IMG/VR virus record: IMGVR_UViG_2623620497_000008 | Span: 1-43,789 of that record | DNA from: a virus | Lineage: Duplodnaviria > Heunggongvirae > Uroviricota > Caudoviricetes | Direction: 5' to 3' (one strand) | DNA length: 43,789 nucleotides | Part shown: positions 1-43,789 of the stretch, piece after piece | Position numbering within the stretch: position 1 is the stretch's first letter | Layout of the letters: each line of letters opens with the position of its first letter | Translations under genes and position numbers: made by a program | The notes under the pieces: generated by a model | The model's input: the letters and a program-made list of their open reading frames with translations, nothing else | The model's database searches: none | What the model was told of the DNA's origin: nothing

Positions 1-105
1 ATGATTTACATCGGTCTACCGCAATGGTCGCATCCTAAATGGGTGCGGTTGGGGATCACCAGCCTTGAAGAGTATACCCGCCACTTTAACTGCGTGACGC
101 GGTAA
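1..105 (+). pseudogene. yecE: 5' fragment of a host DUF72-family (YecE-like) gene, terminated after 34 codons; probable prophage insertion target
   Basis: Translation MIYIGLPQWSHPKWVRLGITSLEEYTRHFNCVTR then stop; matches my recollection of the YecE/DUF72 N-terminus; phage-like genes begin immediately downstream. Confidence 0.45.
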
Positions 106-268
106 ATTTAAAAATCGACAAATATCGTCCAGGAGCGCCATTTTTAATGGCTGGAGATAGCATCCAACATACGTTGTTTGCAATGTTTGGCGAAATTCAC
201 TGATTTCTCATGCCCCACCCATGCCCCAAGACGCCTGCCACGCGAAATCTTCCATCAATTGACTGCAA

Positions 269-586
269 CTAAACAACCGCATTGTCCTGGCGCACATCGC
301 AGATAGTAAACGTCACTACACCGATGACAGTAACATCGTCCAGGGCCTCGCCCTCGATCGCTTCACCATCTTCGGTAATCAGCGACCTTCCTCTCAGCGT
401 GGCAAGCTCCGTCCCGCCGCCGTGCTGGATCAGAACCTGACTGGCCTGCTTTGGTTTCAGGGAGACATCCAGCACAACGTAACCGCCAGATTGCTCGAAG
501 AGGCGCGTATTTGGACCGACATTGCAGATCGAGTTAACCGTTAATCGCTGTTCCGTGTAATCCGTCGCGGGTGATGGAAAGCCCAT
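269..586 (-). CDS. hypothetical protein (105 aa) at prophage left end
   Basis: ORF track frame 269..619; internal ATG at 584-586 preceded by GGGGAGGA 7 nt upstream; the track's first codon is GTG. Confidence 0.4.
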   Translation of the reverse strand: MGFPSPATDYTEQRLTVNSICNVGPNTRLFEQSGGYVVLDVSLKPKQASQVLIQHGGGTELATLRGRSLITEDGEAIEGEALDDVTVIGVVTFTICDVRQDNAVV

Positions 587-699
587 TACAGAATCCTCCC
601 CATGTTGGCCATCATCCACAGGCGGTTTTCACTATGCTCTGCCGTTTTGTCGAAAATTATCAATACGTTACTCCCTGACATTTATTTTCGGTCGGTTAT

Positions 700-879
700 T
701 TAAAGAGCCATTCTTTTTATAAACGCATCTTCTGGTGTTAATCCTTCCGAAAAATAATCAACCCATTCCCCCTTATAGGCAACAATATCCATTGAATGTC
801 CGCCATTTTTAACCAGTTCAACCACGTCTCTGAACCAGGTTTCAAATGGCGGTTCGGTCAGTTCTGTTTCGTCTTCCAT
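700..879 (-). CDS. hypothetical small acidic protein (59 aa)
   Basis: ATG at 877-879 with AGGAG 5 nt upstream; lies 9 nt downstream of the tailspike stop. Confidence 0.4.
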   Translation of the reverse strand: MEDETELTEPPFETWFRDVVELVKNGGHSMDIVAYKGEWVDYFSEGLTPEDAFIKRMAL

Positions 880-887
880 TTTCACTC

Positions 888-2972
888 CTACATTGAGGGC
901 AACATTGATACATTAACGGTTCTTTCCAGACCATCAACATTTGTCAACTGAACAGTAACCAGACCGGTTGAGCTGTTAATGGACAATGATACCGTTACGC
1001 CAGTCCCTGAAAGCCCAATGCGTGCAGAGCTGGCAACAATTCCCGAGGTCAGGATATCCAGATAATAAAGATTCTCCCTTCTGAATCTGACGGGAATTTT
1101 AATATCGTCACCAAATGACTGGCTACCAATTCGACATTCAATTAGGATTGAACGGGTAATATATGTATCGAAAGAATTCTGGAATATGTTGGTCTTGGTC
1201 AGCGATAACGTTGCGCCCGCAGAGCCTGCTAACGTACCTGATGACTGTGAACCAATAATTCGCCTGCCTTTAACAACCTGGGTCATACCAATATTTACAT
1301 CGTCGTCCATACCAAGGTTGCCGGTTATCGACTTATTTAACGTGGTCGCCTTCTGGTTAATTGCTGAAGTAACAAAACCAGTCATGTCACTTCCGGAAAC
1401 CTGCAAGGTCCCCCCGCCAGAGCCAAGAGCCGATACGTTGTAGGATGGCGAGATTGTCCCTCCGTCACCGCTGTCATTCGCACCGACACCAGTTCTTACC
1501 CCTGAGAGTTCAATTTTACCGTCATCAATAATAATAAAGTTTGCGGAATAGTCATTACCCACGGGTTGATTAGCACCACTGCGCCGGACGTTAACGCCGT
1601 TTAAAATCCATGAGGATTTCGCCCCGGCGACCACACCTCCCCTTCCGGCCCTGTCGCACAGTTCGCCGAAAATCTGGTTCTCCACCGACTGGTACGCATA
1701 CCAGTTATCGCCGGTGTTCCATTCGTTCCGGCATCCTCCAAAAAAGTTATTGTTTGCCCCACCGGTAAGGGCCACTCCTCGATCATTAGCATTGATTGTG
1801 CAACCAAACATCATGGAGTCTATTAAATTCCTGACTCCATCCCCGTTTCCGGATATTGAGCAGAAATATGCTTTCATTGTTCCGATGTACCTGGCTGTTC
1901 CTCCTGAAGCCCAGCCAATCCCGATCGCAAACCGATAAAATCCGCACCCCTCAAGTCGGGTGCCGTTGAACTGGGTTGCAGTATTTGGCGAATAAAAAAG
2001 GTACGTTGTTTTATCTCGGCCATCAAAAACAATATCCCGGAATACATGCCTGCCTGTTGAATAAAATGGAAAACTTGCACCAGCTGCTACGCGGATGACG
2101 ACTCCGCAATTCAGAAAACTGTTATCGTCATCAATTGTATATGGGCGTCGGCAACCCCACCCTATAAATTGAAAACCTAATGGAAGCATTGCGGGGTCAA
2201 GCCCGAAATTTAACGCACCGACATTCCACGGAATATCCAGTACCATCACTCCATCAGCTATAGCTTTTTTTAACGCGTAGTCAGCGATAACATTAACGCC
2301 AGGAATTGTGAGCAACGCCTGCTGATCAGCTTCAGTAAGGTATTCAAAAATCGAGGAGCGAATGATTCTGGCCAGAGGTGAGGCGTTCCGGTAAACCTTC
2401 ATTGCTCCTTCGCCTGAACCCAGGTCTTGGCGAAGCGTATCACCATCCATCAGAACGAAGTGAGTAACGTCGTTCGCAAAGCTGGTCGCATCGGTTCCGG
2501 TGGTCGTAAAGCCGACGTCAGTAGCAGCATTCAGGCGGTAATACTCATTGTCGTAACGGATGTACTGGTTACGGGCACTAAACTGGAATGGGCCGTCCTG
2601 ATAATCGCCAAGGAACACGTATCCTGAAGTATTCAGGAACTGCTGAAAGCGGTTTTCTTTATCAGATTGAGATTCTGAAAATGTTGATTCCTGCGCCGAT
2701 AACTGAGAGGAGAAGCGCGATTCAAATTCATTTGATTTTTCTTCGAAAGAGGATTCCCTTTCGGATTGAGATAATTCAAAGGTATCTTGTTGTTCATTAA
2801 GTTGGTTATCAGACTTTACATTGATGCCATGCAGAGTGTCTAACTGCTTACCTGTACGCGTGGTAATAGTTTCATCACTACTATTAGCGAACCTGTCAAT
2901 AGACTGCATATTATCCCATGCATCAGGTATTGATGCAGACGGCACAGGATTGCCGGTATCGTATTCACTCAT
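888..2972 (-). CDS. tailspike / tail fibre protein with predicted right-handed beta-helix (depolymerase-like) domain
   Basis: 694 aa; Gly/Asn/Ser/Thr-rich repetitive central region typical of pectate-lyase-fold tailspikes; last gene of the tail module. Confidence 0.6.
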   Translation of the reverse strand: MSEYDTGNPVPSASIPDAWDNMQSIDRFANSSDETITTRTGKQLDTLHGINVKSDNQLNEQQDTFELSQSERESSFEEKSNEFESRFSSQLSAQESTFSESQSDKENRFQQFLNTSGYVFLGDYQDGPFQFSARNQYIRYDNEYYRLNAATDVGFTTTGTDATSFANDVTHFVLMDGDTLRQDLGSGEGAMKVYRNASPLARIIRSSIFEYLTEADQQALLTIPGVNVIADYALKKAIADGVMVLDIPWNVGALNFGLDPAMLPLGFQFIGWGCRRPYTIDDDNSFLNCGVVIRVAAGASFPFYSTGRHVFRDIVFDGRDKTTYLFYSPNTATQFNGTRLEGCGFYRFAIGIGWASGGTARYIGTMKAYFCSISGNGDGVRNLIDSMMFGCTINANDRGVALTGGANNNFFGGCRNEWNTGDNWYAYQSVENQIFGELCDRAGRGGVVAGAKSSWILNGVNVRRSGANQPVGNDYSANFIIIDDGKIELSGVRTGVGANDSGDGGTISPSYNVSALGSGGGTLQVSGSDMTGFVTSAINQKATTLNKSITGNLGMDDDVNIGMTQVVKGRRIIGSQSSGTLAGSAGATLSLTKTNIFQNSFDTYITRSILIECRIGSQSFGDDIKIPVRFRRENLYYLDILTSGIVASSARIGLSGTGVTVSLSINSSTGLVTVQLTNVDGLERTVNVSMLPSM

Positions 2973-2980
2973 GGTCGCCC

Positions 2981-3006
2981 CAATAAAAAACCGGCATAAG
3001 CCGGTT
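2981..3006 (-). terminator. hairpin AACCGGC-UUAU-GCCGGUU followed by UUUUAUU on the minus strand, 13 nt upstream of the tailspike ATG
   Basis: Inverted repeat 2989-3006 with A-run 2985-2990 on the plus strand. Confidence 0.35.
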
Positions 3007-3053
3007 GATTGGTAATGTGTAGATATGTAGATAATGTTATTTATTCTTGATGA

Positions 3054-3224
3054 TTATTTATCATCATAAAATAAACCATCCTCTTTATTGTACAACATGC
3101 CTGGCTGGCAAAATGTTTCGTCGCTATATTTTACGACTTCGAAATCATCAGGAGAGTAATTATCATCAGCAACAATAATGTTTTCTACCACGCATTCTTT
3201 CAGGACTGCATACTTGCTTACCAT
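3054..3224 (-). CDS. small hypothetical protein (56 aa) in AT-rich spacer, possible fibre assembly factor
   Basis: ATG 3222-3224 overlaps the TAA stop of the fibre gene; MVSKYAVLKECVVENIIVADDNYSPDDFEVVKYSDETFCQPGMLYNKEDGLFYDDK; low GC. Confidence 0.3.
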   Translation of the reverse strand: MVSKYAVLKECVVENIIVADDNYSPDDFEVVKYSDETFCQPGMLYNKEDGLFYDDK

Positions 3225-4105
3225 TAAGAATATTCCTCAATATATACAATCCCTGCTTTCCCCTGTCCGCCATTGTAGGAGTTGCCAGACATGGCAGCAT
3301 CATATGCGCCACCACCACCGGCACCATAACAATCCCCTGCCACGCCCCCGCGTGCGCCCCCACGACCACCGCCGCCCCAATATGACGAGCCGCCATTGCC
3401 GGGGATAATCAGGGAGCCATTTTGCCCATCAGTGCCGTAACCTCCGGGAAGGTTAACCGAGCCACCAATAGAAATACCGCCTTTCCCACCAGCCAGCGTA
3501 GTGATCCCTGATTTCTGACCACCATCTCCGCCCAATCCGCTAATGCCGTTAATGATTGAGGTTCCGCCTGTTCCACCCTGGACAGCACCAACGCCAGCAG
3601 AACCACCAGCACCTACAGTGACTGCATAGCTGGATTCAGTTACAGCAAAATAACCAATGGCCGTACCACCAGCACCGCCGCCGCCACCTGAAACTGATTC
3701 AGATCCTGAAGTTCCCTGACAACCACCACCACCGCCACCACCGCCAGTAACAATAACTTTTACATGTTTGGTTCCTGGCGATGGGGTGTAGGTCCCATTT
3801 GCGGTAAAGCTAACGATATTCTGTAACCGCCCAGGGGAGGACTTGAGGAGGGCGCTTTCGAGACTAGCCAGTAAGGTAGGTAAATTACCGTTATCAAGGG
3901 TGTCATCGCCGCTGTTATCAGAAATAAACTGCGCCACAACCGCCGCAATAGTTGATGCCTGCCTTAAAGCTTTGTTGACCTGGGCCGAAGACGCTTTGCC
4001 ACTTAAAAAGCCAGTTGTTCTGGCCGACAGTGCGTCATAATCAGCTTGTGATAATACGTTTGCCCCGCTACCAGTAGCGAAGGGTTTAAAATCGTTAGTC
4101 GCCAT
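3224..4105 (-). CDS. glycine-rich tail fibre protein
   Basis: ATG 4103-4105 overlaps upstream stop (TAATG); long poly-Gly and GxGG repeats after an N-terminal fibre-like segment. Confidence 0.65.
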   Translation of the reverse strand: MATNDFKPFATGSGANVLSQADYDALSARTTGFLSGKASSAQVNKALRQASTIAAVVAQFISDNSGDDTLDNGNLPTLLASLESALLKSSPGRLQNIVSFTANGTYTPSPGTKHVKVIVTGGGGGGGGCQGTSGSESVSGGGGGAGGTAIGYFAVTESSYAVTVGAGGSAGVGAVQGGTGGTSIINGISGLGGDGGQKSGITTLAGGKGGISIGGSVNLPGGYGTDGQNGSLIIPGNGGSSYWGGGGRGGARGGVAGDCYGAGGGGAYDAAMSGNSYNGGQGKAGIVYIEEYS

Positions 4106-4878
4106 TAAAATCTCTCTCCCCATGACCCGCGGTCGAAGCCAGCGATATAGTCATTTTCGATATCGAAGCCAAAAAACTGATAACCATCACTGACGGTCTC
4201 TATTTCACGGACACGAACCCCTGCGGCTTTAACCGTCATATAACCGTTCTGAATCGCCCACCATAGCTCGCTGTTAACCTGGTCAATCGGGTTAATGTCA
4301 TAGCGCGATGGTACGTAACCTGCCGGTAATGCGATAAAGGGGCCTTTATTGACGGCGCTATCCAGAATTAACCGGTCTATTTCACTTAGAGCTACCGATG
4401 GGTCACCGAGTATCCAGATAGAAATCGACATATCCTGGTTGTCGACAATAGCCATGCGGATTCCAGACCCGGCAAGGGCGGCATCAAGAATTGAAGGCAG
4501 CGAATCGTTCTGACCATCCCAGTTGTTTATCGCCACTTTCACCTTCAGCATTAGCCGATATATTTCATCGCTTAGATCGATAAAACCGTCGTTTGGGTCA
4601 TATGGTCCCTGCCAAACCCCCTGATCCCAGCCAACCCGCTCGGTGTCCCACGAAAAATAAATCCCGGTTACCGGTGTAGCCACGCGACGGGAACGACCAA
4701 CCCATTCGCCCACAACGTCGAGTTGCACGCCTACGGCTGTATCAATATCAAAATCGGGTATTAGCCGTGACATTGCATCGGAAACATCACTCAGTGGCCT
4801 GGTGGACAGGTCAACGTGTGCAAAGAACTTTGGTTTACCGGCGTGGTAGTTTGTTATGCGGTCAGTGTATCTGCTCAT
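4105..4878 (-). CDS. baseplate / fibre-attachment protein (gpI-like position)
   Basis: 257 aa; lies between the baseplate J-like gene and the fibre gene; overlapping junctions. Confidence 0.55.
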   Translation of the reverse strand: MSRYTDRITNYHAGKPKFFAHVDLSTRPLSDVSDAMSRLIPDFDIDTAVGVQLDVVGEWVGRSRRVATPVTGIYFSWDTERVGWDQGVWQGPYDPNDGFIDLSDEIYRLMLKVKVAINNWDGQNDSLPSILDAALAGSGIRMAIVDNQDMSISIWILGDPSVALSEIDRLILDSAVNKGPFIALPAGYVPSRYDINPIDQVNSELWWAIQNGYMTVKAAGVRVREIETVSDGYQFFGFDIENDYIAGFDRGSWGERF

Positions 4879-6071
4879 GAGACCACCAGATTAATATTGC
4901 TGACGGCGCAGGATGCCGACTGGTCAAAGGCAATATCCACGTTTGCCGCGGCTACGCCACCGGCAGACGTCCCGATCAGCAACTCGGTAATGTCGTAATA
5001 CCTGGCATTACCTCCACTGACAACACCAAGGTTAGCCGGTGAGTAAACCCGACTGAGAAGAACGCTGGCGCCGATTGCCAGAGAGTTAATGTAGGCAGAT
5101 ACAGCCGCCTTTATCTCTTCGCCAACCTGGGATGTGTAGCCCGTAAGGGGTTCGATAGTGATTTTCACGTAAATGGGCACATCGACGGGCCTTGAAAAAC
5201 CTACCTGGTGAGGGTTTCCGTACTTATCAGGCACAACAATCACTGTACTACCGTAGGGTGTTACGCCCTGCCCTTTAACACCACGAATGCTGCTTGCAAT
5301 GACCGTCGCATCACCACCTTCGACAATGGCCGCGATTGAGTGCGGCGGCAGGCCATTTGCATCAGTGTTATCTGTATCGTTCTCATACAGCTTGTGTCGC
5401 GTTACGCCGCTGATATTTGCTACCGCGCCATCTACCGCCTCAAACGGCGTCAGAGACGGTAAAGCAACGCTCTGTGATTGCCGGACACGCAATTCAGCAT
5501 TTGTTTCGGCGGCAACGCCAACGGTAGCCGCTTGAGGGTTAGTTACTGATACCCAGCCACGTGTCGGGGTGTTTATCTTATTGACTGACCCGGCAGGGGC
5601 CGCCACAGCGCCAGCAACAGAACACGTCGCTGTAGCAATAACCTTCCCATCAATACCAATTGTCACCTGAGCAGGAAGATTCCAGATGATGCCGTTGGCA
5701 TCTTTCACAGAGCCGTTTGTGATTAACGTTCCGGCCTCACCTTCGATCAGCTCATCGACCGTAGAGTTTGTCGCAGCCCGGCGAGTGATGCCGTTAATTT
5801 TGACGTTACTGGTTAATGCATCGTCCAGCGCCGTCGACGGAGAAAATGACCGGTAAACAGAAATAGCCGTGTTGTTGGCATCGTGAATGGCCAGAGCCAC
5901 CAGAGCGACCATCTGGCCGTCTTTGCTGTCCGGGTCGAGATAGGCATCACTGCCATAAATCTGCTGAAAATAGCCGGTGATGGTGTCCAGAACGGTCTGA
6001 TAGTCGGGCGCCCTTATCCCCTCAGTGGTTACCGTTGCCGATAAGCCGAGTGTGTCGAGGTCCAAAGACAT
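4875..6071 (-). CDS. baseplate J-like protein
   Basis: 398 aa; size and synteny (W-J-I-fibre) typical of contractile-tail baseplate wedge. Confidence 0.65.
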   Translation of the reverse strand: MSLDLDTLGLSATVTTEGIRAPDYQTVLDTITGYFQQIYGSDAYLDPDSKDGQMVALVALAIHDANNTAISVYRSFSPSTALDDALTSNVKINGITRRAATNSTVDELIEGEAGTLITNGSVKDANGIIWNLPAQVTIGIDGKVIATATCSVAGAVAAPAGSVNKINTPTRGWVSVTNPQAATVGVAAETNAELRVRQSQSVALPSLTPFEAVDGAVANISGVTRHKLYENDTDNTDANGLPPHSIAAIVEGGDATVIASSIRGVKGQGVTPYGSTVIVVPDKYGNPHQVGFSRPVDVPIYVKITIEPLTGYTSQVGEEIKAAVSAYINSLAIGASVLLSRVYSPANLGVVSGGNARYYDITELLIGTSAGGVAAANVDIAFDQSASCAVSNINLVVS

Positions 6072-6424
6072 TACGCCTCCGAAGTTACTGTTGTTGTCCC
6101 GTAGATGGTTTCCACCGTCGCTGTGAACGTTACACGGCGTGTGGTGCCGTCAACAGTGGTATTAAATGCAGTGATTGAGCTAACCCCTTGCGTTTCAAGG
6201 ATCCGCTTGCGGATAGCGAGGTTGTAGGTATCCGGCTTTTGCTTACCCAGAACGGACTGAATCCATGGAGTACCTTCTGTGGTGTCCAGAAACCACTGTC
6301 CGTACCAAAGCAGAAAGCGAGTTTTTATGGCCTGCGCGACAGCCTCGGGGGAGTTAACCAGCCAGGTATCATCACCCTGACCGAAGGTGTAATCCCCATC
6401 GTCATCTTCTCTACGGTATCGCAT
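6071..6424 (-). CDS. baseplate assembly protein W (gp25-like)
   Basis: 117 aa; position immediately upstream of J; start overlaps the upstream ORF stop. Confidence 0.55.
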   Translation of the reverse strand: MRYRREDDDGDYTFGQGDDTWLVNSPEAVAQAIKTRFLLWYGQWFLDTTEGTPWIQSVLGKQKPDTYNLAIRKRILETQGVSSITAFNTTVDGTTRRVTFTATVETIYGTTTVTSEA

Positions 6425-6426
6425 CC

Positions 6427-6598
6427 CTCACCACCAGCGCACTGCGCTAATTACGCTTGACAGGCCAAACAAGAAGAAAACAGCCCATATCAAAAGGAAT
6501 TTCCAGTTGGGTAATTTTTCGCCCATGACTCGCAACTCCCGTATCAGTTTGCTAAAATCAATCACAGGTTCCTCGTTAGTAACGGTAACGTTGGACAT
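6427..6598 (-). CDS. small hypothetical protein with C-terminal hydrophobic segment (56 aa)
   Basis: ATG 6596-6598; ORF ends 3 nt before the gpW start. Confidence 0.3.
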
Positions 6599-6604
6599 AA
6601 AAAA

Positions 6605-6640
6605 CCCCGCACTGCTTGCAACAGTCGGGGTTTTGTTTTT
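6605..6640. terminator. strong hairpin (CCCCG-ACTG / CAGT-CGGGG) flanked by A-run upstream and T-run downstream; bidirectional terminator-like
   Basis: Inverted repeat 6605-6630, TTTTGTTTTTT 6631-6641 on plus strand; 4 U after the hairpin on minus strand. Confidence 0.35.
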
Positions 6641-6702
6641 TCCCCAGTGAAGGGAAATTATTTTGAATTGCCTTACTGGGCAAATTTACTTGTCAGCGGT
6701 AA

Positions 6703-7356
6703 CTACCCTCCAAGCGGTGCTGTGTTACTCCCGCCTGATTCAACGCCACCATGCGTATGCTTATCGACAATAGAGCCGTCCACCAGCTGCAGGCGTCCGT
6801 CAGGTAGAATTTGAAGGCCGTTCAGGTTAAAACCTCCCGGCGCCGTACCGTCGATAGCTCCGCTGGCAGGATTAAGGCTCAACTTTGTTTCCCCGTCATC
6901 GCTGCGCAGCTCTACTGCGCTGGTGCTGATACCGCCGATTTTCTTGGCCTGAGACTGCGGGCCGACAATGCAGAAGGCATCGGATAAATCATGCATGCGC
7001 TCGTCTACCGGCTCCTGAATACCTCCGCTTTGCCACCAGAAATCAATACAGCGGTCTGCAAAGATAACAAGGCATTCATCACCATCCTTAACAGGAAAAG
7101 TCAGCGTGCAGCCTCCGCCGCGAGGGAATACAACAGGAACATCCACCAACAGTGGGAGGTTTACCGAGACCTCGGCGCCGGATTCGTCCTGCTCTGCGCC
7201 TTTAATGGCTGGCTGAACAACAGCGGTGACAGCATCCGGATCAAACGACTGAATGATGCCAGGCATGGAGACGCGCATTGCAGACATGATCGACTGCGCC
7301 AGCTGTGCGTCTGCCTGTTCTTTACTGCCGAGCTGGGAGTTTAGTGCTACGGGCAT
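6703..7356 (-). CDS. baseplate spike / assembly protein V-like
   Basis: OB-fold-like N-terminal part and Gly-rich C-terminus; preferred start ATG 7354-7356 with GGAG 10 nt upstream (track ORF extends to 7374). Confidence 0.6.
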   Translation of the reverse strand: MPVALNSQLGSKEQADAQLAQSIMSAMRVSMPGIIQSFDPDAVTAVVQPAIKGAEQDESGAEVSVNLPLLVDVPVVFPRGGGCTLTFPVKDGDECLVIFADRCIDFWWQSGGIQEPVDERMHDLSDAFCIVGPQSQAKKIGGISTSAVELRSDDGETKLSLNPASGAIDGTAPGGFNLNGLQILPDGRLQLVDGSIVDKHTHGGVESGGSNTAPLGG

Positions 7357-7374
7357 TTGGTTTACTCCGGGCAT

Positions 7375-7395
7375 TAAAAAACCCGCCGGAGCGGG
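7375..7395 (-). terminator. rho-independent terminator-like hairpin (CCCGC-UCCG-GCGGG + U6) capping the upstream island
   Basis: Inverted repeat 7382-7395 with A-run 7375-7380 on plus strand. Confidence 0.4.
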
Positions 7396-7410
7396 CTTCT
7401 TAACTATAAG

Positions 7411-7977
7411 CTAATAAGAAGGGAGTCTTATCTTACTTTCTATGAACAAGGTTTTGAGAGTATCAGGAGTTATCTCTATAACATCACCGATGTTCAAAGC
7501 TTTATCTTTTGCATAATTTCCAACAGAATCAAGGAAGTCATGATGCATTCTGACTAACAATTTAACGTCGTTTACAATAGGATTAAATTCGTACTCCCAA
7601 TCGCCTTTACTCTCAAGGCAATTATAATAAAAGAAATATATCTCTTCGGCTTTCCAGAAATCGGAATAAGCACCACCTGTGCGCCCCATCTCACGCCCTA
7701 TTCTTTCATAGTCAAAATTATTGCCATCATAACCATCAGCATATGCACCACAATAGAGCACCTTAACTCTGCCACGAGCGTAATCTCTGACATCACCTAT
7801 AGTCTCTAAATTTACTTTATAGGCGCATAACGCATAGCCATAATGACTATTTTCCGAGCTGGGAACTTTTAATTCAATTTTTTTTGGATCCCATCCCAAG
7901 ATGTAGGCTGCAAGCCAATGACCAGCCTCATGCCTTGCTATCCGGTAAACTGCTTTCTTGTAGTCGTAAGCGTTCAT
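7411..7977 (-). CDS. standalone HEAGH-motif protein, putative FtsH-like (M41-type) zinc metallopeptidase
   Basis: 188 aa; N-terminal YRIARHEAGHWLAAYILG resembles the FtsH zinc-binding site; AGGAGG 5 nt upstream of ATG; low-GC island. Confidence 0.5.
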   Translation of the reverse strand: MNAYDYKKAVYRIARHEAGHWLAAYILGWDPKKIELKVPSSENSHYGYALCAYKVNLETIGDVRDYARGRVKVLYCGAYADGYDGNNFDYERIGREMGRTGGAYSDFWKAEEIYFFYYNCLESKGDWEYEFNPIVNDVKLLVRMHHDFLDSVGNYAKDKALNIGDVIEITPDTLKTLFIESKIRLPSY

Positions 7978-8019
7978 TTCCCCTCCTGTTTTTGAAACAG
8001 ATTAGGGGATTAAATGAGC

Positions 8020-8202
8020 TTAATCACTACCGCTTGGTGTTTTAACGTTAAATGCATTGTCGGCGGGATTTTCTGGGGAAAATCTTTCTCCATTAACGGG
8101 GTAATTAATAAAAATATCCCCCGTTCTCTCCTGTTCACATTTCAGGTCTTCGCAAGGGATAGGCGGATGATCAATTTTTACACCGGTGAGAAAATTTGAC
8201 AT
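8020..8202 (-). CDS. small hypothetical protein (60 aa)
   Basis: ATG 8200-8202 with AGGT upstream; within the low-GC island. Confidence 0.35.
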   Translation of the reverse strand: MSNFLTGVKIDHPPIPCEDLKCEQERTGDIFINYPVNGERFSPENPADNAFNVKTPSGSD

Positions 8203-8251
8203 AACGCTTACCTACCCTGCCTTTAAGCACATAAAATAGCGAGCAACCAGA

Positions 8252-8596
8252 TTACTTCACCTTCCGACAGTCGTACGTCCAGAACTCTCTGGGCTCGTCC
8301 ATGTTCTTGCGGATCACTTCGACGTTGAGGATAGGCTTGCCGTTTCGGGCGACAAAATCCATTCCAAGCCAGCGTCCAGATCTGGCGTCAGGAAGCATCC
8401 ACTGTATTTTCACATTGTTGTAATCATTTTTTACCTTTAGAAAGGTAATCTTCTGCGACTCTGGCTTAGCGCCGTTTATCCGCGCAAATCCATCCTGCGC
8501 CTTCCAGTTGATCCCAAACGGTCCGCAGGAAGTATCCGCAAAAGCAGGGGCAGAAAGGAAGAGGGAAAAAATACAAGCAGTAATGATTTTCTTCAT
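8252..8596 (-). CDS. secreted small protein with N-terminal signal peptide (MKKIITACIFSLFLSAPAFA, predicted cleavage after AFA), two Cys in mature part
   Basis: ATG 8594-8596 overlaps the TGA of the upstream baseplate gene (ATGA); low GC. Confidence 0.55.
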   Translation of the reverse strand: MKKIITACIFSLFLSAPAFADTSCGPFGINWKAQDGFARINGAKPESQKITFLKVKNDYNNVKIQWMLPDARSGRWLGMDFVARNGKPILNVEVIRKNMDEPREFWTYDCRKVK

Positions 8597-9621
8597 GAGT
8601 ATTGCGCCGCATCCAAACCTTTTGAGTTGAGCAAATCCCGAGCCCCTTTCGCCAGACACAGCAGGTCCATATACCACGCCTGCCCGCGAGTATCGCCAGT
8701 ATAGTCAATGCTGCCGACAATGTAATCACCGTCGGTATTGATTGCCGCCAGCTGCGACCCGGGAAGCCCATCGACATAGATGTTACCGTCTGTGGTACTT
8801 TCGCCTAATAGACCTGGTGACTGACCAACCTGATCATTACCGAGAGCCTGACGATATACAGAGGCCTGATCCAGCCTGATAAGCCCCCCAAGCTTAATAT
8901 TCGGGTTTATCAGACAGCGTACATTCACCCCGGCGCCCATCGTCTGCTGAGGCATACCGATCAGGCCGGTATTGGCGTTCAGTACAATCGCTTCCTGTAT
9001 GTACTTATCATCAGGAACAATATGCACCTGGTTGTTTTCGTACCACCAGTTAGCCTTACATTGCCCTGCAAGGCTGTACATCAGGCGTCCAGTGTTCTGA
9101 TAAATAGTACGGCCGCGGGGGAATACAGTTGGACCAAAATCCGGCCTGCTTCCCTCTGTAATGCCATAAGGGCTAAGGGACTGCATACCCAAATCAAACA
9201 GGTCAGCATGCTTCCAGCCTGCCGATACTGTCGTTTTCACGCTGGCGTTGAGATGCCCCTCCCAGCCATCAATACACTGGATGAGCACCCAACTATCGGT
9301 GACGTTATCTTTTCCGGTAACGGTAAAGCGAATATCACCGTTAAAGATGATCCCCACATTTTTATCAGGATAGTTGCCGCTGCTGTCTGCTGTGCCGTTA
9401 TACCCGGCAATAGCCCTTACACGAGTAAATTCTTTACCCATGATCCGGTTTTGAGTCTCCGGCGACAGATTGTAGATTTTGAAGTTACCCACGAATCCGT
9501 TAAAGATAGTCGCGGGCATCTTCTGGATATTAAACGTCACCTTAAAATCCGACAGCGAAATCCCATCACCCTTATCGTCAATAAGCTGCAGCTCAAAGTG
9601 CCGCATCCAGTTCTGAGACAT
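8593..9621 (-). CDS. baseplate hub / tail protein (gpD-like position)
   Basis: ATG 9619-9621 with GGAG upstream; follows the tape-measure-proximal tail genes. Confidence 0.55.
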   Translation of the reverse strand: MSQNWMRHFELQLIDDKGDGISLSDFKVTFNIQKMPATIFNGFVGNFKIYNLSPETQNRIMGKEFTRVRAIAGYNGTADSSGNYPDKNVGIIFNGDIRFTVTGKDNVTDSWVLIQCIDGWEGHLNASVKTTVSAGWKHADLFDLGMQSLSPYGITEGSRPDFGPTVFPRGRTIYQNTGRLMYSLAGQCKANWWYENNQVHIVPDDKYIQEAIVLNANTGLIGMPQQTMGAGVNVRCLINPNIKLGGLIRLDQASVYRQALGNDQVGQSPGLLGESTTDGNIYVDGLPGSQLAAINTDGDYIVGSIDYTGDTRGQAWYMDLLCLAKGARDLLNSKGLDAAQYS

Positions 9622-9623
9622 AA

Positions 9624-9926
9624 TCACTCCGTTACTGCGTAGAGATGGCTTTTAATGCCGAGGTCGGTTTGGGTTGGATTATCATTTGCCGGGTCGTCGC
9701 AATTGACATAGAGCGAAAAGCCAAGCCCGAGATAGCGATACTGCGCCAGCAGGTTGGCGCCGGTGATAAGCGGGATCCCCTTTATCAGGTCGGCCCCGGT
9801 ACTGTCCATGATATCCAGACACCAGAAAGCACCACGCCAGGTAACAGCCATTTGCAGACTTTGACCTGCCACAGATATGGAGAATCGCTGGTTTTCTGGT
9901 GATAGAGGGATTTCTGAAACAGCCAT
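9624..9926 (-). CDS. tail protein, hypothetical (100 aa)
   Basis: Tightly packed between flanking tail genes. Confidence 0.5.
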   Translation of the reverse strand: MAVSEIPLSPENQRFSISVAGQSLQMAVTWRGAFWCLDIMDSTGADLIKGIPLITGANLLAQYRYLGLGFSLYVNCDDPANDNPTQTDLGIKSHLYAVTE

Positions 9927-10526
9927 TTAACCTCCCGAGATGAAACCGACAAACCGGCTTAGTAGCGACTCATCTTTCGGAGTCGGCGTCTTTACCCCTG
10001 AGTTTTGCACCGCTGACGTGTTCACCCCCTCTTTCATGTTTTCCTTCGCTGCCACGCTGACTGTCTGCGTCTGACTGGTGATTATTTCCCTGAGCGTAAC
10101 TGTCGCCATCAGTACGTTTTCGCTGGTACGTTCGGTCGTCACATCCAGAGAGCGGATCACCATATTGGTATAAAGACGTTTCCCGGTGGTCACATCAAGC
10201 AACTGCCTTTCCTGCTGCATTTTGAGCAGCTCAGCATAGACTTCCTTAGGCCCCATGTTGTTAAGGGGCGTAGACAGCCCGATGCCTGCTGTATCATAAA
10301 AATCCAGCAAGGAACCACCACCAGCAAAGCCTATCTCCATAACGACTTCTGACGGGCGCCGATATGCATGGTCTGCAATGAACCCTGTTCCTGCGCTTGT
10401 AGGCCTTTCAACTGGATGCTCTGTCACCTCCAGAGCATCGCTATGACGCTCTGAAACCACCACGTCGGGTATCATCAGACCAATACGGCGGCTCCGCTGC
10501 TGGAAAAGGGTTGAAAGAATATCCAT
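9927..10526 (-). CDS. tail/baseplate assembly protein, hypothetical (199 aa)
   Basis: ATG overlaps the tape-measure stop (TGATG). Confidence 0.5.
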   Translation of the reverse strand: MDILSTLFQQRSRRIGLMIPDVVVSERHSDALEVTEHPVERPTSAGTGFIADHAYRRPSEVVMEIGFAGGGSLLDFYDTAGIGLSTPLNNMGPKEVYAELLKMQQERQLLDVTTGKRLYTNMVIRSLDVTTERTSENVLMATVTLREIITSQTQTVSVAAKENMKEGVNTSAVQNSGVKTPTPKDESLLSRFVGFISGG

Positions 10527-12526
10527 CAGCTCGGCCCCCGGGTTAGTTGCTGGGTTGCGCGTGCATTAACGTTGCCCTGGCTTTCAGAGACGATTTTCCC
10601 CGCCTCTCTCGGATCGCTGACACCAGAAATGTTGATGACGGTATTCTGGTTCAATGTCGCGCCAGCCCCCGGCATATTGCTCAATACCTTGGGGATATAT
10701 TGCCTGGTTTCCTGCGGCATCAGCGCCATGCCGTACTTCTGCACGTTACCAATCCCCCAGTTATAGGAGGCCAGAGCTTTACCCAGATCGCCGCCGTTCT
10801 TCTGCAGGAGCATCGAAAGATATCGCGCCGCCGCTTCCGCTGACTTGATCGGGTCGAAGACATCATTCCCGTGTAGCCCCATATCCCGAGCGGTACCAGG
10901 CATAAACTGGAACATCCCTTGTGCGCCAGCACCGGATACAGCGAACTGATCCCCCCCTGATTCAGTGATAGCGACACTTCGCAGAAGACCAGAAGGCAGG
11001 TTATACATAGCCTCCAGTTTACCCATCATCGGAGCCATCCATCCAAGCAACTGAGCCCCTGCTTTTGAAGGTGACGGTCGTTTAACTGATTGCCCGTACT
11101 GCGTGGCATCACCATTCCACCAGTCAACAGCCTTATCCCATAACCCCTGCCCGACAGAGGCGGCACCCTGAATAACTGGACTGTCACTCCACGCTGCGGC
11201 TGCGCCTTTAAGCGAATCCCATGCGCCGGAGAAATCACCACTAATAACCTTTCGCAGCGCATCCACCAGCGAACCAAGGATTTTGATTGAACTGCGGACG
11301 CTTTCGATAATCTGGTCAAACAGCCATTTGCCATTAAATTTCGACGTGTCGATATTAATGAATTCAAGGAATCGCTTACCCAGATCGAGAATGGCAGAAC
11401 CTAGGTCTTTAACCTTCACATAGATGCCACCGAAGTCCTTACTCAGGCTGGCAAAAGCCTTTTGGGCATATTTGATACCCGGCTCCCATTTTCCCCAGTC
11501 TATAAGCGACTGGCCGCCTTCTTTCCATGTGCGGTAATCGTCGTAGAGACCTATCAGCGCAGCACCCAGCATAATGACGCGCCCAATAGGCGACATCGCA
11601 AAGGCACTATTCAGGAGACGCCAGGCAATCATTAGCGCCCCAAACACCTCGATAACCTGTCTGGTTTCGGTACCGAGTGATTTCCACCAGTTGATAATGT
11701 CCCCGGTGAGCTGTATCAACCGATAAACCACCCGGCCAATGATTTCACCAAACCACAGGACACCTTTGATACCAGCAGTGATAGCCCCTTCAATTTTCGG
11801 GAAATTCTCCATGATCTGACGGCGCAGCCTGTCGAGAGAGCCAGCAAGTCCATCAGCGAGACTGGAGCCGATTTTATCCCGTGCCATGCCTGCCATCAGC
11901 CCAAAGGAGCGCAGCGAGGTCATGAATTTATTGGAGCTGACGGCGGCCACATCGGCGTTATAGCCGATCGCCTTCGCCATCGCGGTGTATTCGCCACTAA
12001 ACTGGCCGATACCGCGACGCATTGCCATCAGGGTGTTTTCATCCAGACCCAGCATCTGAGCGTACTGGTTCGCGCGGTAATACGGCATGCTGCTAAGACG
12101 CTGGCCGACGCCGGTAAAGATCGTCGCCATATCCCGCATGTTGCCGCTGGCATCACGCGTTTGAACCCCCAGCCGGTTGAGGAAACCCTCAGCGCCGGGA
12201 TTGTTACGCATGAACCGGGCAAGATTTTCGAGAGAGCCGCGGGCCCCGTCGACACTGCCGCCAACCTGACTAACTGCATACCCTATCTGCTTAATACCCT
12301 CTACCGTCGCGCCTGTGCGCTGAGAGGCCCAGTACAGGTCGTCGAGACCGCTGGCAATTTTCGCGGTGAATGCAACGACGGAAAGCGCCGCCGCCTCAAC
12401 TTTGACGCCCAGCTCAATCGCTTTAAGCGTTGTCCCGGCAACGACGGCATCGAATTTTCTGGCGCCAGCCTCATCAACTTTGAACCCAAGCGAGATCAGA
12501 AAGTCCTTGAGCGTTTCAGCGTTCAT
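10526..12526 (-). CDS. tail tape measure protein with C-terminal lytic transglycosylase (SLT) domain
   Basis: 666 aa, helical/Gly-Ala-rich; C-terminal GMFQFMPGTARDMGL...AEAAARYLSMLL...YNWG motif typical of SLT domains. Confidence 0.75.
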   Translation of the reverse strand: MNAETLKDFLISLGFKVDEAGARKFDAVVAGTTLKAIELGVKVEAAALSVVAFTAKIASGLDDLYWASQRTGATVEGIKQIGYAVSQVGGSVDGARGSLENLARFMRNNPGAEGFLNRLGVQTRDASGNMRDMATIFTGVGQRLSSMPYYRANQYAQMLGLDENTLMAMRRGIGQFSGEYTAMAKAIGYNADVAAVSSNKFMTSLRSFGLMAGMARDKIGSSLADGLAGSLDRLRRQIMENFPKIEGAITAGIKGVLWFGEIIGRVVYRLIQLTGDIINWWKSLGTETRQVIEVFGALMIAWRLLNSAFAMSPIGRVIMLGAALIGLYDDYRTWKEGGQSLIDWGKWEPGIKYAQKAFASLSKDFGGIYVKVKDLGSAILDLGKRFLEFINIDTSKFNGKWLFDQIIESVRSSIKILGSLVDALRKVISGDFSGAWDSLKGAAAAWSDSPVIQGAASVGQGLWDKAVDWWNGDATQYGQSVKRPSPSKAGAQLLGWMAPMMGKLEAMYNLPSGLLRSVAITESGGDQFAVSGAGAQGMFQFMPGTARDMGLHGNDVFDPIKSAEAAARYLSMLLQKNGGDLGKALASYNWGIGNVQKYGMALMPQETRQYIPKVLSNMPGAGATLNQNTVINISGVSDPREAGKIVSESQGNVNARATQQLTRGPS

Positions 12527-12748
12527 TAGCCTCTCTCCATTTCGCTATACGGTTTTCGTTATCGGCTTTCAGGTCCAGCCAGTCATTCATACGGGCAATA
12601 TCAGCCAGGTCTACTGATCCATCTTTCAGGGCGGTGTAGGGGATGAGCCCGGCATCCACCGGGCGCATCAGGAAATCCTCGCCTTCTGGCATGGATTCCA
12701 GGGCTGGACCTATGGCTGGGTAGGCGTCTCGCTGGCGGGGAGTTCTTT
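12516..12748 (-). other. -1 frame extension ORF (80 codons) downstream of the chaperone slippery site; frameshift fusion product of tail assembly chaperone
   Basis: Open -1 frame from slippery heptamer (12749-12755) to TGA at 12516-12518, overlapping the tape-measure start. Confidence 0.55.
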
Positions 12749-13129
12749 CAAAAAATTTCCCAGACTATCGGCGACCACCCGCGCCACCAGCTGCAGCATA
12801 GTAAACAGGTCGATATCGTCGAACATAAGCACGCCCTGATCGAAGACTTTCGCCCAGCCCTTTTCGTGCTGGCGGGAAACGACACTCAGGCACGGATAAA
12901 TCACCGCGTTAACGTCGTCGTCCGGCAGCGCTGCCAGCGTATCGGCAATTTTCGGCAGTACGCTTTCCAGCACAGCGCCGGAGTTACCGGCGGCGACCTG
13001 AGCCTTCAGCGTAGAGAATTCACTGACCAGACCAGCCAGCACGGGCAGAAGCTTACGACTGACCTTCAGCTGCTGGAAAACGTCGAGTTTCGCTGTGCGG
13101 TAGTTAACGCCCTTAATTTCAAATTCCAT
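12710..13129 (-). CDS. tail assembly chaperone (0-frame product)
   Basis: 139 aa, immediately upstream of the tape measure gene; conserved synteny. Confidence 0.6.
   Translation of the reverse strand: MEFEIKGVNYRTAKLDVFQQLKVSRKLLPVLAGLVSEFSTLKAQVAAGNSGAVLESVLPKIADTLAALPDDDVNAVIYPCLSVVSRQHEKGWAKVFDQGVLMFDDIDLFTMLQLVARVVADSLGNFLKELPASETPTQP
12749..12755 (-). other. putative -1 programmed ribosomal frameshift slippery heptamer U UUU UUG
   Basis: GGA AAU UUU UUG in chaperone frame, 12 codons before its stop. Confidence 0.5.
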
Positions 13130-13132
13130 CGA

Positions 13133-13576
13133 TTAAAACTCCCCCAGCAGTTGGTCAATCTTACCGGCGTCAAATACCCACGACACCGTATTGCCAACCT
13201 TGGCGTTAGCGTGATCCGGCTGCTTCTGGAATGCGCAGCTACGCGCGGTGGTGATATCGCCTGACACCTTGTTTCGGATGACAATCACGTTATTACCCCA
13301 GGTCGCCGAGGACTGGCTCTGCGCGTTATACATCAGGGACAGTTTTTTGTTCACCGGGGACGTTTTCAGCAGGGTAACTGTGATGGTGCCACTCTTACCG
13401 GCGTGCAGGCTGTGCATCACCTCACCATCGGCGCCGACGGTCATGGTGTTTTTTGCCTCGGTCATCGCAACCGTAATACCTTCTTCGGAGTTCGCCGAGC
13501 CGTAGCCCAGATCGATACTGCCGGTTGGGCCCGTCAGGGATGCCGAGACGTCAATAAAACTATAGGTTCCGCTCAT
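13133..13576 (-). CDS. tail tube protein
   Basis: 147 aa; directly downstream of the sheath gene. Confidence 0.55.
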   Translation of the reverse strand: MSGTYSFIDVSASLTGPTGSIDLGYGSANSEEGITVAMTEAKNTMTVGADGEVMHSLHAGKSGTITVTLLKTSPVNKKLSLMYNAQSQSSATWGNNVIVIRNKVSGDITTARSCAFQKQPDHANAKVGNTVSWVFDAGKIDQLLGEF

Positions 13577-13585
13577 GGTCGCTCC

Positions 13586-14731
13586 TTATCGCACCACATT
13601 GATCTGCACGTCGGCATAGTGAATGGCACCCGCCAGTTTGATCGCCGCCTGAATCACCGGCGACTTACGCGCTTCCCTGTCGGACTGCGCCTGGTTATCT
13701 ACTGAATCGGCGTAGACGTAGTAACCCTTGGTCAGTGTGTCACCTGATTCAATCTGGCCGATCGGGCCGCCATTCCATACACCCGGAGCAATAAGGCCGT
13801 TATTTACCGCCTGATCCAGTGAGGCTTCGACGTTGGTCATTAACCGGGTTACGCCCGCGTCGGTTTGCGGAATTTTGGTATTCGAGGTGTACAGCAGGTT
13901 GTAAAGGTTGGTCTGAACGTAGTTCTGCAGCCAGTCCAGCCCGTGGCGCTCATCAAAGAAATCACCGTTCGCCATGACACCCTGCTGGATAATCGCTGTA
14001 TCGTTGGCGTAGTAGACGTAGACGTTACCGTTAATGGCATCAATAGCGGACGCCTGCGCGGTCGTGAGCGTTTCGTACGTCACGCCAGGCTCGGTTTTGA
14101 ATTTCAGGGTGATCGTGGTGTTGTTGCCGGTGAAATTCACCGTAAACGCACGGCCAAATGCCGAGATAGCGGCGTATTTGCTGCTGGAGCTGTACTGCCA
14201 GAACGTACGGCTGTAGCCGGCGGCTTTCAGCTTATAGCCGATGTTGTCGGTATTCCCCGAGACCAGCACATTCACATCATCAGTGGTAACGGCCAGAATG
14301 CGACTCAGGCTGGATGCCTCGATCGCCGCAGCAACCGAAATCACGTCAGCCTCAACCAGATCGGCGCTATCGGCAATCGCCAGCCCGTACCAGTTGGTAT
14401 ATTGCAGAGAGGCATTAACCGCCTGCAGCAGCGTTTCAACTGTGCCATCTTCACCTTCCGCCAGCGTCTTCGCCCAGCGGCCGATATAGACCAGCGTCGG
14501 TTTTGGTGATTGTGAAAAGAAGATGGTCGCTGCTTCGTATTCCGGGGAGTCAACGCCAAAATCATCGCCGATATCTTCAATGGCCGAATACTGGCGAATG
14601 CGCTCGGTAACCGGAATAACGGTAGAGGTTCCCAGAATGAGGAGCGCACCGAAGTTTCGCCCCGTTGCCGCTACCGGTGACATGATGACGTCAACGTTAA
14701 CGACATTGGAAACAGGTAAGCCCTGTGCCAT
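13586..14731 (-). CDS. contractile tail sheath protein
   Basis: 381 aa; size and sheath-tube-chaperone-TMP order. Confidence 0.65.
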
Positions 14732-14734
14732 GTT

Positions 14735-15278
14735 TTAATCTCCAAAAAATTGCACTGGCGCGTCGACCAGCGATTGAATGCCGTACTGGCGGATGATTTT
14801 GCGGCGCAGGTCAACGCTGATATCGTACCGGCGCACCCACTGGTTATTGATGAGTTCGGGCAGATTGAGGATCCGCCCATGCTGCAGAAATGTCAGGCCT
14901 GAGCGGTTGAGCTCGTCATTGTTCTGCGAGACCAGCAGACCGTCACGAAAGCGCGTGGCCATTGCCAGCCCCTGCGGGCCATAGAAGCACAAGATCAGGC
15001 TCACGGTCTCATGCGACCACTGTTCGGTGTTCTCTTCGCCCTGCACGTACGCCGGGTTGAAGTCCTCCTGAATGCCGGTGATACCGAACGCGCACCAGGT
15101 GGTGCCGTTTTTGGGTATCTGCTTTTGCGGGTCAGTCCAGCGTGGGTAAACCAGCGTGGCAGCCAGCCCTGTCACACCCCGTATCCAGCGGCTGATTAGC
15201 CGTTCCAGATCCTCATCGTAGGGCGGTGAATCACCGACGGGGGTCAGATATCCCGCCGTTGTGCTGTCGTTACTCAAT
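14735..15278 (-). CDS. neck / tail completion protein, hypothetical; probable TTG start
   Basis: Track ORF runs to 15358 but its first ~27 codons overlap the upstream gene; TTG at 15276-15278. Confidence 0.4.
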
Positions 15279-15655
15279 CGGCGTTCCCCCGTCAAATTCC
15301 AGCAGCTCGCAATGCGCCTGAACGAACCCGGCACCGTACGCTGTATACGGGTCGACAAACGTCACACGATAATCTCGCCCGCGGTAGGTTACGATATCGG
15401 CATCTAATCCGGGTTGCCCCTGAGTAAGCCTGAACTGCGTCACGATGAGAATGGCCCCGTTGATGTTCTGTCCGGCGGCCATACGCTTAGCCTCAAGCGA
15501 GCGATCGACGGTTACGACACCAGAGAACGGAATAGCCTGCGCGGTATTGGTCGGAAAATTATCTTCGTCCACCGTCTGCACCTGTCGATAACACACCAGG
15601 GACAGGTCGACAAAGTCCGGATCAAGCAGAACATCAGTCACATCGAGAAACGGCA

Positions 15656-15656
<1 letters not shown>
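15270..15656 (-). CDS. head-tail joining protein, hypothetical (128 aa)
   Basis: Synteny between head and tail modules. Confidence 0.5.
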
Positions 15657-16837
<1,181 letters not shown>

Positions 16838-16867
16838 TCATGAGCGGCCCTTTCGGGCCGCCGCAGG

Positions 16868-17809
16868 TTAGATGCCGTCGACGTAGGCCAGAGTTTCCGG
16901 ATAAACCGGCTCTACTGCACCGAGCTTGCCGTAATAGGTTACGAGCTGATACAGGCCGCGATACTGGATCGGCACGCTCATCAGCGGAACCATCGGGAAG
17001 CGAACGTATTTCTTGTCGTTGGTGTAGAACATCATGCGATCAGAGTTCGACACGCCACGACCTTTCGCCCATTTCACCGGACGGATGTTCAGAGGACGCC
17101 CGTTCTGGTGGTATGCGATGGTGTTGGTTTCCAGATAGGTCAGCAGGGACTGGTTACCAGCGCTGGATACGATGGTGCTTGCCAGCAGAGAGAACTGCTC
17201 CGGCGGGATCAGCAGGTCCGTCGGTACCATGGAGTAAGCCGAGTTGGCCCACGCAGCACTCAACCCGGCATTAATGCTCGCCCGGATTTCGTCAGCGGTG
17301 GAGGTCGCCCAGGTCTTCGCGGCGTTGGTCGGCGTTACCTGCGTCAGGTTCAGCAGGCCTTTAACGTCCAGACCGGAATCGCCGATATAAACCTGCTCGT
17401 CTGTGTCCATGTTCCACTTCAGCTGCATGCCGTCGTACTTCTGTGTGTCGATCGGGCGACCAACCTGCGCAGCTGCCTGCAATTCGGGAACGGTCCATCC
17501 CAGCTCCATACCCCAAAGGGTAAGCGGGAAGCCAGTTTTTGCGATGTCGACGTTAACGCCAGCCAGCGCGGTAGGGATTTTGCTCAGCCAGTTTTTACCG
17601 TTGGCGTTCGGTGTACCGGCAGCGGCAAAGGTGGTGTTAGTGAAAGAGCTGATCTCGTCAGCAATAGACACGTCTTCACGCAACTGGATATCGCGCGACC
17701 AGGTGAAATTCACCAGCGGCAGATTCAGTGTCTGATCGAGACGCTCCAGCTCATGGACAAGAAAGGCACCAGTGCCGTCGACTGTCGCCTGGTCAAATGT
17801 CATTGGCAT
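16868..17809 (-). CDS. major capsid protein
   Basis: 313 aa; position after scaffold and decoration-like genes. Confidence 0.65.
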   Translation of the reverse strand: MPMTFDQATVDGTGAFLVHELERLDQTLNLPLVNFTWSRDIQLREDVSIADEISSFTNTTFAAAGTPNANGKNWLSKIPTALAGVNVDIAKTGFPLTLWGMELGWTVPELQAAAQVGRPIDTQKYDGMQLKWNMDTDEQVYIGDSGLDVKGLLNLTQVTPTNAAKTWATSTADEIRASINAGLSAAWANSAYSMVPTDLLIPPEQFSLLASTIVSSAGNQSLLTYLETNTIAYHQNGRPLNIRPVKWAKGRGVSNSDRMMFYTNDKKYVRFPMVPLMSVPIQYRGLYQLVTYYGKLGAVEPVYPETLAYVDGI

Positions 17810-17820
17810 TTGCGATTTCC

Positions 17821-18315
17821 TTAAATATTGAAGGCCAGCTCAATGTTGCCGCTGGTGTCGCCAGGGCCATTGAAGTAAGCGTTAGTGATCTGGACGGTAT
17901 TCGAGCCATCAGCGGCGGCAAGGAACGCGCCGAGAGGGCTTGAGGCGGATGGTGTGGCCACTCGCATGTAGACCGGGCCATGCAGCGCAACGCTGGATGC
18001 ATCCGCGCCGATGTTTACCGTGACGTAACCACGGACCAGGCAATCGCCGGTGAAGTTTTTACCGCTGCCTACCTGCTGGACTTTATCCGGCTGGCTGGCG
18101 GTCGGATACGGACGAACGTAAATGCCCACCAGCACCGACGCTGTATCGCTCGCAGCGATTGGCACAAATTTCCCGGAGGAAATCTTGCCGCCAAGGCCGT
18201 AAGCGGGAAAAAGGTTGGAGGAGTCCAGCAGTTGAGGTTCAACCGTCAGATCCTGCGGACGAGAAATTGCCCCGGCGATGCCCGCAGGCATCCGGTAAAG
18301 AAATGTATTACCCAT
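17821..18315 (-). CDS. head decoration / minor capsid protein
   Basis: 164 aa between scaffold and capsid genes. Confidence 0.5.
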   Translation of the reverse strand: MGNTFLYRMPAGIAGAISRPQDLTVEPQLLDSSNLFPAYGLGGKISSGKFVPIAASDTASVLVGIYVRPYPTASQPDKVQQVGSGKNFTGDCLVRGYVTVNIGADASSVALHGPVYMRVATPSASSPLGAFLAAADGSNTVQITNAYFNGPGDTSGNIELAFNI

Positions 18316-18318
18316 TGG

Positions 18319-19521
18319 TTAGCCTCGTTTAGACCAGAATTCCTGCGCGGCCTGATTCATACCGGCAATGGTTTTAACAGTGGTGGCAGTCTGCGTTTGC
18401 AGGCTGTCGACGGTTTTGGTATTGCGGTTTTTAGCCAGCTCAGAAACAGCTGTGAAAGCCATATCCACCGTGGCTTTTTTCAGCTTGCTGATATCGGCAT
18501 CACCGACAATAGAGCGCACCAGAGATTGATCGGCAGAGGCGAGCACCTGACGCTTGAATGCTGTCGGCTTCGCCTTTTCTGGCAACTGGATGCCTGGCTG
18601 AATCAGATCGGCACGGTAAGCGGCGTCGCCGGTAACCTTACCCTCTTCTTCCTTTTTCTCCTCTTCGTCCTCGGCATCGCCGGTTCCAGGAGCAGTTGCC
18701 GCAGGCGTGAGTTTGGCCACCGCCTCAATCAGCGCCTTACCCCATGCAGGAATTTCTTCCTCGGCATCGCCGGTTCCAGGCAATGCCGGGCCGGGAAGCG
18801 GATTTTGCGGCGCAAGGTTGATGACCACTCCGCCAGGTGTCATAGAGGTCGATACGTCGTTATCGCCCGTGACATCATCAGGCGGGTTATCAATGAGACT
18901 TGCCATTTCGGCAGCGTCCCCGGTTTTACGGGCCTTCAGGAGCCGGGTAAACCAGTTTTTAGTAGTGCTTGGCATAGAATCCCCTATTGCACAACGGAAA
19001 CCGGCCCGCCCGTTAGGGACAAGGGCCAGATGGTTAGCGGTAATCGCAGATTGCTTTGCGAGACCAGGTGAAATCTGTTCGTAATCGGCGTCGTACCCGC
19101 AGCTGACCTCGTCATCACCATCATCAATTGCCTGCAGGGCTTCCGGGGTTTTGACGATGACATCAGCCAGCAGCAGATCGGTTTTATCGTCCGTGCCACG
19201 TCGTACGTTCTGGATGTGCCCGTGAGCCAGCTGGCGCCAGTTATCAGGGGTAACAAAGATGATCTGCCCGTCAAAATCTCGCGGATGGCCGATAGTGACT
19301 GCCATTCCTTCGAATGACGCCATGGCTCGCTCGCTGAACACCTCTTCTGGCGTCCGGCGTACGATGACCTTCCCTCTGTCGTTTGGGACAAGCTCAGGCC
19401 GCTCTGTGGCGTCGTACTCCAGCTCACCAGTCCTTGCGATCGGGACGTCCTTAAACAGGACTGACCCATCAGTAAGTTGAAAGCGAGTATTACCCAGGCG
19501 GGTTTTAAAGAAATATTTCAT
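18319..19521 (-). CDS. head scaffolding-like protein with acidic repeat region
   Basis: 400 aa; internal PGTGDAEEE repeats; upstream of capsid genes. Confidence 0.55.
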
Positions 19522-19544
19522 GGGTTACCTGCTGAATGGCGGGC

Positions 19545-19570
19545 AAAGAAAAGGCCGCTGAATAGCGGCC
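19545..19570 (-). terminator. rho-independent terminator (GGCCGCU-AUUC-AGCGGCC + UUUUCUUU) after the head-module moron
   Basis: Perfect 7-bp inverted repeat 19553-19570, A-run 19545-19552 on plus strand. Confidence 0.45.
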
Positions 19571-19576
19571 TCGTTG

Positions 19577-19999
19577 TTAGTTACTATTTAATCTTTCTCG
19601 TAATATCTTGGCTTTCTCAAGCTTTACTTTTGCCGATTCGAGAGTTTCTCTTGCTTGTTGCACCCTCCTGGCATCCTTGTTTGGATTATTTCCACGCCCT
19701 CCCCAGTCCGGGCTAGATATCCTTTCCCAAGCTTGTTTTGCGGATAATAAATAGCGTTCAGCACCTTCCACATCAGAGGCATTTCTTAACCACTCTAAAT
19801 AGAAATTGGTAGCTTCTTCACAATTTTTTAAGAAATTCTCAATATCAGATTTTCTTGTTTTCCCCGTTGGCAGCGAGAATGGGCACCATTCAGATTGCTC
19901 TAGGGGTCTAAAATACCAAGAATATACCCATTGCCCGTTGATAAAATCGCGTTCATGGGTGAATTCTAACCCGTTAAGCTTATGTATGTTTTGCTTCAT
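19577..19999 (-). CDS. hypothetical protein (140 aa), low-GC moron between head morphogenesis and scaffold genes
   Basis: ATG 19997-19999 with AGGGA upstream; AT-rich codon usage unlike neighbours. Confidence 0.55.
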   Translation of the reverse strand: MKQNIHKLNGLEFTHERDFINGQWVYSWYFRPLEQSEWCPFSLPTGKTRKSDIENFLKNCEEATNFYLEWLRNASDVEGAERYLLSAKQAWERISSPDWGGRGNNPNKDARRVQQARETLESAKVKLEKAKILRERLNSN

Positions 20000-20030
20000 T
20001 TGCTATCCCTATCGAGTTGTTACTAATGCA

Positions 20031-20783
20031 TTATTTTCTAAACTCAGGGATCTGCACTTCTGGCCAGCAATCGCAGTTCGGCAGGCATCCGGCGTGTCCG
20101 GTCATGCCGTCAAGCGTTGGCGGGTTATCCCAGCGCACAAATTTATCTTTCATTCCTCGGTGCGATGGCCTGGTACCAGCCCCCTTGATGCGCCACCAGT
20201 ACCCCTCAGAGCCAACTGACAGCGCCCGAGCCTGAGTTAATGCGGTAGTTGCGCGGCCTATCTCAGTGCGGGCTATCATCCGCGCCCTGCTGGCCGCCAC
20301 GTCACCGGATTGCATGATCATCTCGTAAAGCTGATCTGGACGCTCACCATGGATGACAGCCTTTATCGCACGCTCCTGAATCTCCCTGACACGTCCGGCC
20401 GCCTCTAATGGCAAAGATTTCATATAGCGAATCTGCCGGTAAACGGTGTCTTGTGCCACCATGCCGACAGGAGTGTTACTAATCACGTCACGCAGACCAG
20501 CGGATATTTCTTCCGAAACAGAGCGCCACTGATTCCACTCTTCACGCTCCACCTGGGCAAACATCTTTCGACCGACCATTTCGGCCCAGTCGTCGATCAC
20601 CCCGGAGTAGTCAACAAGCGATTTAGCAATGCTCTCAGCGCTTGCCTGTGAACCATCGTAGGAACCCGTGACGATTTGATTTATCTGGTCGACTATCGCC
20701 AGTAGGCTTTTCTGATACTGGACCTCCGATCGGCGGCGGAGGGCTGGTTTCAGATTCAGTCTCCTGCCACTGTTTCGCCGCAT
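20031..20783 (-). CDS. head morphogenesis protein (Mu F / SPP1 gp7-like)
   Basis: C-terminal region resembles Mu F-family minor head proteins; start uncertain (GTG 20813, ATG 20798 or 20783). Confidence 0.6.
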   Translation of the reverse strand: MRRNSGRRLNLKPALRRRSEVQYQKSLLAIVDQINQIVTGSYDGSQASAESIAKSLVDYSGVIDDWAEMVGRKMFAQVEREEWNQWRSVSEEISAGLRDVISNTPVGMVAQDTVYRQIRYMKSLPLEAAGRVREIQERAIKAVIHGERPDQLYEMIMQSGDVAASRARMIARTEIGRATTALTQARALSVGSEGYWWRIKGAGTRPSHRGMKDKFVRWDNPPTLDGMTGHAGCLPNCDCWPEVQIPEFRK

Positions 20784-22086
20784 TCTGGATATCCTCATCG
20801 CTAATTGAAGCACCGATGCCGGTAACGTCAGACAGCTCGCGCAAATCAGTCAGAGCAGCAGCCGGCGACATGCCCAAATCACGCACCGCGGTTGCAAGAG
20901 CGGTAGTTGTGTTGGTTGCCACCGTGGAGCGATCGGTGTCGCTCATCTGCCACAGGGGGTTAAACTCAAAGGTGAAATCTTGCGGCAACGGCTCGCCAAA
21001 CTCTGAGCGATGCAGTACATCGAATAACAGGCGGATGTGAGGCCGTAAATCTCGCTCCTGAAGCGTTCCAACGTCGTCGTAGTAGTTCGCGAGGTCAGCG
21101 TCACCGGTTGAAAAACCCTTCGGTGACTGGCGGAACAGACGGACAAGAGGAATGCCAACAGCACCCGCGATATCCTCTTTAAACTCGCTAAGCAGGTCAG
21201 ACAGGCCCGCGAAAGAATAGGAATGTGTTTCAAATTCGTCCTCCGAATCAAACAGGGACATACCCTCGTTCGTCTGGTACTGGCGAACTAACTCCATTTG
21301 TTTAACCAGCGCTTCGAATGGTTTACCGCCCATGGCGATAATTTCACGCAGCTTTTTAATCTTTGCCGTTCGCAGATGTGCCTTGTAGGCAAGCTGGGCG
21401 GCGCCGACGCTGGTGCTATCGTAGGAAGTCAGGCGATCGAAGATGCGCTCGACAATGGACATGCCCCACTCGTTTTCGGTGATTTTCTGCTGGTAGGGCA
21501 GTTTCACACCATCCATGCGAATCAGTCGGCTGTGGTGAACGGTCCACGCAGGAAGCCCCTGCGCCGTCGTCACGATGTCATAGAATTCTGGCTTGCCGAG
21601 ATTGGGGCCAAGCGCCTTAATGCGCCTGGTGAGCTGTGGGTTAATCATCCAGCGGTCAAGTACAGCCAGACCTTTAAAGCTGCCCTTGCCAACCTTATCC
21701 AGCACCAGCGGCGTCAGCGGTGCCTGACCTTCAATCAGAATCAGCGCCACCGCCCCGCCATACAGCCGGGACCATTTCAGCGTCTCGTTGATGCAATCCC
21801 AAAGCTGAAGCTCATCGAACCGTGATTCCAGAATGCCACGACGTTTCGGGTCAATCTCACTGGTGATCCGCACGCCCTTTTTGGTCATATCGTCCGCTTT
21901 CGAATCGACTGCGGCACCAATAATCCAGGAGGAACGATAAGCCCACTCGATGAGCAGGCGGTTGCGGCTGGTATAGTTCGCCCTGTAGGTCGATGCGGCA
22001 TGCTGGTTAGGCTGCTGCATTCCGACACGGGCAACAAAGTTATCGTACGAATCCGCCGTGGCGACTCGTCCTGTTTTCTTCGCCAT
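20635..22086 (-). CDS. portal protein
   Basis: 483 aa; ATG with GGAG upstream; located between terminase and head morphogenesis genes. Confidence 0.75.
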   Translation of the reverse strand: MAKKTGRVATADSYDNFVARVGMQQPNQHAASTYRANYTSRNRLLIEWAYRSSWIIGAAVDSKADDMTKKGVRITSEIDPKRRGILESRFDELQLWDCINETLKWSRLYGGAVALILIEGQAPLTPLVLDKVGKGSFKGLAVLDRWMINPQLTRRIKALGPNLGKPEFYDIVTTAQGLPAWTVHHSRLIRMDGVKLPYQQKITENEWGMSIVERIFDRLTSYDSTSVGAAQLAYKAHLRTAKIKKLREIIAMGGKPFEALVKQMELVRQYQTNEGMSLFDSEDEFETHSYSFAGLSDLLSEFKEDIAGAVGIPLVRLFRQSPKGFSTGDADLANYYDDVGTLQERDLRPHIRLLFDVLHRSEFGEPLPQDFTFEFNPLWQMSDTDRSTVATNTTTALATAVRDLGMSPAAALTDLRELSDVTGIGASISDEDIQNAAKQWQETESETSPPPPIGGPVSEKPTGDSRPDKSNRHGFLRWFTGKR

Positions 22087-22308
22087 GGTGACTATTCTCC
22101 GGCTTTTTTGGTACTCGTGGCGGATAGGATAATTTGTTAAAAAATGACCCGATTTAACTTATGTTGTGCGGAAATTCAGTTCATGAAATGTCCGCCAAAG
22201 GCTTATTTATCTGGGTTAAGTGGCTAAAAGCGCGTGAATAAAACATGCATAAACAGGGTCGAAAAATGAATAGCGTGAATTTTGCGTGAAACGGTTATTT
22301 CCAGGTAT

Positions 22309-23709
22309 TTAGCTGTTTCCCAGCGCTTCCCAGATATCCATTGCCGTATCGGTTGGAGCAAACGCCATGATGAACGCGTCGGCCACGTTCGGCGATGGTA
22401 CGTCACGCTTGGCGAGGTCTTTCTTGCTTTCCACCATCACGCGACCGTTTTTGTCAAAATCACGGTGCGGGGTGGTAAGTTCCAGCTTGAGCTTTTCCAG
22501 CAGCGGACAAGATGAGTCGATGCTTATCAGCTCATCTACCGGGTACTGCTCGCCGTTCTTTACCGCGTTGAAGGTGTTACGGAAGCGATCCGCCACCAGC
22601 CACCAGGCTTGCGCTTTGAGGTTGGCGAAAAAATCCTTGTTCGGGATGCCAATATATTCGTAGTCCGGCTCATTCACACCAGCGCCAGCATTGAATCGCT
22701 GATAATTGATGCGGGATGCATTCATGTTTTCGCGCTTACGATCCTCATTAATTTCTGAGAATTTCGCGCCAGCAGATGCCCCAACGCCGATTGAGTCGTA
22801 GACAATATCAGCATCACGCTCCAGTGCCGCCTGATACGTACGCTGGCAGCTCTTCAGCAATTCGTCTTCTTTCGCCTTCCACTCATCCGCCCAATACACG
22901 ACGGAGCCGTGACGATAGACGTTAGCGCACTTATCGGCGCCGCTATCAGCAACGTCGAAGCCAATACGCTTGCGCCCGCTCGGCTCGAAATTAAGGACTT
23001 TATGGGCATCAACGGCCGCCTCAATCCATGACAGCTTGATAATGGCCGCATCATCATCCGACTCTGGCACGCCTTCGTAGACATGCTTAAACCCATCCGG
23101 ATCCCGGCGTTTAGCGGCGTCGATAACCTTCAGCATGGTGTCGGACAAAAAGGGGTTTTCATCGTAGTTGATTTTGCGTATCAGCGTATCTTCTGGCGGA
23201 TCGACCACAAAGTTACGCCACACGAAATCAGTCACCAGCCCGGGGTTAAAGATAAACCAGCACTCTGATCCCTCTTTACGGATGGTTGGCTCCAGTATCT
23301 TCCACTGGTATTCCGTCAGCGCGTGGGCCTCTTCAAGCCACAGAACGCTGATACCCTCCAGAGACTTAATCTCTTCAATGTTGCGCCAGAGCCCATAAAA
23401 GACGAATTCAGACCCGGTCACCCGGTTAATGATTTTGTTGTTCAGAATGCGGAAACGATGCCGCAGGCCAAAGCGGTCAATCTGAATTTTGAGCAGGGTA
23501 TATACCGACTCTTCAATTTTGTTCTGGATCTGACGTGCACAGCAAAAGCGCAGGCTGTATTTATTCGACAGAAATATGGCTATGCCAGCGGCATCCCACG
23601 ATTTTGACGATGACCGGCCACCATAAAGCACTTTGTTACGCGCCTGCGTCGTCCAGAAGCTACGCAGGACCGGATTCAGCGTCGGTTTGGATGTCAGAGT
23701 AGAAGTCAT
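22309..23709 (-). CDS. terminase large subunit
   Basis: ATPase-like N-terminal region (VLYGGRSSSKSWDAA) and nuclease-like C-terminus; track ORF begins at TTG 23817, ATG candidates at 23748/23736/23709. Confidence 0.8.
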   Translation of the reverse strand: MTSTLTSKPTLNPVLRSFWTTQARNKVLYGGRSSSKSWDAAGIAIFLSNKYSLRFCCARQIQNKIEESVYTLLKIQIDRFGLRHRFRILNNKIINRVTGSEFVFYGLWRNIEEIKSLEGISVLWLEEAHALTEYQWKILEPTIRKEGSECWFIFNPGLVTDFVWRNFVVDPPEDTLIRKINYDENPFLSDTMLKVIDAAKRRDPDGFKHVYEGVPESDDDAAIIKLSWIEAAVDAHKVLNFEPSGRKRIGFDVADSGADKCANVYRHGSVVYWADEWKAKEDELLKSCQRTYQAALERDADIVYDSIGVGASAGAKFSEINEDRKRENMNASRINYQRFNAGAGVNEPDYEYIGIPNKDFFANLKAQAWWLVADRFRNTFNAVKNGEQYPVDELISIDSSCPLLEKLKLELTTPHRDFDKNGRVMVESKKDLAKRDVPSPNVADAFIMAFAPTDTAMDIWEALGNS

Positions 23710-24436
23710 TGAGGTCACGCTCTCCGTTGCCATCATCAATACCTGCATCACGGCGAAGACGATCGGCCTCCAGCGACACCTTATCAGTAGCAGCCTTGCG
23801 ATAGTCTGTATCAGCAAATATTTTGCCTACCGTCGCAAGCGTGCCGACGATAGACTCAATACGAACGGTATTGCGCATCATCGCCTTCTCGGCGGCGCTG
23901 ATATTTTCCATCAACACCTTTCTTTCCTGGTCCCCTTCAGCATCATCCAGCTTGGTCAACCACCGGCCAATATTCTCTGCGGCGACAAGGTTGTTAGCCC
24001 GAAGGCGAAATAATTCGTCTTCGAGTGTCAACGCTTTCGCGTCTTCAATGACCTCATCTTTAAGCAGAAGACGCCGGGCGTAACCACCATGCTTTAACGC
24101 CTGCTGGTTGCCGGGTTGGAATGGGTTGGTCGGCGGATCGGTACGCACCCCGCGTATCGGTTTCGTATCTGGTGGAGGCTCGGCTTTTGGTTGCGTACTT
24201 TTTTGCGTGCGGCCAGCGCTGGCAGGCTTTTCGCTGGTACGCGCCTTACTCTTTTGCGTACCACTTTGCGTACCATTTTTGCGTACCTGCGTACCGCTAT
24301 TGCGTACCCAGTCAAATTTTTTAGCCCTCTTCCTGATAGCCCCTTCAGTAACGCCGTATTTATCGCCTATATCACGGAGACTAAGGACTCCGGCCCGGTA
24401 TGCCGATTCGATGGCCTCCCAGTCCGGTTTTGCCAT
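23660..24436 (-). CDS. terminase small subunit (N-terminal HTH, GTQ-repeat linker)
   Basis: HTH-like N-terminus; immediately upstream of and overlapping the large subunit gene. Confidence 0.6.
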   Translation of the reverse strand: MAKPDWEAIESAYRAGVLSLRDIGDKYGVTEGAIRKRAKKFDWVRNSGTQVRKNGTQSGTQKSKARTSEKPASAGRTQKSTQPKAEPPPDTKPIRGVRTDPPTNPFQPGNQQALKHGGYARRLLLKDEVIEDAKALTLEDELFRLRANNLVAAENIGRWLTKLDDAEGDQERKVLMENISAAEKAMMRNTVRIESIVGTLATVGKIFADTDYRKAATDKVSLEADRLRRDAGIDDGNGERDLNDFYSDIQTDAESGPA

Positions 24437-24494
24437 AATTTTGTCCTCGCCTTGACATTATCGAGCCACCTCTTGAAGTGACTCTGTAATGCCA

Positions 24495-24923
24495 TCAAGC
24501 TAAAACGCCGACCGTCTGTTTTTCTACTTTGTCTCTGGCCAGAGAAATGCAGAACCGCACAAACAGGGATGAAAGCGCATAACACACTGCGGTAAATACC
24601 CAGCCGCCGTAGGCAAGTAGAGCGATGGTCGCCATCATGCAGAACCAGCCCCACCATCGAGCAATGACGTTCTTACGCCGGACAATCTTCCTCAGCGACT
24701 CCAGCACAGACTGACGTGATTTCTCATCAGTTATATGCTCTGCACCATGTGCGAGAAATATTGTGATAATGCCAACCACCCCACCAAGAAATACCACCAC
24801 CCAAAACGCAGCAGCAGCCACGTTAAGGACGTTGCTTTGCCCTGTGACCGACCCAAAAGCCAGCGCCGCAAGCAACGCGTAATAGAGGCCCTTATCAATC
24901 ATGTCGATTAAAAACTTTTTCAT
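24495..24923 (-). CDS. integral membrane protein, about four predicted TM segments
   Basis: 142 aa; AAGGA SD 9 nt upstream of ATG. Confidence 0.5.
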   Translation of the reverse strand: MKKFLIDMIDKGLYYALLAALAFGSVTGQSNVLNVAAAAFWVVVFLGGVVGIITIFLAHGAEHITDEKSRQSVLESLRKIVRRKNVIARWWGWFCMMATIALLAYGGWVFTAVCYALSSLFVRFCISLARDKVEKQTVGVLA

Positions 24924-25035
24924 GCTGTTTTCCTTTTAGATGTGAGCCTGTCGCACGGCAGAGCCGCCGAAAGTTAACGGTTTGCCCAAGCTCACCGCTG
25001 AAATACTTTCTTTGATGTGCGCGAGCGATGCGCAT

Positions 25036-25059
25036 AAAAAAGCCCCGCGATTGCAGGGC
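25036..25059 (-). terminator. rho-independent terminator (GCCCUGC-AAUC-GCGGGGC + U6) after the AT-rich cassette
   Basis: Inverted repeat 25042-25059, A6 at 25036-25041 on plus strand. Confidence 0.5.
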
Positions 25060-25092
25060 TGTATCTCATAAACTGAAAGTAAATGGATGAAA

Positions 25093-25359
25093 CTATTTTT
25101 TTATGTTTTCGAAAGTGGCTTCTACCATTTTCTTTCCAAACTCACCCATATCTTTATACATAACCTTTAAAAAGTTAATTGTGTTTGACGCTGCACCTTC
25201 CAATTTCCATTTACATGCAATAAAATTACAATTAATTAAATTAAAAGGCTGCAATCCTTTATATACAATTTCGCAATTTTCAAAAACGCACTTTTCGAAA
25301 TGGTTGCCATCCAGTTCGACGACAGTATTATTAAAAGTGCTTGAAATAAATTTATTCAT
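25093..25359 (-). CDS. small Cys-containing protein (88 aa, four Cys), AT-rich cassette gene 2
   Basis: ATG overlaps the stop of gene 1 (ATGA); low GC. Confidence 0.55.
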   Translation of the reverse strand: MNKFISSTFNNTVVELDGNHFEKCVFENCEIVYKGLQPFNLINCNFIACKWKLEGAASNTINFLKVMYKDMGEFGKKMVEATFENIKK

Positions 25360-25664
25360 GTTAATTCAAAGCCTTGCGTTGCATCAGTATCCTTGACATC
25401 ATTACCGATCATTTTACCATTGGCCTGCATGAATCCTTTATCGTTGCTATAATCGCTTGGAGCATAAAGTGCAACATGATTAAAATTCAGCGTCAAAAAA
25501 AACACTATTACAAGCCCTGCCGGGAAAAACATTAAAAACCAAAGATATGTACTTTGTTGGGAATCATTAAGAAAAGGTAATACGAGGTTTGCAGAGACCT
25601 CTACTATCCCCGCAAAAATACCGATAATCGTTAACGGGTTTTTTATGTGGTTTATCGCGGACAA
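25356..25664 (-). CDS. small membrane protein (102 aa, two predicted TM), AT-rich cassette gene 1, TTG start
   Basis: TTG 25662-25664 preceded by AGGAGGG at 7-nt spacing. Confidence 0.55.
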   Translation of the reverse strand: MSAINHIKNPLTIIGIFAGIVEVSANLVLPFLNDSQQSTYLWFLMFFPAGLVIVFFLTLNFNHVALYAPSDYSNDKGFMQANGKMIGNDVKDTDATQGFELT

Positions 25665-25694
25665 CGCAGAACCCTCCTGAAATCATTTAGGGGG

Positions 25695-25703
25695 ATTATA
25701 TCA
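25695..25703 (-). promoter_or_regulatory. extended -10 promoter element TGaTATAAT driving the AT-rich cassette
   Basis: Minus-strand TGATATAAT about 30 nt upstream of the cassette start; no good -35. Confidence 0.35.
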
Positions 25704-25761
25704 GCAACTAAATCAAAGAGCATCATCATAGGCAATAATTGAATGCCAGTTGTCATGCTTA

Positions 25762-25995
25762 TCATTTTGGAATGGTGACGGCTGTTGGTTTCTGGCAGTT
25801 CGCCTGCCAAGCTTTGTTATGCGCCAGGATGTCGCGCTTGGTCTGCTTATCCAGCACGTCGATGTCGTGGTCGGTCAGGTAGATGATCCGCACCCAGCTG
25901 CAGGCCGTATCAACGACTACCGGGGCGGGTAAACTTTTCGCGCAGCTCCCGATCAACATCGTCATCAGGCATATGGCTAACGGTTTGCTGTACAT
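25762..25995 (-). CDS. o-spanin (Rz1-like outer-membrane lipoprotein), overlapping the i-spanin gene
   Basis: ATG 25993-25995 with GGAGG 8 nt upstream; lipobox-like LIGSC; out-of-frame overlap with i-spanin 3' end. Confidence 0.55.
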   Translation of the reverse strand: MYSKPLAICLMTMLIGSCAKSLPAPVVVDTACSWVRIIYLTDHDIDVLDKQTKRDILAHNKAWQANCQKPTAVTIPK

Positions 25996-26185
25996 CGCTT
26001 GCCTCCTTCGTGACTTCTGCCTTACGTTCTGCTGCGGCGACGGTGGCGGCGGCATTCTCTTCGGTACGCTGCTGATCGGCTTTGGCTTGCGCCTTACTGG
26101 TCCCGCGAGCATGACCAATGCCGAACGCGCCAGCTATAGCGCCCAGGATGACGACCACCAGACCAGAAATAATTTCGAAGCTCAC
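25910..26185 (-). CDS. i-spanin (Rz-like), GTG start
   Basis: N-terminal TM helix then charged helical periplasmic region; GTG overlaps upstream stop. Confidence 0.5.
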   Translation of the reverse strand: MSFEIISGLVVVILGAIAGAFGIGHARGTSKAQAKADQQRTEENAAATVAAAERKAEVTKEASDVQQTVSHMPDDDVDRELREKFTRPGSR

Positions 26186-26529
26186 TGCTGCGGCTCCTTC
26201 AGTTCTTCGGCCTTAGCTTTCAATGCTGGCTGGCGTACGTATTGCGAAAGCACCGCCAGCACCACCAGCGCAGGGCTAATCAACGCAACAATGTTTGGAG
26301 GCAGAATGTTTTTGATATCCGGCGGCAGCATCGCCCAGGCGTGCAGCGCAGCATCCGGGAACGACTGCGCCCACATGCCAACCAGCGCACCGATAGCCCC
26401 CAGCTTTACAGACCACGTTTTCAGCAGCAGGCTGGCATGGGCAACGAACTCCAGCCGGGTATATTTGCGCAGCAGTAACAGAACGAGCACAGCCACCACC
26501 ACGAGCAAAGCGAAGATGATCATCTTCAT
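26182..26529 (-). CDS. membrane protein in lysis cassette (about three TM); possible second holin/antiholin-like or lysis regulator
   Basis: ATG overlaps the endolysin stop (ATGA). Confidence 0.45.
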   Translation of the reverse strand: MKMIIFALLVVVAVLVLLLLRKYTRLEFVAHASLLLKTWSVKLGAIGALVGMWAQSFPDAALHAWAMLPPDIKNILPPNIVALISPALVVLAVLSQYVRQPALKAKAEELKEPQQ

Positions 26530-27065
26530 AGCACGCGCTCCTTAACCCAGCCGTAGAGGAACTCCTCGTTGGCTTCGCGGCCCTCCGCCAGTTCGAGGTA
26601 TCTGGCGCCCTGGCTGCAGTTCAGCGCACGTAACAGAACCTGTTCCCCCTCTTTCCCGCGGGCTGAAAGATATCCCTTAAGCGCAGTGATGGTTCGGGGG
26701 CCAATGGCGCCATCCGGGATCAGATCGGGATACAACTTCCCACGCATGTTAAGGGCAGTGAGCCAGCGCTGGAAAAACTTAATTGCAACCGATGGCCCCA
26801 TGTTCACGCCAGTGTCGCAAAGCTCATCTGCCAGTAACGTAGATAAACTTGCCACCTGATCGAATCGGGGGCCGGTCCAGTAATCGCTGAGCAGAATTTG
26901 CTTTGCTGTTTCCCTGGGCAGGTTTCTCATATCACCGGTGTAACCATGTGCTCGAGCTGTGGTCTGCGTGATGCCCCAGCGGGTCGGCCCGCCTTTATCC
27001 GACGGATGATCGACATAACCGCCCTCTTTGCCGAGGATCCCCTCGATAGTCTGGTCTGCTTTCAT
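26526..27065 (-). CDS. endolysin, GH108-type muramidase with C-terminal peptidoglycan-binding domain
   Basis: N-terminal EGGYVDHPSDKGGPTRWGIT motif characteristic of GH108 lysozymes; ATG overlaps the holin stop. Confidence 0.7.
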   Translation of the reverse strand: MKADQTIEGILGKEGGYVDHPSDKGGPTRWGITQTTARAHGYTGDMRNLPRETAKQILLSDYWTGPRFDQVASLSTLLADELCDTGVNMGPSVAIKFFQRWLTALNMRGKLYPDLIPDGAIGPRTITALKGYLSARGKEGEQVLLRALNCSQGARYLELAEGREANEEFLYGWVKERVL

Positions 27066-27373
27066 TGTGCTTTCACTCCGGTGATTCGTTCCCAGAAATA
27101 CGTGAGCGCTACGGAACCCATAGCACCACTGATACCGGCAGTGGCCAGTATCATGTAAATACTCAGGCCACCTTCAATGCTGATGAGCCCACCAATAACC
27201 CCGGTAAAAGCCGAAACCACAATCTGCGCAAAAGCATTTATCCAGCTCCATTTTGCTTTGCCCTGCTTTACGTCCATCAGGAATCGGACAAGGCCGCCCC
27301 AACCAGCAATGATCAGCAGAACCAGCCAGGACATCCCGGCAATGCTCTCTTTGTCTTGCATACGCTTAGCCAT
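27062..27373 (-). CDS. holin with dual-start motif (MAKRM)
   Basis: 103 aa, TM helices, GGAGG SD; first gene of the lysis cassette. Confidence 0.65.
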   Translation of the reverse strand: MAKRMQDKESIAGMSWLVLLIIAGWGGLVRFLMDVKQGKAKWSWINAFAQIVVSAFTGVIGGLISIEGGLSIYMILATAGISGAMGSVALTYFWERITGVKAQ

Positions 27374-27474
27374 AGTTACCGCCTCCGATGAAAGATCGGG
27401 AAGCTGTGTGTGAGAAGGTCAGGGCCGTCGGGCTGATTTACCAACAAAGCGTCGAGGGTGATTCCCGCGACCCT

Positions 27475-27504
27475 GAAAATAAAAAAGCCTGCGGTTAGGC
27501 AGGC
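27475..27504 (-). terminator. terminator-like hairpin (GCCUGC-CUAACC-GCAGGC + U6AUUUU) upstream of holin
   Basis: Inverted repeat 27487-27504 with A6 27481-27486 on plus strand. Confidence 0.4.
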
Positions 27505-27638
27505 AATAAGTATGAGGGTAATAGCAATGTCGGTGATGACCGAAAATACCCAGGCTTGGTCTGGCGGCCTGTGACGCTGTTGCAGCAGCGCCCCTGATGG
27601 ATTGGATTATGAGCCCGTCATCAGGTCAGGCCATTATT

Positions 27639-27713
27639 TGGCGGGACAGGAAGGATTCGAACCTTCTACCATTCGGTTAACAGCCGAACGCACAACCGCT
27701 GTGCTTCTGACCC
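27639..27713 (-). tRNA. tRNA-Asn (anticodon GUU), phage-encoded
   Basis: 75-nt cloverleaf read by eye: acceptor GGGUCAG/CUGUCCC (one U-U mismatch), D-stem GCAC/GUGC, anticodon stem UUCGG/CCGAA with loop CUGUUAA, T-arm GAAGG-UUCGAAU-CCUUC, discriminator G, encoded CCA. Confidence 0.7.
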
Positions 27714-27720
27714 TGAAATG

Positions 27721-27747
27721 AAAAAGCCCAAGGCGTTAACCTCGGGC
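27721..27747 (-). terminator. terminator-like hairpin (GCCCGAGG-UUAACG-CCUUGGGC + U5) immediately 5' of the tRNA; candidate tR'-like element
   Basis: Inverted repeat 27726-27747 with A5 27721-27725 on plus strand. Confidence 0.4.
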
Positions 27748-27816
27748 TTGAATTCTTTATGTGTCGACAATCGAAGCTATGGCGACGATATCAGATTTAC
27801 ATGAAATATATGCCTT

Positions 27817-28506
27817 TCAGTTCGGTTTTGCAAGACTTACATCTAAATTTGACGCCTTTTGTTGTGAACGTGATCGCGTTACCGCCATGAGAGCGTCGCT
27901 ATCAAGCTTCACAAAACTGCTGCGCAGCGCCAGCCAATGAGGGAGGTAGGTTTCTGTCCATGTGGACTTTGCTACACCAACCAGCTCCGCCAGCGACTGG
28001 TATTCATACGTCTCCCGTCCTGCCAGCTCGGCTTTGACGTCCTGTGCGGCCAGCCAGATAAGTTGACAGAGGCGATCGACTGTTTTCTTTGCAATGCGCA
28101 CACCGGCCAGCTTGTCGCTGAATTGCTCCCATGCCCAGCGGGTTATCGTCTCCTGGTGCTCCCAGCGGATATTGTCGCTGTAGTTCCACAGCAACCAGGA
28201 TTTCTGGTGGTCTTCCAGCGACAGGAGGGCGCGACGCCAGCTGGCTGTCGAGTATTCAACGGGCAGAACGAGAGCGATTGAGGAACCCTTAGCGCGGGAC
28301 TGGCTGCCGCTCATCGGCGGTCCATCCGGGTTAACCATTTTTTGCTTCACCTCGCTATATACCTTCTTCCGGCCACGGCTGCGCGCCGTAGCGGTAAATT
28401 GCGCGTTCTCTGCAAGAGCTACCAGTTGCCCTTTCGTCGCACCACTCAGATCGGCGGTGGCCACTATCAGCTGCTGGCGAACAAATTCCAAGTATTGAGC
28501 TGTCAT
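27817..28506 (-). CDS. Q: late gene antiterminator Q-like protein
   Basis: 229 aa; position between the nin-like region and the lysis cassette. Confidence 0.6.
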   Translation of the reverse strand: MTAQYLEFVRQQLIVATADLSGATKGQLVALAENAQFTATARSRGRKKVYSEVKQKMVNPDGPPMSGSQSRAKGSSIALVLPVEYSTASWRRALLSLEDHQKSWLLWNYSDNIRWEHQETITRWAWEQFSDKLAGVRIAKKTVDRLCQLIWLAAQDVKAELAGRETYEYQSLAELVGVAKSTWTETYLPHWLALRSSFVKLDSDALMAVTRSRSQQKASNLDVSLAKPN

Positions 28507-28643
28507 GCTGCTTCTCCCAGGCGCTTATAGATACGGACGAAATTGCGTAATATTTTGTAGTCGACCAGCACGGTGCCGCGGCTACGCAGGAGGCGAAGCT
28601 TTTGCCAGCGGTCGCGGATGCGTTCGATAACGTCACGGCTCAT
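28503..28643 (-). CDS. small basic ORF (46 aa) translationally coupled between rusA and Q
   Basis: ATGA overlaps at both ends; not in the ORF track (short). Confidence 0.3.
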
Positions 28644-29002
28644 GCGGACTCCATTTCGGTAATGGTTAGCTCAAGCCGCCCACCTTTGACGACAGGCATT
28701 CTCTTTACGCTGTAGTAGTCAACCTGCTGGTCATCGAGCCAGAAACCCGATTTCGTCAGGGCGTCGAATGCTGCCTTTTGCAGATTGTCCAGGTCACGGC
28801 GCCGGCGATCCGGCATGTGACACTCAATACGGATTTTCAATGGCGTGGCCAGGCCGATATCAAGCATCGAGTCTTTGATGATTCTGGCGACGCTGTCGCG
28901 GTATGCCTGCCCTTCCGCGCTGATGTGTGTGCGTCCCCGGTTGTGCCGGTAGTAGCGGTTGTTGCTTGGCGGCCAGGGTAATGAAATGCGATATTGGTTC
29001 AT
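28640..29002 (-). CDS. rusA: RusA Holliday-junction resolvase
   Basis: [31 protein letters not shown]...[27 protein letters not shown] matches RusA; start at internal ATG 29000-29002 overlapping upstream stop. Confidence 0.8.
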
Positions 29003-29289
29003 GCTTTTATCAACCCCTCTTTCATCCAGATAACCTGCGTTCTGGCCATTCCCTCCAGCGCGCACTCCTTCGCATACTCCGCATCTACCAGGCGCGTGCG
29101 GCGGTCTATTTCATCGTGACAGGATGAACAGGCGATAGCGGCGAGCAGATCAGGCGGCTTAATCCCCGTCCCGCACAATCCAGCAATGCGGATATGGGCC
29201 AATACCGTGGTTTCAGGGTTGCCGTTGCAGACGCCCGGGATGCGAACCTGGCATTCACGACCGCGAGCTGCTTTACGAAGATTGGCCAT
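28999..29289 (-). CDS. Cys-rich nin-region protein (putative zinc-binding)
   Basis: 96 aa from internal ATG 29287-29289; CxxxC...CxxC pattern. Confidence 0.45.
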
Positions 29290-29291
29290 GC

Positions 29292-29492
29292 TCACCCCCA
29301 TATACGTTGACGAAGTGATCGCGGAGTATGCTCCGGGCGAACACAAACCGGCAGCCGGGCGCTGACCGTCCAACTCAGATAATCCGCGTTAAGGCTTTTC
29401 TCTGTGACAATGCCTCGCGCCTGATATCTGGACACTAACTGTTCGGCCTGCTCGGTTGTGCAGTCGGGATGCTGGAACCATGAGTATTTCAT
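29292..29492 (-). CDS. small hypothetical protein
   Basis: ATG 29490-29492 just after the upstream stop. Confidence 0.35.
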   Translation of the reverse strand: MKYSWFQHPDCTTEQAEQLVSRYQARGIVTEKSLNADYLSWTVSARLPVCVRPEHTPRSLRQRIWG

Positions 29493-29497
29493 CGCCA

Positions 29498-30094
29498 TCA
29501 CCCCGCAAAGCTCAGCAGCTGACTGGCGGCGTTTTCAGCCTCAGACGGCGAGTGGAACTTGCGACGCAGAATGTAGTTCCAAAGCACATTCAGCACTGAT
29601 TTGTAGACGCCGTTAAACTGGCTGTCGTCCATGCTGGCGAAGGAGATCGACTTTGCGACACGACGACGGCTGCCGTCAGGCATCTGGTATTCGTCATAAA
29701 AGCCAGCCTGAATGGTTGCCCACTCGCGGAAGGATTCGAAGTGTTTCAGCAGCGCCATATCGCGGGAACGGGATATACCGACCGAGGAGAGATACATCTC
29801 CGCGGCGTTCTGGAGTGCAGCGCGCTGATCGAGGTCGGATGAGAGAAAGTCGATAAAACCGGATATGAGGGTACGCTCCGCGGGCTCAATGAGACCACCG
29901 GAAGGCGTCCAGTAGTGATACCCGAGAGTCAGAAGTTTGAAGAACTTCTTGTGGAATGCGTAATTCCTGGGCTTGCGGAACTCACCGCAAAGCAGTTGCC
30001 CTACGGGGATAAGTTGCAGGTATTCGCTGGTTCCCGGCTCTGCGGGAATCAGTACGTTTTGATAACTTTTCTCAAATTGCAGTGTTTGCGCCAT
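29498..30094 (-). CDS. nin-region hypothetical protein (198 aa)
   Basis: ATG start; conserved-looking phage protein of unknown function. Confidence 0.5.
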   Translation of the reverse strand: MAQTLQFEKSYQNVLIPAEPGTSEYLQLIPVGQLLCGEFRKPRNYAFHKKFFKLLTLGYHYWTPSGGLIEPAERTLISGFIDFLSSDLDQRAALQNAAEMYLSSVGISRSRDMALLKHFESFREWATIQAGFYDEYQMPDGSRRRVAKSISFASMDDSQFNGVYKSVLNVLWNYILRRKFHSPSEAENAASQLLSFAG

Positions 30095-30200
30095 GTGTCC
30101 CCACTTGGCGCCGGGGTAAAGTTGTCAGTTGTCCAGACTGACTAAGTAATTATCGCCCCTCCCGGGGATAAAAGCAAAATGAGCATAGGCGAGGAAATCG

Positions 30201-30464
30201 CTATTTCTTGGCGTTCTGCTCAGCCATTTCCAGATAGCGCGGATCGGATGCGCGGGGAAGCTGGATGCTCTGCTCGCGGTAGTAGCGGACGCGCTCCATG
30301 AAGTAGTCCCGCAGGTGTTCAGGCTGTTGTCTGGCCACCACTTCGGCGACAACCGGCATGTTCAGGCGTTCTTTGTAAGCGACGCCGGACGCGGCGAGGT
30401 CAACGTTGACTTTGTCCTGCTCGTCTTTCGATTTGGCTGCTATGTTCCAGGATGATGTTGTCAA
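30201..30464 (-). CDS. hypothetical protein, TTG start
   Basis: TTG 30462-30464 with GGGAGG 10 nt upstream. Confidence 0.4.
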
Positions 30465-30643
30465 TCTGCTGTCCTCCCTCTTTTCTTGCGCGTTTCATAG
30501 GGCGATCTGTAGGTGTCAACGGAAAGCACTTCTTTCTCGCCAAATCGCTTGGCGTTAGCGATATCCAGTTGAAGCCAGATTTTTTTATACCGCTTCCGCG
30601 AAGCTTTGAGCTTTTCGGCAGGTGTCATTTTTTTGTTTGTCAT
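30461..30643 (-). CDS. small basic hypothetical protein
   Basis: ORF track. Confidence 0.3.
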
Positions 30644-30679
30644 AAAAATCCCCTCTGCTGTGGAGGGGATTATACATTA

Positions 30680-30883
30680 TTATTTCTGAGCTTTTTTTAC
30701 CCGGATTATTGATGGGACACAGGTATTGCCAATGATAGGACCGCCTACTGTCATCACCGTGTAGTCATCTTTCACGCCATCGAGCGTTAATGACAGCAAA
30801 TCACCCGCCCTGACATCCGCGCTAAGTTCAATATCTTCCTTCCGCTCTGTCTCATTGAACGTCACTGTATACAGCATTTTCAC
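30680..30883 (-). CDS. hypothetical protein (67 aa)
   Basis: ORF track. Confidence 0.35.
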   Translation of the reverse strand: MKMLYTVTFNETERKEDIELSADVRAGDLLSLTLDGVKDDYTVMTVGGPIIGNTCVPSIIRVKKAQK

Positions 30884-31075
30884 GCCACCTAAGCAAATGA
30901 AGAATAGGTAAACACATTACCACGCCCTCACTTCCAGCCAAACAGATCTTTGCCTCCTGCGCGGCTTTGCGTTCGGCGGGGGATTTAGCCACGAATCGCA
31001 CTCCACGCCAGATTGATTAATGACTCCCAGGCAATATAAACCCGGATATTCGCTCTCTGGTTATGGTTGATTTGG

Positions 31076-31273
31076 TCATTGGTTGGCTCCGTTCGCTCGC
31101 TTGGGGTCGAAAACTTTTGAGTACCCATAAGAGTGGGGTTCAATTTTGTAGCACTCATCACCTTCTGGATGGCGCTCGCATTCACGCATGAACAGGAATA
31201 CAGAATTTTCCGGCATAATCACTACCTCACCGGCACGCAGCTTTGCTCGAATTTCTGTTACGGTAGCCATCAC
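31076..31273 (-). CDS. hypothetical protein (65 aa)
   Basis: ORF track; overlaps start/stop with neighbour. Confidence 0.35.
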   Translation of the reverse strand: MMATVTEIRAKLRAGEVVIMPENSVFLFMRECERHPEGDECYKIEPHSYGYSKVFDPKRANGANQ

Positions 31274-31653
31274 TCATCCTCCACCTTGATGCCAGCGTCG
31301 GGGCTATAAGCGGCCATGCTCTGCTCATAACCTTTTTGGTCATCTGTCTGTCCGAGACTAAACCCGTGTTGCAATCCGCTACGGAATGCACTGTCCTGCA
31401 GTTTGTCAGCAGACTCTAGGTGGGACTCCAGCTCGGCGATATGGTCTGCATTTTCAGCGCGCTCAACAGCCCATCGCTGAGTAAGCGAATCAAGCTCGCA
31501 GTTTTTTCTATCCAGTTCGGCGATGCGCTTCTGCGCCTTCTCCAGCGCCTCTACCAGCGCGAGGGCTTCCCACTCTTTCAGCACTACAGTGTCAAAGTTT
31601 TCGGTCTGTTTTTTGATTTTGGCAATCAGCGCCAGTTCGGTGATATCAGTCAT
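31270..31653 (-). CDS. hypothetical coiled-coil protein (127 aa)
   Basis: ORF track. Confidence 0.45.
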   Translation of the reverse strand: MTDITELALIAKIKKQTENFDTVVLKEWEALALVEALEKAQKRIAELDRKNCELDSLTQRWAVERAENADHIAELESHLESADKLQDSAFRSGLQHGFSLGQTDDQKGYEQSMAAYSPDAGIKVEDE

Positions 31654-31759
31654 GCTGCATCCTCACATTCGTGACTTTCCGGATCGTCGGCTTTGTAATA
31701 ACCGCCGCACAAATTGCAGCGGACTTCTGCCACATCGTCATAGTTAGCAGTCCCGGTAA

Positions 31760-32056
31760 TCATTTGTCGGCCTCCTCGCTGCGGAACATCATGATTGTCA
31801 GGTCGCCTTTAGTAGCCAGGCGAACGGTAGAGCCAGGTTCCAGGCTGTTAAGCTCAAAGGCGTCATAAAACTCATTCACAGCTTTCTGGCGGCGAGATTC
31901 CTTACGACGCTTGTCCCACTGCCTCAGAGCATTTTTGGTAATCCACTGGCCTGTTTTAACCATGATGTATGCCCATCCCAGAATGGCTAAACCGGTATTG
32001 AGATAAGTAGCGAGGCTCATTTGTCTGCCCCCTCGCGCAGCGAGTCTGCCAGCCAC
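31760..32056 (-). CDS. hypothetical protein with one predicted TM segment
   Basis: ORF track. Confidence 0.4.
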   Translation of the reverse strand: MAGRLAARGGRQMSLATYLNTGLAILGWAYIMVKTGQWITKNALRQWDKRRKESRRQKAVNEFYDAFELNSLEPGSTVRLATKGDLTIMMFRSEEADK

Positions 32057-32445
32057 TGCAAATTCATGATCTGCACGCCGATATTGCTGAACTTCTTCTC
32101 CAGGTGAGCGATGGCCTTCTCAACTCCGCGCGCCTCGGCTTCGGCTACGATGCGATCGGTGGCGGGGGTTTCCAGATTCATATTCAGCGGGTAATCAGCA
32201 TCAAGTTCTTCATGGATGAATTCAGCCAAATTATTTCGGCTTTCCTTCAGCGCCACATTCTCCGCAGCCAGCTGAGAATTTTGGTCTGCCAGCACATTCC
32301 CGGTTTTTATGGCGGCATCCAGTGAAGCGCTGCAAATGCGAAACTCTTTCGCCAGCTTCAGGAACTTCTGCTCTCTGATCGACAGCTCGCCAGCAGACTC
32401 CAGCGACTGAATGAGCTCGTTTACTGCCTGTAATGTGATAGTCAT
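32017..32445 (-). CDS. hypothetical coiled-coil protein (142 aa)
   Basis: ORF track. Confidence 0.45.
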   Translation of the reverse strand: MTITLQAVNELIQSLESAGELSIREQKFLKLAKEFRICSASLDAAIKTGNVLADQNSQLAAENVALKESRNNLAEFIHEELDADYPLNMNLETPATDRIVAEAEARGVEKAIAHLEKKFSNIGVQIMNLQWLADSLREGADK

Positions 32446-32687
32446 TTGGCGGCTCCTTCGGTAAGCATGGCGATGATTTCTTCCGGGGTCTCTTTTACGT
32501 CAATGCGCTCTCCGGAGGTCATTTTCAGGATTGTCAGACCAGCGAAATACATGCTGACGATATGCTCTGCGGCAACAAACACAGGCTCGTAGACTGTTTC
32601 TGGTTCCCAGCCATATTTGCCCTGGCGCTCTACCGTTCCCCTTTGGCTTAATTTGATAAATTTCATTTCCTCACTCCCGCCAGGCAC
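32442..32687 (-). CDS. hypothetical protein (81 aa)
   Basis: ORF track. Confidence 0.4.
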   Translation of the reverse strand: MPGGSEEMKFIKLSQRGTVERQGKYGWEPETVYEPVFVAAEHIVSMYFAGLTILKMTSGERIDVKETPEEIIAMLTEGAAK

Positions 32688-32965
32688 TGGTTAAACAGGT
32701 TGGTCATTGGGTTTACGCCGCCAGGACGCTGGCGATACTGAACAGACGGATCGCTTTCGGTTACGGCTGTCGTGTCGATCAGGGTGTAGCAGTAGCTCCT
32801 GCACTCACCCGCACGCTGTACCTGGCCGTCATGGTGCATCTGCCACAGGGAGGAATTGACCACTGAAGAGTCAAGGCCGGTACCGCGGCGGATATCCTGA
32901 AAACTGCAGCCAGGATGCTGGCCGATGAAGTTAATAACGGCTTGTTTGCCCGAGTTCTTTTTCAT
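32663..32965 (-). CDS. Ren-like small winged-helix protein
   Basis: 100 aa directly downstream of P, weak resemblance to lambda Ren. Confidence 0.4.
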   Translation of the reverse strand: MKKNSGKQAVINFIGQHPGCSFQDIRRGTGLDSSVVNSSLWQMHHDGQVQRAGECRSYCYTLIDTTAVTESDPSVQYRQRPGGVNPMTNLFNQCLAGVRK

Positions 32966-33699
32966 GACCGCCCTCTCCCCAGTCCAAATTTCGCCCGAAT
33001 TTCTGCGATTTTGTTTAACCCCTGCTCCTGACTTAATGGCCGTCCACCAAGTTTTGGAATCTGCTTAACCGGCTCTGGAATCGCTTCTCCTGCGTTTAAA
33101 CGACGCACCATACGCATCAGCTCATCCTGAGCCTTACGGCGCAGCTCAGCGTCGCTGAGGCCGTTTGCGCGCATGTCTGCGTACAGTCCAGTAACCATCC
33201 AGTAGCAGGCCTTGTGCTTCAGCGTTACCGGCGTGACGTTGTGCTCTGGCCACGGATAGGACTCAGCATCCGGGTATTGCCCGCGGGTCCGGCAGTACTG
33301 GTAAACCATATCGACCAGTTCCACTGCATCAGGTAGCCCGGCAGATACGGCTGATTCCGATTTGCACCAGGCGACAAATTGACCCGGCGATGGCATGAAT
33401 GGGCGCTCCTGTTTGCGGGCAACGCGCATTCCGGCGTTGATTTGCTCCATGGAGACAATCCCGTTTTCCTTGAACGCCAGAAGCCACTGCCGGCGCATCT
33501 CGTTCATCTCCTCGGGTGTTTTGCTGGCCAGCGCCGGGAACACAGCGAGCAACTGGCGGAACAGTTCGTTGAAGATCTCCGCAGTCTTTGCCGCATGGCG
33601 CTTTACTGCCTGCTCGTCCTGCATTTCAGGAAGCCCGGCAGCCACGCGCTGGAAGTTTTCCCGGTCGAAGTTGTGCATGCTTTCAGCGATTGATTTCAT
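32962..33699 (-). CDS. P: replication protein P (DnaB helicase loader)
   Basis: Near full-length similarity to lambda P (FDRE...MEQ(I/V)NAGMRVAR...PSPGQFVAWC...RLNAGEAIPEPVKQ(I/L)P...AEI(R/K)AKFGL). Confidence 0.85.
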   Translation of the reverse strand: MKSIAESMHNFDRENFQRVAAGLPEMQDEQAVKRHAAKTAEIFNELFRQLLAVFPALASKTPEEMNEMRRQWLLAFKENGIVSMEQINAGMRVARKQERPFMPSPGQFVAWCKSESAVSAGLPDAVELVDMVYQYCRTRGQYPDAESYPWPEHNVTPVTLKHKACYWMVTGLYADMRANGLSDAELRRKAQDELMRMVRRLNAGEAIPEPVKQIPKLGGRPLSQEQGLNKIAEIRAKFGLGRGRS

Positions 33700-34724
33700 T
33701 CGAGCACCCCATAAATCCAGTCAGTGTTGTTCAGGTCGACTTTTGGCTTCCCGGCAACCTGAACCCCTGGCGCGCTGCGCTGCATGGTTAGCTTGTCCCA
33801 CTGCTTGCGCAGCGCATCAGGGCTCAGGATGTTGCGATGCCAGAACGAGTCTTTGCTGGCCCAGTCGTACATGGCGCAGATATCCTGGTGGCTGCGGTTG
33901 TCGATCTGGCGCATCAGTCGAACCGTGTTTGACCAGGCGGTCATGTCAGGGGATTTGCAGGTTGGGTTGATCATCCTGACCCTGGAGAAAATCCACTCGG
34001 CAACGCGGACGTCTTCGGCGTTTCCCCACTTGCTTCCGCTGGGTGTGTAAACCGCAGCATCAGGATGAGCAGACAAAAATTTCTTCAGGCGGGCGTCAGA
34101 GGATTCGCCAGAATTCTCGGACGAAGATCTTTTAATGTTTTTATTCTTGTTATTACCTTCTTGTTCATGTTGTGCGGTTGTTTGTGCGGCTTCATGTGCG
34201 CCATCATGTGCGGGCACCACCTTCAAACCCGCGCCATTGCTGGGCTCGCCATGTGCGGAAGTATGTGCGGCTTCATGTGCGGCTTCATGTGCGGGTAAAT
34301 TGTCTGTTTTTTGAGCATATTCTGCAAAATTTGTGATGGTGATCACTCTACCTTTTTGCTTCTCACCTTCGATAGAAATCATCCCTTCGCGCACAAAAAC
34401 AGCCAGCATTCTCTCCACTGAATCGCGACTAGTAGGATTCCCTTTCCGGTCGCAAAGCTGCAGCCCTAAATCGGCCGCTGTGACCACCAGTTGTCCGGGC
34501 AGCAGTGACCACTCATGACCTTTGAAAGTCGCTTTGAATGGCTGACGAGCAGCATTAAGCAGCAGGTTTTCCCACAGGGTTCTGAGGTACACATCTTTTG
34601 CCCAGGACTGCTTGAGAACGCTCCGGTACAACGGGATGTAGCCAGATTTCTGGTTTTCCATCCGGTTGCTCCTGAATTGCCCCGGCGCGGCGCCGGGAAA
34701 CTTGAGTATTTCTGCGGTGTTCAT
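33696..34724 (-). CDS. O: replication initiator O-like protein containing origin iterons
   Basis: 342 aa; N-terminal DNA-binding-like domain, internal HEAAHEAAH repeat encoded by the iterons; immediately upstream of P. Confidence 0.65.
   Translation of the reverse strand: MNTAEILKFPGAAPGQFRSNRMENQKSGYIPLYRSVLKQSWAKDVYLRTLWENLLLNAARQPFKATFKGHEWSLLPGQLVVTAADLGLQLCDRKGNPTSRDSVERMLAVFVREGMISIEGEKQKGRVITITNFAEYAQKTDNLPAHEAAHEAAHTSAHGEPSNGAGLKVVPAHDGAHEAAQTTAQHEQEGNNKNKNIKRSSSENSGESSDARLKKFLSAHPDAAVYTPSGSKWGNAEDVRVAEWIFSRVRMINPTCKSPDMTAWSNTVRLMRQIDNRSHQDICAMYDWASKDSFWHRNILSPDALRKQWDKLTMQRSAPGVQVAGKPKVDLNNTDWIYGVLE
34171..34294. repeat. candidate replication origin: two arrays of four 12-bp iterons (ATGTGCGG core) 45 bp apart, flanked by an AT-rich tract (34127-34170)
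   Basis: TGTGCG(G/C) at 34171, 34183, 34195, 34207 and 34252, 34264, 34276, 34288 with exact 12-bp periodicity. Confidence 0.6.
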
Positions 34725-35518
34725 GCTTCACTCTCCCAGCCGGCCTCTTTCAGGAATTCGCGATAGTTATCCAGGATGGCGCGCGCATCAGCTGGCAGTT
34801 CAATGTCAGCCTGATCAGCGACTATCTGGAGAAACTGGCGCGCCTTTGCTGCGCTAAACTGCGGCAGCGCCGCGCTGCGGGTTAATTTCGATTTACCTGA
34901 CGCTCTGGCCTTATCCATCTGGCGAACAGCTACAGAGGCCGCCTGTGGGCCGTGCTCGCGGGATAAAGCAACCGCGGTTGTCGGGGATACTTCGCCAGCA
35001 CGAACCATGCTGATCAGCTCTTCTCCGCAGGTCAGCAAATGCAGGTGATAGTCGACGTCGGACAGAGAACGCTTAACCTTCTTCGCGATCTCGTCCGGCT
35101 CCCACCCCTGATTTCTCAAACGCTGATATGCAGCTGCGCGTTCCAGAGCAGTGAGAGGCTTTCCCTGGTTCCGGGTAACCATAAAGGCGATCCGGTCAGC
35201 TTCGTTCCCGACGAAGTCTTTGCACTCAAGACGGATGATGTCAGCACCTGCTTTCGTCGCTTCAATGGCGCCGTAATAGCGGTGGTGGCCGTCGATAACC
35301 TTCACGCCCTTCTCGGTAACCTGGACGTCCAGCGGCGGCACCGATTCGCCAGCGATAAACGCATCGCGGAATTCTGCGACGTGATCCTGGTCGATTTCGC
35401 GGATATTCAGGCCGGGCTCGACGTACAGCTCTGACAAAGGAACCGTGTAAGTTTTGTTAACCACCGTTCCGGTTCCGTTTTTGTCTTTGTGCTTGTAAAG
35501 CTGGTAAAGTGAACTCAT
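34721..35518 (-). CDS. ParB-like nuclease domain protein
   Basis: 265 aa; VIDGHHRYYGA motif typical of the ParB/Srx fold; AGGAG SD. Confidence 0.55.
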   Translation of the reverse strand: MSSLYQLYKHKDKNGTGTVVNKTYTVPLSELYVEPGLNIREIDQDHVAEFRDAFIAGESVPPLDVQVTEKGVKVIDGHHRYYGAIEATKAGADIIRLECKDFVGNEADRIAFMVTRNQGKPLTALERAAAYQRLRNQGWEPDEIAKKVKRSLSDVDYHLHLLTCGEELISMVRAGEVSPTTAVALSREHGPQAASVAVRQMDKARASGKSKLTRSAALPQFSAAKARQFLQIVADQADIELPADARAILDNYREFLKEAGWESEA

Positions 35519-35603
35519 AATTACTCCTGTGAATTGATCCAGTTAATTCGCGTAGAAAGCCGTTAGTGTTCCAGCACTGCGGCTTTCGCCTTTCTGTTCC
35601 CAC

Positions 35604-35825
35604 TCATGCTTCAAAGTCACCTTTCTCTCCCGTCCTGTTAGAAATCAGGATGGCCAGCAGTAGCGACATGTTCGGCAGCAGACTTTCCCGCCAGCGACTT
35701 ACCGTCGACTTATTCACTCCGGCCACTTTGGCTATAGTTGTGGTCCCCAGTTCAGCTATCTGGCTGTGTAACCAGCTTTCTATCCTGCGAGCCTCCACTT
35801 TGTTGCGTGTCGTTGAACTCTCCAT
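35604..35825 (-). CDS. cII: CII-like transcriptional activator
   Basis: RIESWLHSQIAELGTTTIAKVAGVNKSTVSRWRESLLP resembles lambda CII. Confidence 0.7.
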   Translation of the reverse strand: MESSTTRNKVEARRIESWLHSQIAELGTTTIAKVAGVNKSTVSRWRESLLPNMSLLLAILISNRTGEKGDFEA

Positions 35826-35864
35826 CTGTGATACTTCCTCTGGTGTTGATTGAAAGGCCGCCGG

Positions 35865-36095
<231 letters not shown>

Positions 36096-36107
36096 CTAAA
36101 CAGTTTT

Positions 36108-36136
36108 AATATACATATTGTATTCTTTTCTTGCAA
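36108..36136 (-). promoter_or_regulatory. pR-like promoter: -35 TTGCAA (36131-36136), 17-bp spacer, -10 TATATT (36108-36113)
   Basis: Hexamers identical to the pL candidate; overlapped by operator site 1. Confidence 0.5.
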
Positions 36137-36182
36137 GGTAAATATACAAATTGTGACTCGAAGAAAGATATACAACTTGTAT
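36109..36182. promoter_or_regulatory. OR operator region: three repressor-binding sites with ATACA-N3-TGTAT symmetry (centres about 36117, 36150, 36176)
   Basis: ATATACATATTGTAT, ATACAAATTGTGA, ATACAACTTGTAT between cro and cI. Confidence 0.55.
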
Positions 36183-36191
36183 CATTTGGGT

Positions 36192-36851
36192 ATGAGCATG
36201 AAATGGTATGACCTAGCAAAGTCCCTCATGAAAACGAAGGGCATAAACCAGGAAGAGCTGGCAGAGCATCTCGGGATCACCAAAGGTGCCGTTAGTCATT
36301 GGCTAAACGCAAGGAGAGAGCCCAGCCTGGAGGACATAGCTAAAATTCTTCGCTTCCTCGGCAAGAATAATTTTTCTGTGGGTGCTGGCGGCATGATAAT
36401 TGATGAAAACATCAAGGGTGATGTTGAGTACGTTGGGCCCTATAAGCGCGGCAACGAATATCCAGTGCTTAGTAGTGTTCAGGCTGGATCGTGGCGAGAG
36501 GCTATAGAACCTTATTCCATCAAAGATGTTGATCTGTGGCTTGAGTCGAATGCACATATCCAAGGGGAAGCGTTCTGGCTGCTTGTTGAAGGCGATTCCA
36601 TGACGTCACCAGTCGGGCTAAGCATTCCAGAGGGTACCTACGTTTTGTTTGATACCGGCCGAGAGCCAGTAAATGGCAGCCTTGTGATCGCAAAGCTATC
36701 CGAATCAAACGAAGCGACATTCAAAAAGCTGATTATTGATGGGGGCCAAAAGTACCTGAAGGGCTTAAACCCTCAATGGCCATTGGTTCCCATCAACGGA
36801 AACTGTCGAATCATTGGTGTGGCCGTAGAAACTAAGTTAAGGCTTGTGTGA
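36192..36851 (+). CDS. cI: CI-like repressor (N-terminal HTH, C-terminal S24 LexA-like autopeptidase domain)
   Basis: HTH (QEELAEHLGITKGAVSHWLN), Ala-Gly cleavage site, GDSM serine and downstream Lys; ATG 36192 likely leaderless (track ORF begins at GTG 36153). Confidence 0.8.
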   Translation: MSMKWYDLAKSLMKTKGINQEELAEHLGITKGAVSHWLNARREPSLEDIAKILRFLGKNNFSVGAGGMIIDENIKGDVEYVGPYKRGNEYPVLSSVQAGSWREAIEPYSIKDVDLWLESNAHIQGEAFWLLVEGDSMTSPVGLSIPEGTYVLFDTGREPVNGSLVIAKLSESNEATFKKLIIDGGQKYLKGLNPQWPLVPINGNCRIIGVAVETKLRLV

Positions 36852-36861
36852 TCGGCAGCAT

Positions 36862-36888
36862 GCCGCAGACGTACAGGAAGCATGGGTA
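36862..36888 (+). repeat. 27-bp direct repeat copy 1 (GCCGCAGACGTACAGGAAGCATGGGTA), contains SD-like AGGAAG plus ATG
   Basis: 26/27 identity with copy at 37065-37091. Confidence 0.5.
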
Positions 36889-36911
36889 AAGCTTTAGCAC
36901 GCAGAGGAAGC

Positions 36912-37031
36912 ATGTCTGATCTGATTATCCCAATACTCATTACTTTACTGATTATCGGACTGGTTGGGATAGTGCTCAGGCTGGATAAGATTTTCTTCAA
37001 GCGAAGGGATGAGCGGGATGACTTTGAGTGA
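36912..37031 (+). CDS. small hydrophobic peptide (39 aa; 49 aa if started at ATG 36882)
   Basis: MSDLIIPILITLLIIGLVGIVLRLDKIFFKRRDERDDFE; AGGAAGC SD; flanked by the 27-bp repeats. Confidence 0.35.
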   Translation: MSDLIIPILITLLIIGLVGIVLRLDKIFFKRRDERDDFE

Positions 37032-37064
37032 GCCAGACCGGTAGTTCGATGTGTTTTTGGTAAT

Positions 37065-37091
37065 GCCGAAGACGTACAGGAAGCATGGGTA
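37065..37091 (+). repeat. 27-bp direct repeat copy 2 (GCCGAAGACGTACAGGAAGCATGGGTA)
   Basis: See copy 1. Confidence 0.5.
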
Positions 37092-37250
37092 GCCATCAGC
37101 CTATCGAAGCGATTAAGTAATTTTTATGACCACTATCTTTCAAAGGTTGATGCTTAGTGTATGATGAGTTTAAAGCCGTATATGCTTAATTACGTGTCAA
37201 CATATTTTTGTAAGATCCGGTCAGATTGTTCCTTTTTTGAGCAACTCTAG

Positions 37251-37279
37251 TTGAAAACCTCTTTGAGGGATCCTATATA
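37251..37279 (+). promoter_or_regulatory. sigma70-like promoter: -35 TTGAAA, 17-bp spacer, -10 TATATA, upstream of the acidic two-gene cassette
   Basis: Good hexamers, but the -10 abuts the AAGGAG SD, so the TSS/start codon relationship is unresolved. Confidence 0.35.
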
Positions 37280-37292
37280 AGGAGTATAGTTA

Positions 37293-37658
37293 GTGACCCG
37301 AAACCCTGGAGATGAATCCGTTGAAGTTTTGCATAAAAGAGCAGTAGCGCGGTTTAACTCTCTTACTTATGCAATCATCGGTGAAATCAGTTCTATGCTC
37401 AGCAAGGCCAAATTATTGCCAATTCCTGAGCTACAGTTGAACAACCCTACATTCGAAGAGGTTGTTTCACAGTTAAGACTTTATCGCGCCCTATCCGAAA
37501 AAGTCGCTGAGTTGTTAAAAATTGATAGGAAAGATGAACTAGCTGAGCTTGACGCGTACATCGAGCTCGCAGATGACTTGGCTCAAGCCATTGTAGCTGA
37601 CAATCCTGAAGGGTTGTGCGCCGCCATAGCTGCTTTGGATGAGAAGCCATACGTATAA
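37293..37658 (+). CDS. acidic helical hypothetical protein (121 aa), rex-position cassette gene A
   Basis: GTG start with AAGGAG 8 nt upstream. Confidence 0.5.
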   Translation: MTRNPGDESVEVLHKRAVARFNSLTYAIIGEISSMLSKAKLLPIPELQLNNPTFEEVVSQLRLYRALSEKVAELLKIDRKDELAELDAYIELADDLAQAIVADNPEGLCAAIAALDEKPYV

Positions 37659-37675
37659 CAAACGAGGAGCACACG

Positions 37676-37804
37676 ATGGAAAACCGTTACGACTTTGAGA
37701 CCGTATTCGCACTGCTGAACGAAATGGAAGCATGCCTGAATAACGTTCGCCGACTGAATGCCCAGTTGGATGAAAGTCTGCGAGCTATTCCACTGGCAGC
37801 TTAA
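37676..37804 (+). CDS. small acidic helical protein (42 aa), cassette gene B
   Basis: ATG with GAGGAG 6 nt upstream, 18 nt after the gene A stop. Confidence 0.45.
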   Translation: MENRYDFETVFALLNEMEACLNNVRRLNAQLDESLRAIPLAA

Positions 37805-37835
37805 CATATCAGCAGCTATTAGAAATTCATCCAGA

Positions 37836-37863
37836 CCCGGCGCGGCCCCCGCGCCGGGTTTTT
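37836..37863 (+). terminator. strong rho-independent terminator (10-bp GC stem CCCGGCGCGG / CCGCGCCGGG, 3-nt loop, T5)
   Basis: Perfect inverted repeat 31 nt after the gene B stop. Confidence 0.65.
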
Positions 37864-38023
37864 ACTGCCTTCCGATCCATATCGGACAGCACCCGACCAC
37901 CAACACAAGCAATTGATTATTTAGAAAATATCTACTTTTTATCTTCATTTGCCCACTATTTGAACATCGCCCCGATCCCCATGGTTAACGGCATCACTGC
38001 TGGCTAGCTGTTGACTACCGGCC

Positions 38024-38227
38024 CTACTCTTCCCTCAGCATCAGCACGTCCAGTGCCAGCTCCACAGTCAGTTCTACCCTGTTTCCCTGCCACAGCACCT
38101 GAATCATCTCTATCAGCGCCTCTCTTAATGGCTCGCGCTTCTCAACCAGCAGTTGCATAACCGCTATCCCGATAACCTGCGCTATCTGTGGGTGCATCTC
38201 TGCGAAAAACTCATCCTCATTCGACAT
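38024..38227 (-). CDS. acidic hypothetical protein (67 aa) transcribed divergently from the OL/pL region
   Basis: ATG 38225-38227 with AGAGGG SD. Confidence 0.45.
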   Translation of the reverse strand: MSNEDEFFAEMHPQIAQVIGIAVMQLLVEKREPLREALIEMIQVLWQGNRVELTVELALDVLMLREE

Positions 38228-38293
38228 GGCGCTACCCTCTTTGGCGTTTTTTTGAGCTTACCAGCACGCTTTACAAAAATAAACCTCCATAGA

Positions 38294-38365
38294 ATACAAA
38301 ATGTTATCTTGAGAAGCAAAAATAAGTATACGTATTGTATTGCAAGTAATGAATACGTTTTGTAT
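38294..38365. promoter_or_regulatory. OL operator region: three sites ATACA-N3-TGTTA, ATACG-N3-TGTAT, ATACG-N3-TGTAT (centres about 38300, 38334, 38359)
   Basis: Same half-site consensus and similar spacing (34 and 25 bp) as OR. Confidence 0.55.
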
Positions 38366-38368
38366 ATT
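38340..38368 (+). promoter_or_regulatory. pL-like promoter: -35 TTGCAA, 17-bp spacer, -10 TATATT, overlapped by operator sites
   Basis: Consensus-like hexamers directing transcription toward gam-bet-exo-xis-int. Confidence 0.55.
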
Positions 38369-38447
38369 CACCTCACCCAAACAACACCGGCAACGCCGGG
38401 GTGAAGTCAAAACGTCCCGTTAGCCGCGATAAGGCAAAGGTGAAGAG

Positions 38448-38564
38448 ATGATCCGCGAAGAAGATAAAACTGAGTGGTTTAAGTTTCTGGCACACGCATT
38501 CGCCATCGTCGTATGCGTACTGATAGCAAGCGCGTTCTGCCTGATGCCTGGTGGTTCAGCATGA
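38448..38564 (+). CDS. small membrane peptide (38 aa), first ORF downstream of pL
   Basis: AGGTGA SD; MIREEDKTEWFKFLAHAFAIVVCVLIASAFCLMPGGSA. Confidence 0.35.
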   Translation: MIREEDKTEWFKFLAHAFAIVVCVLIASAFCLMPGGSA

Positions 38565-38671
38565 GCAGAAATGGCATTCGTTCACTGATTTACTGCCTGC
38601 TGATCTGCGGCGTTATCTGGACAGCGTTGATTATCAAAATTCTGCACGTTACGGGGGTGTTCAATGGTTAG
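38561..38671 (+). CDS. small membrane peptide (36 aa)
   Basis: ATGA overlap with the previous ORF. Confidence 0.3.
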   Translation: MSRNGIRSLIYCLLICGVIWTALIIKILHVTGVFNG

Positions 38672-38870
38672 TCATCATTACGGGACACAGACCGTTAACC
38701 GCGGCGCCGTTCTCCCAGGGATGCTCGTTAAGCATCGGGAAAGCACCTGGACAGCATCAGCAAATAAACGCGGCCGCCTGTACCTGCATCGCGGGATTGA
38801 GCGGACTTACACAACCGACTTGCTGGTTGAAGTTTATCTGAACGGGTTGGGACAAGGTCTCAGCCGGTAA
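38664..38870 (+). CDS. small basic protein (68 aa)
   Basis: Better codon usage than the overlapping 38551..38841 frame. Confidence 0.4.
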   Translation: MVSHHYGTQTVNRGAVLPGMLVKHRESTWTASANKRGRLYLHRGIERTYTTDLLVEVYLNGLGQGLSR

Positions 38871-38951
38871 TCGAAACGAAGAATTTAACTGAACTATCAG
38901 GCGGCTTTCATCGCGCCGGGGATTCTTACAACCAAATTTCAGGAGCGAGAT

Positions 38952-39236
38952 ATGAACGCATACCGCGCATACGACGCTATCGAAGAACGGAAATGGGCTG
39001 AGCAGTCGCTCACCGAAGAGAAGCAAAAGTGGATTGACGATCGGGCGCAGGAAATTATCGACGCCCTGCCGAAAGAGCCGTCAGGCCTGTTCCGCTTCTC
39101 TGTGCCGATGGACAAAAGCCCATACGAAGGCCTCCGCAGCGATGCAGCTGGCGAGGCATATAACGATCTCATCTCGGCAGTAGCTTACGCCCAGGCGGAA
39201 TACGACTGGGATCACCGCACCGGCTGCCCGTTTTAA
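38952..39236 (+). CDS. Gam-like host-nuclease inhibitor (candidate)
   Basis: 94 aa; N-terminal MNAY...D..E...WA resembles lambda GamS; sits immediately upstream of bet. Confidence 0.45.
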   Translation: MNAYRAYDAIEERKWAEQSLTEEKQKWIDDRAQEIIDALPKEPSGLFRFSVPMDKSPYEGLRSDAAGEAYNDLISAVAYAQAEYDWDHRTGCPF

Positions 39237-39251
39237 CTTTGGGGAATAGCA

Positions 39252-40097
39252 ATGGCTAACGAACTTGTGATTACAGCCAGCTCTCTTTCTGAGCGAGGCA
39301 TTGACGGCGCTACCTGGAGCGCCCTCAAGAACAGTATTTATCCTGGCGCCAAGGATGAGTCGGTGATGATGGCGCTGGACTACTGCCGGGCCAGAAACCT
39401 TGATCCTCTTCTGAAGCCCGTTCATCTGGTGCCAATGAGCGTTAAGGACTCGAAGTCGGGTAAAAGCGAGTGGCGCGATGTGGTTATGCCGGGCATCGGG
39501 CTTTATCGGATTCAGGCCGATCGCTCCGGTTCTTACGCTGGCGCAAAAGAACCAGAGTTCGGCCCGGACGTCACTCTGACGCTTACCGGTATTGAGGTGA
39601 CCGTACCTCAATGGTGCAAGTACACAGTCAGCAAGCGCATGCCGAGCGGGGAGATCGTCGAATTCAGCGCGAAAGAATACTGGGTTGAGAACTATGCCAC
39701 CGCCGGCCGCGACACTACCGCGCCAAACGCAATGTGGAAAAAGCGCCCTTACGGCCAGCTGGCGAAGTGTGCCGAGGCTCAGGCTCTGCGTAAGGCGTGG
39801 CCTGAAATTGGCCAGCAGCCCACTGCCGAAGAGATGGAAGGTAAAACACTGGAAGTTGATGCGCGTGACGTAACGCCGCGCAGCACTACCGAGGCGCTCC
39901 CCCTGGTGGCCAGTGAGGAAACGTTGCAGGCAATTACCGACCTCCTGACGTCCCTGAATAAGGACTGGGAGCAGGACTTCCTGCCTCTGTGCAGCAACAT
40001 CTTCAAGCGTGACATTTTCCAGGCATCACAGCTCACCGAAGAAGAAGCGCAGAAAGGCTTTAGCTTCCTCCAGAAAAAAGCGCAGGTGGCAGCATGA
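39252..40097 (+). CDS. bet: Bet/RecT-family single-strand annealing protein
   Basis: C-terminus ([12 protein letters not shown]...LQKKAQVAA) matches lambda Bet; N-terminal part RecT-like. Confidence 0.8.
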
Positions 40098-40774
40098 CAC
40101 CAGAAATTATCCTTGCACGCACTGGCATTGACGTTACCCGCATTGAACAGGGGGATGAATCCTGGCACCGCTTACGCCTCGGCGTGATCACTGCCTCGGA
40201 AGTTCACAACGTCATTTCTAAGCCCAAGTCAGGCAAGAAATGGACTGATATGAAGATGTCCTACTTCCTTACGCTCCTTGCCGAAGTGTGCACCGGCGTG
40301 GCGCCGGAAGTTAACGCCAAGGCGCTGGCCTGGGGGAAACAGTATGAGGCCGACGCTCGCACCCTGTTTGAGTTCACCACCGACGTGCAGGTAACCGAGT
40401 CGCCGATCCTTTTCCGTGACGAAGGTATGCGCACCGCCTGCTCACCAGACGGCCTGTGCAGTGATGGCCGAGGCCTTGAGCTGAAGTGCCCTTTCACCTC
40501 TCGCGACTTCATGAAATTTCGGCTTGGCGGCTTCGAGGCTATCAAATCCGCCTACATGGCCCAGGTGCAATTCAGCATGTGGGTAACCGGTAAGGATGCA
40601 TGGTATTTCGCGAATTATGACCCTCGCATGAAGCGAGAAGGCATTCACCACGTGGTTGTTGAGCGCGACGACAAATACATGTCCGACTTCAACGAAATGG
40701 TGCCGGAGTTCATCAGCAAGATGGATGAATCGCTGTCGGAGATCGGTTTCACCTTCGGGGAGCAGTGGAAATGA
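40094..40774 (+). CDS. exo: lambda-type exonuclease (Red alpha)
   Basis: Near full-length similarity to lambda Exo (RTGIDV...[61 protein letters not shown]). Confidence 0.9.
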
Positions 40775-40929
40775 AACATTACCGCGACGCCATAACCGTA
40801 GGAAAAGTGAAGTGCATGTACTCCGTCCTTCATCGTGGCTGGCTAATGCCATCTGGTGAAGTGGTAAGAAACCCGTTAAAGGCTCAGCGGATGGCTGAAG
40901 AGCTGGCCACGAAAAGAGGTGCGCAATGA
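40771..40929 (+). CDS. small hypothetical protein (52 aa), translationally coupled
   Basis: ATGA overlaps at both ends. Confidence 0.35.
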
Positions 40930-41453
40930 CTGATTACGGCGGATCGAAAACTCCAAAAAATGAACGTGACTACTGGCAAACACCGATTGAAATTTTCAAC
41001 GCGCTCGATCGCGAGTTTGGCTTCTGGCTGGATGCTGCAGCCTCTGAGAGTAATGCGCTATGCGCTCACTATCTCACTGAGCTGGATGACTCGCTGAACA
41101 GCGAATGGACGTCATACGGGGCGATCTGGTGCAACCCACCCTATTCCGATATTGGGCCGTGGGTGGAAAAGGCAGCCGAGCAATCCCGGGAGCAGTCTCA
41201 GGCCGTAGTGATGTTGCTACCGGCTGACATTTCTACCGGCTGGTTTATTTCAGCCATGCAATCAGCTGATGAACTCAGGCTGATAACGGGTGGCCGTGTT
41301 CAGTTTGTTCCTGCATCTGTTACAGGAAAGCGCCAGAGCAACCCTAAAGGCTCGCTCCTGTTTATCTGGCGTCCGTACATCACCCCGCGACACATCATCA
41401 CGACCGTATCGCTGGCTGAGTTAAAGCGGATCGGGAATCTGGAGGCTGCATGA
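40926..41453 (+). CDS. phage-type DNA N6-adenine methyltransferase
   Basis: NPPY catalytic motif (IWCNPPYSD); 175 aa. Confidence 0.7.
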   Translation: MTDYGGSKTPKNERDYWQTPIEIFNALDREFGFWLDAAASESNALCAHYLTELDDSLNSEWTSYGAIWCNPPYSDIGPWVEKAAEQSREQSQAVVMLLPADISTGWFISAMQSADELRLITGGRVQFVPASVTGKRQSNPKGSLLFIWRPYITPRHIITTVSLAELKRIGNLEAA

Positions 41454-41590
41454 CGCCTGAAGAAAAAGAAAACGCTCTCCGCGCCCAGGCTCGTCGCTGC
41501 GCAGAAGAGATAACCAAAGCGATGAGCGTAAAGCCTAAACCGAAGTGGAACGCTGTATGCCCCCCATCCTTCGCAAGCACTACGAGAAGG
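41450..41590 (+). CDS. small hypothetical protein (46 aa)
   Basis: ATG overlaps the methylase stop. Confidence 0.3.
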
Positions 41591-41666
41591 TAAAGCCGAT
41601 GGGTGTCAGCCTGGTGAAATTTGTCAGTGTTATTGGCCGCATGAATGAGCGGTATGGAGTGGAATC

Positions 41667-41867
41667 ATGAGCAAATACCCAAGAGTCGGCAGTGTTGCCG
41701 CCAAAAGCAAAAATACCTCTGCCAAATGCAAGTGCGGTGCAGTTGCGAAGTTTAAAACCACGGTGGAAGTAAATGTTTTCCGTGGTGACGACGAAGTGAT
41801 CTGGTCTTGTAACGAGCATAAAAAAGACTGTTCATTTTTGGTCGACTGGCAAGGCGGTGCAGCATGA
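41667..41867 (+). CDS. hypothetical Cys-containing small protein (66 aa)
   Basis: ORF track. Confidence 0.4.
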   Translation: MSKYPRVGSVAAKSKNTSAKCKCGAVAKFKTTVEVNVFRGDDEVIWSCNEHKKDCSFLVDWQGGAA

Positions 41868-42082
41868 GCGCAGAAATCATCGATCAGGCCAACGAGTTAG
41901 CGGAACTCCAGCGGGAAGCCGCCATTGCGAAATGTCGCATCAACCATTCGGCGGTTTCGGCTACTCACTGCCGCGACTGCGGGGAAGAGATAGCGGCTCG
42001 GCGCCGGGAACTGGTGGCGGGATGCCAGCGCTGTGCTGATTGCCAAGAAGAGTTTGAAGAACGTGGTAAGCACCTGAGGTGA
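41864..42082 (+). CDS. TraR/DksA-family C4 zinc-finger protein
   Basis: CRDCGEEI...CQRCADCQ four-Cys motif, 72 aa. Confidence 0.55.
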   Translation: MSAEIIDQANELAELQREAAIAKCRINHSAVSATHCRDCGEEIAARRRELVAGCQRCADCQEEFEERGKHLR

Positions 42083-42241
42083 TGTATGTGGGTAATGATG
42101 AAGCTTAAACGTACTGGGCAGGAGATGTATTTCCAGTGTTACGACAGCAGGGAAACGGCTGAAATGGCGATTAAGGTTATGAATTCCGTCGCCAGTAGCT
42201 GGGAATTCTATATCAGTTAAAGAGTGCGGCAGAGGTGATGC

Positions 42242-42487
42242 ATGCAGACAATAATCCAGATCGAGCCAAACGAATGGGTTTCAGAGGACTTGCTGATGGC
42301 AGTCACAGGGATGAAACGTGGAACCATTACACGGGCCCGCAAATCATCCTGGCTGCTTGGGCGTGAGTATAAGCACGTTTCCCCTGAAGGTGACCCAAAG
42401 CCAACCAGCGAATGCATGTACAACCGCAAAGCGGTAGACGCATGGATTCAGGCGCAAAAGCAACCATTGGGTGATCGGGCGGTATGA
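42242..42487 (+). CDS. xis: excisionase-like protein
   Basis: 81 aa small basic protein immediately upstream of int. Confidence 0.5.
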   Translation: MQTIIQIEPNEWVSEDLLMAVTGMKRGTITRARKSSWLLGREYKHVSPEGDPKPTSECMYNRKAVDAWIQAQKQPLGDRAV

Positions 42488-42529
42488 AACAGGTAAACTT
42501 GCAACGCTCCTGGACGTCGGGAGGGATAA

Positions 42530-43789
42530 ATGAGTAAAGAATCATACCCAACGGGCGTTGAGAACCACGGAAAGTCACTCCGCATATGGTTCATTTTTAA
42601 AGGTAAGCGTGTCAGGGAAAACCTCGGTGTCCCTGACACCGCTAAAAACAGGAAGGTGGCCGGGGAGCTGAGAACGTCAGTTTGTTTCGCTATCCGCATG
42701 GGGACCTTTGACTATGCGGCCCAATTCCCCAACTCGCCAAATCTGAAAACTTTCGGCATCGGGAAGAAAGATATCACCGTAAAAGATCTGTCTGAAAAAT
42801 GGCTTGAGCTTAAACGGATGGAGATCTGCGCTAATGCCATAAACAGGTATGAATCGGTGGTGAGAAGCATGCTGCCTAGGGTTGGCGCGAATAAGCTGGT
42901 TTCGTCTGTGACAAGAGAAGAGCTTCTCTATATCAGGAAGGATATGCTGGCGGGGGATAAAGGGTTGAGTGTGGTGACGGTAAACTACTACATGACCACG
43001 ATCGCGGGTATGTTTCAGTTCGCTGTTGATAATGGCTATGTGAGTGAAAACCCGTTTAACGGCATCAAGCCGCTAAAGAGGGCTAGGATAGAACCAGATC
43101 CGCTCACACGTGATGAATTCGTTCGCTTCATTGATGCCTGCAAGCATCAGCAAACGAAAAACCTGTGGTCAATTGCGGTATACACAGGATTACGTCACGG
43201 TGAGCTGGTCTCCCTCGCATGGGAAGATATAGATCTGAAAGCTGGAACGATGACCATACGCCGGAATTATACGAAACTCGGTGATTTCACTCTACCAAAA
43301 ACCGAAGCTGGTACCGACAGGGTCGTGCACCTGATCAAGCCTGCCATCGACGCTTTGAGGAACCAGGCAGAAATGACCAGGCTGGGAAGGCAGTATCAGA
43401 TTGAGGTGGCATTGCGGGAGTATGGCCGAACGGTTATTCACGACTGTACATTTGTGTTCAATCCTCAGTTGGTTAAAAAAAGTGGCAGCGTGGGTTACCT
43501 GTACAAAGCCGATTCAGTGGGTGACTCATGGGATGCGGCGCTTAAACGGTCAGGTTTAAGGCACCGGAAGGCGTATCAGTCGAGACACACTTACGCCTGC
43601 TGGTCGCTGTCTGCCGGGGCCAATCCGAGTTTCATTGCCAGCCAGATGGGACACGCCAGCGCCCAGATGGTTTTCAATGTTTACGGCGCCTGGATGGCCG
43701 ACAGCAGCAGCGATCAGATTGCCATGTTGAACCAAAAATTATCGGACTTTGCCCCATCCATGCCCCATGGCATGGTGATAGGAATATGA
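42530..43789 (+). CDS. int: tyrosine integrase
   Basis: 419 aa; N-terminal arm-binding-like region and C-terminal catalytic region (R..HxxR..Y context); GGGAGGG SD; gene ends at last base of window. Confidence 0.85.
   Translation: MSKESYPTGVENHGKSLRIWFIFKGKRVRENLGVPDTAKNRKVAGELRTSVCFAIRMGTFDYAAQFPNSPNLKTFGIGKKDITVKDLSEKWLELKRMEICANAINRYESVVRSMLPRVGANKLVSSVTREELLYIRKDMLAGDKGLSVVTVNYYMTTIAGMFQFAVDNGYVSENPFNGIKPLKRARIEPDPLTRDEFVRFIDACKHQQTKNLWSIAVYTGLRHGELVSLAWEDIDLKAGTMTIRRNYTKLGDFTLPKTEAGTDRVVHLIKPAIDALRNQAEMTRLGRQYQIEVALREYGRTVIHDCTFVFNPQLVKKSGSVGYLYKADSVGDSWDAALKRSGLRHRKAYQSRHTYACWSLSAGANPSFIASQMGHASAQMVFNVYGAWMADSSSDQIAMLNQKLSDFAPSMPHGMVIGI

Follow-up and report, generated by a model that had tools for sequence, protein, structure and literature searches.

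A Probable Programmed −1 Ribosomal Frameshift in the Gene for the Tail Assembly Chaperone of a Contractile-Tailed Enterobacterial Phage

The chaperone locus and its overlapping reading frame

The window analyzed here is a 43,789-nucleotide stretch of tailed-phage DNA from a Klebsiella prophage (IMG/VR record IMGVR_UViG_2623620497_000008), and the genes described below all lie on its minus strand (−), in the order sheath, tube, chaperone, −1 open reading frame (ORF), and tape measure. The tail sheath gene (13586..14731, −) encodes a DUF3383 protein (Pfam PF11863, 2e-103; phrog_205 tail sheath, 5e-130). The tail tube gene (13133..13576, −) belongs to the DUF3277 / KPP10_Orf10 family (Pfam PF11681 at 7e-62) and lies directly upstream of the chaperone gene; its homologue in Burkholderia phage Magia is annotated as XkdM-like. 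The tape measure gene (10526..12526, −) encodes a protein of 666 aa (phrog_2276, 2.9e-213) with an SLT lytic transglycosylase domain at its C terminus (Pfam SLT, 3e-24). As in the G/GT-type arrangement of tailed phages defined by Xu et al. 2004, an overlapping pair of ORFs is placed between the tube and tape measure genes.

The first member of this pair, equivalent to “G” or “E,” is the zero-frame tail assembly chaperone gene, which appears in the ORF list at 12710..13129 (−). It encodes 139 aa, ends at a TAG (12712..12710, −), and is a member of Pfam PF21822, Phage_TAC_15 (1.3e-34), and of phrog_1688, tail assembly chaperone (5e-56). The second member lies in the −1 frame across the 3′ end of the first and lacks a conserved start. 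Its frame opens three codons before a run of U residues, after a TAG at 12767..12765, to give a productive overlap of 17 codons. Counted from the first U of the run, this extension (12516..12755, −), the equivalent of “T” or “E-prime,” has 79 sense codons followed by a TGA (12518..12516, −), that is, the 80 codons reported in an earlier note on this DNA. That note also had the frame ending in an overlap with the tape measure start, and the TGA does lie 11 nt inside the tape measure ORF, whose ATG is at 12526..12524. The −1 peptide matches Pfam PF21829, DUF6889 (1.3e-20), and phrog_4364 (8e-28). A shift on U UUU UUG would join the two parts as join(13129..12749, 12749..12516), a predicted fusion of 204 aa; this conceptual fusion scores 119.9 bits for Phage_TAC_15, against a gathering cutoff of 22, and 73.2 bits for DUF6889, against a gathering cutoff of 23.9.

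Within the overlap is a 13-nt run, G GGA AAU UUU UUG (12749..12761, −; sequence GGGAAAUUUUUUG), that contains three overlapping, in-register heptamers of the X XXY YYZ form: G GGA AAU (12761..12755), A AAU UUU (12758..12752), and U UUU UUG (12755..12749). The codons AAU UUU UUG specify N125, F126, and L127, so that the TTTTTTG is read in register as U UUU UUG, and 12 sense codons (KELPASETPTQP) separate it from the chaperone TAG. The earlier description of the slip site was correct for U UUU UUG and its distance of twelve codons from the stop, but it omitted the minus strand and the two further heptamers. The 13-mer occurs once in the window. TTTTTTG is present in 17 copies against about 10 expected, and by our own estimate an X XXY YYZ heptamer is expected by chance in ~7% of 17-codon overlaps, so that taken by itself the heptamer is weak evidence.

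The earlier note proposed a search for a downstream pseudoknot or stem-loop, and the searches made for one were negative. The single-sequence fold of the window gave z = −0.67, RNAalifold applied to 44 diverse aligned relatives returned 2 invariant pairs and a consensus energy of −0.25 kcal/mol, and Rfam at a permissive E-value had no match across positions 12400-13000. A TTTTTTG with no downstream stimulatory hairpin is the pattern of the P2-type site. Any stimulation would consequently have to be supplied by the site itself or by a weak element on its 5′ side, for which there is a candidate: the G-rich sequence GGGUGGU (12774..12780, −), with weak anti-Shine-Dalgarno complementarity, precedes G GGA AAU by 12 nt and U UUU UUG by 18 nt. 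Its anti-Shine-Dalgarno duplex energy is about −6 kcal/mol, compared to a gene-wide mean of −0.5, and the codons that form it are anomalous across relatives, with CGG at R117 in 47/66, compared to 1-9 in other Arg columns, and GTG at V118 in 67/73. The synonymous observed/expected ratio dips to 0.60-0.66 there. We suggest, as a hypothesis only, that GGGUGGU may be a 5′ stimulator. In most members GGGUGG precedes G GGA AAU by 12 nt; the Erwinia-type members that have lost this heptamer carry GGAGGA 12 nt 5′ of U UUU UUG. Conceivably, the position of the Shine-Dalgarno-like element tracks the heptamer type, a pattern seen in a few clades and confounded by phylogeny and by amino acid changes.

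Conservation among relatives

The comparison set comprised 139 distinct related loci with 48-100% amino acid identity, drawn from IMG/VR phage contigs, GTDB prophages, and GenBank phages; among the pattern matches listed for IMG/VR, at least 553 relatives were confirmed. A stop in the −1 frame of related phages had been named beforehand as an observation that would count against a frameshift. In 137 of the 139 relatives the −1 frame stays open over 70 codons or more and runs into the next long ORF, and the two exceptions look like decayed or misassembled prophages. The 11-nt overlap of the −1 ORF with the tape measure gene recurs in 100 of these 137.

The slippery run itself is conserved beyond what protein coding needs, as is the arrangement around it. 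The U-run heptamer, in the form U UUU UUN, is kept in 138/139 distinct relatives, and the whole 13-mer is identical in 120/139. Codon choice at the run is fixed (GGA 66/73, AAT 67/67, TTT 72/72, TTG 67/68); elsewhere in the chaperone gene the amino acids G, N, F, and L are encoded by other codons. The synonymous observed/expected ratio is ~1.0 over codons 1-112, falls to 0.08-0.10 at codons 125-128, and is then 0.3-0.6 through the overlap. Since the heptamer hardly varies among sequences of 55-83% nucleotide identity and synonymous divergence drops away there, the site stands above the chance expectation given above.

The −1 frame also has the signature of a translated sequence. Conservation of its peptide, FF[AE]RTP[RY]QRD..., starts at the slip site, and third codon positions are the most variable, also 5′ of the local ATG; between the zero-frame stop and that ATG the mean entropies of the three −1-frame codon positions are 0.96/0.46/1.54.

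Variants of the run among the relatives bear on where the shift would fall. Three of them have a −1-frame stop directly 5′ of UUUUUU (L136, GGU GAU UUU UUG; L104, GGU AGU UUU UUU; L151, GGU AAU UUU UUU), and because the stop immediately precedes the run, a shift in these phages must fall on the U-run. In another relative, L137, and in Bordetella IFTN9, the sole heptamer left is G GGA AAU. The arrangement also persists in more distant relatives (T-domain identity 37-48%), where other heptamers occupy the homologous spot: C CCU UUU in Magia, G GGU UUU and U UUU UUC in a Ralstonia member, U UUU UUU in a Providencia member, and G GGA AAU in the Bordetella member. Edwardsiella ZHS and Burkholderia E192a, also distant, lack a canonical heptamer and have just U UUU A at that position.

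Proposed mechanism and alternative explanations

We consider it very probable that this locus undergoes programmed −1 ribosomal frameshifting of the type known from phage tail assembly chaperones, as the earlier note had proposed; family matches, conservation, and synonymous constraint all point to it. The further identification of a conserved G/GT-type frameshift is upheld by the gene order, the chaperone family, a conserved −1 domain with no conserved start, and the precedent of phage P2. Most ribosomes would translate the 139-aa chaperone and terminate at the TAG (12712..12710), and a minority would slip back one nucleotide on G GGA AAU UUU UUG (12761..12749) and read 77-79 codons of the −1 frame to the TGA (12518..12516). 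The product would be a fusion of ~204 aa, with a C-terminal DUF6889 domain made only by frameshifting. If the lambda gpG/gpGT pair is a guide, the N-terminal part common to both forms would coat the tape measure protein, the C-terminal extension would recruit the tail tube protein, and the frameshift rate would set the ratio of chaperone to fusion. That the slip occurs, how often, on which heptamer, and what the two proteins do are all predictions made from sequence.

The shift most likely falls on the U-run, with tRNA-Phe on U UUU and UUG in the A site, as in P2 E/E+E′, and the lambda-like heptamer G GGA AAU is a plausible second site. Against the U-run it may be said that in synthetic tests in E. 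coli U UUU UUG does not rank with the heptamers most prone to shift, and A AAA AAG performs far better than U-run sites (PMC5009743). A more elaborate version, which we think doubtful, would make the whole run a compound signal, its three overlapping heptamers offering up to three successive chances to slip with assistance from the G-rich anti-Shine-Dalgarno element. If this were the case, two fusion isoforms would be expected, ...GNFFERT... and ...GNFLERT..., and a tunable tandem-site design would set the chaperone-to-fusion ratio without 3′ RNA structure.

The same fusion, with the junction ...GNFFERT..., could arise by standard translation if RNA polymerase added one U on the T6 run, and the inserted U would yield the same reading frame. 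Such transcriptional slippage would fit the fact that the most conserved element is a homopolymer, T6 (T7 in four relatives), and one database protein, P0002, is an in-frame fusion whose junction is exactly that produced by one extra T, which shows the run to be prone to indels, at least at the level of DNA or of assemblies. We nevertheless judge it very unlikely. Six residues is short compared to the ~9 A or T for which productive bacterial slippage has been described (PMC5009743), and the heptamer of some relatives is no homopolymer: L137 and Bordetella IFTN9 have G GGA AAU as their only one, and Magia has C CCU UUU. The G that follows the run in 132/139 relatives and the GGA AAU before it fit codon-anticodon re-pairing rather than run length, and the event at the P2 TTTTTTG is described as translational (PMC3091744). 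We did not use P0002, or the other in-frame “fusions” in the databases, P0001 and P0043, as evidence of natural fusions, because each joins its two parts in a way that suggests an indel or an assembly error.

Slightly less probable still is a separate small gene with its own start, either the ATG at 12692 or an internal ATG, next to which the heptamer would be incidental. An ATG is indeed present at 12692 in the window and begins a 58-aa sub-ORF of the −1 frame in the ORF list (12516..12692, −); database records carry this sub-ORF, or a 50-aa version of it, as a separate gene. Stand-alone CDSs of 41-58 aa are annotated there in MK448230, GZ7, yong1, and PSTCR3, and MK448230, a 100%-identical GenBank record, names its product “NTP pyrophosphohydrolase.” However, the ATG 12692 column is ATG in only 5/45 representatives and CTG in 23/45, so a start at this position is not conserved, and a second ATG is found in 20/45. 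In SEN34, YP3, and the E. coli phages no methionine precedes the conserved domain. Moreover, the conservation and coding periodicity of the −1 peptide extend 5′ of the ATG back to the slip site, and zero-frame synonymous sites are constrained from the heptamer onward. As for a functionless juxtaposition of a slippery-looking heptamer with an open −1 frame, the 17 copies of TTTTTTG and the ~7% expectation lend it some initial appeal, but the near-invariance of the run, the fixed codons, the synonymous collapse, and the −1 domain conserved across 139 relatives are incompatible with neutrality. The comparative data effectively refute it, and it is the least credible of the alternatives.

We thus return to a ribosomal frameshift, which we regard as real, ordinary, and already known in kind, with no new principle involved. 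Its main value is for annotation: in MK448230, as in most relatives, the extension is either overlooked or listed as a small gene of its own, and a joined CDS, as in Klebsiella phage Mulock, is the correct gene model. The locus is also a further well-supported case of the near-universal chaperone frameshift, in a widespread clade of temperate Enterobacterales phages with contractile tails. With natural variants that pin the shift to the U-run and with its tandem heptamers, this family would be a convenient test system for site choice.

Comparison with known systems

In phage P2, a −1 shift at TTTTTTG in E/E+E′ is experimentally established (Christie 2002 and Xu 2004, cited in PMC3091744), and according to that article no downstream hairpin or other RNA structure is known for the site. 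P2 and the phage in the window have in common a contractile tail, an enterobacterial host, the TTTTTTG itself, a gene placed between tube and tape measure, and a short zero-frame tail. They differ in that the Pfam search detected no sequence relationship, the window protein matching only TAC_15 there, and in that on the 5′ side of the U-run the window carries two additional, overlapping heptamers. The P2 event was verified by experiment; that in the window is a prediction from sequence.

Lambda gpG/gpGT slips at G GGA AAG (Levin 1993 and Xu 2013/2014, as cited in PMC5009743). Lambda likewise makes a chaperone and a frameshift-extended form of it from a gene between the major tail and tape measure genes, and the first heptamer in the window, G GGA AAU, is one base off that of lambda. 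Lambda is, however, a siphovirus with a chaperone of a different protein family, and its A-site codon, AAG (Lys), is far more slip-prone in E. coli than the AAU (Asn) of the window.

A literature search found no paper about this family and none mentioning DUF6889 or PF21822; two counterparts come from genome records. Burkholderia phage Magia gp15/gp16 (NC_070954) belongs, as a distant member, to the DUF6889-bearing family, with a T-domain 42% identical to that in the window and the same arrangement, and its joined CDS is annotated as a tail assembly chaperone frameshift pair; it differs in having C CCU UUU at the homologous position rather than a U6 run. Klebsiella phage Mulock (CPT_Mulock_014/015, MN098327) is closer, with the same gene family and locus at 88% nucleotide identity. 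Its record names one product “tape measure chaperone” and gives the other, as a joined CDS (10190..10806), the name “tape measure chaperone frameshift product”; this annotation is a prediction, and a frameshift is not discussed in the genome announcement. The zero-frame tail of Mulock is three codons longer and its −1 frame is open much further upstream, but the 13-nt run is identical (GGGAAATTTTTTG) and the −1 ORF likewise ends 11 nt into the tape measure gene.

Locus and slippery run

Five successive ORFs on the minus strand run from sheath through tail tube, chaperone and a short -1-frame ORF to the tape measure. The tail sheath (13586..14731, -; DUF3383, phrog_205) and tail tube (13133..13576, -; DUF3277/KPP10_Orf10) precede a 139-aa chaperone (12710..13129, -) that matches the curated tail assembly chaperone family PF21822 Phage_TAC_15 (Pfam, 1.3e-34) and phrog_1688 (5e-56). 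The -1-frame ORF (-), ending at TGA 12518..12516, carries DUF6889 (Pfam, 1.3e-20; phrog_4364), and the 666-aa tape measure protein (10526..12526, -; phrog_2276, 2.9e-213) ends in an SLT lytic transglycosylase domain at its C-terminus (Pfam, 3e-24; residues 502-600), making it a ruler and a cell-wall-digesting protein in one. As a whole, the window is a mosaic temperate phage of Klebsiella, lambdoid in its early region, with a contractile tail, and of the Wanchaivirus/Mulock type. Elsewhere, a tRNA-Asn gene (anticodon GTT; 27639-27713, -) adjoins an Rfam match to the Hfq-binding sRNA isrJ (27723-27801, -; 57 bits versus a gathering score of 37), the pair being flanked by ORFs that border an early-region match on one side and a structural-region match on the other. 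That the phage carries this tRNA and has an AAU Asn codon in its slippery run is probably a coincidence.

The earlier note placed a slippery U UUU UUG twelve codons ahead of the chaperone stop, and TTTTTTG does occupy 12755..12749 (-); it is read as AAU UUU UUG (N125 F126 L127), and 12 sense codons separate it from the chaperone TAG. The open -1 frame that the note described, ending across the tape-measure start, was likewise confirmed: counted from the first U, 79 sense codons lead to the TGA, and the stop lies 11 nt into the tape measure ORF. Two features had gone unmentioned. Three X XXY YYZ heptamers overlap, all in register, within the run G GGA AAU UUU UUG (12761..12749), U UUU UUG being the most 3' of them, and the productive overlap is 17 codons, since the -1 frame opens just three codons 5' of the U-run. 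The heptamer taken alone is weak evidence, with TTTTTTG occurring 17 times in the window where about 10 copies would be expected; the complete 13-mer occurs once. The decisive evidence for function beyond chance is comparative, drawn from the sequences of relatives.

Conservation and competing readings

We compared loci from 12 GenBank phages, 80 IMG/VR contigs and 67 prophages of species-representative Enterobacterales genomes, giving 139 distinct nucleotide sequences with identities down to 48% (protein) and 55% (nucleotide); at least 553 of the IMG/VR pattern matches listed were confirmed as relatives. A stop in the -1 frame of related phages would speak against frameshifting, yet in 137/139 the frame has no stop for 70 codons or more and extends into the next long ORF, with the same 11-nt overlap in 100 of those 137. 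The two interrupted loci look like decayed prophages or misassemblies: in an Arsenophonus MAG (L150) the chaperone is truncated as well, and an Enterobacter sp. R1 contig (L119) has a second frame break, within the DUF6889 domain. U UUU UUN is kept in 138/139 (with the final G in 132) and the whole 13-mer in 120/139.

Codon choice at the slip site is fixed, unlike that in the remainder of the chaperone gene. Among 73 representatives, G124 is GGA in 66/73 (Gly99, 3/62), N125 is AAT in 67/67 (Asn74, 18/64), F126 is TTT in 72/72 (other Phe columns mix TTT and TTC), and L127 is TTG in 67/68 (other Leu columns are mostly CTG). Across 45 representatives less than 85% identical to one another, the synonymous ratio is flat at ~1.0 over codons 1-112, drops at codons 125-128 to 0.08-0.10, and remains low, at 0.3-0.6, up to the chaperone stop.

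We consider a programmed -1 frameshift yielding both chaperone and fusion very probably the correct reading and the best supported. Chance is the least credible alternative. Transcriptional slippage on the T6 tract is improbable, as the tract is short and relatives exist with non-homopolymeric heptamers. Independent initiation of the -1 ORF, the way several GenBank records annotate it, seems slightly less probable still. In an alignment of the 45 representatives, the -1 peptide is conserved from the first post-slip codon (FF[AE]RTP[RY]QRD...), and mean codon-position entropies are 0.96/0.46/1.54 from the 0-frame stop to the window's ATG (12692) and 0.73/0.60/1.41 past it, so the stretch 5' of the ATG also codes in the -1 frame. 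With this upstream coding conserved, and ATG present in only 5/45 at that column (CTG in 23/45), independent initiation is not the conserved way in which the ORF is expressed.

Under programmed frameshifting, the majority of ribosomes would produce the 139-aa chaperone, and a minority would slip by -1 on the run; the fusion made in this way, join(13129..12749, 12749..12516), would be 204 aa long. The analogy with lambda gpG/gpGT, a chaperone and its frameshift-extended form (PMC5009743), suggests that the tape measure would be coated by the shared N-terminal part and tube protein recruited by the extension. We inferred these two functions, the frameshift rate and the exact slip site.

Slip site and candidate stimulators

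G GGA AAU has been lost and the U-run kept in ~16/139 sequences (CTC/CTA/CTT GGA, GGC GGT, GGC AGT, GGA AGT and GGT variants). In three of the relatives, L136 (GGU GAU UUU UUG), L104 (GGU AGU UUU UUU) and L151 (GGU AAU UUU UUU), a -1-frame stop abuts UUUUUU, so that a shift there is possible on the U-run only. Conversely, G GGA AAU is the sole heptamer left in Bordetella phage IFTN9 and in a Salmonella enterica s1 prophage (L137; GGG AAA UAU UUU G, about 1294-1306). The latter, the only intact relative with a broken U-run, retains its -1 ORF and tape measure, and is a naturally occurring case for judging if G GGA AAU suffices by itself. At the homologous position, distant relatives carry C CCU UUU (Burkholderia phage Magia), G GGU UUU plus U UUU UUC (Ralstonia), U UUU UUU (Providencia), or G GGA AAU plus A AAU UUU (Acinetobacter Ab105-1phi). 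Edwardsiella phage ZHS (GAT TTT ATG) and Burkholderia phage vB_E192a (TCT TTT ATC) keep the -1 DUF6889 ORF, but at their homologous LGxF position a canonical X XXY YYZ is missing and just a U UUU tetramer (U UUU A) is left, which suggests that single-tRNA P-site slippage may be enough. A Phe codon after a U is the common denominator of the natural variants. On these patterns we lean toward the U-run as the primary slip site, with G GGA AAU a possible second.

The earlier note had proposed looking for a downstream pseudoknot or stem-loop; no conserved 3' structure was found by single-sequence folding or in aligned relatives, and an Rfam scan of the slip-site region gave no match. The P2 site is reported to be similar in this respect (PMC3091744). 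On the 5' side, R117 is the rare Arg codon CGG in 47/66 (1-9 in other Arg columns) and V118 is GTG in 67/73 representatives, together creating GGGUGG at 12780..12774 (-). Its anti-SD complementarity is modest (about -6 kcal/mol, where the gene averages -0.5). The element is 12 nt 5' of G GGA AAU, which falls in the 9-14 nt range effective for SD-like stimulators of -1 shifting (PMC5009743); from U UUU UUG it is separated by 18 nt. Erwinia-type relatives without G GGA AAU tend to carry GGAGGA 12 nt 5' of the U-run. Such G-rich elements may be 5' stimulators, a hypothesis only, since phylogeny and amino-acid changes confound this suggestive pattern.

Annotation and known systems

The 100%-identical GenBank record MK448230 (34139-34291, window 12540-12692, -) calls the -1 extension a stand-alone 50-aa "NTP pyrophosphohydrolase", a name also used in ST11-VIM1phi8.3 and ST340-VIM1phi10.1. 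The sequence is the DUF6889 domain, without an NTP pyrophosphohydrolase signature; the label is in all likelihood an error passed between records, and the practical result is a corrected annotation for the extension in such records. In database protein P0002, which comes from Logan assemblies (16 member sequences, 213 aa), chaperone and DUF6889 are fused in frame, and the junction, ...GNFFAYT..., is the product expected from one additional T in the T6 run; this could reflect a homopolymer sequencing error or a real T7 variant making the fusion only.

What the earlier note described is real, and its assignment to the G/GT type is supported. P2 E/E+E' has TTTTTTG as its established -1 site (PMC3091744). 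Klebsiella phage Mulock (MN098327) is 88% identical at the locus and shares the 13-mer; its record carries a joined CDS already, "tape measure chaperone frameshift product", and the Magia record (NC_070954) annotates a joined product for a distant family member. The arrangement is thus an ordinary one, known in kind beforehand.

Follow-up and report, generated by a model that had tools for sequence, protein, structure and literature searches.

Terminators inside the late operons of lambda and phage 82 are read through by Q-modified RNA polymerase, and lambda bor and lom belong, besides gene 15 of HK97, to the lambdoid morons. The definition of a moron in the sense of Juhala and Hendrix, with HK97 gene 15 as an example, is given by Cumby et al. 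(2012, PMC3594210). A second type of small gene in phage head regions accompanies MuF genes; 89% of the MuF toxin genes are followed by an ORF of less than 150 aa, which is taken as the immunity gene, and a small ORF lies downstream of 25% of the short MuF genes (Jamet et al. 2017, PMC5576092). Here we describe ORF140, a small gene located between head genes in a 43,789-nucleotide stretch of DNA (the window) that represents a temperate phage or prophage of Klebsiella, lambdoid in type and ~43.8 kb in size. Of the properties used to recognize morons (PMC3594210), ORF140 has the "extra DNA" and the "deviant GC". It is best filed as a well documented, ordinary example of a moron-type cargo gene, in a newly delineated, unsurprising slot.

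The gene and its neighbourhood

The structural half of the window is 90-97% identical to Mulock, GZ7, RCIP0034/0098, Wanchaivirus PDP110P2 (Hendrixvirinae) and several ST11/ST16/ST405 prophages. Such temperate Klebsiella phages are frequent in K. pneumoniae genomes from clinical sources. The head region has the order TerS, TerL, portal, MuF, ORF140, DUF2213, cement protein and major capsid protein (Table 1). The mechanical ORF of the MuF-like gene reaches 20813; ATG 20579 is the probable true start, and the resulting 182-aa form, which agrees with the annotation and gene calls in relatives, is a short MuF without a C-terminal toxin domain. ORF140 has a Shine-Dalgarno sequence, GGGA, 7-10 nt 5' of its ATG (20009-20006). 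Its GC content of 0.404 (GC3 0.376) compares with 0.55-0.58 (GC3 0.57-0.70) in the neighbours MuF, DUF2213, portal, cement and major capsid protein genes, and low GC is also found in the homologues at other loci. Two statements of the initial annotation are thereby confirmed, namely that a 140-aa ORF lies between head morphogenesis and scaffold genes, as the flanking PF04233 and PF09979 matches establish, and that its composition is AT-rich. The DUF2213 gene is the first gene 3' of a terminator-like hairpin that follows ORF140; the 3' part of the spacer between them is shared with SEN34-type phages, themselves devoid of the hairpin.

Table 1. Features of the ORF140 locus and of the late region upstream, in window coordinates.
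Feature	Position	Strand	Evidence and remarks
Q antiterminator gene	27817..28506	minus	PF06323 E 1e-81, lambda-type
MuF-like minor head (head morphogenesis) gene	20031..20579	minus	PF04233 E 2e-12, phrog_324
Cassette leader with -10-like hexamer	20000..20035	minus	PWM scan, leader alignment; promoter-like only, weak score
Stretch extra relative to 13 cargo-less Klebsiella phages	19572..20030	minus	Junction alignment, 459 nt
ORF140	19577..19999	minus	140-aa ORF, ATG start
Intrinsic-terminator-like hairpin and U-tract	19545..19572 (stem 19572-19551, U-tract to 19545)	minus	Folding, covariation
Conserved spacer and ribosome-binding region of the DUF2213 gene (GCCCGCCAUUCAGCAGGUAACCC)	19522..19544	minus	
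DUF2213 (Pa193_gp24 family) head maturation protease/scaffold-like gene	18319..19521	minus	PF09979 E 1e-35, phrog_1961/530

A variable cargo slot between MuF and DUF2213

Comparison with close relatives defines the borders of the insert. All 13 GenBank relatives, Klebsiella phages with flanks 92-97% identical to those of the window, lack exactly the ORF140 segment (458 nt); they include Mulock and GZ7, for which wastewater or hospital sewage is the recorded source. In Mulock, PDP110P2 and GZ7 the junction consists of the MuF stop (AAAAUAA), a C, AGGCCGCC-AAUG-AGCGGCCUUUUCAAUGCCCGC, the RBS and the AUG, and it is the single C that is replaced in the window by 459 nt (20030-19572). Among the exact junctions in IMG/VR, 48 contigs are empty and eight are occupied by ORF140 (48/56 empty). 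The proposal that the gene is extra DNA relative to its relatives is borne out by these comparisons. No match to the insert was obtained by blastn against phage genomes.

A census of the MuF-to-DUF2213 gap in 93 loci, 80 of them added via the DUF2213 protein, revealed a gap of 3 to 934 nt with at least eight cargo types. The shortest gaps (3-14 nt; SEN34, Hafnia yong1, E. coli 611R5 and L189) contain neither hairpin nor cargo, and gaps of 49-69 nt contain the hairpin without cargo in 29 of 32 loci. A gap of ~261 nt, found in at least 12 loci, is filled by an AT-rich conserved non-coding element whose 3' end is at the hairpin, and this element is also embedded within composite inserts. Other occupants are a 64-71-aa ORF 3' of the hairpin (249 nt), further small ORFs (302, 332-341, 460 and 477 nt), an HNH endonuclease (773 nt; phrog_374, E 7e-74) and composites (743-934 nt); ORF140 accounts for the gaps of 509-516 nt in 17 loci. 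With the exception of the 249-nt class (GC 0.56), the cargo classes are AT-rich, with GC 0.39-0.50 against 0.52-0.56 in the flanks. The varied gap and its alternative occupants identify the slot as a hot spot for cargo, in which at least eight kinds of insert, ORF140 among them, replace one another. Conservation of the gene in all relatives as a head component, which the initial annotation had named as a finding that would speak against its reading, was checked and is not the case (17/93 loci, 0/13 GenBank relatives).

The association of ORF140 with this slot is not confined to the nearest relatives. Homologues are present in the same slot even in head modules that share no more than 42-57% identity with the window in their portal, MuF and DUF2213 proteins, and the ORF140 homologues in such diverged modules are of 42-77% identity, indicating that the association is old and does not result from a one-off insertion. 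Since deeper lineages have both ORF140 and the hairpin, the empty state of the close relatives may equally represent a loss. In L174/175 the MuF and DUF2213 proteins are 91% and 81% identical and ORF140 is only 50% identical; an allele so much more diverged than its flanks indicates cassette exchange by flanking homology, which weakened our earlier claim that ORF140 co-diverges with its flanks.

The hairpin is a feature of the slot

Four nt past the ORF140 stop codon, the minus-strand RNA reads GAGGCCGCU-AUUC-AGCGGCCUU, a hairpin with a stem of seven perfect GC-rich pairs (nine if A-U and G-U are counted), after which UUCUUU follows and the U-tract UUUUCUUU runs to 19545. The folding energy is -16.1 kcal/mol (z = -3.1), and none of 200 shuffled sequences folds equally well. 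Across 25 distinct sequences from relatives, 93.6% of the hairpin cells are paired and double compensatory changes occur in five of the seven pairs (e.g. GGCCGC/GCGGCC, GGUCGC/GCGACC and GCUCAC-UUCG-GUGGGC); none of 500 shuffles matches these pairing and covariation values, and slid registers collapse. The perfect 7-bp hairpin and U-run reported in the initial annotation are therefore real, and the GC-rich stem-loop, the adjoining U-tract and the conserved structure are those of an intrinsic terminator. Judged from the aligned sequences, it has the marks of a selected structure, beyond chance. An Rfam search of the region yielded nothing except a Trp-leader match at the hairpin (E 0.61), which we attribute to chance.

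The position of this structure is invariable, ~25 nt 5' of the DUF2213 start codon, and independent of what precedes it. In the empty-slot relatives Mulock, PDP110P2 and GZ7 it stands directly 3' of the MuF stop codon, and the same hairpin is found 3' of unrelated cargos, including the ~261-nt non-coding element, small ORFs and the HNH endonuclease. ST16-OXA48phi5.2 has kept the hairpin after MuF and has a different 64-aa ORF 3' of it. The hairpin is therefore a common feature of the slot and not ORF140's own, contradicting the designation of an "own terminator". A scenario in which the hairpin is ancestral and ORF140 was inserted in front of it was dropped in view of the tight 14-nt junctions of SEN34, yong1 and 611R5, with neither hairpin nor cargo, and of the deep lineages with ORF140 and hairpin together; given these two types of lineages, the hairpin-only state of the closest relatives could be a secondary loss. 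The hairpin may have come with an ancestral cargo or may predate it.

The ORF140 protein and its relatives

Comparison of ORF140 with a 77%-identical K. oxytoca allele gave a dN/dS of 0.20; in deeper pairs the synonymous sites are saturated and dN is 0.34-0.42. This dN/dS, like the profile clusters and the confident model described next, argues that ORF140 is a real gene under selection. A word-indexed search found close relatives in Klebsiella and Citrobacter only, and an exhaustive HMMER profile search recovered 48 clusters at 50% identity, nearly all of 135-160 aa, which share G10, P32, A63, Y67 and a loop motif, PD(W/F)DPGG-R-NNP(G/N)K. Structure prediction, suggested in the initial annotation as a check, yielded a confident AlphaFold (AF2) model (pLDDT 89) with an N-terminal beta-sheet (strands within residues 3-41) followed by helices 50-58, 60-74, 77-95 and 106-139, the last two of which are joined by the conserved loop, PDWGGRGNNPNK in ORF140; a fold search in BFVD retrieved nothing at E < 0.03. 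An AP2/integrase-arm DNA-binding domain has been considered as one idea for the modelled fold. The protein is basic (pI 8.9), as are most family members (pI about 9), and appears soluble, as no long hydrophobic stretch was seen on reading the sequence. Searches against Pfam, NCBIfam, PADLOC (PADLOC-DB v2) and PDB sequences gave no family match, and no catalytic domain was hit in these or in PHROGs; a designed TPR hit among the PDB sequences (E 2e-4) was taken as helical-repeat noise. In PHROGs the only match was a weak one to a family of unknown function (phrog_5570, E 0.018), and no head or packaging family was hit.

The majority of the recovered homologues reside in the MuF-to-DUF2213 slot, and the remainder are found in quite different surroundings. 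In eight IMG/VR prophages the homologue lies between Rz and TerS, 3' of a 280-nt AT-rich intergenic region. The Vibrio phage Va_90-11-286_p16 has one in an accessory region, adjoining a transposase and RelE/Phd, and a Vibrio crassostreae island has one between AlpA and the integrase, with VapE, GmrSD and AAA_15/DUF3696 genes aboard. Another is carried by an Enterovibrio Rep3/ParAB plasmid contig, and further homologues are located in chromosomal contexts. No conserved partner gene was found beside the distant homologues, save a 179-186-aa neighbour common to two myxobacterial-type loci; a 399-aa neighbour in a Desulfobacterales MAG, considered as a DUF2213 homologue, was rejected as not homologous. 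The occurrence of homologues outside head modules, together with the dispensability of the gene, indicates that ORF140 is cargo and not a head component, and the distribution of the family argues against a role in head assembly and for an autonomous binding module of mobile elements.

In myxobacteria an ORF140-like domain forms residues 1-150 of proteins with EVE and NOV_C (PD-(D/E)xK) domains, as in Hyalangium versicolor (502 aa, a fusion protein annotated by NCBI) and Myxococcus xanthus (612 aa); the hhalign probability for the domain in these fusions is 99.95-100%. A metagenomic relative has a degraded copy of the domain, and other EVE-NOV_C proteins have unrelated N-terminal domains. Weak PADLOC matches to the myxobacterial fusion protein (TmtA or PDC-S36) were confined to its NOV_C part. 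In effect, the EVE-nuclease fusion counts as a single event in the evolution of the myxobacteria. The distribution of the family argues that in one clade an ORF140-like module is used by a predicted modification-dependent nuclease.

Transcription of the slot

The Q gene is on the minus strand, as are the features on its 3' side, which come in the order terminator-like hairpin, tRNA-Asn gene (27639-27713), lysis genes, packaging and head genes. A Q gene upstream of the late region makes Q-dependent readthrough of an internal terminator plausible, in agreement with the initial annotation, which had the downstream head genes rely on it. From the Q gene and the lambda paradigm we infer that late transcription through the slot would be carried out by Q-modified polymerase.

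The second part of that annotation, independent expression of the gene, found modest support. The leader of ORF140 is 31 nt long. The hexamer AATAAT (20035-20030) takes in the MuF stop codon (20033-20031) together with base one of the insert, and its 3' end lies 30 nt 5' of the ATG; when leaders are aligned on the start codon a -10-like hexamer (A2, T6 and at least four of six positions) ends 30-34 nt 5' of it in all four independent leader types. The hexamer is AATAAT in the window and in L016, CATAAT in the closest relatives and the Citrobacter type, TATTAT or TATCAT in L036, L043 and L041, and TAATAT in L047; in the cargo-less relatives the corresponding sequence is AAUAAC, which misses the final T. 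The motif AATGCAT is present once in the window and twice in the eight nearest IMG/VR relatives, with the distance of the hexamer unchanged. Against a background of 0.023 per position, or 0.11 per 5-nt window per lineage, agreement of four lineages has a probability of ~1e-4, a value to be discounted as the window of positions was picked post hoc. Distant alleles have reasonable -35 elements, with PWM scores between 7.7 and 8.6 (99.98th percentile or higher). In the window, on the other hand, a sigma-70 promoter scan tool found no site on the minus strand, and the PWM scan gave GTGCAG-16-AATAAT with a poor -35 (GTGCAG) and an unremarkable score of 3.45. Independent transcription of ORF140 is thus plausible from the leader comparison and would be at best weak in the window phage; with such a -35, score and scan result, ORF140 may be made only late.

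Proposed role and alternative explanations

We propose, with a probability of roughly 0.6, that ORF140 is functional cargo that the phage can do without, broadly speaking a moron, in a slot to which the hairpin belongs, and that it is expressed as follows. During lytic growth ORF140 would be part of the Q-antiterminated late transcript, and the hairpin would be read through into the scaffold and capsid genes. In the lysogen, a transcript from the weak cassette promoter would halt at the hairpin, giving an mRNA of ~0.5 kb and leaving the capsid genes insulated. As to the product, a tentative suggestion, resting on guilt by association, is that a soluble, basic, non-enzymatic two-domain protein binds a nucleic acid or protein partner in phage-host or phage-phage conflict (exclusion, defence or counter-defence) and does not serve head assembly. 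It is more speculative still that the family is a portable conflict module, a stand-alone exclusion or counter-defence binding domain on phages, plasmids and islands that was fused to an EVE-reader/PD-(D/E)xK nuclease in myxobacteria, and that the slot is a dedicated landing pad whose cargos include a hitherto undescribed ~261-nt phage non-coding RNA.

An explanation that we consider unlikely, and that deserves discussion, is a facultative virion or head-assembly accessory protein, made from the late transcript only and packaged with the MuF-like protein or acting beside it. Head modules with as little as 42-55% identity still have the gene at this place, between MuF and the protease/scaffold gene, and the prevalence of the head slot among the known homologues could reflect a head-linked role; the gene is, however, missing from most close relatives, including those with wastewater or sewage source records, and homologues occur far from head genes, on the plasmid and the islands, and fused to a nuclease. 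Late-only expression would fit the leader of just 31 nt without a convincing sigma-70 promoter in the window, and the transcriptional continuity of MuF-ORF140 with a late operon that has a Q gene. P1 Dar and T4 IPI* are ejected internal proteins that protect incoming DNA, and in one version of the explanation ORF140, basic as it is, would by analogy be an internal, ejected protein that binds and shields the incoming DNA. Against any such role stand the unrelated cargos of the slot, with a non-coding element and an HNH endonuclease among them, and the lack of similarity to any PHROG head family. The full reading of the initial annotation, a recently acquired, self-contained moron with a private terminator in an otherwise uninterrupted head operon, appears improbable. 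Low GC, the clean 458-nt presence/absence difference from 92-97% identical phages and the terminator directly 3' of the gene do agree with it; the presence of the hairpin in cargo-less relatives and behind other cargos does not, nor do the 42-77% identical homologues in the same slot of diverged modules, which point to an old association, and the deeper lineages with ORF140 and hairpin, by which the emptiness of close relatives may equally stem from loss.

The MuF neighbour raises the question of whether ORF140 is the orphan immunity protein of a MuF polymorphic toxin-immunity pair, being a 140-aa ORF right after muf just as an ORF of less than 150 aa comes after 89% of the MuF toxin genes (Jamet et al. 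2017, PMC5576092). This idea was rejected because the neighbouring MuFs have no toxin domain: those adjoining ORF140 homologues are without exception short forms of 177-260 aa that contain no domain besides PF04233 and have no C-terminal extension. A small downstream ORF is in any case found at 25% of the short MuF genes (PMC5576092), and the family also exists far from any muf gene, so that an immunity function has very little probability. Just as hard to credit is a neutral or selfish passenger, of no benefit to phage or host and kept as the slot tolerates inserts. The slot does accept many unrelated inserts and is often empty, and database searches assigned no function to ORF140; a functionless passenger is nevertheless made unlikely by purifying selection (dN/dS 0.20), and the conservation of length and motifs over ~48 clusters, from enterobacteria to myxobacteria, and the lack of a mobility function of its own also speak against it.

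Three points merit a follow-up, namely the conserved terminator of the slot, its non-coding element and the EVE-nuclease fusion. If ORF140 or its slot-mates change phage susceptibility or host fitness, the slot would provide a compact marker for traits encoded by prophages and also a handy, naturally insulated site for engineered cargo. A function for the ORF140 family would annotate homologues in phages, plasmids and islands of several bacterial phyla.

Comparison with known systems

Like the MuF immunity genes (PMC5576092), ORF140 encodes a protein of less than 150 aa with no known domain and comes right after a portal-adjacent MuF gene; unlike them, it follows a MuF without a toxin domain, and its family occurs without a MuF neighbour as well. 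The predicted modification-dependent nucleases of the EVE and NOV_C type share with it the ORF140-like domain, as N-terminal module in Hyalangium and Myxococcus xanthus, whereas the phage ORF140 stands alone with no nuclease partner nearby. The slot hairpin resembles the internal terminators of lambda type in being a GC-rich stem-loop with a U-tract in a late unit, with a Q gene (PF06323) upstream. It differs from them in its position, which is conserved with covariation directly 5' of the protease/scaffold gene and marks a cargo slot. The closest parallel is provided by the lambdoid morons such as HK97 gene 15; in both cases a small non-structural gene of low GC is extra DNA in a late structural operon, is followed by a terminator, and the phage has Q-type late antitermination. 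The HK97 gene 15 product is an inner-membrane protein, whereas ORF140 is apparently soluble from its sequence, and where a moron has a private terminator, ORF140 is followed by one that is common to the slot, and a private promoter is only weakly indicated.

Occupants of the MuF-to-DUF2213 slot

The interval between the MuF-like and DUF2213 genes, which carries the 140-aa AT-rich gene ORF140 in the window, accommodates several kinds of insert in related loci; in related IMG/VR prophages it holds an AT-rich element, conserved and about 261 nt long, that is absent from the window. The element occurs in at least 12 loci, is also found inside composite inserts, and ends at the slot hairpin, a terminator-like stem followed by a U-tract. 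Conserved blocks within it include CGAAATGTTATGAAAATGTTGT and GGACATTTTAATCGAGTCCATTTTCG.CGGTGCGGGTAAGAACC.TTATGTTAAATAG. Any ORF in it is shorter than 45 aa, and an Rfam search with it gave no match; our sequence analysis presents it as a candidate phage-encoded small RNA.

Protein-coding cargo is also present in the slot. The occurrence of an HNH endonuclease gene upstream of the hairpin suggests that the slot is open to invasion by homing-type elements as well. An unrelated ORF of 64-71 aa (MKKVHIESKRAGDRRVIEISIGG...), without match in Pfam and PHROG searches, is placed 3' of the hairpin and before the DUF2213 start.

Features of the slot, of ORF140-related proteins and of other window regions
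Feature	Location	Source or context	Strand	Match
64-71-aa ORF	L002:3027-3221	Klebsiella phage ST16-OXA48phi5.2; also L135, L144, L146, L178 etc.		
214-aa HNH endonuclease	L173:2795-3439	same slot, upstream of hairpin		phrog_374, E 7e-74
~261-nt slot element (examples)	L150:3240-3500, L153:3240-3500, L172:3239-3500	IMG/VR prophages		
EVE + NOV_C protein P0059	L050:4004-5512	Hyalangium versicolor		
EVE + NOV_C protein P0060		Myxococcus xanthus		
DUF2213 acidic motifs	18600-18850	window	-	
Second low-GC island	25093-25800	window	-	
tRNA-Asn(GTT) and terminator-like hairpin region	27639-27713 and 27720-27790	window	-	

Genes and leader flanking the slot

Called mechanically, the MuF ORF begins at a GTG, encodes 260 aa and overlaps the 3' end of the portal gene by 179 nt (window 20579-20813); in relatives, MuF is annotated or called from the ATG corresponding to window 20579, and this start, giving 182 aa, is probably the genuine one. 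In the ORF140 leader (20000-20035), AATGCAT is single in the window and tandemly duplicated in the eight closest IMG/VR relatives (L018-L026), the MuF-to-DUF2213 gap being 509 nt in the former and 516 nt in the latter. Midway along the DUF2213 protein, acidic P(A/G)TGDAE(D/E)E motifs recur, flanked by a protease-like N-terminal domain and a C-terminal part; the TGD motifs do not vary across alignment A6.

ORF140-like domains and other window regions

The EVE + NOV_C (PD-(D/E)xK) protein family is highly variable in its N-terminal domains, of which the ORF140-like domain is one variant, alongside PF26345, PF26340 and HNH-containing forms among others. A second low-GC island of the window lies between the lysis and terminase genes (GC 0.36 across 25201-25800) and holds two small ORFs of 88 and 102 aa, for which a Pfam search found no convincing match. 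That same lysis-to-terminase interval is the site of L029-type ORF140 homologues in other prophages.

A single tRNA-Asn(GTT) lies just 3' of both the antiterminator gene Q and a strong terminator-like hairpin (CAAGCCCGAGGUUAACGCCUUGGGCUUUUUC); the close Klebsiella phage relative Mulock has four tRNAs at this position. The order of Q, hairpin and tRNA in the window is tR'-like.

Follow-up and report, generated by a model that had tools for sequence, protein, structure and literature searches.

What is the AT-rich two-gene segment that lies among the late genes of this lambdoid E. coli prophage, and what could it do for the lysogen or for the phage? The window analyzed is the whole stretch of 43,789 nucleotides of IMG/VR record IMGVR_UViG_2623620497_000008 (Caudoviricetes), and the segment, called the cassette here, spans 25703..25035 on the minus strand. 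A preliminary description, made from the letters alone, had presented it as a self-contained unit (promoter, membrane protein, Cys-rich protein and terminator) between lysis and terminase genes, had likened it to a moron and had raised the idea of abortive infection.

All genes of this part of the window are on the minus strand. The Q antiterminator gene (28506..27817) is followed by a tRNA-Asn, a LydA-type holin (27373..27062) and a GH108 endolysin (27065..26526), both with clear matches in Pfam and PHROGs. Next are a DUF7940/holin-like gene (26529..26182), with a clear match to DUF7940, and Rz (26185..25910), whose embedded Rz1 ends at 25762. The cassette comes next. Immediately downstream of it there is a gene for a 142-aa protein with four transmembrane (TM) segments (24923..24495), which shows 30% identity (E 4e-19) to proteins with Pfam LysA and also matches PHROG 162 (lysis) and NCBIfam DNZ54_00345. 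LysA of phage P2 is a four-TM lysis-timing protein. The terminase genes terS (24436..23660) and then terL lie further on. The cassette is located inside an extended lysis cluster: lysis genes do precede it, as first described, but the gene that follows is a LysA-like lysis gene and not a terminase.

The GC content is about 0.30-0.37 across 25000-25600, with 0.295 as the lowest value, against 0.50-0.60 in both flanks in the window. For the cassette as a unit, the values are 0.34 against 0.51-0.55. The GC content is also below that of the flanks in 10 other loci, in every host examined. The upstream non-coding part of the mobile block (25665..25758) starts 4 nt past the Rz1 stop codon and holds a small hairpin (GGCA..TGCC), a promoter-like element and a ribosome-binding site. 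Homology to the cassettes of Citrobacter, Salmonella, Mangrovibacter and phage EKP1 starts at 25758. The promoter-like element is an extended -10, TGaTATAAT (TGATATAAT, 25695..25703), located 31 nt 5' of the orfA start codon. TGNTATAAT is matched twice in the 43.8-kb window, against a chance expectation of about 1.0; the count alone is thus not significant, and the weight comes from the relatives. In the cassettes of Mangrovibacter, Citrobacter and Salmonella, TGnTATA(A/C)T is found in the corresponding register, which makes four genera including that of the window, with a GAGG-type Shine-Dalgarno sequence and a TTG or GTG start downstream, while the surrounding bases have diverged. A consensus scan of the window found no -35 element 5' of TGaTATAAT, and for this reason did not list the promoter. 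One more candidate, the antisense TGCTATAAT inside orfA (25445-25453, plus strand), was rejected as a promoter, since it is the reverse complement of the codons of the invariant S-D-Y-S and therefore a coding by-product.

Two genes follow the promoter-like element. orfA (25356..25664) has a TTG start and encodes 102 aa; its Shine-Dalgarno sequence AGGAGG (25673..25678) lies 8 nt 5' of the TTG, and the relatives of the cassette have AGGAGG or GAGGGG as well. orfB (25093..25359) encodes 88 aa and has a 4-nt ATGA overlap with orfA, through which it is predicted to be translationally coupled to the upstream gene. The RefSeq annotation has both CDSs, and no second copy of orfA or orfB was found in the window. 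On all these points, namely the AT-rich composition, the extended -10, the TTG-initiated two-TM gene with its strong Shine-Dalgarno sequence and the ATGA-coupled second gene, the preliminary description was accurate.

The cassette is closed by an intrinsic terminator, AGCCCTGC-aatc-GCGGGGCT and then T6 (25035..25060, with the hairpin at 25060..25041). Its 8-bp stem, in which 6 pairs are GC, closes a loop of 4 nt. A match of the terminator and the AT-rich 3' end of orfB to the Rfam model of GcvB (31 bits, against a cut-off of 42 bits) was judged spurious. The hairpin and its U6 run had been recognized correctly at first, but they are not exclusive to the cassette. The terminator and the ~105 nt after it are found with ~90% identity in many lambdoid phages without the cassette (mEp213, mEp043, mEp237, mEp390, HK639, phi80 and others), so the terminator is not cassette-specific. 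Its stem is variable in the relatives, and other hairpins take its place in Mixta and Mangrovibacter. It is predicted to end the cassette transcript, but it is a feature of the phage backbone.

The conserved, structured leader that follows the terminator (24929..25034) lies outside the cassette proper and precedes the ATG of the LysA-like gene at 24923. In its consensus fold, the Shine-Dalgarno region of the gene that follows is base-paired to CUUUCAG. IMG/VR holds at least 119 exact-pattern matches to the leader, ahead of at least 25 different ORFs, and one position of the inner stem covaries (GC 11, CG 10, UG 10, UA 6). No match to the leader was found in Rfam.

Expression of the cassette in the lysogen from the extended -10, independently of Q, is plausible. 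As the cassette is co-directional with the late operon, Q-modified transcription should read through it too.

The cassette is not confined to this prophage. A common block of ~830 bp (25758..24929, by BLASTN), which ends just before the next ATG, is present with 68-75% nucleotide identity in prophages of Citrobacter, Salmonella and Mangrovibacter and in phage EKP1 (record name Elizabethkingia phage EKP1). The phages that bear the block differ in their holins, endolysins (GH19, lysozyme, GH108) and terminases. Endolysins of three types lie upstream in at least 9 of 14 non-redundant IMG/VR loci, and terminases of three to four types lie downstream in at least 8. The identical cassette is present in 35 of 5,426 complete E. 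coli genomes. The exact OrfA and OrfB proteins were found on at least 1,000 and 925 public contigs, respectively, from E. coli, Klebsiella and Enterobacter, all of which annotate them as 'hypothetical', as is also the case for the related pairs in Salmonella, Citrobacter, Pantoea, Vibrio and Aeromonas. Among the INPHARED phages, a megablast search with the cassette found nothing, and the distant mode found EKP1 as the single cassette-bearing phage. No third conserved gene was detected beside the pair at other loci. It is well supported by these comparisons that the segment is a horizontally mobile moron in the Hendrix/Juhala sense, inserted directly behind the spanins in a lambdoid E. coli prophage. 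This agrees with the moron reading proposed at first: the composition is deviant, a promoter-like element and a terminator are present, and the block recurs with unrelated lysis and packaging modules.

OrfA has two hydrophobic segments, at about residues 10-31 and 40-61, and is predicted to be an inner-membrane protein that forms a two-helix hairpin. Its first ~80 residues are a conserved module, with invariant N9-P10-L11, E22 within TM1, F47-P48 and L66-Y-A-P-S-D71. The tail is variable, and in the short, split-type proteins a G-F-x-L-like motif is kept at its extreme C-terminus. The sole family match is PHROG 26238 (E 6e-26), a profile of 303 positions of which 6-85 are covered; Pfam, NCBIfam and PADLOC gave no family, and PDB sequence searches with OrfA returned only noise. 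One scan of GTDB species representatives gave 229 confirmed orfA-family loci with 45-60% identity, distributed among Proteobacteria, Bacteroidota, Planctomycetota, Verrucomicrobiota, Acidobacteriota, Bacillota, Chloroflexota and Patescibacteria. Most members of the family have 200-370 aa and carry mutually unrelated C-terminal domains, among them a few wHTH, TPR and NERD/restriction-enzyme-like (PD-(D/E)xK) domains and an FD...ExK-like consensus. None of these domains showed likeness to OrfB. AAA_21 ATPases are neighbors of the long forms in 5 of 37 loci, and a type IIG R-M enzyme, a RelA/SpoT-like gene, integrases and IS21 were also found; the neighborhoods are mixed and include many housekeeping genes too.

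The 303 positions of PHROG 26238 hinted that orfA and orfB could be a broken longer gene. This was rejected because purifying selection has kept the overlapping split form in many genera (against Mangrovibacter, where dS is ~1, orfA has a dN/dS of ~0.10 and orfB one of ~0.15), and also because the C-terminal parts of the long forms are unrelated to OrfB.

The AlphaFold2 (AF2) model of OrfB, based on 86 homologues (pLDDT 95.9), has nine strands of 3-4 residues over residues 2-53 and helices at 56-70 and 72-87. The protein is predicted to be cytoplasmic and to fold into a pentapeptide-type beta-helix of about two coils, capped by a helical hairpin (residues 56-87). The sequence has ~8 repeats with hydrophobic residues at a strict 5-residue period, that is, the tandem 5-residue repeats that define a right-handed quadrilateral beta-helix. 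The match to Pentapeptide_4 is of 18.8 bits against a cut-off of 38 (E 1.7e-3), under the Pfam gathering threshold (PF00805/PF13599), and the family profile matches MfpA and AlbG at E ~0.005. To call OrfB a Cys-rich protein was misleading. The four cysteines noticed at first are there, but their spacing is Cx4C (C24/C29 and C44/C49) instead of CxxxC, and they occupy the inward i-2 position of the repeat, a habit that AlbG and Qnr share. Among the 86 relatives, C24 is conserved in 86, C29 in 85, C44 in 83 and C49 in 44; C49 is replaced by Val in 37, and C24 by Val in more divergent partners. A metal site or zinc ribbon formed by the four cysteines was rejected, because in-phase Cx4C and replacement by Val indicate that the side chains pack in the core, as they do in AlbG.

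At 50% clustering, the OrfB family has 3,710 representatives by an exhaustive profile search, most of them 88-110 aa long. The NCBIfam model of HalA, the membrane-depolarizing protein of the Hailong defense system, is matched by 56 of the 86 family members at about positions 81-147 (E<=0.01, best 7.4e-11), while Qnr models are matched by only 1-2 of them. OrfB itself reaches 21.5 bits against the 250-bit cut-off of the HalA model, over positions 81-147 only (~67 of 338). At the level of the family, the OrfB domain is homologous to the beta-helix segment of HalA. Neither OrfB nor OrfA had a match in PADLOC-DB v2 at E<=1. The profile and structure searches that the preliminary description had proposed led, for OrfB, to the pentapeptide-type beta-helix and the HalA model and, for OrfA, to PHROG 26238 only; both protein families are uncurated.

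The two genes also travel together. An orfA-family gene abuts or overlaps orfB on its upstream side in 24 of 25 IMG/VR loci and in one Cytophagaceae locus; these 26 loci were all retrieved through orfB, and the exception is one orfB homologue that is alone, without a membrane partner. Two natural single-chain fusions, P0219 (219 aa) and P0331 (197 aa), join the OrfA hairpin, a linker and the OrfB domain, and elsewhere this domain is fused to two unrelated kinds of N-terminal TM anchor or to soluble domains. In the AF2 model of the natural fusion, residues 11-32 and 35-62 form a helical hairpin, which a disordered linker connects to the OrfB domain; as a monomer, the model showed no confident docking of the parts (pTM 0.49). 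Gene order and fusions indicate that orfA and orfB form one evolutionary and functional unit.

We suggest, with a probability of roughly 0.4, that the cassette is a lysogen-expressed, membrane-acting defense or exclusion module against superinfecting phages. In this model the extended -10 of the cassette would drive its expression in the lysogen, and Q read-through would add a second phase of expression late in the lytic cycle. Both termini of OrfA would be cytoplasmic (N-in/C-in), given the short, acidic TM1-TM2 loop and, in the long forms and fusions, C-terminal domains of cytoplasmic types. OrfB may dock on the cytoplasmic OrfA tail, with G-F-x-L as the probable docking element, and the complex may oligomerize into a membrane-perturbing or channel-like assembly built around the invariant TM1 Glu and the juxtamembrane motif LYAPSD. 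A cue from the infecting phage, sensed or relayed by the OrfB head, would then open the assembly and halt the superinfecting phage, either by depolarization (abortive infection) or by a block of genome entry. The early suggestion of abortive infection is strengthened by the family-level homology to HalA, but a match to a catalogued defense system, as PADLOC would give for either protein, was not obtained. A membrane-effector role is also favored by the conserved OrfA hairpin with its exchangeable cytoplasmic domains, by AAA_21, R-M, RelA/SpoT-like and integrase genes among the neighbors, and by the other TM anchors to which the OrfB domain is fused. Several other observations weigh against a defense function. 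The HalA match is partial and falls far below its cut-off; OrfA has no similarity to HalA, and there is neither a HalB-like nucleotidyltransferase nor a crown. The fusion model shows no confident docking, one OrfB homologue stands alone, and the neighborhoods of the long OrfA forms are mixed. Acb2/Tad1-like anti-defense genes occur in the same slot, so position cannot separate defense from counter-defense. If the cassette is a defense or exclusion module, it would affect phage-therapy host range in clinical lineages.

The pair could also act in the manner of an addiction or toxin-antitoxin (TA) module, in which OrfA would be a small membrane toxin and the co-translated OrfB its antidote, and which would stabilize the prophage or an island. 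Small, overlapping and translationally coupled genes in a mobile, AT-rich module with many unrelated contexts are consistent with this, as are the highly conserved TM hairpin with its buried Glu and the disruption of the 5' end of orfA by IS1 in one strain. However, no TA family was matched. Natural single-chain A-B fusions exist and the same hairpin is fused to many other cytoplasmic domains, both of which are a poor fit to a labile antitoxin and a stable toxin. We regard this alternative as unlikely, and it is only partly distinct from the defense module, since TA and abortive-infection functions overlap.

A role in lysis timing is less probable still. Here the pair would tune the holin, pinholin or spanin in the fashion of an antiholin- or LysA-type regulator. 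The cassette does lie inside the lysis cluster, from Rz/Rz1 to the LysA-like gene, recurs behind spanins in many prophages and is co-directional with the late operon, and the two TM segments of OrfA recall class II holins. Against this, OrfA and OrfB have no match to a holin, antiholin or spanin in Pfam or PHROGs, while their neighbors match clearly; homology to a lysis accessory protein, a finding that the preliminary description had named as speaking against its proposal, did not appear in these databases for either protein. The cassette comes with a promoter-like element and a terminator of its own. Copies of the pair are found off the lysis slot, too, at ordinary chromosomal sites in Vibrio and Marinobacter and, in Klebsiella, at a prophage edge adjoining large opposite-strand ORFs, and OrfA-type hairpins joined to wHTH or nuclease-like domains are widespread outside phages. 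Moreover, E. coli prophages with Rz/Rz1 85-94% identical to those of the window have different cargo in the slot (a DUF4747 pair, DUF2560 or small ORFs), so that the pair is absent beside the same lysis genes. The non-phage occurrences, the lack of holin or antiholin similarity and this absence weaken the lysis reading.

Counter-defense or host takeover, in which a membrane-tethered beta-helix would neutralize a protein of the host or of a rival phage for the benefit of its own phage, seems to us as improbable as lysis timing. A precedent exists in a phage pentapeptide-repeat protein that is an anti-defense factor against the Sucellos system (bioRxiv 10.1101/2024.07.02.601686), the neighbors found in the same slot include the Acb2/Tad1-like genes, and late transcription is expected via Q read-through. 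However, the promoter-like element and terminator of the cassette and its non-phage occurrence speak for expression during the host state, OrfB has its closest sequence relative in the defense effector HalA, and anti-defense sponges with a membrane tether are not known. Finally, the least likely alternative, a Qnr/MfpA-like DNA mimic that shields gyrase or topoisomerase as a tolerance factor of lysogenic conversion, is very improbable: there are weak matches to Qnr, MfpA and AlbG, but OrfB has about two beta-helix coils against eight to nine in Qnr/MfpA dimers, Qnr models are matched by so few relatives (1-2 of 86, against 56 of 86 for HalA), and the membrane partner OrfA is left unexplained.

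A defense or exclusion module carried as a moron would have well-known parallels. Lambda bor, lom and rexAB and HK97 gp15 likewise consist of promoter, gene and terminator, deviate in composition, interrupt the series of late genes and are present or absent among related phages, and in the case of rexAB and HK97 gp15 an inner-membrane protein excludes other phages. The cassette is alike in its genomic behavior, without sequence or profile similarity to these units, and differs from them in that its terminator is a common backbone element. Even if its function is not defense, the segment remains a clear case of a moron that is exchanged among unrelated phage backbones at the spanin-terminase junction. 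GiPD474, a defense protein of the Gifsy prophage, was considered as a relative and rejected, as it is an ATPase and unrelated.

At the protein level, OrfB differs from Qnr, MfpA, AlbG/McbG and Rfr32 in having only about two coils and a family-specific helical hairpin, and also in being accompanied by, or fused to, a membrane anchor, with one standalone homologue. OrfA resembles the SLATT, PycTM and CBASS 2TM effectors, as a short two-helix module with interchangeable cytoplasmic domains and cross-phylum distribution. Unlike these, the cassette has no nucleotide-signaling partner, and OrfA matches neither SLATT nor any other family of Pfam or PADLOC. A match of a single long-form relative to PycTM (E 6e-4) was treated as noise.

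The closest comparison is with the Hailong defense system. [quoted passage not shown] Its beta-helix segment is the part to which the OrfB domain is homologous. HalA is one chain of 338 aa whose cytoplasmic 'crown' binds DNA, and oligo-dA from its partner HalB keeps HalA shut, whereas the cassette has two genes, no crown and no HalB; a HalB nucleotidyltransferase was looked for and not found beside the cassette, where the neighbors are Rz/Rz1 and the LysA-like gene, and similarity of OrfA to HalA was not detectable. With a score below the cut-off, without HalB or crown and with an unrelated TM part, the cassette is not a Hailong system, though it resembles Hailong in architecture. A bolder version of the defense reading is doubtful. 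The 'NPL...E...FP...LYAPSD' hairpin of OrfA would define a large uncurated superfamily of membrane effectors with swappable heads (wHTH, TPR, nuclease-like, mini beta-helix), and OrfA/OrfB would be a minimal relative of the Hailong channel that works without HalB, with OrfB gating the pore directly in response to a phage protein. The pair would then be a new abortive-infection or exclusion system that prophages carry and that is common among clinical Enterobacteriaceae. If the pair is any kind of defense or exclusion module, a minimal system of two genes and ~570 bp would couple a Hailong-type beta-helix to a membrane effector without the DNA-signal layer, and the larger OrfA hairpin family, with its 229 species-level loci from one scan, would be flagged as a set of modular effectors that can be mined.

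The cassette, a two-gene AT-rich insert on the minus strand (25703..25035) that follows the Rz/Rz1 spanin genes, closes with a terminator at 25060..25035. Directly 3' of this terminator, on the same strand, lies a conserved, structured leader of about 105 nt (25034..24929), with the conserved blocks GCGCATCGCACGCGC, AGAGAGTCTTTCAG, GTGAGCCTGGG...CAGGCTCAC and TCTAAAAGGAAA-ATG. Leaders of this type precede at least 25 different genes of lambdoid phages, including mEp213, mEp043, mEp237, mEp390, HK639 and phi80, and have at least 119 matches in IMG/VR. In the consensus fold the Shine-Dalgarno region is sequestered, and covariation was detected at one inner-stem pair. Rfam contains no family for this leader, which may be an undescribed element of translational control.

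The gene downstream of the cassette (24495..24923, minus strand) encodes a four-TM protein of 142 aa. This protein is LysA-like: proteins with the Pfam domain PF28015 'LysA' share 30% identity with it (E 4e-19), and PHROG 162 and NCBIfam DNZ54_00345 match it too. The lysis cluster therefore reaches beyond the cassette.

The site after Rz/Rz1 is a slot for variable cargo (L245-L247 and the IMG/VR loci L104-L124), which includes a DUF4747 pair, DUF2560 and Acb2/Tad1-hairpin (anti-CBASS/anti-Thoeris-like) proteins. Locus L245 has a GIY-YIG nuclease gene between endolysin and Rz. The cassette itself was found at 74.5% nucleotide identity in 'Elizabethkingia phage EKP1' (L092, OM284015.1 35845-36690), where its setting is a lysis region of enterobacterial lambdoid style. 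The recorded host is Elizabethkingia (Bacteroidota), an assignment that looks doubtful. Among the 35 complete E. coli genomes with the identical cassette, one, E. coli EC5 (L248, NZ_CP060969.1 2000836-2001533), has an IS1A at the 5' end of orfA, the gene of the 102-aa hairpin protein. The insertion cuts orfA off from its promoter, and this genome also has a truncated LysA-like gene. Elsewhere in the prophage under study, a homologue of DNA polymerase III theta (HolE-like) is located upstream of the antiterminator gene Q (L001 1297-1560) and a tRNA-Asn just downstream of it.

The extended -10 promoter-like pattern TGNTATAAT occurs a second time in the window, at 25445..25453 on the plus strand, antisense within orfA. 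Its reverse complement spells the codons of orfA's invariant S-D-Y-S motif, so the match is probably a by-product of coding rather than an antisense promoter.

The two-helix hairpin of the orfA type is an uncurated N-terminal module in many bacterial phyla (GTDB genomes, loci L009-L085), where it precedes a variety of fused C-terminal domains. Long-form relatives have an FD...ExK-like motif in their consensus, suggestive of PD-(D/E)xK nucleases, and AAA_21 ATPases are neighbours at 5 of 37 loci. In orfB, the second cassette gene, the C-terminal helical hairpin (residues 58-88, ~25188..25096) is similar to a stretch of the N-terminal domain of EcoKI HsdM (2ar0, residues 67-102); the match is non-significant (E 0.34) but locally striking.

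Follow-up and report, generated by a model that had tools for sequence, protein, structure and literature searches.

What does this prophage carry between its antiterminator gene Q and its lysis genes, and is a leader motif that occurs twice in that interval the trace of a second tRNA gene that has been lost? The locus spans positions 27,374 to 27,816 of a 43,789-nt stretch of viral DNA (hereafter the window), and a preliminary description, made from the letters alone, had read it as the slot that holds toxin genes in Stx phages, occupied here by one tRNA-Asn gene and by the decayed beginning of another. The reading that we favor, and consider likely, is that the interval is the late-operon leader of a lambdoid prophage that carries a small non-coding cargo cassette, that the supposed tRNA remnant is a conserved hairpin (here called E2) and that the first copy of the repeated motif is an insertion scar. 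The locus is an ordinary cargo cassette, with the addition of two undescribed RNA motifs, E2 and a tRNA-like RNA (TLS).

All the features described below lie on the minus (late) strand, where open reading frames, Pfam matches and the ARAGORN call give the order Q, tRNA-Asn, holin and GH108 endolysin. Q (27817..28506, 229 aa; PF06323, E=9.5e-82) encodes an antiterminator of the type of phage 82 and Gifsy-1 AntQ, with 57% identity to the Q protein of Gifsy-1 (STM2617). The holin (27062..27373) belongs to the LydA family (PF16083, E=1.5e-21) and begins with the dual-start motif M1-A-K-R-M5, the start being placed at Met5 by PGAP in an identical E. coli prophage. It is preceded by a leader (27374..27418) in which a small hairpin read from the sequence, CCGAU…AUCGG, overlaps the Shine-Dalgarno GGAGG; this leader varies with the type of holin, whereas E2 does not. 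From Q to the holin, the late strand has no open reading frame that reaches 40 aa, which means that the interval has no protein cargo and agrees with the earlier statement that no toxin gene is present. Identical copies of the interval are found in E. coli chromosomes, as prophages, and close relatives in Klebsiella phages; E. coli WCHEC035148 and FDAARGOS_433, for instance, match 27405..27640 with 100% identity. The cargo of the relatives in the Q-holin slot is variable and comprises 0 to 4 tRNAs, STnc100, small ORFs and a homing endonuclease; one locus (L134), examined as a candidate cargo-free architecture, carries other cargo.

Upstream of the cargo lies a PR'-like late promoter (27805..27833), consisting of TTGCAA, a 17-nt spacer and TATATT, whose -35 element overlaps the 3' end of Q. 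It is the sole sigma-70-like site that a consensus scan finds in 27000..28600, is a modest match (9/12) and is conserved jointly with isrJ in Gifsy-1. The isrJ model of Rfam (RF01393) matches over its full length, positions 1-75 of 75, at 27801..27723 (57.1 bits against a gathering score of 37), and this match defines a putative short leader RNA, the PR'-to-tR' transcript (27723..27801). Its intrinsic terminator, tR' (27724..27749), was recovered both by the consensus scan and by the isrJ model, of which it is the 3' hairpin; its stem has 11 bp, 6 of them G-C, and is followed by TTTCATTTCA, and the tail is U-rich. A second hairpin, terminator 2 (27487..27504), has a 6-bp stem with 5 G-C pairs, followed by T6, and in the minus-strand consensus scan it leads into TTTTTTATTT. 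These are the two terminator-like hairpins of the preliminary description (27749..27724 and 27504..27487), and both are predicted to be intrinsic terminators, since in each a G+C-rich stem-loop leads into a U-tract.

In Salmonella Gifsy-1, IsrJ exists as an RNA of about 74 nt (PMC4825925; 10.1101/787010), and short RNAs that run from PR' to tR' are a general feature of lambdoid phages (PMC7547250). The IsrJ of Gifsy-1 and its counterpart in the window have the same promoter, 5' part and terminator architecture, and both are located downstream of homologous Q genes (the 57% identity given above). In the window, however, the isrJ-like RNA adjoins Q directly, whereas Gifsy-1 has an isrK/C4-like RNA and the orf45-anrP module between Q and isrJ; the terminator hairpins also differ in sequence. 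By its match and position, the isrJ-like RNA would be an analogue of the 6S RNA of lambda and of StxS.

It is well established that the Q protein of lambdoid phages lets RNA polymerase read through tR', and the order of late transcription proposed here follows from that mechanism. By homology, the promoter that overlaps the end of Q would give rise to an isrJ-like RNA ending at tR', about 79 nt in length. With Q, read-through of tR' would extend transcription to tRNA-Asn, TLS, a trailer, terminator 2, E2, the holin, the endolysin and later genes. Terminator 2 would keep Q-independent transcripts that leak past tR' off the lysis genes, and it probably closes the cargo cassette and serves to insulate these genes.

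The comparison with Stx phages has two sides. According to the annotation of 933W, its Q-holin slot holds ileZ-argN-argO and stxA2B2, in the same order as in the window, and the slot of Gifsy-1 is annotated with isrJ, tRNA-Arg and gogA. These phages and the window are alike in having Q, a late promoter with one or more terminators, one or more late-strand tRNAs, further terminators and the holin, with variable cargo; the window differs from both in the absence of a toxin or other protein cargo and in the specificity of its tRNA. The Q of 933W belongs to PF06530 and that of the window to PF06323. In BLAST, no match between the interval and the Q-S interval of 933W exceeded 12 nt (E>0.1 throughout), only the isrJ part was in common with the Q-to-holin interval of Gifsy-1, and no Stx phage appears among the phage matches listed (43 or 47 listed). 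As far as can be read from these sequences, the link to Stx phages is positional: the equivalence suggested previously holds for the Q-holin slot, as annotated in 933W, but not for sequence or for the family of Q.

The first element of the cassette is a tRNA-Asn(GUU) gene of 75 nt (27639..27713), with discriminator G and an encoded CCA. ARAGORN makes a single tRNA call in the whole window, tRNA-Asn(gtt) on the minus strand, and the Rfam tRNA model (RF00005) matches the same gene with 61.4 bits (gathering score 29, model positions 1-71), so that the canonical late-strand tRNA noted between Q and the holin was borne out. The set of identity elements recognized by AsnRS comprises features of the GUU anticodon loop and the discriminator G73. 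In this tRNA the loop CUGUUAA presents GUU within 7 nt with U33 and A37, a G is found at 27642 and CCA at 27641..27639, and the acceptor stem has one U·U mismatch (U4·U69); by these criteria of sequence it is a canonical elongator. Existing annotations of identical E. coli prophages and of related Klebsiella phages already list the gene. No separate promoter was found for it, and it begins 10 nt after tR'.

The second element, TLS, is a tRNA-like RNA of 71 nt (27562..27632) that begins 6 nt after the preceding CCA. Its minimum free energy fold has a z-score of -3.1, and RNAalifold gives the same three-way junction: a 6-bp acceptor-like stem (GGCCUG/CAGGCC) followed by G-CCA, a long arm that ends in GGG-CUCAUAA-UCC, and a third hairpin with the loop CUGCAA. 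There is no D arm and no T-loop consensus, the acceptor stem and the long arm are only one nucleotide apart, and TLS is called as a tRNA neither by ARAGORN, in relaxed and mitochondrial modes, nor by the Rfam tRNA model at E<=10; for these reasons we describe it as tRNA-like and not as a tRNA. The anticodon-like arm, with a 7-nt loop YUCAURN on a GGG/YCC stem, resembles that of E. coli tRNA-fMet (CGGGCTCATAATCCAA compared with CGGGCTCATAACCCGAA in E. coli metZ). A second tRNA-like object does therefore exist in the interval (27632..27562), not at the place where it had been sought. It behaves like a tRNA cassette, being present in one relative (L017) and absent at the same joint from another (L106), and homology to the relatives stops right after RCCA, where at least five different continuations are found.

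These features raise the question of whether TLS is merely a decaying pseudo-tRNA-Met that has no function of its own, which we regard as possible but somewhat unlikely. Such a relic would account for its cassette position in tRNA arrays, with the 6-nt spacer and the RCCA end, for its length of 71 nt, for the CAU anticodon-like loop and for its rejection by tRNA finders; the covariation is also thin, with only 2 pairs that show double changes. Decay is nevertheless difficult to reconcile with the pairing, which is kept in 98.7% of cells across 28 variants (35-55% in slid controls), or with the loop YUCAURN and an internal loop that are nearly invariant. Moreover, the core of two hairpins recurs with wholly different closing stems, namely an 18-bp stem that lacks CCA in an E. 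coli family and GGGCUC/GAGCCC in another locus (L130), and the long-stem variant, unannotated, is present in 2490 of 5426 complete E. coli genomes, a frequency that points to selection on the core.

Stable tRNA-like RNAs are known from the tRNA cluster of phage T4 (species 1 and 2), and the thrS operator mimics the anticodon arm of a tRNA. TLS recalls these RNAs in being the last unit of a tRNA array, with an acceptor-like stem that ends in RCCA and an anticodon-arm-like hairpin. It differs from them in that there is no relation of sequence, in its lack of a D arm and of a T-loop consensus, and in that its core also occurs on an 18-bp stem with no CCA.

With regard to the role of the tRNA itself, our proposal is that it would be a normal elongator, cut from the late transcript, that adds Asn-decoding capacity late in infection. 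In line with this, Asn codons number 48 per 1000 in late genes and 41.8 per 1000 in early genes. An alternative, which we consider unlikely, is that it mainly replaces a host tRNA that is depleted or cleaved by tRNA-targeting defences or toxins, and does not serve to adjust codon supply. The slot of the relatives holds tRNAs for Asn, Arg-UCU, Thr-UGU, Phe, Gly-UCC, Met/Ile-CAU and Ser, in sets that differ between otherwise similar phages, and such changes are more easily explained by an arms race than by a codon bias that is stable; the excess of Asn codons in late genes is also small, which favors replacement. However, no defence system that targets tRNA-Asn was identified in this analysis, and the anticodon loop CUGUUAA is presumably identical to that of the host tRNA-Asn, which would offer no escape in sequence from an anticodon nuclease.

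Downstream of TLS follows the trailer (27505..27561), a small hairpin and a single-stranded stretch, AUUGCUAUUACCCUCAUACUUAUU, which is conserved after TLS or a tRNA in many loci. In EPEC and EHEC prophages, PasA and PasC are sRNAs that end at an intrinsic terminator just upstream of the holin-lysozyme operon, and PasA is cut from a longer transcript (bioRxiv 10.64898/2026.05.13.724894). The trailer and terminator 2 together (27561..27481) have the same position and layout, the likeness being one of position, and by analogy they may form an sRNA of about 80 nt; it is only because of this analogous position that such a role is proposed. As an indirect check, BLAST of the Q-holin interval of the window against the whole Q-to-S interval of 933W, including the part upstream of S, gave no significant match. 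E2, in turn, is downstream of the terminator and is therefore not an sRNA of the Pas type.

E2 (27419..27476) is a conserved hairpin of 58 nt, defined by RNAalifold and by a covariance model, with a stem of 14 bp interrupted by a 1-nt bulge, and a conserved loop of 33 nt (…GCUUUGUUGGUAAAUCAG…). The sequence GGGTCGCGGG, which comes after the second terminator, is its 5' strand. Pairing is kept in 97% of cells, with 6 pairs that show double changes, while slid controls give 24-49%; the covariation comes from about 5 lineages and thus represents few independent events. Cells with G·U outnumber those with A·C by 63 to 2, an asymmetry that suggests that E2 is read as RNA on the late strand. The covariance model (R1) finds the sole E2 copy of the window at 27477..27412 with 87 bits, the next best match having E=0.32 with all filters off. 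In the sets of E2 and TLS homologues from IMG/VR and GenBank the counts are of matches listed and are lower bounds; read in this way, the E2 pattern was recovered at no fewer than 111 loci, of which at least 27 have no tRNA within 2 kb upstream and the rest have 1 to 4 tRNAs of 8 specificities. Among 80 holin-sampled loci, E2 is present in 64, 35-41 nt before the ATG. Three unrelated types of Q (PF06323, PF03589 and an unclassified type) are found ahead of it, and several types of holin behind it. In terms of sequence conservation, E2 is a conserved RNA hairpin that marks the 5' boundary of the lysis cassette.

Over 27405..27640, which contains E2 and TLS, a cmscan of 27300..27900 against Rfam 15 at E<=10 gave only noise, the best match having E=1.3 and 17.7 bits where the gathering score is 55. 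GenBank and RefSeq records have over these elements either no feature or a spurious "hypothetical protein", and the literature searches retrieved no described tRNA-like or hairpin element in their position. The small plus-strand ORFs over the trailer and E2, which some records annotate as such proteins, were rejected as spurious, since conservation tracks the pairing of the RNA. A promoter, an IHF site and a Q-specific (qut-like) site were considered for E2 and also rejected, given the lack of fit to a consensus, the three unrelated Q families and the G·U bias. Within the window, neither a complement nor a second occurrence of the E2 loop is found at up to 3 mismatches, the loop matching only itself, and there is thus no obvious cis or antisense partner. 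A single match of the loop in Salibacterium, in a scan of one genome per species, was taken as chance, the host being unrelated, and is uninformative on host range.

The repeated motif can now be examined in the light of E2. The pattern TTTTYATTTN{0,1}CAGGGTC matches the minus strand of the 43.8-kb window at 27724..27709 and 27485..27469 and nowhere else in the window, and it has no match in 100 dinucleotide-preserving shuffles, which indicates that the repeat is no chance match. With the consensus scan, this upholds the earlier observation that each of the two hairpins is followed by the same U-rich leader down to CAGGGUC. Copy 1 (27709..27725), TTTTTCATTTCA|GGGTC, overlaps the first 5 nt of the tRNA, and copy 2 (27469..27486), TTTTTTATTTTCAGGGTC, continues into the 5' strand of E2. 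In most of the holin-sampled loci an intact E2 is preceded by TTTTTCATTTCAGGCTCACGGG, the same leader as in copy 1, and the canonical context of E2, GGCCTTTTTCATTTCAGGCTCACGGG, can be compared with that of copy 1 in the window, GGGCTTTTTCATTTCAGGGTCAGAAG. The leader before tRNA-Asn corresponds to the canonical leader plus the first bases of the E2 stem, from which it follows that copy 1 is a truncated copy; it looks like the 5' stub of an E2 fused to tRNA-Asn at GGGTC, copy 2 being intact. The motif is doubled only where the window-type tRNA-Asn is present, and both phage types of tRNA-Asn begin with GGGTC. Copy 1 would then be the scar of a cassette insertion, in which recombination over the short homology of the shared GGGTC left a mosaic joint. 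No empty site, that is, an isrJ-type tR' that abuts E2, is found among the fetched loci, and the insertion scenario is drawn from the joints.

It has also to be considered that the leader AUUU(U)CA|GGGUC may be a functional signal selected independently at both sites, for example an AU-rich context for RNase E or RNase P, with no scar involved. Cleavage would in that case free the 5' ends of both the tRNA and E2, the latter acting as a tRNA-like minihelix substrate. RNase P cleaves hairpins other than tRNAs, such as the precursor of 4.5S RNA and the C4 RNA of phages, which supports this option. The window-type tRNA-Asn always has this leader, behind at least four different terminator hairpins, and E2 retains it behind at least five. 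Usually the bases after the E2 stem (about 14 bp) are N-CC (ACC, CCC, UCC or GCC), and a related hairpin that heads the tRNA arrays of relatives (E1) has a 12-bp stem and then ACCA, 4-5 nt ahead of the first tRNA. Nonetheless, the 3' flank of E2 in the window is CCUU and not NCCA, and three bases of the leader (UCA) are paired inside the E2 stem, which is unfavorable for RNase P. Independent selection of this kind seems to us rather improbable as the explanation of the repeat, and it is not mutually exclusive with the insertion scar.

As for what E2 does, it most likely serves the lysis mRNA as an element for processing, stability or the control of translation, an assignment that we make with low confidence. 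In the late leader of lambda, RNase III processing sites have been described (Daniels et al., 1988, as cited in PMC7547250), and like E2 they are structured elements of the leader between PR'/tR' and the lysis genes. E2 has no relation of sequence to lambda, as far as the comparison goes, and its 14-bp stem is short for RNase III. The stem is not essential for viability, since phage Mulock, which propagates, has a broken one: it is, with one of the relatives (L057), a natural chimera in which the 5' strand of one E2 type is joined to the 3' strand of another and the outer stem is disrupted.

A different view of E2 would make it a third, weak intrinsic terminator or pause hairpin, an additional barrier to the expression of the lysis genes when Q is absent, and not a processing or stability element. 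It is always found within a stack of terminators upstream of the holin: the relatives have at least five different terminator hairpins at the position of terminator 2, directly upstream of E2, and a T-run immediately precedes 61 of the 64 copies of E2 in the holin-sampled loci. Most variants also have a G+C-rich stem and then a pyrimidine- or U-rich tract (CCUUUU, CCUCUUUUCC). A terminator, however, does not need a 33-nt loop of highly conserved sequence, the U-tract of E2 is poor in the window (CCUUCUC), and the terminator scan does not call it; this proposal is decidedly unlikely, and the processing, stability or translation-control role is retained.

A bolder proposal joins the two motifs. 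In it, TLS would belong to a large undescribed family of prophage RNAs that mimics the anticodon arm of the initiator tRNA (GGG-CUCAUAA-CCC) and acts as a decoy or ligand for a factor that recognizes tRNA-fMet or CAU, for example a VapC-type toxin that cleaves tRNA-fMet, MetRS or the ribosomal P site, and E2 would be a second new element, one that controls the lysis genes. We offer this as a speculation with little probability of being correct in full.

Finally, the view that a second tRNA once lay behind the second terminator and leader and has since been deleted or decayed to the 5' end GGGTCGCGGG has in its favor that the leader there is the same as before the real tRNA-Asn, that both phage tRNA-Asn types start with GGGTC and that up to four tRNAs occur in the slot of relatives, but it is hardly credible: ARAGORN in normal, relaxed (-ps80, -ps60), -mt, -mtmam and -mtd modes finds no tRNA at 27470..27404 (the relaxed and mitochondrial modes, which allow a missing D arm, give only spurious antisense calls), the Rfam tRNA model at E<=10 matches nothing besides the real tRNA-Asn, and GGGTCGCGGG belongs to a 58-nt hairpin whose two strands covary and which is kept in the loci that have no nearby tRNA and in most of the holin-sampled ones, a conservation that is the opposite of decay.

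It is well known that tRNA genes are located between Q and the lysis genes of lambdoid prophages, and, this tRNA-Asn being publicly annotated, its presence here is ordinary. What changes is the reading of the sequence that was taken for a dead tRNA, for E2 marks the start of the lysis cassette across three families of Q and several families of holin. Cargo cassettes would be spliced in at the U-run and the first bases of the E2 stem, which would explain why the motif is duplicated and why sets of tRNAs change so quickly between otherwise similar phages. The analysis also uncovers a tRNA-like RNA that is not annotated and has a core found very commonly among E. coli prophages. If E2 or TLS is functional, these elements would provide a new handle on the timing of lysis or on the conflicts between phage and host over tRNAs, and they may be relevant to the induction of prophages in clinical lineages of E. 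coli and Klebsiella.

The locus under study is the gap between the genes for Q and the holin, and it is read on the minus, or late, strand, to which all coordinates of its parts refer. The Q gene (28506..27817) encodes an antiterminator of 229 residues that belongs to Pfam PF06323 (E=9.5e-82) and is 57% identical to the Q of Gifsy-1. Its end is overlapped by the region's only sigma-70-like site (TTGCAA, a 17-nt spacer and TATATT; 27833..27805), and this is followed by an isrJ-like RNA (27801..27723), a full-length match to the Rfam isrJ family (57.1 bits versus a gathering score of 37) whose 3' hairpin is the first terminator, tR' (27749..27724). Ten bases past this RNA starts the tRNA-Asn(GUU) (27713..27639), which is canonical in its GUU anticodon, G73 and CCA; a spacer of 134 nt then leads to terminator 2 (27504..27487), and a leader of about 110 nt to a LydA-family holin gene (27373..27062), beyond which lie a GH108 endolysin gene and further late genes. 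Two matches to TTTTYATTT(N)CAGGGTC, one past each terminator, are the only ones in the window, and none of 100 shuffles contains any. The preliminary description of this arrangement, a tRNA-Asn between Q and the holin and two terminators each followed by the same leader, was accurate, and so was its statement that no toxin gene is present, given that the late strand holds no open reading frame of 40 or more codons from Q to the holin. Its observation is thus confirmed, and its interpretation is partly supported. The acceptor stem of the tRNA-Asn has a U·U mismatch at positions 4 and 69 (window 27710 and 27646) that is also found in the copies of Klebsiella phages.

The sequence that follows terminator 2, UCAGGGUCGCGGG-AAUCACCCUCGACGCUUUGUUGGUAAAUCAG-CCCGACGGCCCUGA (27476..27419), forms a conserved hairpin, here called E2, with a stem of 14 bp, one bulged A and a loop of 33 nt. 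In relatives the two strands of the stem are very different yet complementary (CCCAGACCCUCGGG/CCCGCAGGGUCUGGG, UCAGGACCGCGGG/CCCGACGGUCCUGA and UCAGGCUCACGGG/CCCGAUGAGCCUGA), and the stem is predicted by RNAalifold. Among 30 distinct variants, 97% of cells are paired, versus 24-49% after a shift of the partner by 1 to 3 columns, and at six pairs both sides have changed. There are 63 G·U cells to 2 A·C cells, and 110 to 13 in a second sample, an excess expected of an RNA made from the late strand and not of a DNA cruciform or an antisense RNA. With a covariance model made from the E2 variants, the window yields one copy and no more (87 bits; next best E=0.32). Independent sampling by means of the holin protein placed E2 35-41 nt before the start codon in 64 of 80 loci, and most of the others have a shorter E2-like hairpin. 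The element lies behind three unrelated kinds of Q (PF06323, PF03589 and an unclassified Q) and in front of at least four holin leaders. Natural chimeras, in phage Mulock (L002 2100-2165) and in the relative locus L057, join a type-A 5' strand to a type-B 3' strand, evidently by recombination inside the conserved loop, so that the outer stem cannot form; since at least one isolated phage of this kind grows, the stem is dispensable for viability.

Several relatives carry, at the head of their tRNA arrays, another long hairpin (E1) that is not present in the window (L002 1460-1625, L003 1545-1628, L016, L043 and L047). After its stem of 12 bp, UCAGGGCUCUUG…CAAGAGCCCUGA, comes ACCA, from which the start of the first tRNA is 4-5 nt away. 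The ends of its stem resemble those of E2 (UCAGG…CCUGA-NCC), a likeness that hints at a shared processing or recombination signal.

The position of E2 bears on the duplicated leader. A T-run lies at most 16 nt upstream of E2 in 61 of 64 copies, and a terminator almost always directly precedes it; at least five different hairpin sequences occupy that place, and the mosaic joint is therefore in the U-run. The usual context of E2 in the holin-sampled loci is GGCC-TTTTTCATTTCAGGCTCACGGG, and in the window the tRNA-Asn is preceded by GGGC-TTTTTCATTTCAGGGTCAGAAG, that is, by the E2 leader and the first bases of the E2 stem, with divergence where the tRNA body starts. Four or more different terminator hairpins precede this leader where it stands before the window-type tRNA-Asn, and only loci with this tRNA have the motif twice. 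The simplest reading of these sequences is that the copy after terminator 2 would be the intact 5' edge of E2, and the copy after tR' a stub of E2, left when a tRNA-Asn cassette, complete with trailer, terminator and E2, was attached through the short homology GGGTC. This history, deduced from the joints, reverses the direction of duplication that had been proposed; no empty-site locus was found. Another possibility is that the AU-rich leader may have been kept for a function, for example as a processing site. A decayed second tRNA, which had been suggested where the second copy runs into a sequence resembling a tRNA 5' end, is rejected in view of the pairing of E2, its varied Q and holin contexts and the failure of ARAGORN (relaxed and mitochondrial modes) and Rfam (at E<=10) to find a tRNA or known family there.

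The spacer contains a further structured RNA that had escaped the preliminary description. This tRNA-like RNA, or TLS (71 nt, 27632..27562), starts six bases past the CCA of tRNA-Asn and reads GGCCUG-A-CCUGAUG-ACGGGCUCAUAAUCCAAUC-CAUCAGG-GGCGCUG-CUGCAA-CAGCGUC-A-CAGGCC-G-CCA. Its minimum free energy fold is a three-way junction (z = -3.1), with which RNAalifold concurs (28 variants), and 98.7% of cells are paired versus 35-55% in slid controls; double changes affect two pairs only, and the acceptor-like helix is invariant in the variant set. Homology among relatives begins past the CCA of the previous tRNA plus GAUAAU and stops directly after RCCA, beyond which there are at least five unrelated continuations, and in its presence or absence the TLS behaves exactly as a tRNA cassette does (L017 versus L106). 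The apical hairpin CGGGCUCAUAAUCCAA is close to the anticodon arm of E. coli initiator tRNA, CGGGCUCAUAACCCGAA, and its loop, YUCAURN, is conserved. The TLS has neither a D arm nor the T-loop consensus, and tRNA finders reject it: it is tRNA-like and not a tRNA, and may be either functional or a well-preserved relic.

The two-hairpin core of the TLS also occurs with other closing stems. In the relative locus L130 the stem is GGGCUC/GAGCCC and the core lies directly before the holin (28.6 bits). The same parts are reordered in that locus (2300-2500), where a divergent E2-like hairpin (GCCAGA…GCUUUGUCGUAAAUCA…UCUGGC) comes first and the TLS homologue, with a covarying acceptor-like stem and long arm, second. 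A variant closed by 18 bp and lacking the CCA, AAAACAGAGAAGAGCA…CCGGACGACGGGCUCAUAACCCAAUCCAUCCGG-GCGGCUGCCACCGC…UGUUCUUCUCUGUUUUG, scores 38-46 bits with the model; 2490 of 5426 complete E. coli genomes have it, a single genome containing as many as 5 copies (e.g., NZ_AP018488.1 2993340-2993433); it is unannotated and has no Rfam match. It is also found in L210 (3365-3438, minus strand) and at least about 80 other IMG/VR loci (L210-L318); in L210 it lies in an early region, directly 3' of an STnc100-like RNA, between the genes for a cI-like repressor and an integrase.

With regard to occurrence, the segment 27405..27640 is found at 100% identity in many complete E. coli chromosomes and has a match in 126 of 5426 E. 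coli genomes, 28 of them at 99% identity or more. In the matching genomes the PGAP annotation follows this succession as well (Q, tRNA-Asn, holin, GH108), and the gap is otherwise without annotation. The deposited phages most closely related are temperate ones of Klebsiella, and in several of these the tRNA-Asn is annotated too. The tRNA is therefore not new. As a lambdoid late-operon leader that carries tRNAs as cargo, the locus belongs to a known kind, and the isrJ-like RNA is a member of a curated family. For E2 and the TLS no Rfam match, annotation or literature was found, and both are candidates for new RNA motifs.

The cargo of this slot is variable. Among the 111 listed loci (IMG/VR, GenBank and the window) that share E2 before the holin, with tRNAs scored in the 2 kb upstream, the sets differ widely: Gly(UCC) alone, Asn alone, Asn-Arg(UCU), Met/Ile(CAU)-Arg, Thr(UGU), Asn-Phe-Thr-Arg and other combinations, and none in 27. 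The same slot in relatives also holds STnc100, small open reading frames or a homing endonuclease. Some Klebsiella phages have STnc100 (Rfam, 85-90 bits) between tR' and tRNA-Asn (L001 1760-1952; L050 1976-2170), and the gap thus gathers several kinds of small RNA gene. In Klebsiella phage RothC (L208 1462-2001) a homing endonuclease gene separates tRNA-Arg from E2, its end coinciding with the 5' edge of the hairpin, further evidence that the joint is an insertion hot spot. A conserved, apparently non-coding module of ~300-400 nt (…CAACAGGTAAGAGCATTGAG…GTGCTCTTTCCGTTGTGGTGAATGCGTAGGCTGATACG…) separates the tRNA arrays from E2 in many relatives, some 400 nt upstream of E2 (L003 2030-2400; L035, L053, L098, L116 and L124); it has no Rfam match at gathering thresholds.

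In phage 933W the slot carries ileZ-argN-argO and stxA2B2, so that the analogy with Stx phages is right as a statement on position; however, the window has no sequence similarity to the 933W interval, and the Q families differ (PF06323 versus PF06530). In Gifsy-1 the slot carries isrJ, tRNA-Arg and gogA. There (L005 1684-1882 and 2533-2607), Rfam c4-a1b1 matches over isrK and C4 antisense RNA just downstream, before orf45-anrP; the isrK-orf45-anrP segment therefore looks like an immI-type module of P1/P7 (c4-icd-ant) between Q and isrJ. The isrJ RNA directly adjoins Q in the window and in Klebsiella phages with a homologous Q, an arrangement that points to IsrJ rather than IsrK as the leader RNA between PR' and tR' for this kind of Q.

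The PR' promoter of lambdoid phages is active constitutively, and until RNA polymerase has been modified by Q its transcripts go no further than tR' (PMC7547250); in Salmonella, IsrJ has been detected as an RNA of ~74 nt (PMC4825925; 10.1101/787010). Homology or sequence shows each part here: the Q gene, the promoter-like site, the isrJ-family RNA with its terminator, the tRNA-Asn, terminator 2, the structured E2 and a dual-start holin. Upon induction, Q-modified polymerase would transcribe past tR', terminator 2 and E2 to reach the genes for lysis and morphogenesis, and tRNA-Asn, probably together with the TLS, would be excised from the late transcript. The tRNA would raise Asn-decoding capacity during late protein synthesis; Asn codons number 48 per 1000 in late versus 41.8 in early genes, a small difference. 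Terminator 2 would block Q-independent leak-through ahead of the lysis genes, and E2 might conceivably influence the late mRNA by way of its processing, protection of its 5' end or control of its translation.

The trailer between the TLS and terminator 2 (27505..27561) includes the unpaired sequence UACCCUCAU, whose complement is a Shine-Dalgarno/start region of the type AUGAGGGUA. Trailer and terminator together resemble an Hfq-type sRNA of ~80 nt cut from the tRNA transcript, and their layout and position (27561..27481) are like those of PasA/PasC-type sRNAs, whose terminator lies just before the holin. The holin itself begins with the dual-start motif Met1-Ala-Lys-Arg-Met5 (27373..27359), a pattern typical of holin/antiholin pairs, and a small hairpin covers its Shine-Dalgarno sequence; in an identical E. 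coli prophage PGAP annotates only the Met5 start.

As submitted, the tRNA finding is an ordinary one. What is gained is a corrected anatomy of the interval and two undescribed conserved RNA elements; the core of one of them, the TLS, is common across prophages of E. coli.

Follow-up and report, generated by a model that had tools for sequence, protein, structure and literature searches.

Replication origins that lie inside an O or O-like initiator gene have been described from bacteriophage lambda, phage P22, and Salmonella phage L. Lambda O binds as dimers, and ori-lambda features four iterons, which are 18-bp hyphenated inverted repeats that are each bound by two O molecules and are followed by an AT-rich region of 39 bp (PMC6022878, PMC7466680). 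The Stx phages 933W and P27 feature a 6-iteron version of ori-lambda. Some of the Stx-phage iterons are bound weakly and are still needed (PMC7466680). The P22 origin in gene 18 is reported to have four repeats of ~20 bp, and in phage L six imprecise 11-bp repeats, TGTCCAACGGA, located in gene 18 have been reported as the likely origin (PMC8022706). The putative origin of phage L is annotated as a rep_origin at 31650..31726 in MW013503. The DNA analyzed here is a 43,789-nucleotide stretch of a tailed phage (IMG/VR record IMGVR_UViG_2623620497_000008), referred to below as the window, which features two arrays of short direct repeats inside an O-like gene. The arrays are probably (roughly 80%) the O-binding sites, or iterons, of the replication origin of a Klebsiella lambda-like phage, with the adjoining AT tract as the putative unwinding element. 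The assignment as the O-binding part of the origin is based on the position of the arrays, which is that of ori-lambda, on selection at the DNA level, on the linkage of the arrays to the N-terminal domain of the initiator, and on the covariation of the repeats with residue 101 of that domain.

The gene that contains the arrays encodes an initiator (Table 1) of which residues 21–132 match the Pfam family Phage_rep_O (PF04492) with an E-value of 1.5e-12 and 48.3 bits versus a cutoff of 28.7. This N-domain is 22% identical to lambda O. In PHROGs the initiator matches families described as 'replication initiation O-like' and 'DnaD-like helicase loader', and the O-like families, PHROG 277 and 391, match residues 99–340. 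No match of the initiator to plasmid Rep families was found in the Pfam scan. Nucleotide homology to lambda O starts directly after the AT tract. The assignment of an O-like gene around the arrays in the preliminary description of this DNA therefore holds, as the gene features a Phage_rep_O N-domain and a lambda-like C-domain and has a lambda P homologue next to it. The initiator gene is 98–99.7% identical to those of the Klebsiella temperate phages 2b LV-2017, Mulock, and others. Upstream of it, at 34721..35518, is a gene for a ParB-HTH protein identified with Pfam and PHROGs, and further upstream are cII-like and cro-like genes, a match to a pR-like promoter, and a divergent cI-like repressor gene that by eye is of the LexA/S24 type. 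The candidate pR is located upstream of cro, cII, the ParB-like gene, O, and P and would drive all five, so that transcription would pass through the arrays.

Table 1. Coordinates of the initiator gene, the repeat arrays, and associated features in the window.
Feature	Position	Strand	Description
pR-like promoter candidate	36108..36136	(-)	TTGCAA, 17-nt spacer, TATATT; consensus match only
O-like replication initiator gene	33696..34724	(-)	ORF, 342 aa
N-terminal winged-helix DNA-binding domain, aa 21-132	34329..34664	(-)	Pfam Phage_rep_O
Predicted recognition helix, aa 100-113, RDSVERMLAVFVRE	34386..34427	(-)	AlphaFold2 model
Array A	34252..34294	(-)	Four 12-bp units; gene-strand cores CCGCACA at 34288, 34276, 34264, 34252
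Inter-array segment	34214..34251		Tail of last A unit and 33-bp insert
Array B	34171..34213	(-)	Four 12-bp units; CCGCACA cores at 34207, 34183, 34171; GCGCACA at 34195
AT-rich tract	34127..34170		Presumed DNA-unwinding element; 25% GC, low duplex stability
Lambda-O-like C-terminal domain	33696..34126	(-)	SSENSGESSD... to end; presumed P interaction
Lambda P-like helicase-loader gene	32962..33699	(-)	245 aa; Pfam Phage_lambda_P, E 2e-60

On the + strand of the window a pattern search located TGTGCG(G/C) at 34171, 34183, 34195, and 34207 and again at 34252, 34264, 34276, and 34288. This reproduces every coordinate of the eight sites that the preliminary description had placed in exact 12-bp phase, and the 45 bp that it had given between the arrays was recovered as a 45-bp offset. 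The unit at 34195 is the only one of the eight that ends in C (TGTGCGC). Tandem Repeats Finder determined a period of 12 for both arrays, and a repeat search identified the two arrays as 44-nt copies that are 89% identical and 81 bp apart. The whole window features 24 matches to TGTGCGS, which is unremarkable versus the 16.3 expected from shuffles. Eight of these 24 share a strand, keep exact phase, and are clustered in a 124-bp stretch; the shuffle density gives an expectation of ~0.02 matches per 124 bp and a Poisson probability of ~1e-18 for at least eight.

The unit of the window is CCGCACAnnnnn, repeated with a 12-bp period. On the gene strand each unit consists of (C/G)CGCACA followed by 5 variable bases and is read in the frame xxC GCA CAy. 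The core is 6–7 bp in length and the units are direct repeats that lack dyad symmetry; a repeat search of the gene found no inverted repeats inside the arrays. An inverted ninth copy of the core at 34389–34395 is not conserved in the aligned relatives and was rejected as chance, and the remaining direct and inverted repeats of the gene are short two-copy matches that lack conservation. The only Rfam match is a sub-threshold miRNA hit located outside the arrays, thus no RNA element is indicated. The arrays cover codons ~144–185 of the 342-residue initiator gene and are located in the linker between the N- and C-domains, and the order in the direction of the gene is N-domain, array A, insert, array B, AT tract, and C-domain. 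The His-Glu-Ala repeat linker that had been proposed from the reading frame is encoded as described, since both arrays are in frame and are translated to PAHEAAHEAAHTSAH...PAHDGAHEAAQTTAQ.

The in-frame repeats raise the question of whether the DNA or the peptide is conserved. Close relatives of the locus (80 from IMG/VR together with CUS-3, HF4s, and one Stx2a phage) yielded 67 sequences that differ from one another in the N-domain and origin region. The N-domain shows an ordinary protein pattern in this set, in which 79/124 third codon positions and 36/248 first and second positions vary. The third positions inside the cores do not vary at all (0/16 versus 79/124 in the N-domain, Fisher p = 4.7e-7, 67 sequences). 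The codons between the cores vary at 18/24 first and second positions versus 36/248 in the N-domain (p = 9e-10), and the amino acids exchanged there are E, T, G, D, K, A, and S. The cores are thus invariant in the 67 distinct close relatives and the spacers vary. Additionally, the Ala codon of the core is GCA in 8/8 units versus 3/24 elsewhere in the gene. The fixation of synonymous sites in the cores, combined with amino acids that change in the spacers, places the constraint on the DNA and not on the protein; on this comparison of sequences, the arrays are a DNA element under selection.

These substitution patterns are the opposite of selection at the protein level and make it highly improbable that the repeats are only a low-complexity His-Glu-Ala-Ala linker produced by slippage, with no function as DNA. 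Slippage does occur at this locus, as unit numbers change in 12-bp steps to 6+5 in one relative (L005) and to 5+4 in another (L020), both of which keep the 45-bp offset, and the region encodes a linker that is probably disordered. The same geometry is found elsewhere with different peptides, however, such as PDEPCDKPSD, VEGSDEPPVE, and EVTNEVTKEVT, and the units of phage L, at 11 bp, do not keep the reading frame, which precludes a peptide repeat.

The inheritance of the arrays was followed in E. coli phages, in a divergent set (Yersinia 29.18, Salmonella S.Inf 5-2, and Enterobacter ENT1), and in further loci comprising 37 prophage loci from GTDB species genomes and 41 more from IMG/VR. The E. 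coli phages CUS-3, HF4s, JEP4, Kapi1, and TL-2011a feature homology to the window only at 34138–34674, with ~81% identity, and 48 Stx2a-converting phages feature the same ~81% match, limited to the same stretch. This stretch consists of the N-domain, both arrays, and the AT tract. In CUS-3, HF4s, and the one Stx2a phage that was read, an unrelated C-domain follows directly after the AT tract, and in S.Inf 5-2 the C-terminal module is also replaced by another C-domain. CUS-3 and HF4s also have a DnaB-like helicase gene in place of the P gene of the window. Lambda shows the reverse, with homology to the window from the end of the AT tract onward. The gene upstream of O is likewise exchanged; CUS-3 and HF4s have none or a small ORF at this position and the Yersinia phage has a KilAC antirepressor gene. 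Because the upstream genes and the C-domain module differ, the arrays are associated with the N-domain rather than with its neighboring genes, and by these alignments the N-domain, arrays, and AT tract move as one module.

This inheritance also bears on the adjoining ParB-HTH gene. ParB proteins bind repeated sites, and the position of the gene next to the initiator could suggest that the repeats bind the ParB-like protein, or a host factor, instead of O. This is very unlikely, as the arrays are retained in CUS-3, HF4s, the Yersinia phage, and phage L, in which the ParB position is occupied by another gene or by none.

The geometry of 12, 12, (12), 45, 12, 12, (12) followed by the AT tract was found in 150 of the 165 loci; the 15 failures are truncated contigs or have degenerate cores that are just below the scoring threshold. 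A comparison of iteron number among relatives, proposed in the preliminary description, gave mostly 4+4 (51) or 3+3 (47) units among distinct sequences, and 6+5 and 5+4 are rare. The E. coli form is present in 281/5426 complete E. coli genomes as well as in the 48 Stx2a phage records. Across Enterobacterales the 12-bp units, the 33-bp insert, and the AT tract are kept while the core changes.

Several classes of core were found. CCGCACA cores occur in Klebsiella, E. coli, Xenorhabdus, Proteus, Brenneria, and others, and CCGCGCA(TAA) cores occur in Cedecea, Pantoea, Buttiauxella, Yersinia vastinensis, and others. S.Inf 5-2 and some Pantoea loci have CCGAT(G/A)A cores, and the remaining loci feature CGATACA, GAGGTAAC, or G(T/A)CGA(A/G) cores. 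The linker peptides of the core classes are wholly different (AH.., PDEP.., EVTN..). Covariation was studied in 111 distinct combinations of N-domain and arrays. An Asp at position 101 is always found with CCGCACA (74/111 distinct sequences), and a His at this position is always found with CCGCGCA (20/111, one of which has the consensus CCGAGCA). The remaining 17/111 have Gln or Lys at position 101 and CCGATRA, CGATACA, GAGGTAAC, or GWCGAR cores. In the N-domain alignment, positions 83 and 101 alone fully separate the CCGCACA phages from the CCGCGCA phages, and both are located in the predicted helix-turn-helix. Overall identity overlaps between the classes, with a minimum of 63% within the CCGCACA class and a maximum of 86% between classes. 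In one Yersinia pair the first 80 residues are nearly identical, yet residue 101 and the core differ. GCA and GCG are synonymous and encode Ala-His in both classes, yet each is fixed according to residue 101; the covariation therefore cannot act through the linker peptide, which is a further argument against a linker that has no DNA function.

An AlphaFold2 model of residues 1–141 features a winged-helix topology with a helix at 45–60, three strands, helices at 83–89 and 100–113, and a beta-hairpin at 116–130. The model has moderate confidence, with a mean pLDDT of 65.8 and 70–84 in the core, and the depth of its alignment is limited by a set of 67 homologous proteins that are mostly truncated. 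The best Foldseek matches against the PDB are all winged-helix DNA-binding domains, but these matches are weak (E >= 7e-3) and generic, so a specific structural family cannot be assigned, and a sequence search found no PDB relative of the initiator. Helix 3 of a winged helix is usually the recognition helix. In the model, helix 2 begins at residue 83, and residue 101, encoded by the codon at 34422–34424, is the second residue of helix 3 (100–113). Taken together, the covariation and the model suggest that the specificity for the core is set by the recognition helix of the initiator, D101 versus H101, and residue 101 versus core base 5 provides a clean testable specificity rule. The recognition-helix codons are only ~130–250 bp from the arrays, so some of the association of the core with residue 101 is due to physical linkage, and part of the covariation could be due to shared ancestry and linkage rather than co-adaptation.

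A change of the core together with the O recognition helix would not be expected of a site for a host factor, which is why a host factor is a very unlikely ligand of the repeats. The 33-bp insert between the arrays shows a different behavior. The 45-bp offset is the sum of 12 and 33, and nearly all relatives share it regardless of their core or of how many units they have. The insert features a conserved motif, AGCAATGGCGCGG on the gene strand (+ strand 34229–34241), and the motif CCAGYAATGRCGCGG is also present in distant core classes and in phage L. The insert motif AGYAATGRCGCGG is constant across N-domain classes, as a host-factor site would be. A host factor is a possible binder of the 33-bp insert only; no convincing match to the IHF consensus was found in the insert by eye on either strand.

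The AT-rich tract that had been reported beside the arrays has 25% GC at 34120–34159, the lowest value within 33500–35000. Nearest-neighbor energies give the tract a duplex stability z of ~3.2–3.4, which is in the top 0.1–0.4% of the least stable windows; by stability, it falls in the lowest 0.3% of all 40-mers in the window. A repeat search found two copies of TTCTTGTT in the tract at 34144–34151 and 34158–34165. The gene strand of the tract reads CATGAACAAGAAGGTAATAACAAGAATAAAAAC and holds two AACAAGAA copies. The tract is kept in all core classes and with both C-domain types. S.Inf 5-2 and ENT1 share the string GAACAAGAAGGTA and read it in a different frame (EQEG versus QNKKV), third codon positions in the tract are variable at 3/13 versus 79/124 in the N-domain, and most of the substitutions seen in close relatives exchange A for T or T for A. 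Since the tract is conserved although it is read in another frame, it is the DNA that is conserved. This result is as expected for the presumed unwinding element and is also compatible with a linker for recombination between modules.

The N-domain of O may bind the arrays without firing of the origin being their main role, in which case the true start site would be elsewhere. The arrays might instead serve in autoregulation or roadblocking of O-P transcription, in copy control by handcuffing, or in titration of O. The comparative evidence goes only as far as a DNA element that is matched to the N-domain, and the Stx-phage iterons that are weakly bound but needed make accessory roles possible (PMC7466680). 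A main role of this kind is nevertheless unlikely, because the arrays occupy the ori-lambda position, with the conserved, unstable AT tract after them in every case, and because the N-domain, arrays, and tract travel together as one unit. There is also no other candidate nearby. Repeat and pattern searches found no second repeat cluster near the arrays, no DnaA boxes were found in or near the initiator gene, and the lambda iteron consensus is absent in and near the gene, even when 3 mismatches are allowed.

For the arrays as O-binding sites of the origin, we infer a mechanism in which the O-like protein would be made from the transcript of the rightward operon, which reads leftward through this region. 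Its N-terminal winged-helix domain would recognize each 12-bp unit via the 6-bp core CGCACA, and D101, which is near the start of the recognition helix, would read the fifth core base. One protomer would bind per unit in a head-to-tail arrangement, resulting in 4 + 4 protomers on either side of the 33-bp insert; this stoichiometry is suggested by the direct repeats, which have no dyad, and by relatives that often have three units per array. The 12-bp pitch is larger than the 10.5-bp helical repeat. Both 12 bp and 33 bp exceed whole turns by ~1.5 bp, so that each site would be turned by ~51 degrees relative to the one before it, and the DNA would have to be untwisted or wrapped for the protomers to line up. 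Both the binding of one protomer per unit and the untwisting are deduced purely from geometry, and a point against the former is that O of lambda binds as dimers (PMC7466680, PMC6022878). The torsional stress would open the neighboring AT tract of low stability, and the lambda-like C-terminal domain would bring in the P-like protein with host DnaB. This one-protomer-per-unit model leaves the 33-bp insert without a role.

A broader reading, which is tentative and should be treated with some doubt, is that the locus exemplifies a separate type of origin architecture that is widespread in Enterobacterales prophages, with a head-to-tail initiator on two arrays, opening that is driven by untwisting, and specificity that is set largely by residue 101. 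This architecture could span Klebsiella phages, P22-like E. coli phages, and many Stx2a phages. The 33-bp module may then be a host-factor site or a second contact of the initiator, D101 would read A and H101 would read G at core position 5, and opening would be due to imposed untwisting and not to the dimer-on-palindrome O-some of lambda. If this is true, origin specificity and incompatibility could be readable from sequence and open to reprogramming. The arrays themselves provide an origin annotation at the sequence level for a temperate phage family, for which the records examined give only a 'replication protein' CDS. They could help to type the replication modules of Stx and Klebsiella prophages and to predict replication incompatibility, and they may explain why assemblies and protein predictions frequently break inside the initiator gene.

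Iteron-type origins outside phages offer a partial comparison. Theta plasmid origins (RepA, RepE, pi) feature direct repeats, winged-helix initiators that bind as monomers, and an adjoining AT-rich unwinding element (for reviews, see PMC4980987 and PMC5043065). Plasmid iterons are ~17–22 bp with a spacing of roughly two turns (~22 bp) and are located outside the rep gene, whereas the units of the window are 12 bp and intragenic. A 12-bp pitch is also reminiscent of proteins of the OmpR/PhoB type, whose winged-helix domains bind in tandem. A search of open-access papers found no description of the CCGCACA arrays; PMC6118388, an apparent lead, concerns IncX1 plasmid iterons, and a CCGCACA match in PMC6022878 is a PCR primer.

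The parallel with ori-lambda that had been drawn in the preliminary description stands for the position in the middle of the initiator gene and for the order of N-domain, iterons, AT-rich tract, and C-domain; it does not extend to palindromic iterons, which the window lacks, or to the extra 33-bp insert. The two systems also share a homologous N-domain (PF04492) and a directly homologous C-domain and P gene, and transcription from pR would cross the arrays as in lambda. The units are shorter than in lambda, as had been noted, with 12-bp direct repeats versus 18-bp iterons. The lambda iterons are spaced ~20–24 bp apart, whereas the window has eight 12-bp direct units in two arrays that flank a conserved 33-bp insert with no counterpart in lambda. 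The comparison contrasts two homologous initiators, one that acts as a dimer on palindromes in lambda and one that would act on tandem direct repeats in the window. P22 resembles the window in having an intragenic origin with its own repeats in the O-like gene of a lambdoid phage, and CUS-3 and HF4s are P22-like phages that carry the origin type of the window.

The closest published likeness is to phage L, in which two arrays of short direct repeats, a 33-bp insert, and an AT tract are all located in the O-like gene. The phage L locus has 3+3 units with 11-bp spacing and an offset of 44 bp (11 + 33), with the AT tract after the arrays. The unit is TGTCCAACGGA (11 bp) in phage L and CCGCACAnnnnn (12 bp) in the window, and the insert carries CCAGTAATGACGCGGC in phage L and CCCAGCAATGGCGCGGG in the window. 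In phage L a helicase gene follows the O-like gene 18. L gp18 and the N-domain of the window share 24% identity over 133 amino acids with a pairwise E-value of 7e-6, which is distant homology at best. The published account of phage L does not mention the two-array layout or the insert (PMC8022706). Based on these sequence features, the origin of the window most likely belongs to the lambdoid intragenic origins and is of the short-direct-repeat type found in phage L.

The AT tract coincides with a mosaic breakpoint, at which the homology to E. coli phages stops and the homology to lambda O starts. Because the two homologies meet there, the sequence comparison suggests that the AT tract may have an additional role as a recombination joint, connecting the module of the origin and N-domain to the module of the C-domain and helicase loader. 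Phages that carry a non-lambda C-domain feature a C-run/G-run inverted repeat directly after the AT tract, for example CCCCCCTACCCCCCAATGGGGG, with the peptide PLPPNGGG. This inverted repeat is kept in different N-domain classes.

Features of the putative origin region and neighbouring genes (L-numbers are related phage or prophage loci)
Feature	Window	Strand	Other loci	Description
Mosaic breakpoint at AT tract	34127-34140		L001 about 1495-1510; L084 about 655-680	
C-run/G-run inverted repeat			L001 about 1480-1500; L086 2055-2080; L087 2000-2020; also L116, L119, L121	
Insert separating the arrays	34214-34251		L125 4684-4716; L085-L124	constant 33 bp
Insert motif CCAGYAATGRCGCGG	34229-34241			peptide S-N-G/D-A-A/G
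O N-terminus, aa 1-9	34698-34724	-		MNTAEILKF
ParB-like protein, 265 aa	34721-35518	-		ParB HTH domain; PHROG 1033, E 1.7e-84
100-aa protein downstream of P	32663-32965	-		MarR-family regulator PHROG, E 1.4e-29

The two iteron arrays are separated by an insert of constant length. Comparison of related loci revealed that the insert motif CCAGYAATGRCGCGG is kept between N-domain classes that have only ~40% identity in common, and it is also found in phage L (24% identity). The motif is constant while the core of the iterons varies, and it may be a host-factor site, a second contact for the initiator, or a peptide motif.

Unit numbers differ among close relatives, with 6+5 units in L005 (IMG/VR 2588254056_000003) and 5+4 units in L020, and the 45-bp offset is kept in both. 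These numbers arose via 12-bp steps. Two units of L020 feature CGCGCA cores despite D101 in the protein. Additionally, HF4s (L003) and ~10 IMG/VR loci contain an out-of-phase GCGCACA core that lies 9 bp ahead of where array B begins, and CUS-3 has a near-copy of this extra core, GCGTACA, in the same place before the array.

The majority of the database homologues of the N-domain (P0001-P0067) are "partial" proteins of 146-211 aa, which apparently end within or shortly past the arrays; short-read assemblies may therefore be prone to breaking at the array repeat. Of 5426 complete E. coli genomes, 281 carry the E. coli form of the origin region, the median number of locations being two in each genome; these locations may correspond to a pair of prophages or to the arrays matching themselves at an offset. 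The sole annotation of the region in these genomes is, without exception, "replication protein".

The ParB-like gene is located between cII and O and overlaps the O start by 4 nt; in relatives with the same origin this position is taken by different genes or by none. The 100-aa protein matching the MarR family also gives a weak match to a Ren-like exclusion protein family, and its gene occupies the same position as lambda ren. A further likeness to lambda is located at the start of O, where the structure model shows residues 1-30 with low confidence and probably disordered. The N-terminal end of lambda O is a ClpX recognition signal. Although the two domains are only 22% identical overall, the alignment shows that the window O start is similar to MTNTAKILNF of lambda O, and by this analogy the window phage may share with lambda the turnover of its initiator by ClpXP.

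Follow-up and report, generated by a model that had tools for sequence, protein, structure and literature searches.

The region downstream of cI

We analysed a pair of direct repeats, and the small gene that lies between them, immediately downstream of the repressor gene cI in a prophage sequence of 43,789 nt (the window, by which we mean the whole stretch of DNA that was analysed). The locus is part of the immunity region, which is delimited by PR and by a PL-like promoter with the same hexamers and spacing (Table 1). Three operator-like repeats separate cI from a divergently oriented cro-like gene. OR contains three ATATACAnnTTGT repeats, of which the OL region holds diverged versions only. 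The coordinates of cI were transferred from the RefSeq annotation of L001, an E. coli prophage locus that is 99.8% identical to the window. Its C-terminus in the window belongs to a different allele from that of most relatives discussed below, ending in ...CRIIGVAVETKLRLV*, and the TGA stop codon (36849–36851) is formed by the GTGATC of a repeat relic that is read out of frame. This C-terminal allele recurs in L055, where it is joined to a different junction. Within the PR operon, the ParB/RepB/Spo0J-family gene, placed by annotation transferred from L001 between cII and the replication genes, is an unusual early-right passenger.

Downstream of the second repeat, two cargo open reading frames (ORFs) of 121 and 42 aa sit where rexAB or bstA would be. 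Both belong to PHROG families classed as of unknown function, and neither had a match in PADLOC, NCBIfam or Pfam. They are followed by a hairpin that looks like a terminator and is the probable end of a cI–peptide–cargo transcript; it was missing from the output of a consensus terminator scan. The 67-aa gene at the right border, for which no Pfam match was found, occupies this position in all annotated relatives and lies between the cargo terminator and OL/PL, transcribed towards cI.

Table 1. Features in and around the cI-proximal slot of the window
Feature	Position	Strand	Basis
ParB/RepB/Spo0J-family gene	34721–35518	−	annotation transferred from L001
PR	36136–36108	−	promoter scan
cI-type repressor (LexA family; HTH_3 + Peptidase_S24)	36192–36851	+	Pfam matches; RefSeq CDS of the 99.8% identical L001
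Antisense ORF, 107 aa	36773–37096	−	
Copy 1, apparent relic, GTGATCGGCAGC + 29-mer, 41 nt, non-coding	36848–36888	+	homology in relatives begins at 36848
Peptide leader, 23 nt, with SD-like AGGAAGC at 36905–36911	36889–36911	+	
Peptide A gene, 39-aa single-pass membrane peptide MSDLIIPILITLLIIGLVGIVLRLDKIFFKRRDERDDFE	36912–37031	+	codon-position variation, homologs
Cassette 3′ flank, 31 nt	37032–37062	+	always together with copy 2
Copy 2, apparent 29-nt duplicate of the last nine cI codons + TA, non-coding, cargo junction	37063–37091	+	
Promoter-like site TTGAGG-16-TATAGT, directly upstream of the 121-aa cargo ORF	37263–37290	+	
Cargo ORFs, 121 aa (37293–37658) and 42 aa (37676–37804)	37293–37804	+	phrog_13858, phrog_12503
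Terminator-like hairpin, 11-bp perfect GC-rich stem, 3-nt loop, then TTTT	37835–37865	+	inverted repeat I5
67-aa gene, right border of the variable cI-proximal hotspot	38024–38227	−	phrog_3946
PL-like promoter TTGCAA-17-TATATT	38340–38368	+	promoter scan, OL sequence

The motif ATGCCG[C/A]AGACGTACAGGAAGCATGGGTA forms a 29-nt direct repeat, with copy 1 (ATGCCGCAGACGTACAGGAAGCATGGGTA) at 36860–36888 and copy 2 (ATGCCGAAGACGTACAGGAAGCATGGGTA) starting 203 bp further downstream. The copies agree at 28 of 29 positions, copy 2 having AAG for CAG at repeat position 7, and their longest perfect tract within this genome is 22 nt. When up to three mismatches were allowed, just these two matches to the 29-mer were found across the 43.8-kb window, and none of 100 shuffled sequences yielded two. 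The 10-mer AGGAAGCATG inside the repeat occurs three times in the whole window against an expectation of 0.16, and its third occurrence (36905–36914) gives the ATG (36912) of the 39-aa ORF. A chance origin of the pair was ruled out by the shuffles together with the rarity of the 10-mer. These results bear out most of what the first-pass annotation had described, namely two repeats 203 bp apart flanking a small hydrophobic peptide gene downstream of cI, with a third AGGAAGCATG beginning the ORF: the gene does lie between the copies, the gene upstream is of the HTH_3 + Peptidase_S24 type, and the third 10-mer does supply the start codon. The repeat length needs correction, from 27 to 29 nt.

Origin of the repeat

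Judged by its sequence, each repeat is a copy of the last nine codons of cI (encoding MPQTYRKHG) and the start of the stop codon. The source is the commonest cI allele family among Klebsiella and E. coli lambdoid prophages, which ends in ...GKVIGSMPQTYRKHG*. Three surveys bear on this assignment. In the first, 137 loci were seeded with the 18-mer core of the motif and are biased by that seed; in 100 of them a long cI ORF ended in the motif, in frame (...DEMNRVFVFGKVIGSMPQTYRKHG*), and in 35, the window included, it was short, out of frame or past the stop codon of another allele. The second survey comprised 80 loci fetched via the conserved 67-aa gene without reference to the motif, of which 71 were full-length. 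Here, 67 of the 71 loci had the motif at the cI end, in the orientation of cI; three more encoded this protein tail despite additional synonymous changes, and in the remaining one (L181) the junction cuts through the motif core. In the third, we used a protein pattern further upstream, and not the motif, to locate cI 3′ ends, and all 56 genes found in this way ended in ...GKVIGSMPQTYRKHG*. The annotated records agree: in twelve annotated relatives the 29-mer was always found at the end of cI, followed by variable genes, with one 29-mer where the peptide gene was missing and two where it was present between them, and several Klebsiella phage records have a cI CDS annotated as stopping at a TAA right after the motif. 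In relatives, the repeat thus closes an HTH + S24 gene in frame, whereas in the window it is a relic.

Variation within the motif also follows the cI frame. The variants are synonymous (CCG/A/T/C, GGG/T/A/C, TAC/TAT, AGG/AGA and AAG/AAA), and the third-position diversity, given as the mean of per-codon values, was ∼0.14 for the last nine cI codons and ∼0.16 for the preceding 33, so that this test found no excess nucleotide-level (synonymous) constraint on the coding copies. Since the motif is in frame, varies synonymously and shows no such excess, we consider it an ordinary coding tail rather than a conserved nucleotide signal. The same synonymous pattern had led us to consider MPQTYRKHG as a leader or arrest peptide encoded by a micro-ORF, an idea that was dropped, as the frame is that of the cI C-terminus. 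The earlier view of the motif as a repeated translation-initiation element did not hold either. The SD-like AGGAAG and the ATG noted in each repeat are present as letters, but AGG-AAG-CAT-GGG are the cI codons for R-K-H-G. What the internal ATG opens is never a cargo gene, but either an ORF of just 3–26 codons or an in-frame extension that the peptide can dispense with, and in 8 of 33 distinct cI alleles the ATG is destroyed by a CAT to CAC change.

In the window, copy 1 is out of frame with cI and identical to the consensus over its entire 41 nt (41/41). It appears to be a non-coding relic, 9 nt past the cI stop codon, because another cI C-terminal allele was joined upstream. Copy 2 can be aligned with cI 3′ ends over 29 nt exactly; a longer homology interrupted by an internal deletion gained no support from the alignment. 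Homology among relatives ends at ∼37092–37098, past copy 2. The cI tail may be present a third time, in degenerate form, in the 23-nt peptide leader, which aligns to it as AGCA---CGCAG------AGGAAGCATG with two gaps, a score reached by 5 of 5000 shuffles.

Relic copies are not confined to the window. They follow no fewer than five unrelated cI ends, with 41, 29, 24, 23 and 20 nt retained and differing left junctions, although these examples were ascertained with the 18-mer itself and are therefore biased. In addition, the trailing copy of a cassette encoding a YoaK-like peptide (type B, see below) has a perfect 24-nt core next to a diverged 5′ part. This persistence could reflect some selection on the core, but repeated conversion by recombination explains it equally well. 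A selected core would make the repeat a cis element on the PRM transcript, ahead of whatever follows cI, acting for example in ribosome loading, in translational coupling or as a site for a protein or sRNA such as a CsrA-type GGA. The AGGAAG and ATG within the motif, and the small ORFs with overlapping stops and starts that often come next, would suit such a role. It is harder to reconcile with the lack of excess synonymous conservation in the coding copies, with the loss of the ATG in 8 of the 33 alleles and its failure to start any cargo gene, and with the three loci that recode the motif extensively and the junction of L181 inside the core. Moreover, copy 2 is no better conserved than the adjacent non-coding flank, and no RNA structure was found (see below). 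We consider a cis-acting role improbable.

The 39-aa peptide and its slot

The product of the gene between the repeats, peptide A, has one hydrophobic helix (residues 4–22, mean Kyte–Doolittle value 3.14) followed by a tail with six K/R and six D/E residues, in keeping with the tiny transmembrane (TM) peptide with a charged tail originally described. To compare loci, we used an architecture key in which T stands for the cI-tail motif and A–D for peptide families. Among 29 distinct T-A-T units, the variable sites of the peptide A gene at codon positions 1, 2 and 3 numbered 5, 2 and 16 of 39, and over 30 distinct coding sequences the TM segment was near-invariant, with three single conservative substitutions, while the charged tail varied. 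Going by this codon pattern, peptide A is a genuine gene under purifying selection. A 10-codon N-terminal extension from the motif ATG at 36882 is dispensable and not conserved, and we therefore take the product to be 39 aa long. The antisense ORF that had been called a shadow does exist, and because the variation among relatives falls on third positions of the plus-strand frame, that description appears apt.

Homologs of peptide A were found in Klebsiella and E. coli only, where they are called at 39 aa and all annotated as hypothetical. An exhaustive homolog search returned nothing below 74% identity; two long repetitive proteins considered as remote homologs look like hydrophobic low-complexity matches and were set aside. 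Peptide A matched no Pfam, PHROG, NCBIfam or PADLOC family, and relaxing the Pfam search to E ≤ 1 gave chance matches only (Endomucin, DUF3377). In all 19 distinct genomic places examined, the gene was directly behind an S24-type cI. In the window, 60 nt separate the gene from cI on the same strand; no promoter-like site was predicted between the two and no terminator for the peptide gene itself, which lysogens most likely transcribe together with cI from PRM. Peptide A may function as a lysogen-expressed inner-membrane accessory protein, for example in superinfection exclusion.

At least four unrelated types of single-helix peptide, of 23–39 aa, are encoded in this slot among relatives, sometimes in tandem. 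Besides peptide A, which is present in the window and in relatives, these are peptide B (32 aa; YoaK family NF033821, 62.8 bits against a cutoff of 32), peptide C (30 aa; MKESSRFALIVIALLLCVLFVVQAIVLLVK) and peptide D (23 aa; MREYLIVGVVTLLSVVAIVLMVA), which occur in relatives and not in the window. Examples are T-B-T in L180 and L182, T-C-B-T in L190 and L210, T-D-B-A-T in L216 and T-A-T-B in L143 and L187. The presence of a YoaK-family protein in the slot recalls small enterobacterial inner-membrane proteins, such as those of the YoaK family, and phage-encoded small exclusion proteins of the membrane, but peptide A itself matches no described family.

Relatives such as L155, L183, L150 and L163 also have a second junction sequence, ...GCCAGC(A/C)AGTGGCCTGATGAGGTGTTTGGGTGATGAG..., which follows either the cI tail or the peptide A stop codon. 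Peptide D starts within this sequence, which also has a strong SD (GAGGTG) and series of stop codons that overlap start codons (TGATG). A hammerhead-like word within it, CUGAUGAG, had no Rfam match at the gathering score. Elsewhere, the cargo beside peptide A includes RexA/RexB, BstA_C proteins (PF26567), KilA-N + BstA_C proteins and a 351-aa CbiA/AAA_31 ParA-like ATPase (loci with such cargo are L005, L229, L230/L235 and L217–L225), and the slot is therefore a hotspot for defence and accessory genes.

The first-pass annotation had found the layout reminiscent of type I toxin–antitoxin loci. Under such an arrangement, peptide A would be a membrane toxin, its translation being limited by an antisense RNA complementary to the repeated SD/ATG elements. 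The outline of the peptide does resemble that of many type I toxins, being short, with one TM helix that contains Pro and Gly and a charged tail; its size (<60 aa) and hydrophobicity fit those of such toxins, and three AGGAAGCATG copies lie close together. With Hok/Sok, Ldr/Rdl, Fst/RNAII and TisB/IstR, peptide A shares a small hydrophobic product with a charged tail encoded on a mobile element. Unlike these systems, its locus has no antisense RNA gene, structured leader or toxin-family membership, and the gene appears to be co-transcribed with the repressor. The promoter scan of the minus strand from 36137 to 38600 returned no sigma-70-like site besides PR, and an antisense RNA gene with its own promoter and terminator was not found in this purely computational search. 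Nor was a long structured mRNA leader with its own promoter, the leader being the 23 nt directly behind cI. No Rfam family matched, even at E ≤ 10, and the predicted folds of 36840–37130 were unremarkable when compared with shuffled sequences (z = +0.89 for the sense and +0.28 for the antisense strand). Variable third positions in codons 1–12 of the peptide gene (5/12, versus 20/27 in the rest) pointed to no significant synonymous constraint (p = 0.07). Searches of Pfam, NCBIfam and PADLOC gave no match to Hok/Gef, Ldr, Fst, TisB, Ibs, ShoB or any other toxin family. In addition, two of the three supposed elements are cI codons, a toxin gene in the cI operon, 60 nt behind cI, would be constitutive in lysogens, and the YoaK-family protein found among the slot-mates carries no toxin annotation. 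A type I toxin–antitoxin system is extremely unlikely here.

Presence, absence and re-assortment of the cassette

The peptide gene with its leader and 3′ flank (the cassette) is present in some relatives and absent from others. In its cI allele and its cargo, L147 matches the window, from which it differs by the absence of exactly 203 bp, corresponding to one repeat plus the cassette. L149 has the same cargo and the same empty site, but an in-frame cI allele. The comparison of relatives for presence or absence of the sequence between the repeats, which the first-pass annotation had proposed as a check, hence gave a clean 203-bp gap in both loci, and its other suggestion, a duplicated insertion scar, was essentially right: the terminal codons of cI bound a 203-bp unit that relatives carry or lack.

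Of the 71 full-length loci in the second, motif-independent survey, 23 had T only, 26 had T-A-T (including T-A-T-B, T-A-T-T and T-D-B-A-T) and eight had T-A with no trailing T. The other peptides were found as T-B-T, T-C-B-T and T-B (two loci each) and as T-D (four loci). All T-A-T units contain the 31-nt flank in a fixed 203-bp register, and from this constancy we conclude that they had a single origin. In loci without the trailing motif, homology stops at the stop codon of the peptide, and the flank is missing where this codon forms the junction. The cassette was paired with three clusters of cI 3′ ends and 21 clusters of cargo in 28 combinations, and nine cargo types were seen both with and without it.

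Two positions within the repeat made it possible to place crossovers. The variant at repeat position 27 segregates with the cargo, and the variant at position 7 (A) with the cassette. Recombinant repeats were nevertheless observed, with C in 14 of 42 trailing copies and A in three single copies; these recombinant combinations at positions 7 and 27 indicate crossovers inside the 29-mer. In BLAST comparisons with phage and E. coli genomes, homology broke at query positions 749, 789 and 993–999, which are the repeat edges.

Taken together, we favour the view, to which we assign a probability of about 0.78, that the locus is a mosaic junction at which a duplicated cI tail marks the boundary and flanks an accessory cassette that was spread by recombination. 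On the evidence of the aligned relatives, a different cI C-terminal allele would have been joined just upstream, leaving copy 1 non-coding. Copy 2 would be the same tail duplicated behind the cassette (23-nt leader, 39-aa gene and 31-nt flank), probably through an illegitimate join or else through something more specific. The 203-bp unit of cassette plus one repeat would have arisen once and then spread. Because the same sequence is present at the cI/cargo junction in every phage of the group, the repeats could act as short homology patches. Recombination at these patches, which we infer to be homologous and driven by the host RecA or a phage Bet/RecT-type recombinase, would insert or delete the cassette or re-assort it against the cI alleles on its left and the accessory or defence cargo on its right. 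The prophage does encode Bet and Gam, according to the annotation transferred from L001. The minimal efficient pairing segment is 23–27 bp for Red-beta and 31–34 bp for RecA (PMC3945230). Identical stretches span 29–41 nt when phages are compared, and 22 nt when copy 1 is compared with copy 2 in this genome. The latter tract is just under the Red-beta minimum, which may make intramolecular deletion inefficient.

Exact direct repeats at the ends of an insert, together with empty sites, are also what a miniature mobile element would leave, and we weighed whether the cassette inserts site-specifically at the cI 3′ end through a recombinase supplied in trans, the repeats being att-like or target-site duplications. 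Integrases are known to duplicate the 3′ end of their target gene, at tRNA genes and at other gene ends, and the B and C-B cassette types are likewise bounded by copies of the motif. The 174-bp insert, however, holds just the 39-aa ORF and no recombinase, its ends carry no inverted repeats, and the peptide gene was never found away from cI in the 19 distinct places. The duplicated length varies with the cassette type (29 versus ∼40 nt), in eight loci the junction coincides with the stop codon of the peptide and the trailing repeat is missing, and the crossover patterns fit general homologous recombination. A mobile element of this kind is very unlikely.

The mosaic junction that we prefer can be set against what is known of lambdoid phages. 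A model in which short conserved boundary sequences underlie phage mosaicism (modular evolution) has been described together with its rival, purely illegitimate recombination (PMC3233612), and our observations fit the former: the motif is shared between phages with differing flanks, breakpoints fall at its edges and crossovers within it. The same properties, i.e. a sequence common to phages that differ on both sides, coinciding breakpoints and internal crossovers, are those of the linker sequences of lambdoid mosaics. In contrast to linkers that are intergenic signals, the repeat is a cI coding tail that is reused as a relic and duplicated behind a cassette. The cI–N interval is itself a known hotspot of mosaicism that carries rexAB and bstA (PMC8585504). 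Like the morons of this hotspot, the peptide A gene is an extra gene between genes that are adjacent in relatives (L147, L149), directly behind cI and on the same strand. It differs from the known cI–N cargo in encoding only 39 aa, in having no predicted promoter or terminator of its own and in being placed between cI and the larger cargo instead of replacing it.

A more far-reaching interpretation is that the slot behind cI is a recombination-shuffled array of lysogen-expressed micro-membrane proteins, in which the cI tails would allow integrase-free cassette exchange by the phage single-strand-annealing recombinase. The peptides would then be functional in lysogens, for instance in superinfection exclusion or as a partner or effector for the defence cargo, as RexB is for RexA. 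We regard this full scenario as speculative and rather unlikely.

Overall, the locus represents ordinary phage mosaicism and no new kind of system. It offers a natural example of this process at nucleotide resolution, in which a coding tail serves again as a portable patch of homology and for which public genomes show empty sites, filled sites and crossovers within the repeat. The locus further points to a set of uncharacterised tiny membrane proteins, one of them YoaK-like, that are apparently expressed with the repressor and encoded beside known defence cargo.

Follow-up and report, generated by a model that had tools for sequence, protein, structure and literature searches.

The interval between cI and N is a documented mosaic hotspot carrying the abortive-infection systems RexAB and BstA (PMC8585504). 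Which genes fill this interval in a lambdoid Klebsiella prophage, and what might they do there? We addressed this question for a prophage available as a single stretch of 43,789 nucleotides (the window). A preliminary description, made from the letters of the sequence, had singled out a strongly acidic two-gene cassette with its own sigma70-like promoter and a strong terminator, placed where lambda carries rexAB. Our analysis indicates that this cassette represents a new family at a locus of familiar type, the immunity region with its prophage accessory modules.

Architecture of the immunity region

The window runs opposite to the lambda map, and its minus strand carries cro, cII, and the replication genes. 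Because six cI operators were found, three at OR and three at OL, the position of the cassette between cI and OL/pL is confirmed (Table 1). From the repressor towards OL/pL, the elements are a 49-aa ORF, the large gene of the cassette (gene A, ORF121), the small gene (gene B, ORF42), a GC hairpin with five T residues, and a 67-aa ORF on the minus strand. The gap between ORF121 and ORF42 is 17 nt. The cassette occupies the rex slot, the interval from cI to the immunity terminator in which lambda holds rexAB. The proposed rex-equivalent position is thereby upheld by the operators, by pL, and by a terminator homologous to that of rexB in lambda, and the parts and coordinates originally assigned to the cassette proved correct. 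An Rfam scan of positions 36800-38500 returned sub-threshold noise only.

Table 1. Features of the cassette and its surroundings, in window coordinates.
Feature	Position	Strand	Remarks
OR operators, three ATACA-N-TGTAT	36108-36183		
cI-type repressor	36153-36851	+	HTH_3 and Peptidase_S24; upstream of cassette, co-oriented
49-aa membrane ORF	36882-37031		between repressor and ORF121
Indel cargo, approximate extent	37047-37842	+	relative to cassette-less Klebsiella phage 2 LV-2017 (L058)
P-a	37251-37279	+	TTGAAA (37251-37256), 17 nt, TATATA (37274-37279); predicted +1 near 37286
P-b	37263-37290	+	TTGAGG, 16 nt, TATAGT; 9/12 matches; predicted +1 near 37296-37297, just past GTG
Shine-Dalgarno AAGGAG of ORF121	37279-37284	+	8 nt before GTG; GAG invariant in alignment A2
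Gene A (ORF121), 121 aa	37293-37658	+	GTG start
Shine-Dalgarno GAGGAG of ORF42	37664-37669	+	6 nt before ATG
Gene B (ORF42), 42 aa	37676-37804	+	ATG start; coding supported by pN far below pS
Intrinsic terminator	37836-37863	+	10-bp GC stem, CCC loop, T5; hairpin 37836-37858, T5 37859-37863
67-aa ORF	38024-38227	-	3' of hairpin, before OL/pL
OL operators, three ATACA-N-TGTAT, and pL	38291-38368	+	downstream bound of slot
pL, TTGCAA-17-TATATT	38340-38368		hexamers identical to those of pR

A shared terminator and a mobile cargo

The hairpin at the end of the cassette has the arms CCCGGCGCGG and CCGCGCCGGG and a folding energy of −27.5 kcal/mol (z = −3.6), and a hairpin with a T-run follows the cassette in 21 of 22 evaluable loci. 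Upon alignment, the terminator reads ACCCGGCC-N4-GCCGGGTTTT..GCC and recurs as one element in five settings: after rexB, after the cassettes of E. coli, the window, and phage RAH1, and after the 49-aa ORF of a cassette-less Klebsiella phage, where it stands directly 3' of that ORF. In a lambda lysogen, it is located exactly at the rexB stop, before N. The terminator segment of the E. coli copy (~50 nt) is present in 858 of 5,426 E. coli genomes; some of these have the end of a gene annotated as 'protein rexB' across it. Within lambdoids, the element thus aligned is a shared immunity-region terminator that is not specific to the cassette. The strong terminator noted at the outset, a 10-bp GC hairpin with T5, is present, but it can no longer be regarded as the cassette's own.

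Comparison with Klebsiella phage 2 LV-2017 (L058) delimits the insertion. This phage matches the flanks at 36848-37046 (96%), 37843-37869, 38021-38065, and 38368-38670 (98%), and the stretch of ~800 bp between 37046 and 37843 is absent from it. Included in the cargo are the second repeat copy and a spacer, together with the promoter block, the two genes, and the greater part of the hairpin. By this comparison, the cassette behaves as mobile accessory cargo, a 'moron' that is present or absent between otherwise homologous phages.

The surroundings of other copies are diverse. Among the fetched loci, the upstream S24 repressor is co-oriented with the pair at a distance of 200-400 nt and represents at least 11 distinct sequence types, whose identity to the cI of the window ranges from undetectable to 99%. 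The order in E. coli O103 is a LexA-family cI, the pair, a gene in the N position, and sieB; in Hafnia and Proteus phages, the repressor is followed by the pair. A non-lambdoid element of V. cholerae, which encodes a gpA/G2P-type replication protein, carries the pair at its edge, convergent with an S24 repressor. Elsewhere the pair adjoins an integrase (L050) or, on metagenomic contigs, lies near genes for P2-type gpD (L049) or for DUF551 and SRAP proteins (L046). One copy is situated 4.5 kb from a PDC-S15 candidate defense gene.

Promoter block and transcription

A promoter-like block (37251-37290) precedes ORF121, and approximately 43 nt upstream of the start codon are conserved among enterobacterial copies, with the consensus TTGAAAA-N-TTGAnnGnTCCTATATAAGGAGTATAGTTAGTGACCC. 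This conservation persists despite saturated synonymous sites and unrelated DNA further upstream. Two overlapping hexamer pairs can be read within the block. For P-a, the −10 hexamer is without the usual final T and the predicted +1 falls past the Shine-Dalgarno sequence, 7 nt 5' of the GTG; its TTGnAA is kept in all aligned loci, those of Proteus included. For P-b, TTG and TAnnnT are invariant across 13 loci, with the general form TTGnnn-16/17-TA[TG][AG][AG]T. A promoter scan returned four sites in 2.9 kb against 4.0 expected from shuffled sequence, so a promoter match by itself is at chance level and support for a promoter comes from conservation of the block across loci. The sigma70-like promoter of the preliminary description is accordingly retained in part: the block is conserved, but the hexamer match is what chance would give and the predicted starts lie past the Shine-Dalgarno sequence. 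A site resembling a cI operator with one mismatch (37275-37287) is likely a chance occurrence, as the block accompanies many different repressors.

Judging by the predicted start sites, neither hexamer pair should be able to yield an mRNA that includes the Shine-Dalgarno sequence of ORF121. Since the GAG of this sequence is invariant, a longer transcript is implied, most simply by read-through from pRM. Scanning the plus strand from the cI stop to the cassette revealed no terminator-like site, which makes pRM read-through plausible and, with it, the expression in the lysogen that had been predicted from the position. We infer that both genes are expressed in the lysogen, through read-through from pRM, through their own promoter block, or both. 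One locus (L045) keeps the block, yet its ORF begins about 60 nt later, an arrangement that fits P-b as a working promoter. The Vibrio copy must have a local promoter because the gene upstream of it is on the opposite strand (divergent). In lambda, pLIT favors rexB, the second gene of rexAB; by analogy, and speculatively, RNA from P-b could translate gene B only, leaving B in excess over A.

Distribution and obligate pairing

A word-seeded search with ORF121 recovered homologues in 46 clusters, and a full profile scan of 1.84 billion representatives yielded only 68. All family members are stand-alone proteins of ~105-140 aa from Enterobacterales, Vibrio, and metagenomes, with identities down to about 20%. 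Searching for homologues with the 42-aa protein recovered no more than 5 close clusters, a consequence of its insufficient length as a query. The cassette is present in 98 of 5,426 complete E. coli genomes (~2%), O103 strains among them, and is common in Klebsiella, with the exact Klebsiella ORF42 sequence occurring on about 1,000 contigs. It was found in one of 50,697 phage records (Proteus phage Pm34) and one of 72,556 plasmid records (a 2-kb record). Every source annotates the cassette as hypothetical, and literature searches by accession, motif, and PHROG identifier returned nothing on it. The 125-aa and 40-aa pair of phage RAH1, which follows the same promoter block, was considered as a distant homologue, but homology is not supported: clean tests gave it a probability of 0.2-1.7%, and an apparent match was circular, as the profile contained the RAH1 sequence.

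A small ORF of 36-45 aa follows the large ORF in all 23 loci examined, at a gap of −4 to +37 nt, and the pairing holds even where identity of the large protein to ORF121 drops to 20-25%. In the small ORF, pN was 0.09-0.19 against a pS of 0.45-0.86 (pairs 0.09/0.45, 0.10/0.66, and 0.19/0.86), values indicative of purifying selection. Genes A and B are thus a true protein-coding unit that is obligately paired; their products co-evolve and probably form a complex. Homologues of 87 aa that seemed to be a separate, truncated form are explained by the start choice of the gene caller or by a 1-nt deletion.

Two loci (L012 and L055) carry a frameshift in the large gene next to an intact small gene; these frameshifts may be assembly errors. 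They could also be read, together with the near-identity of most database copies, as signs that the cassette is non-functional, a set of chance or decaying ORFs conserved through recent spread only. This reading is extremely unlikely, given a family that spans Enterobacterales, Vibrio, and metagenomic lineages to ~20% identity with the partner always present, the purifying selection on the small ORF, and confident AlphaFold2 models of both products.

The large protein

The GTG start of ORF121 is backed by a conserved N-terminus (MTQNP) and by a reading frame kept through N-terminal indels and length variation. In its AlphaFold2 model (pLDDT 89.9, pTM 0.80), four main helices pack into a bundle, in agreement with the helical character ascribed early on to both products. 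No transmembrane segment was found (maximum 19-residue hydropathy, 1.05), and the model suggests a generic, cytoplasmic four-helix bundle. Conserved stretches are GEISSMLxKAKLxP and, at the C-terminus, AIAALDEKPY[IV]. Across the wide family, conservation is seen at L47 and P52, in a turn of the form LQxExP[ST][FY], and in the very last residues, LDx[KR][PS][FY][ILV]. The wide-family alignment contains no invariant polar residue, which favors a binding protein over an enzyme, and we recognized no catalytic signature.

Searches of both proteins against Pfam, NCBIfam, and PADLOC gave no match, and no toxic activity, membrane domain, or DNA-binding domain could be recognized in either. Extending the Pfam and NCBIfam searches to 44 family members likewise returned no known family, and AbiU2 appeared among these members as one stray weak match only. 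PHROGs gave families of unknown function only; the sole family-database match for the cassette is that of ORF121 to PHROG 13858 (function unassigned; E = 1.2e-38), which 27 of the 44 members match as well. The original failure to place the cassette in a known family therefore stands. A HEPN-type four-helix toxin was also considered and rejected, as alignments A1 and A3 contain no invariant Arg or His and hence no Rx4-6H motif.

Acidity had been a central element of the preliminary description. ORF121 has a pI of 4.62 and a net charge of −8 (−0.066 per residue), which makes its charge density the sixth most negative among the 66 greedy ORFs of the window, 29% of which have a pI below 5. Family-wide, the large protein shows mild acidity, with a median pI of 4.8 and a median net charge of −7. 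ORF42 has a pI of 4.49 and a net charge of −3, and the pI of the small partner ranges from 4.2 to 9.6 across homologues. From these values, acidity is a weak family trait that only the large protein shows, and calling the pair strongly acidic was an overstatement.

These values bear directly on an anti-defense role, in which the cassette would supply a DNA mimic, an anti-restriction factor, or an anti-CRISPR-like protein that shields prophage or incoming phage DNA. A small, helical, mildly acidic protein of unknown family, encoded behind a compact and strong-looking expression signal, would suit that role, but its charge density is modest in a window where low pI is common, the second gene encodes a 42-aa single helix and not an Aca-like HTH partner, and early anti-restriction functions are not usually found at a lysogen-expressed position. 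Ocr and ArdA, as classic DNA mimics, have charge densities well beyond that of ORF121. We regard an anti-defense factor as quite unlikely, and the suggestion of DNA mimicry is not supported, given the modest charge density of the large protein and its lack of conservation in the small partner.

A different possibility is a host-directed regulator or sequestration module (lysogenic conversion) in which the bundle would bind a regulator of the host, for example a nucleoid protein, a sigma factor, or some redox-sensitive partner. Under a loose analogy to TomB-Hha, the small Cys-bearing helix would modulate this binding. We consider both the module and the analogy improbable: neither sequence nor profile similarity to TomB was detected (hhalign probability 1.2%), a fold search with the ORF121 model ranked YmoB only 25th among generic bundles, Cys is missing from some distant small partners, and the small protein is a single helix that is not Hha-like. 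The TomB sequence used for comparison was validated against YmoB (PDB entry 2mn2).

The small protein and its Ala-Ala end

ORF42 was modeled (pLDDT 88.5) as a single helix spanning residues 7-37, with its last five residues forming a flexible tail. The conserved hydrophobic residues of the helix occupy the a and d positions of a heptad repeat, and the hydrophobic moment peaks at 103 degrees; this amphipathic pattern implies a helix that needs a partner surface. No transmembrane segment was detected (maximum 19-residue hydropathy, 0.43), nor was there an HTH match.

The tail of ORF42 reads IPLAA-COOH. An Ala-Ala-COOH end (as LAA, KAA, or QAA) closes the small protein in 21 of 23 loci, and the remaining two end in Ile-Ala. 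Ten different codon pairs encode the terminal Ala-Ala, which indicates selection on the amino acids. The same end is found in the RAH1 partner and in the most distant partners, though the remainder of those peptides is unalignable. Neither this end, the most telling feature of the cassette, nor the obligate pairing, nor the conserved LDxKP[YF][ILV] end of the large protein had been noted in the preliminary description.

ClpXP recognizes the ssrA tag mainly through its C-terminal Ala-Ala carboxylate, and its substrates include further cellular proteins with an Ala-Ala end (PMC7652416). The Ala-Ala end of the small protein is a candidate ClpX-type degron, and on balance we lean towards free ORF42 being ClpXP-labile. 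Alternatively, the Ala-Ala end could serve partner binding.

A degron-like end also invites the view that the pair tunes the lysis-lysogeny decision through host proteolysis, with the small protein engaging ClpXP either as a decoy or competing substrate or, jointly with the bundle protein, as an adaptor. The stability of phage or host regulators, such as O, repressor fragments, or antitoxins, would be altered, by analogy to the action of lambda CIII on FtsH. The conserved Ala-Ala end, the CIII-like short amphipathic helix, the placement inside the immunity operon, and the tight linkage to S24 repressors in lambdoids and the Vibrio element are all in keeping with such a modulator. However, distant family members do not lie beside repressors, free exchange of the lambdoid cassette between immunity types is what would be expected of cargo and not of core circuitry, and related phages manage without it. 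We judge this role in lysis-lysogeny to be unlikely, and the CIII-like effect on protein stability equally so.

A tentative model

Our preferred explanation, held tentatively, is that the cassette encodes a switch with one labile partner, resembling a toxin-antitoxin module or acting by abortive infection (exclusion). As accessory cargo in the rex slot, it would supply two cytoplasmic proteins, a stable, mildly acidic bundle and a helix of coiled-coil type (36-45 aa), that act as a pair and are made in the lysogen. The small peptide would bind the bundle protein, and free peptide would be continually turned over, such that the module would read the cell's capacity to keep making protein. A shut-off of synthesis or a shifted protease balance, as upon superinfection or loss of the element, would release the bundle protein, which might then bind a host or phage target and give a toxin-antitoxin-like or exclusion output. 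The frameshifted large genes beside intact small genes and the PDC-S15 neighbor are weak hints towards a switch. The empty PADLOC search counts against such a switch, as does the lack of a recognizable toxic activity, membrane domain, or DNA-binding domain, and the mild acidity of the bundle would suit an inhibitor or an antitoxin better than a toxin.

A more specific version of the switch is correspondingly more doubtful: the cassette might found a class of prophage switches of its own, with a micro-protein that ends in an ssrA-like Ala-Ala degron as the labile timer and a non-enzymatic bundle as the effector. Under this timer reading, it is conceivable, with similar doubt, that abortive infection, exclusion, or prophage addiction is achieved from the rexAB slot without a known toxin fold.

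The cI-N interval is a classic hotspot for prophage genes that protect or manipulate their hosts, and the cassette is a compact, uncharacterized occupant of it. Its small size makes it easy to test, it is clinically widespread, and the Ala-Ala end on a 42-aa protein offers a concrete handle on ClpXP dependence. Should the cassette be a defense or addiction module, it would add a family without a recognizable toxin or sensor domain and could explain differences in phage resistance among Klebsiella and E. coli lysogens that are relevant to phage therapy. Should it confer no phenotype, it would stay an ordinary hypothetical moron.

Comparison with known systems

Several characterized systems share individual features with the cassette. 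Compared with DNA mimics of the Ocr/ArdA type, with their very high and patterned negative surface charge, ORF121 carries a net charge of just −8 over 121 aa, and unlike in anti-CRISPR/Aca operons, the second gene does not encode an HTH (Aca) repressor. TomB-Hha and YmoB-YmoA resemble the cassette in that the gene for an acidic four-helix bundle of ~120 aa lies directly 5' of that for a small, helical, Cys-containing protein; in contrast, the small partner here is a single helix of 42 aa with an Ala-Ala end, and the setting is a phage immunity region and not a chromosomal locus. Lambda CIII, an inhibitor of FtsH, is likewise a short amphipathic helix of a temperate phage with a feature pointing to a host AAA+ protease. 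The small partner differs from CIII in its ClpX-type Ala-Ala end, in being always paired with a bundle protein, and in its location in the immunity operon instead of the pL early operon; no homology between the two was found.

Type II toxin-antitoxin systems with a labile antitoxin also consist of adjacent, coupled small genes on mobile elements with a degron-like end on one product. The cassette departs from them in that it has no known toxin or antitoxin fold or family and no DNA-binding domain for autoregulation, and in that its large partner is acidic.

BstA is encoded at the same kind of hotspot, downstream of many types of prophage repressor and followed by a terminator (PMC8585504). The unusually conserved short stretch at and just upstream of the gene start of the cassette is positionally reminiscent of the aba element in bstA (PMC8585504). 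BstA is a single protein, described in that paper as localizing to sites of phage DNA replication, whereas the cassette encodes two small helical proteins without BstA homology.

The cassette is unrelated to rexAB in sequence and matched nothing in PADLOC or Pfam, and both of its products are small, soluble, and helical, in contrast to the polytopic membrane protein RexB and to RexA with its 279 aa. The two nevertheless share a slot downstream of and co-oriented with cI, a homologous terminator at the end, and the form of a two-gene unit that is plausibly co-transcribed with the repressor. As with rexB and pLIT, an additional internal promoter may favor the second gene of the cassette.

Variants of the Cassette and Its Control Region

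The Klebsiella phage RAH1 (3390–4010 of its compared locus) has in common with the window the promoter block directly upstream of the large gene, the GTG context, and the immunity terminator. In place of ORF121 and ORF42, it carries another pair of 125 and 40 aa. The 40-aa protein also ends in KAA; homology of the 125-aa protein to the large protein of the window was not shown (hhalign probability 1–2%). The mosaic junction between RAH1 and the window lies in the first codons of the large gene. A further cassette-bearing locus, L045 (5880–5985), retains the promoter block, which here contains a perfect TATAAT; TTG replaces GTG, which opens an 11-codon upstream ORF, and the family protein begins at an ATG ~60 nt downstream of the changed codon.

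The promoter block also contains ATATAAGGAGTAT, which is part of a CTATA-N7-TATAG inverted repeat and agrees with the phage's own operator pattern, ATACA-N-TGTAT, with one mismatch. A second operator-like site, likewise with one mismatch, lies nearby (see the table). As the promoter block travels with many different repressors, both matches are probably due to chance.

In two independent copies, L055 (at about 2980) and L012 (1673–1695), the large gene is frameshifted and the small gene intact. In L055, a near-identical prophage, a single nucleotide is deleted at codon 28. Each of the frameshifts may reflect an assembly error or a genuine inactivation.

Features of the immunity region with their window coordinates
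Feature	Coordinates	Strand	Remarks
Third OR operator	36170–36182		within GTG-started cI ORF (region 36153–36200)
29-nt direct repeat	36860–36888 and 37063–37091		copies 97% identical
49-aa single-pass membrane ORF	36882–37031		directly 3′ of cI, between both repeat copies
Second operator-like site	37150–37162		one mismatch
ATATAAGGAGTAT	37275–37287		within promoter block
67-aa acidic ORF	38024–38227	minus	pI 4.4; PHROG 3946 (unknown function); between immunity terminator and OL/pL
Two small hydrophobic peptides	38448–38671		first ORFs behind pL

Neighboring Open Reading Frames

Because the third OR operator falls inside the GTG-started cI ORF, the true start of cI is probably the ATG at 36192 or 36198. 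Behind cI, the repeat flanking the 49-aa ORF encodes MPQTYRKHG*, the C-terminus of the S24-only repressor in RAH1 and in 2 LV-2017, a Klebsiella phage without the cassette. This repressor differs from the cI of the window, and the repeat thus looks like a recombination scar, which would mark a second small cargo unit.

The 67-aa ORF and pL are divergently transcribed. Its conservation is 91% in RAH1 and 52% in L045; Hafnia prophages have an ORF of equal size at this position, and 2 LV-2017 keeps only a 45-nt remnant. Among the first ORFs after pL, no obvious N-type antiterminator was found; further downstream of pL, L055 encodes KilR, GamL, RecT, and YqaJ.

Copies Outside Lambdoid Prophages

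In Vibrio cholerae (L002–L004; 4250–10300), a non-lambdoid element next to fur carries the pair at its edge. The pair and an S24 repressor gene are in convergent orientation; divergently from this repressor run a PyocinActivator-like gene and a replication gene of the gpA/G2P type. The element is possibly inovirus-like or a satellite. Another copy, in a metagenome-assembled genome labeled Saprospiraceae (L047; 6001–6523), lies amid genes with DUF4365, HNH_5, and FRG domains. These surroundings represent a defense-island-like, non-prophage context; PDC-S15, a candidate defense family in PADLOC, is matched by the protein with the FRG domain (E = 5e-51).
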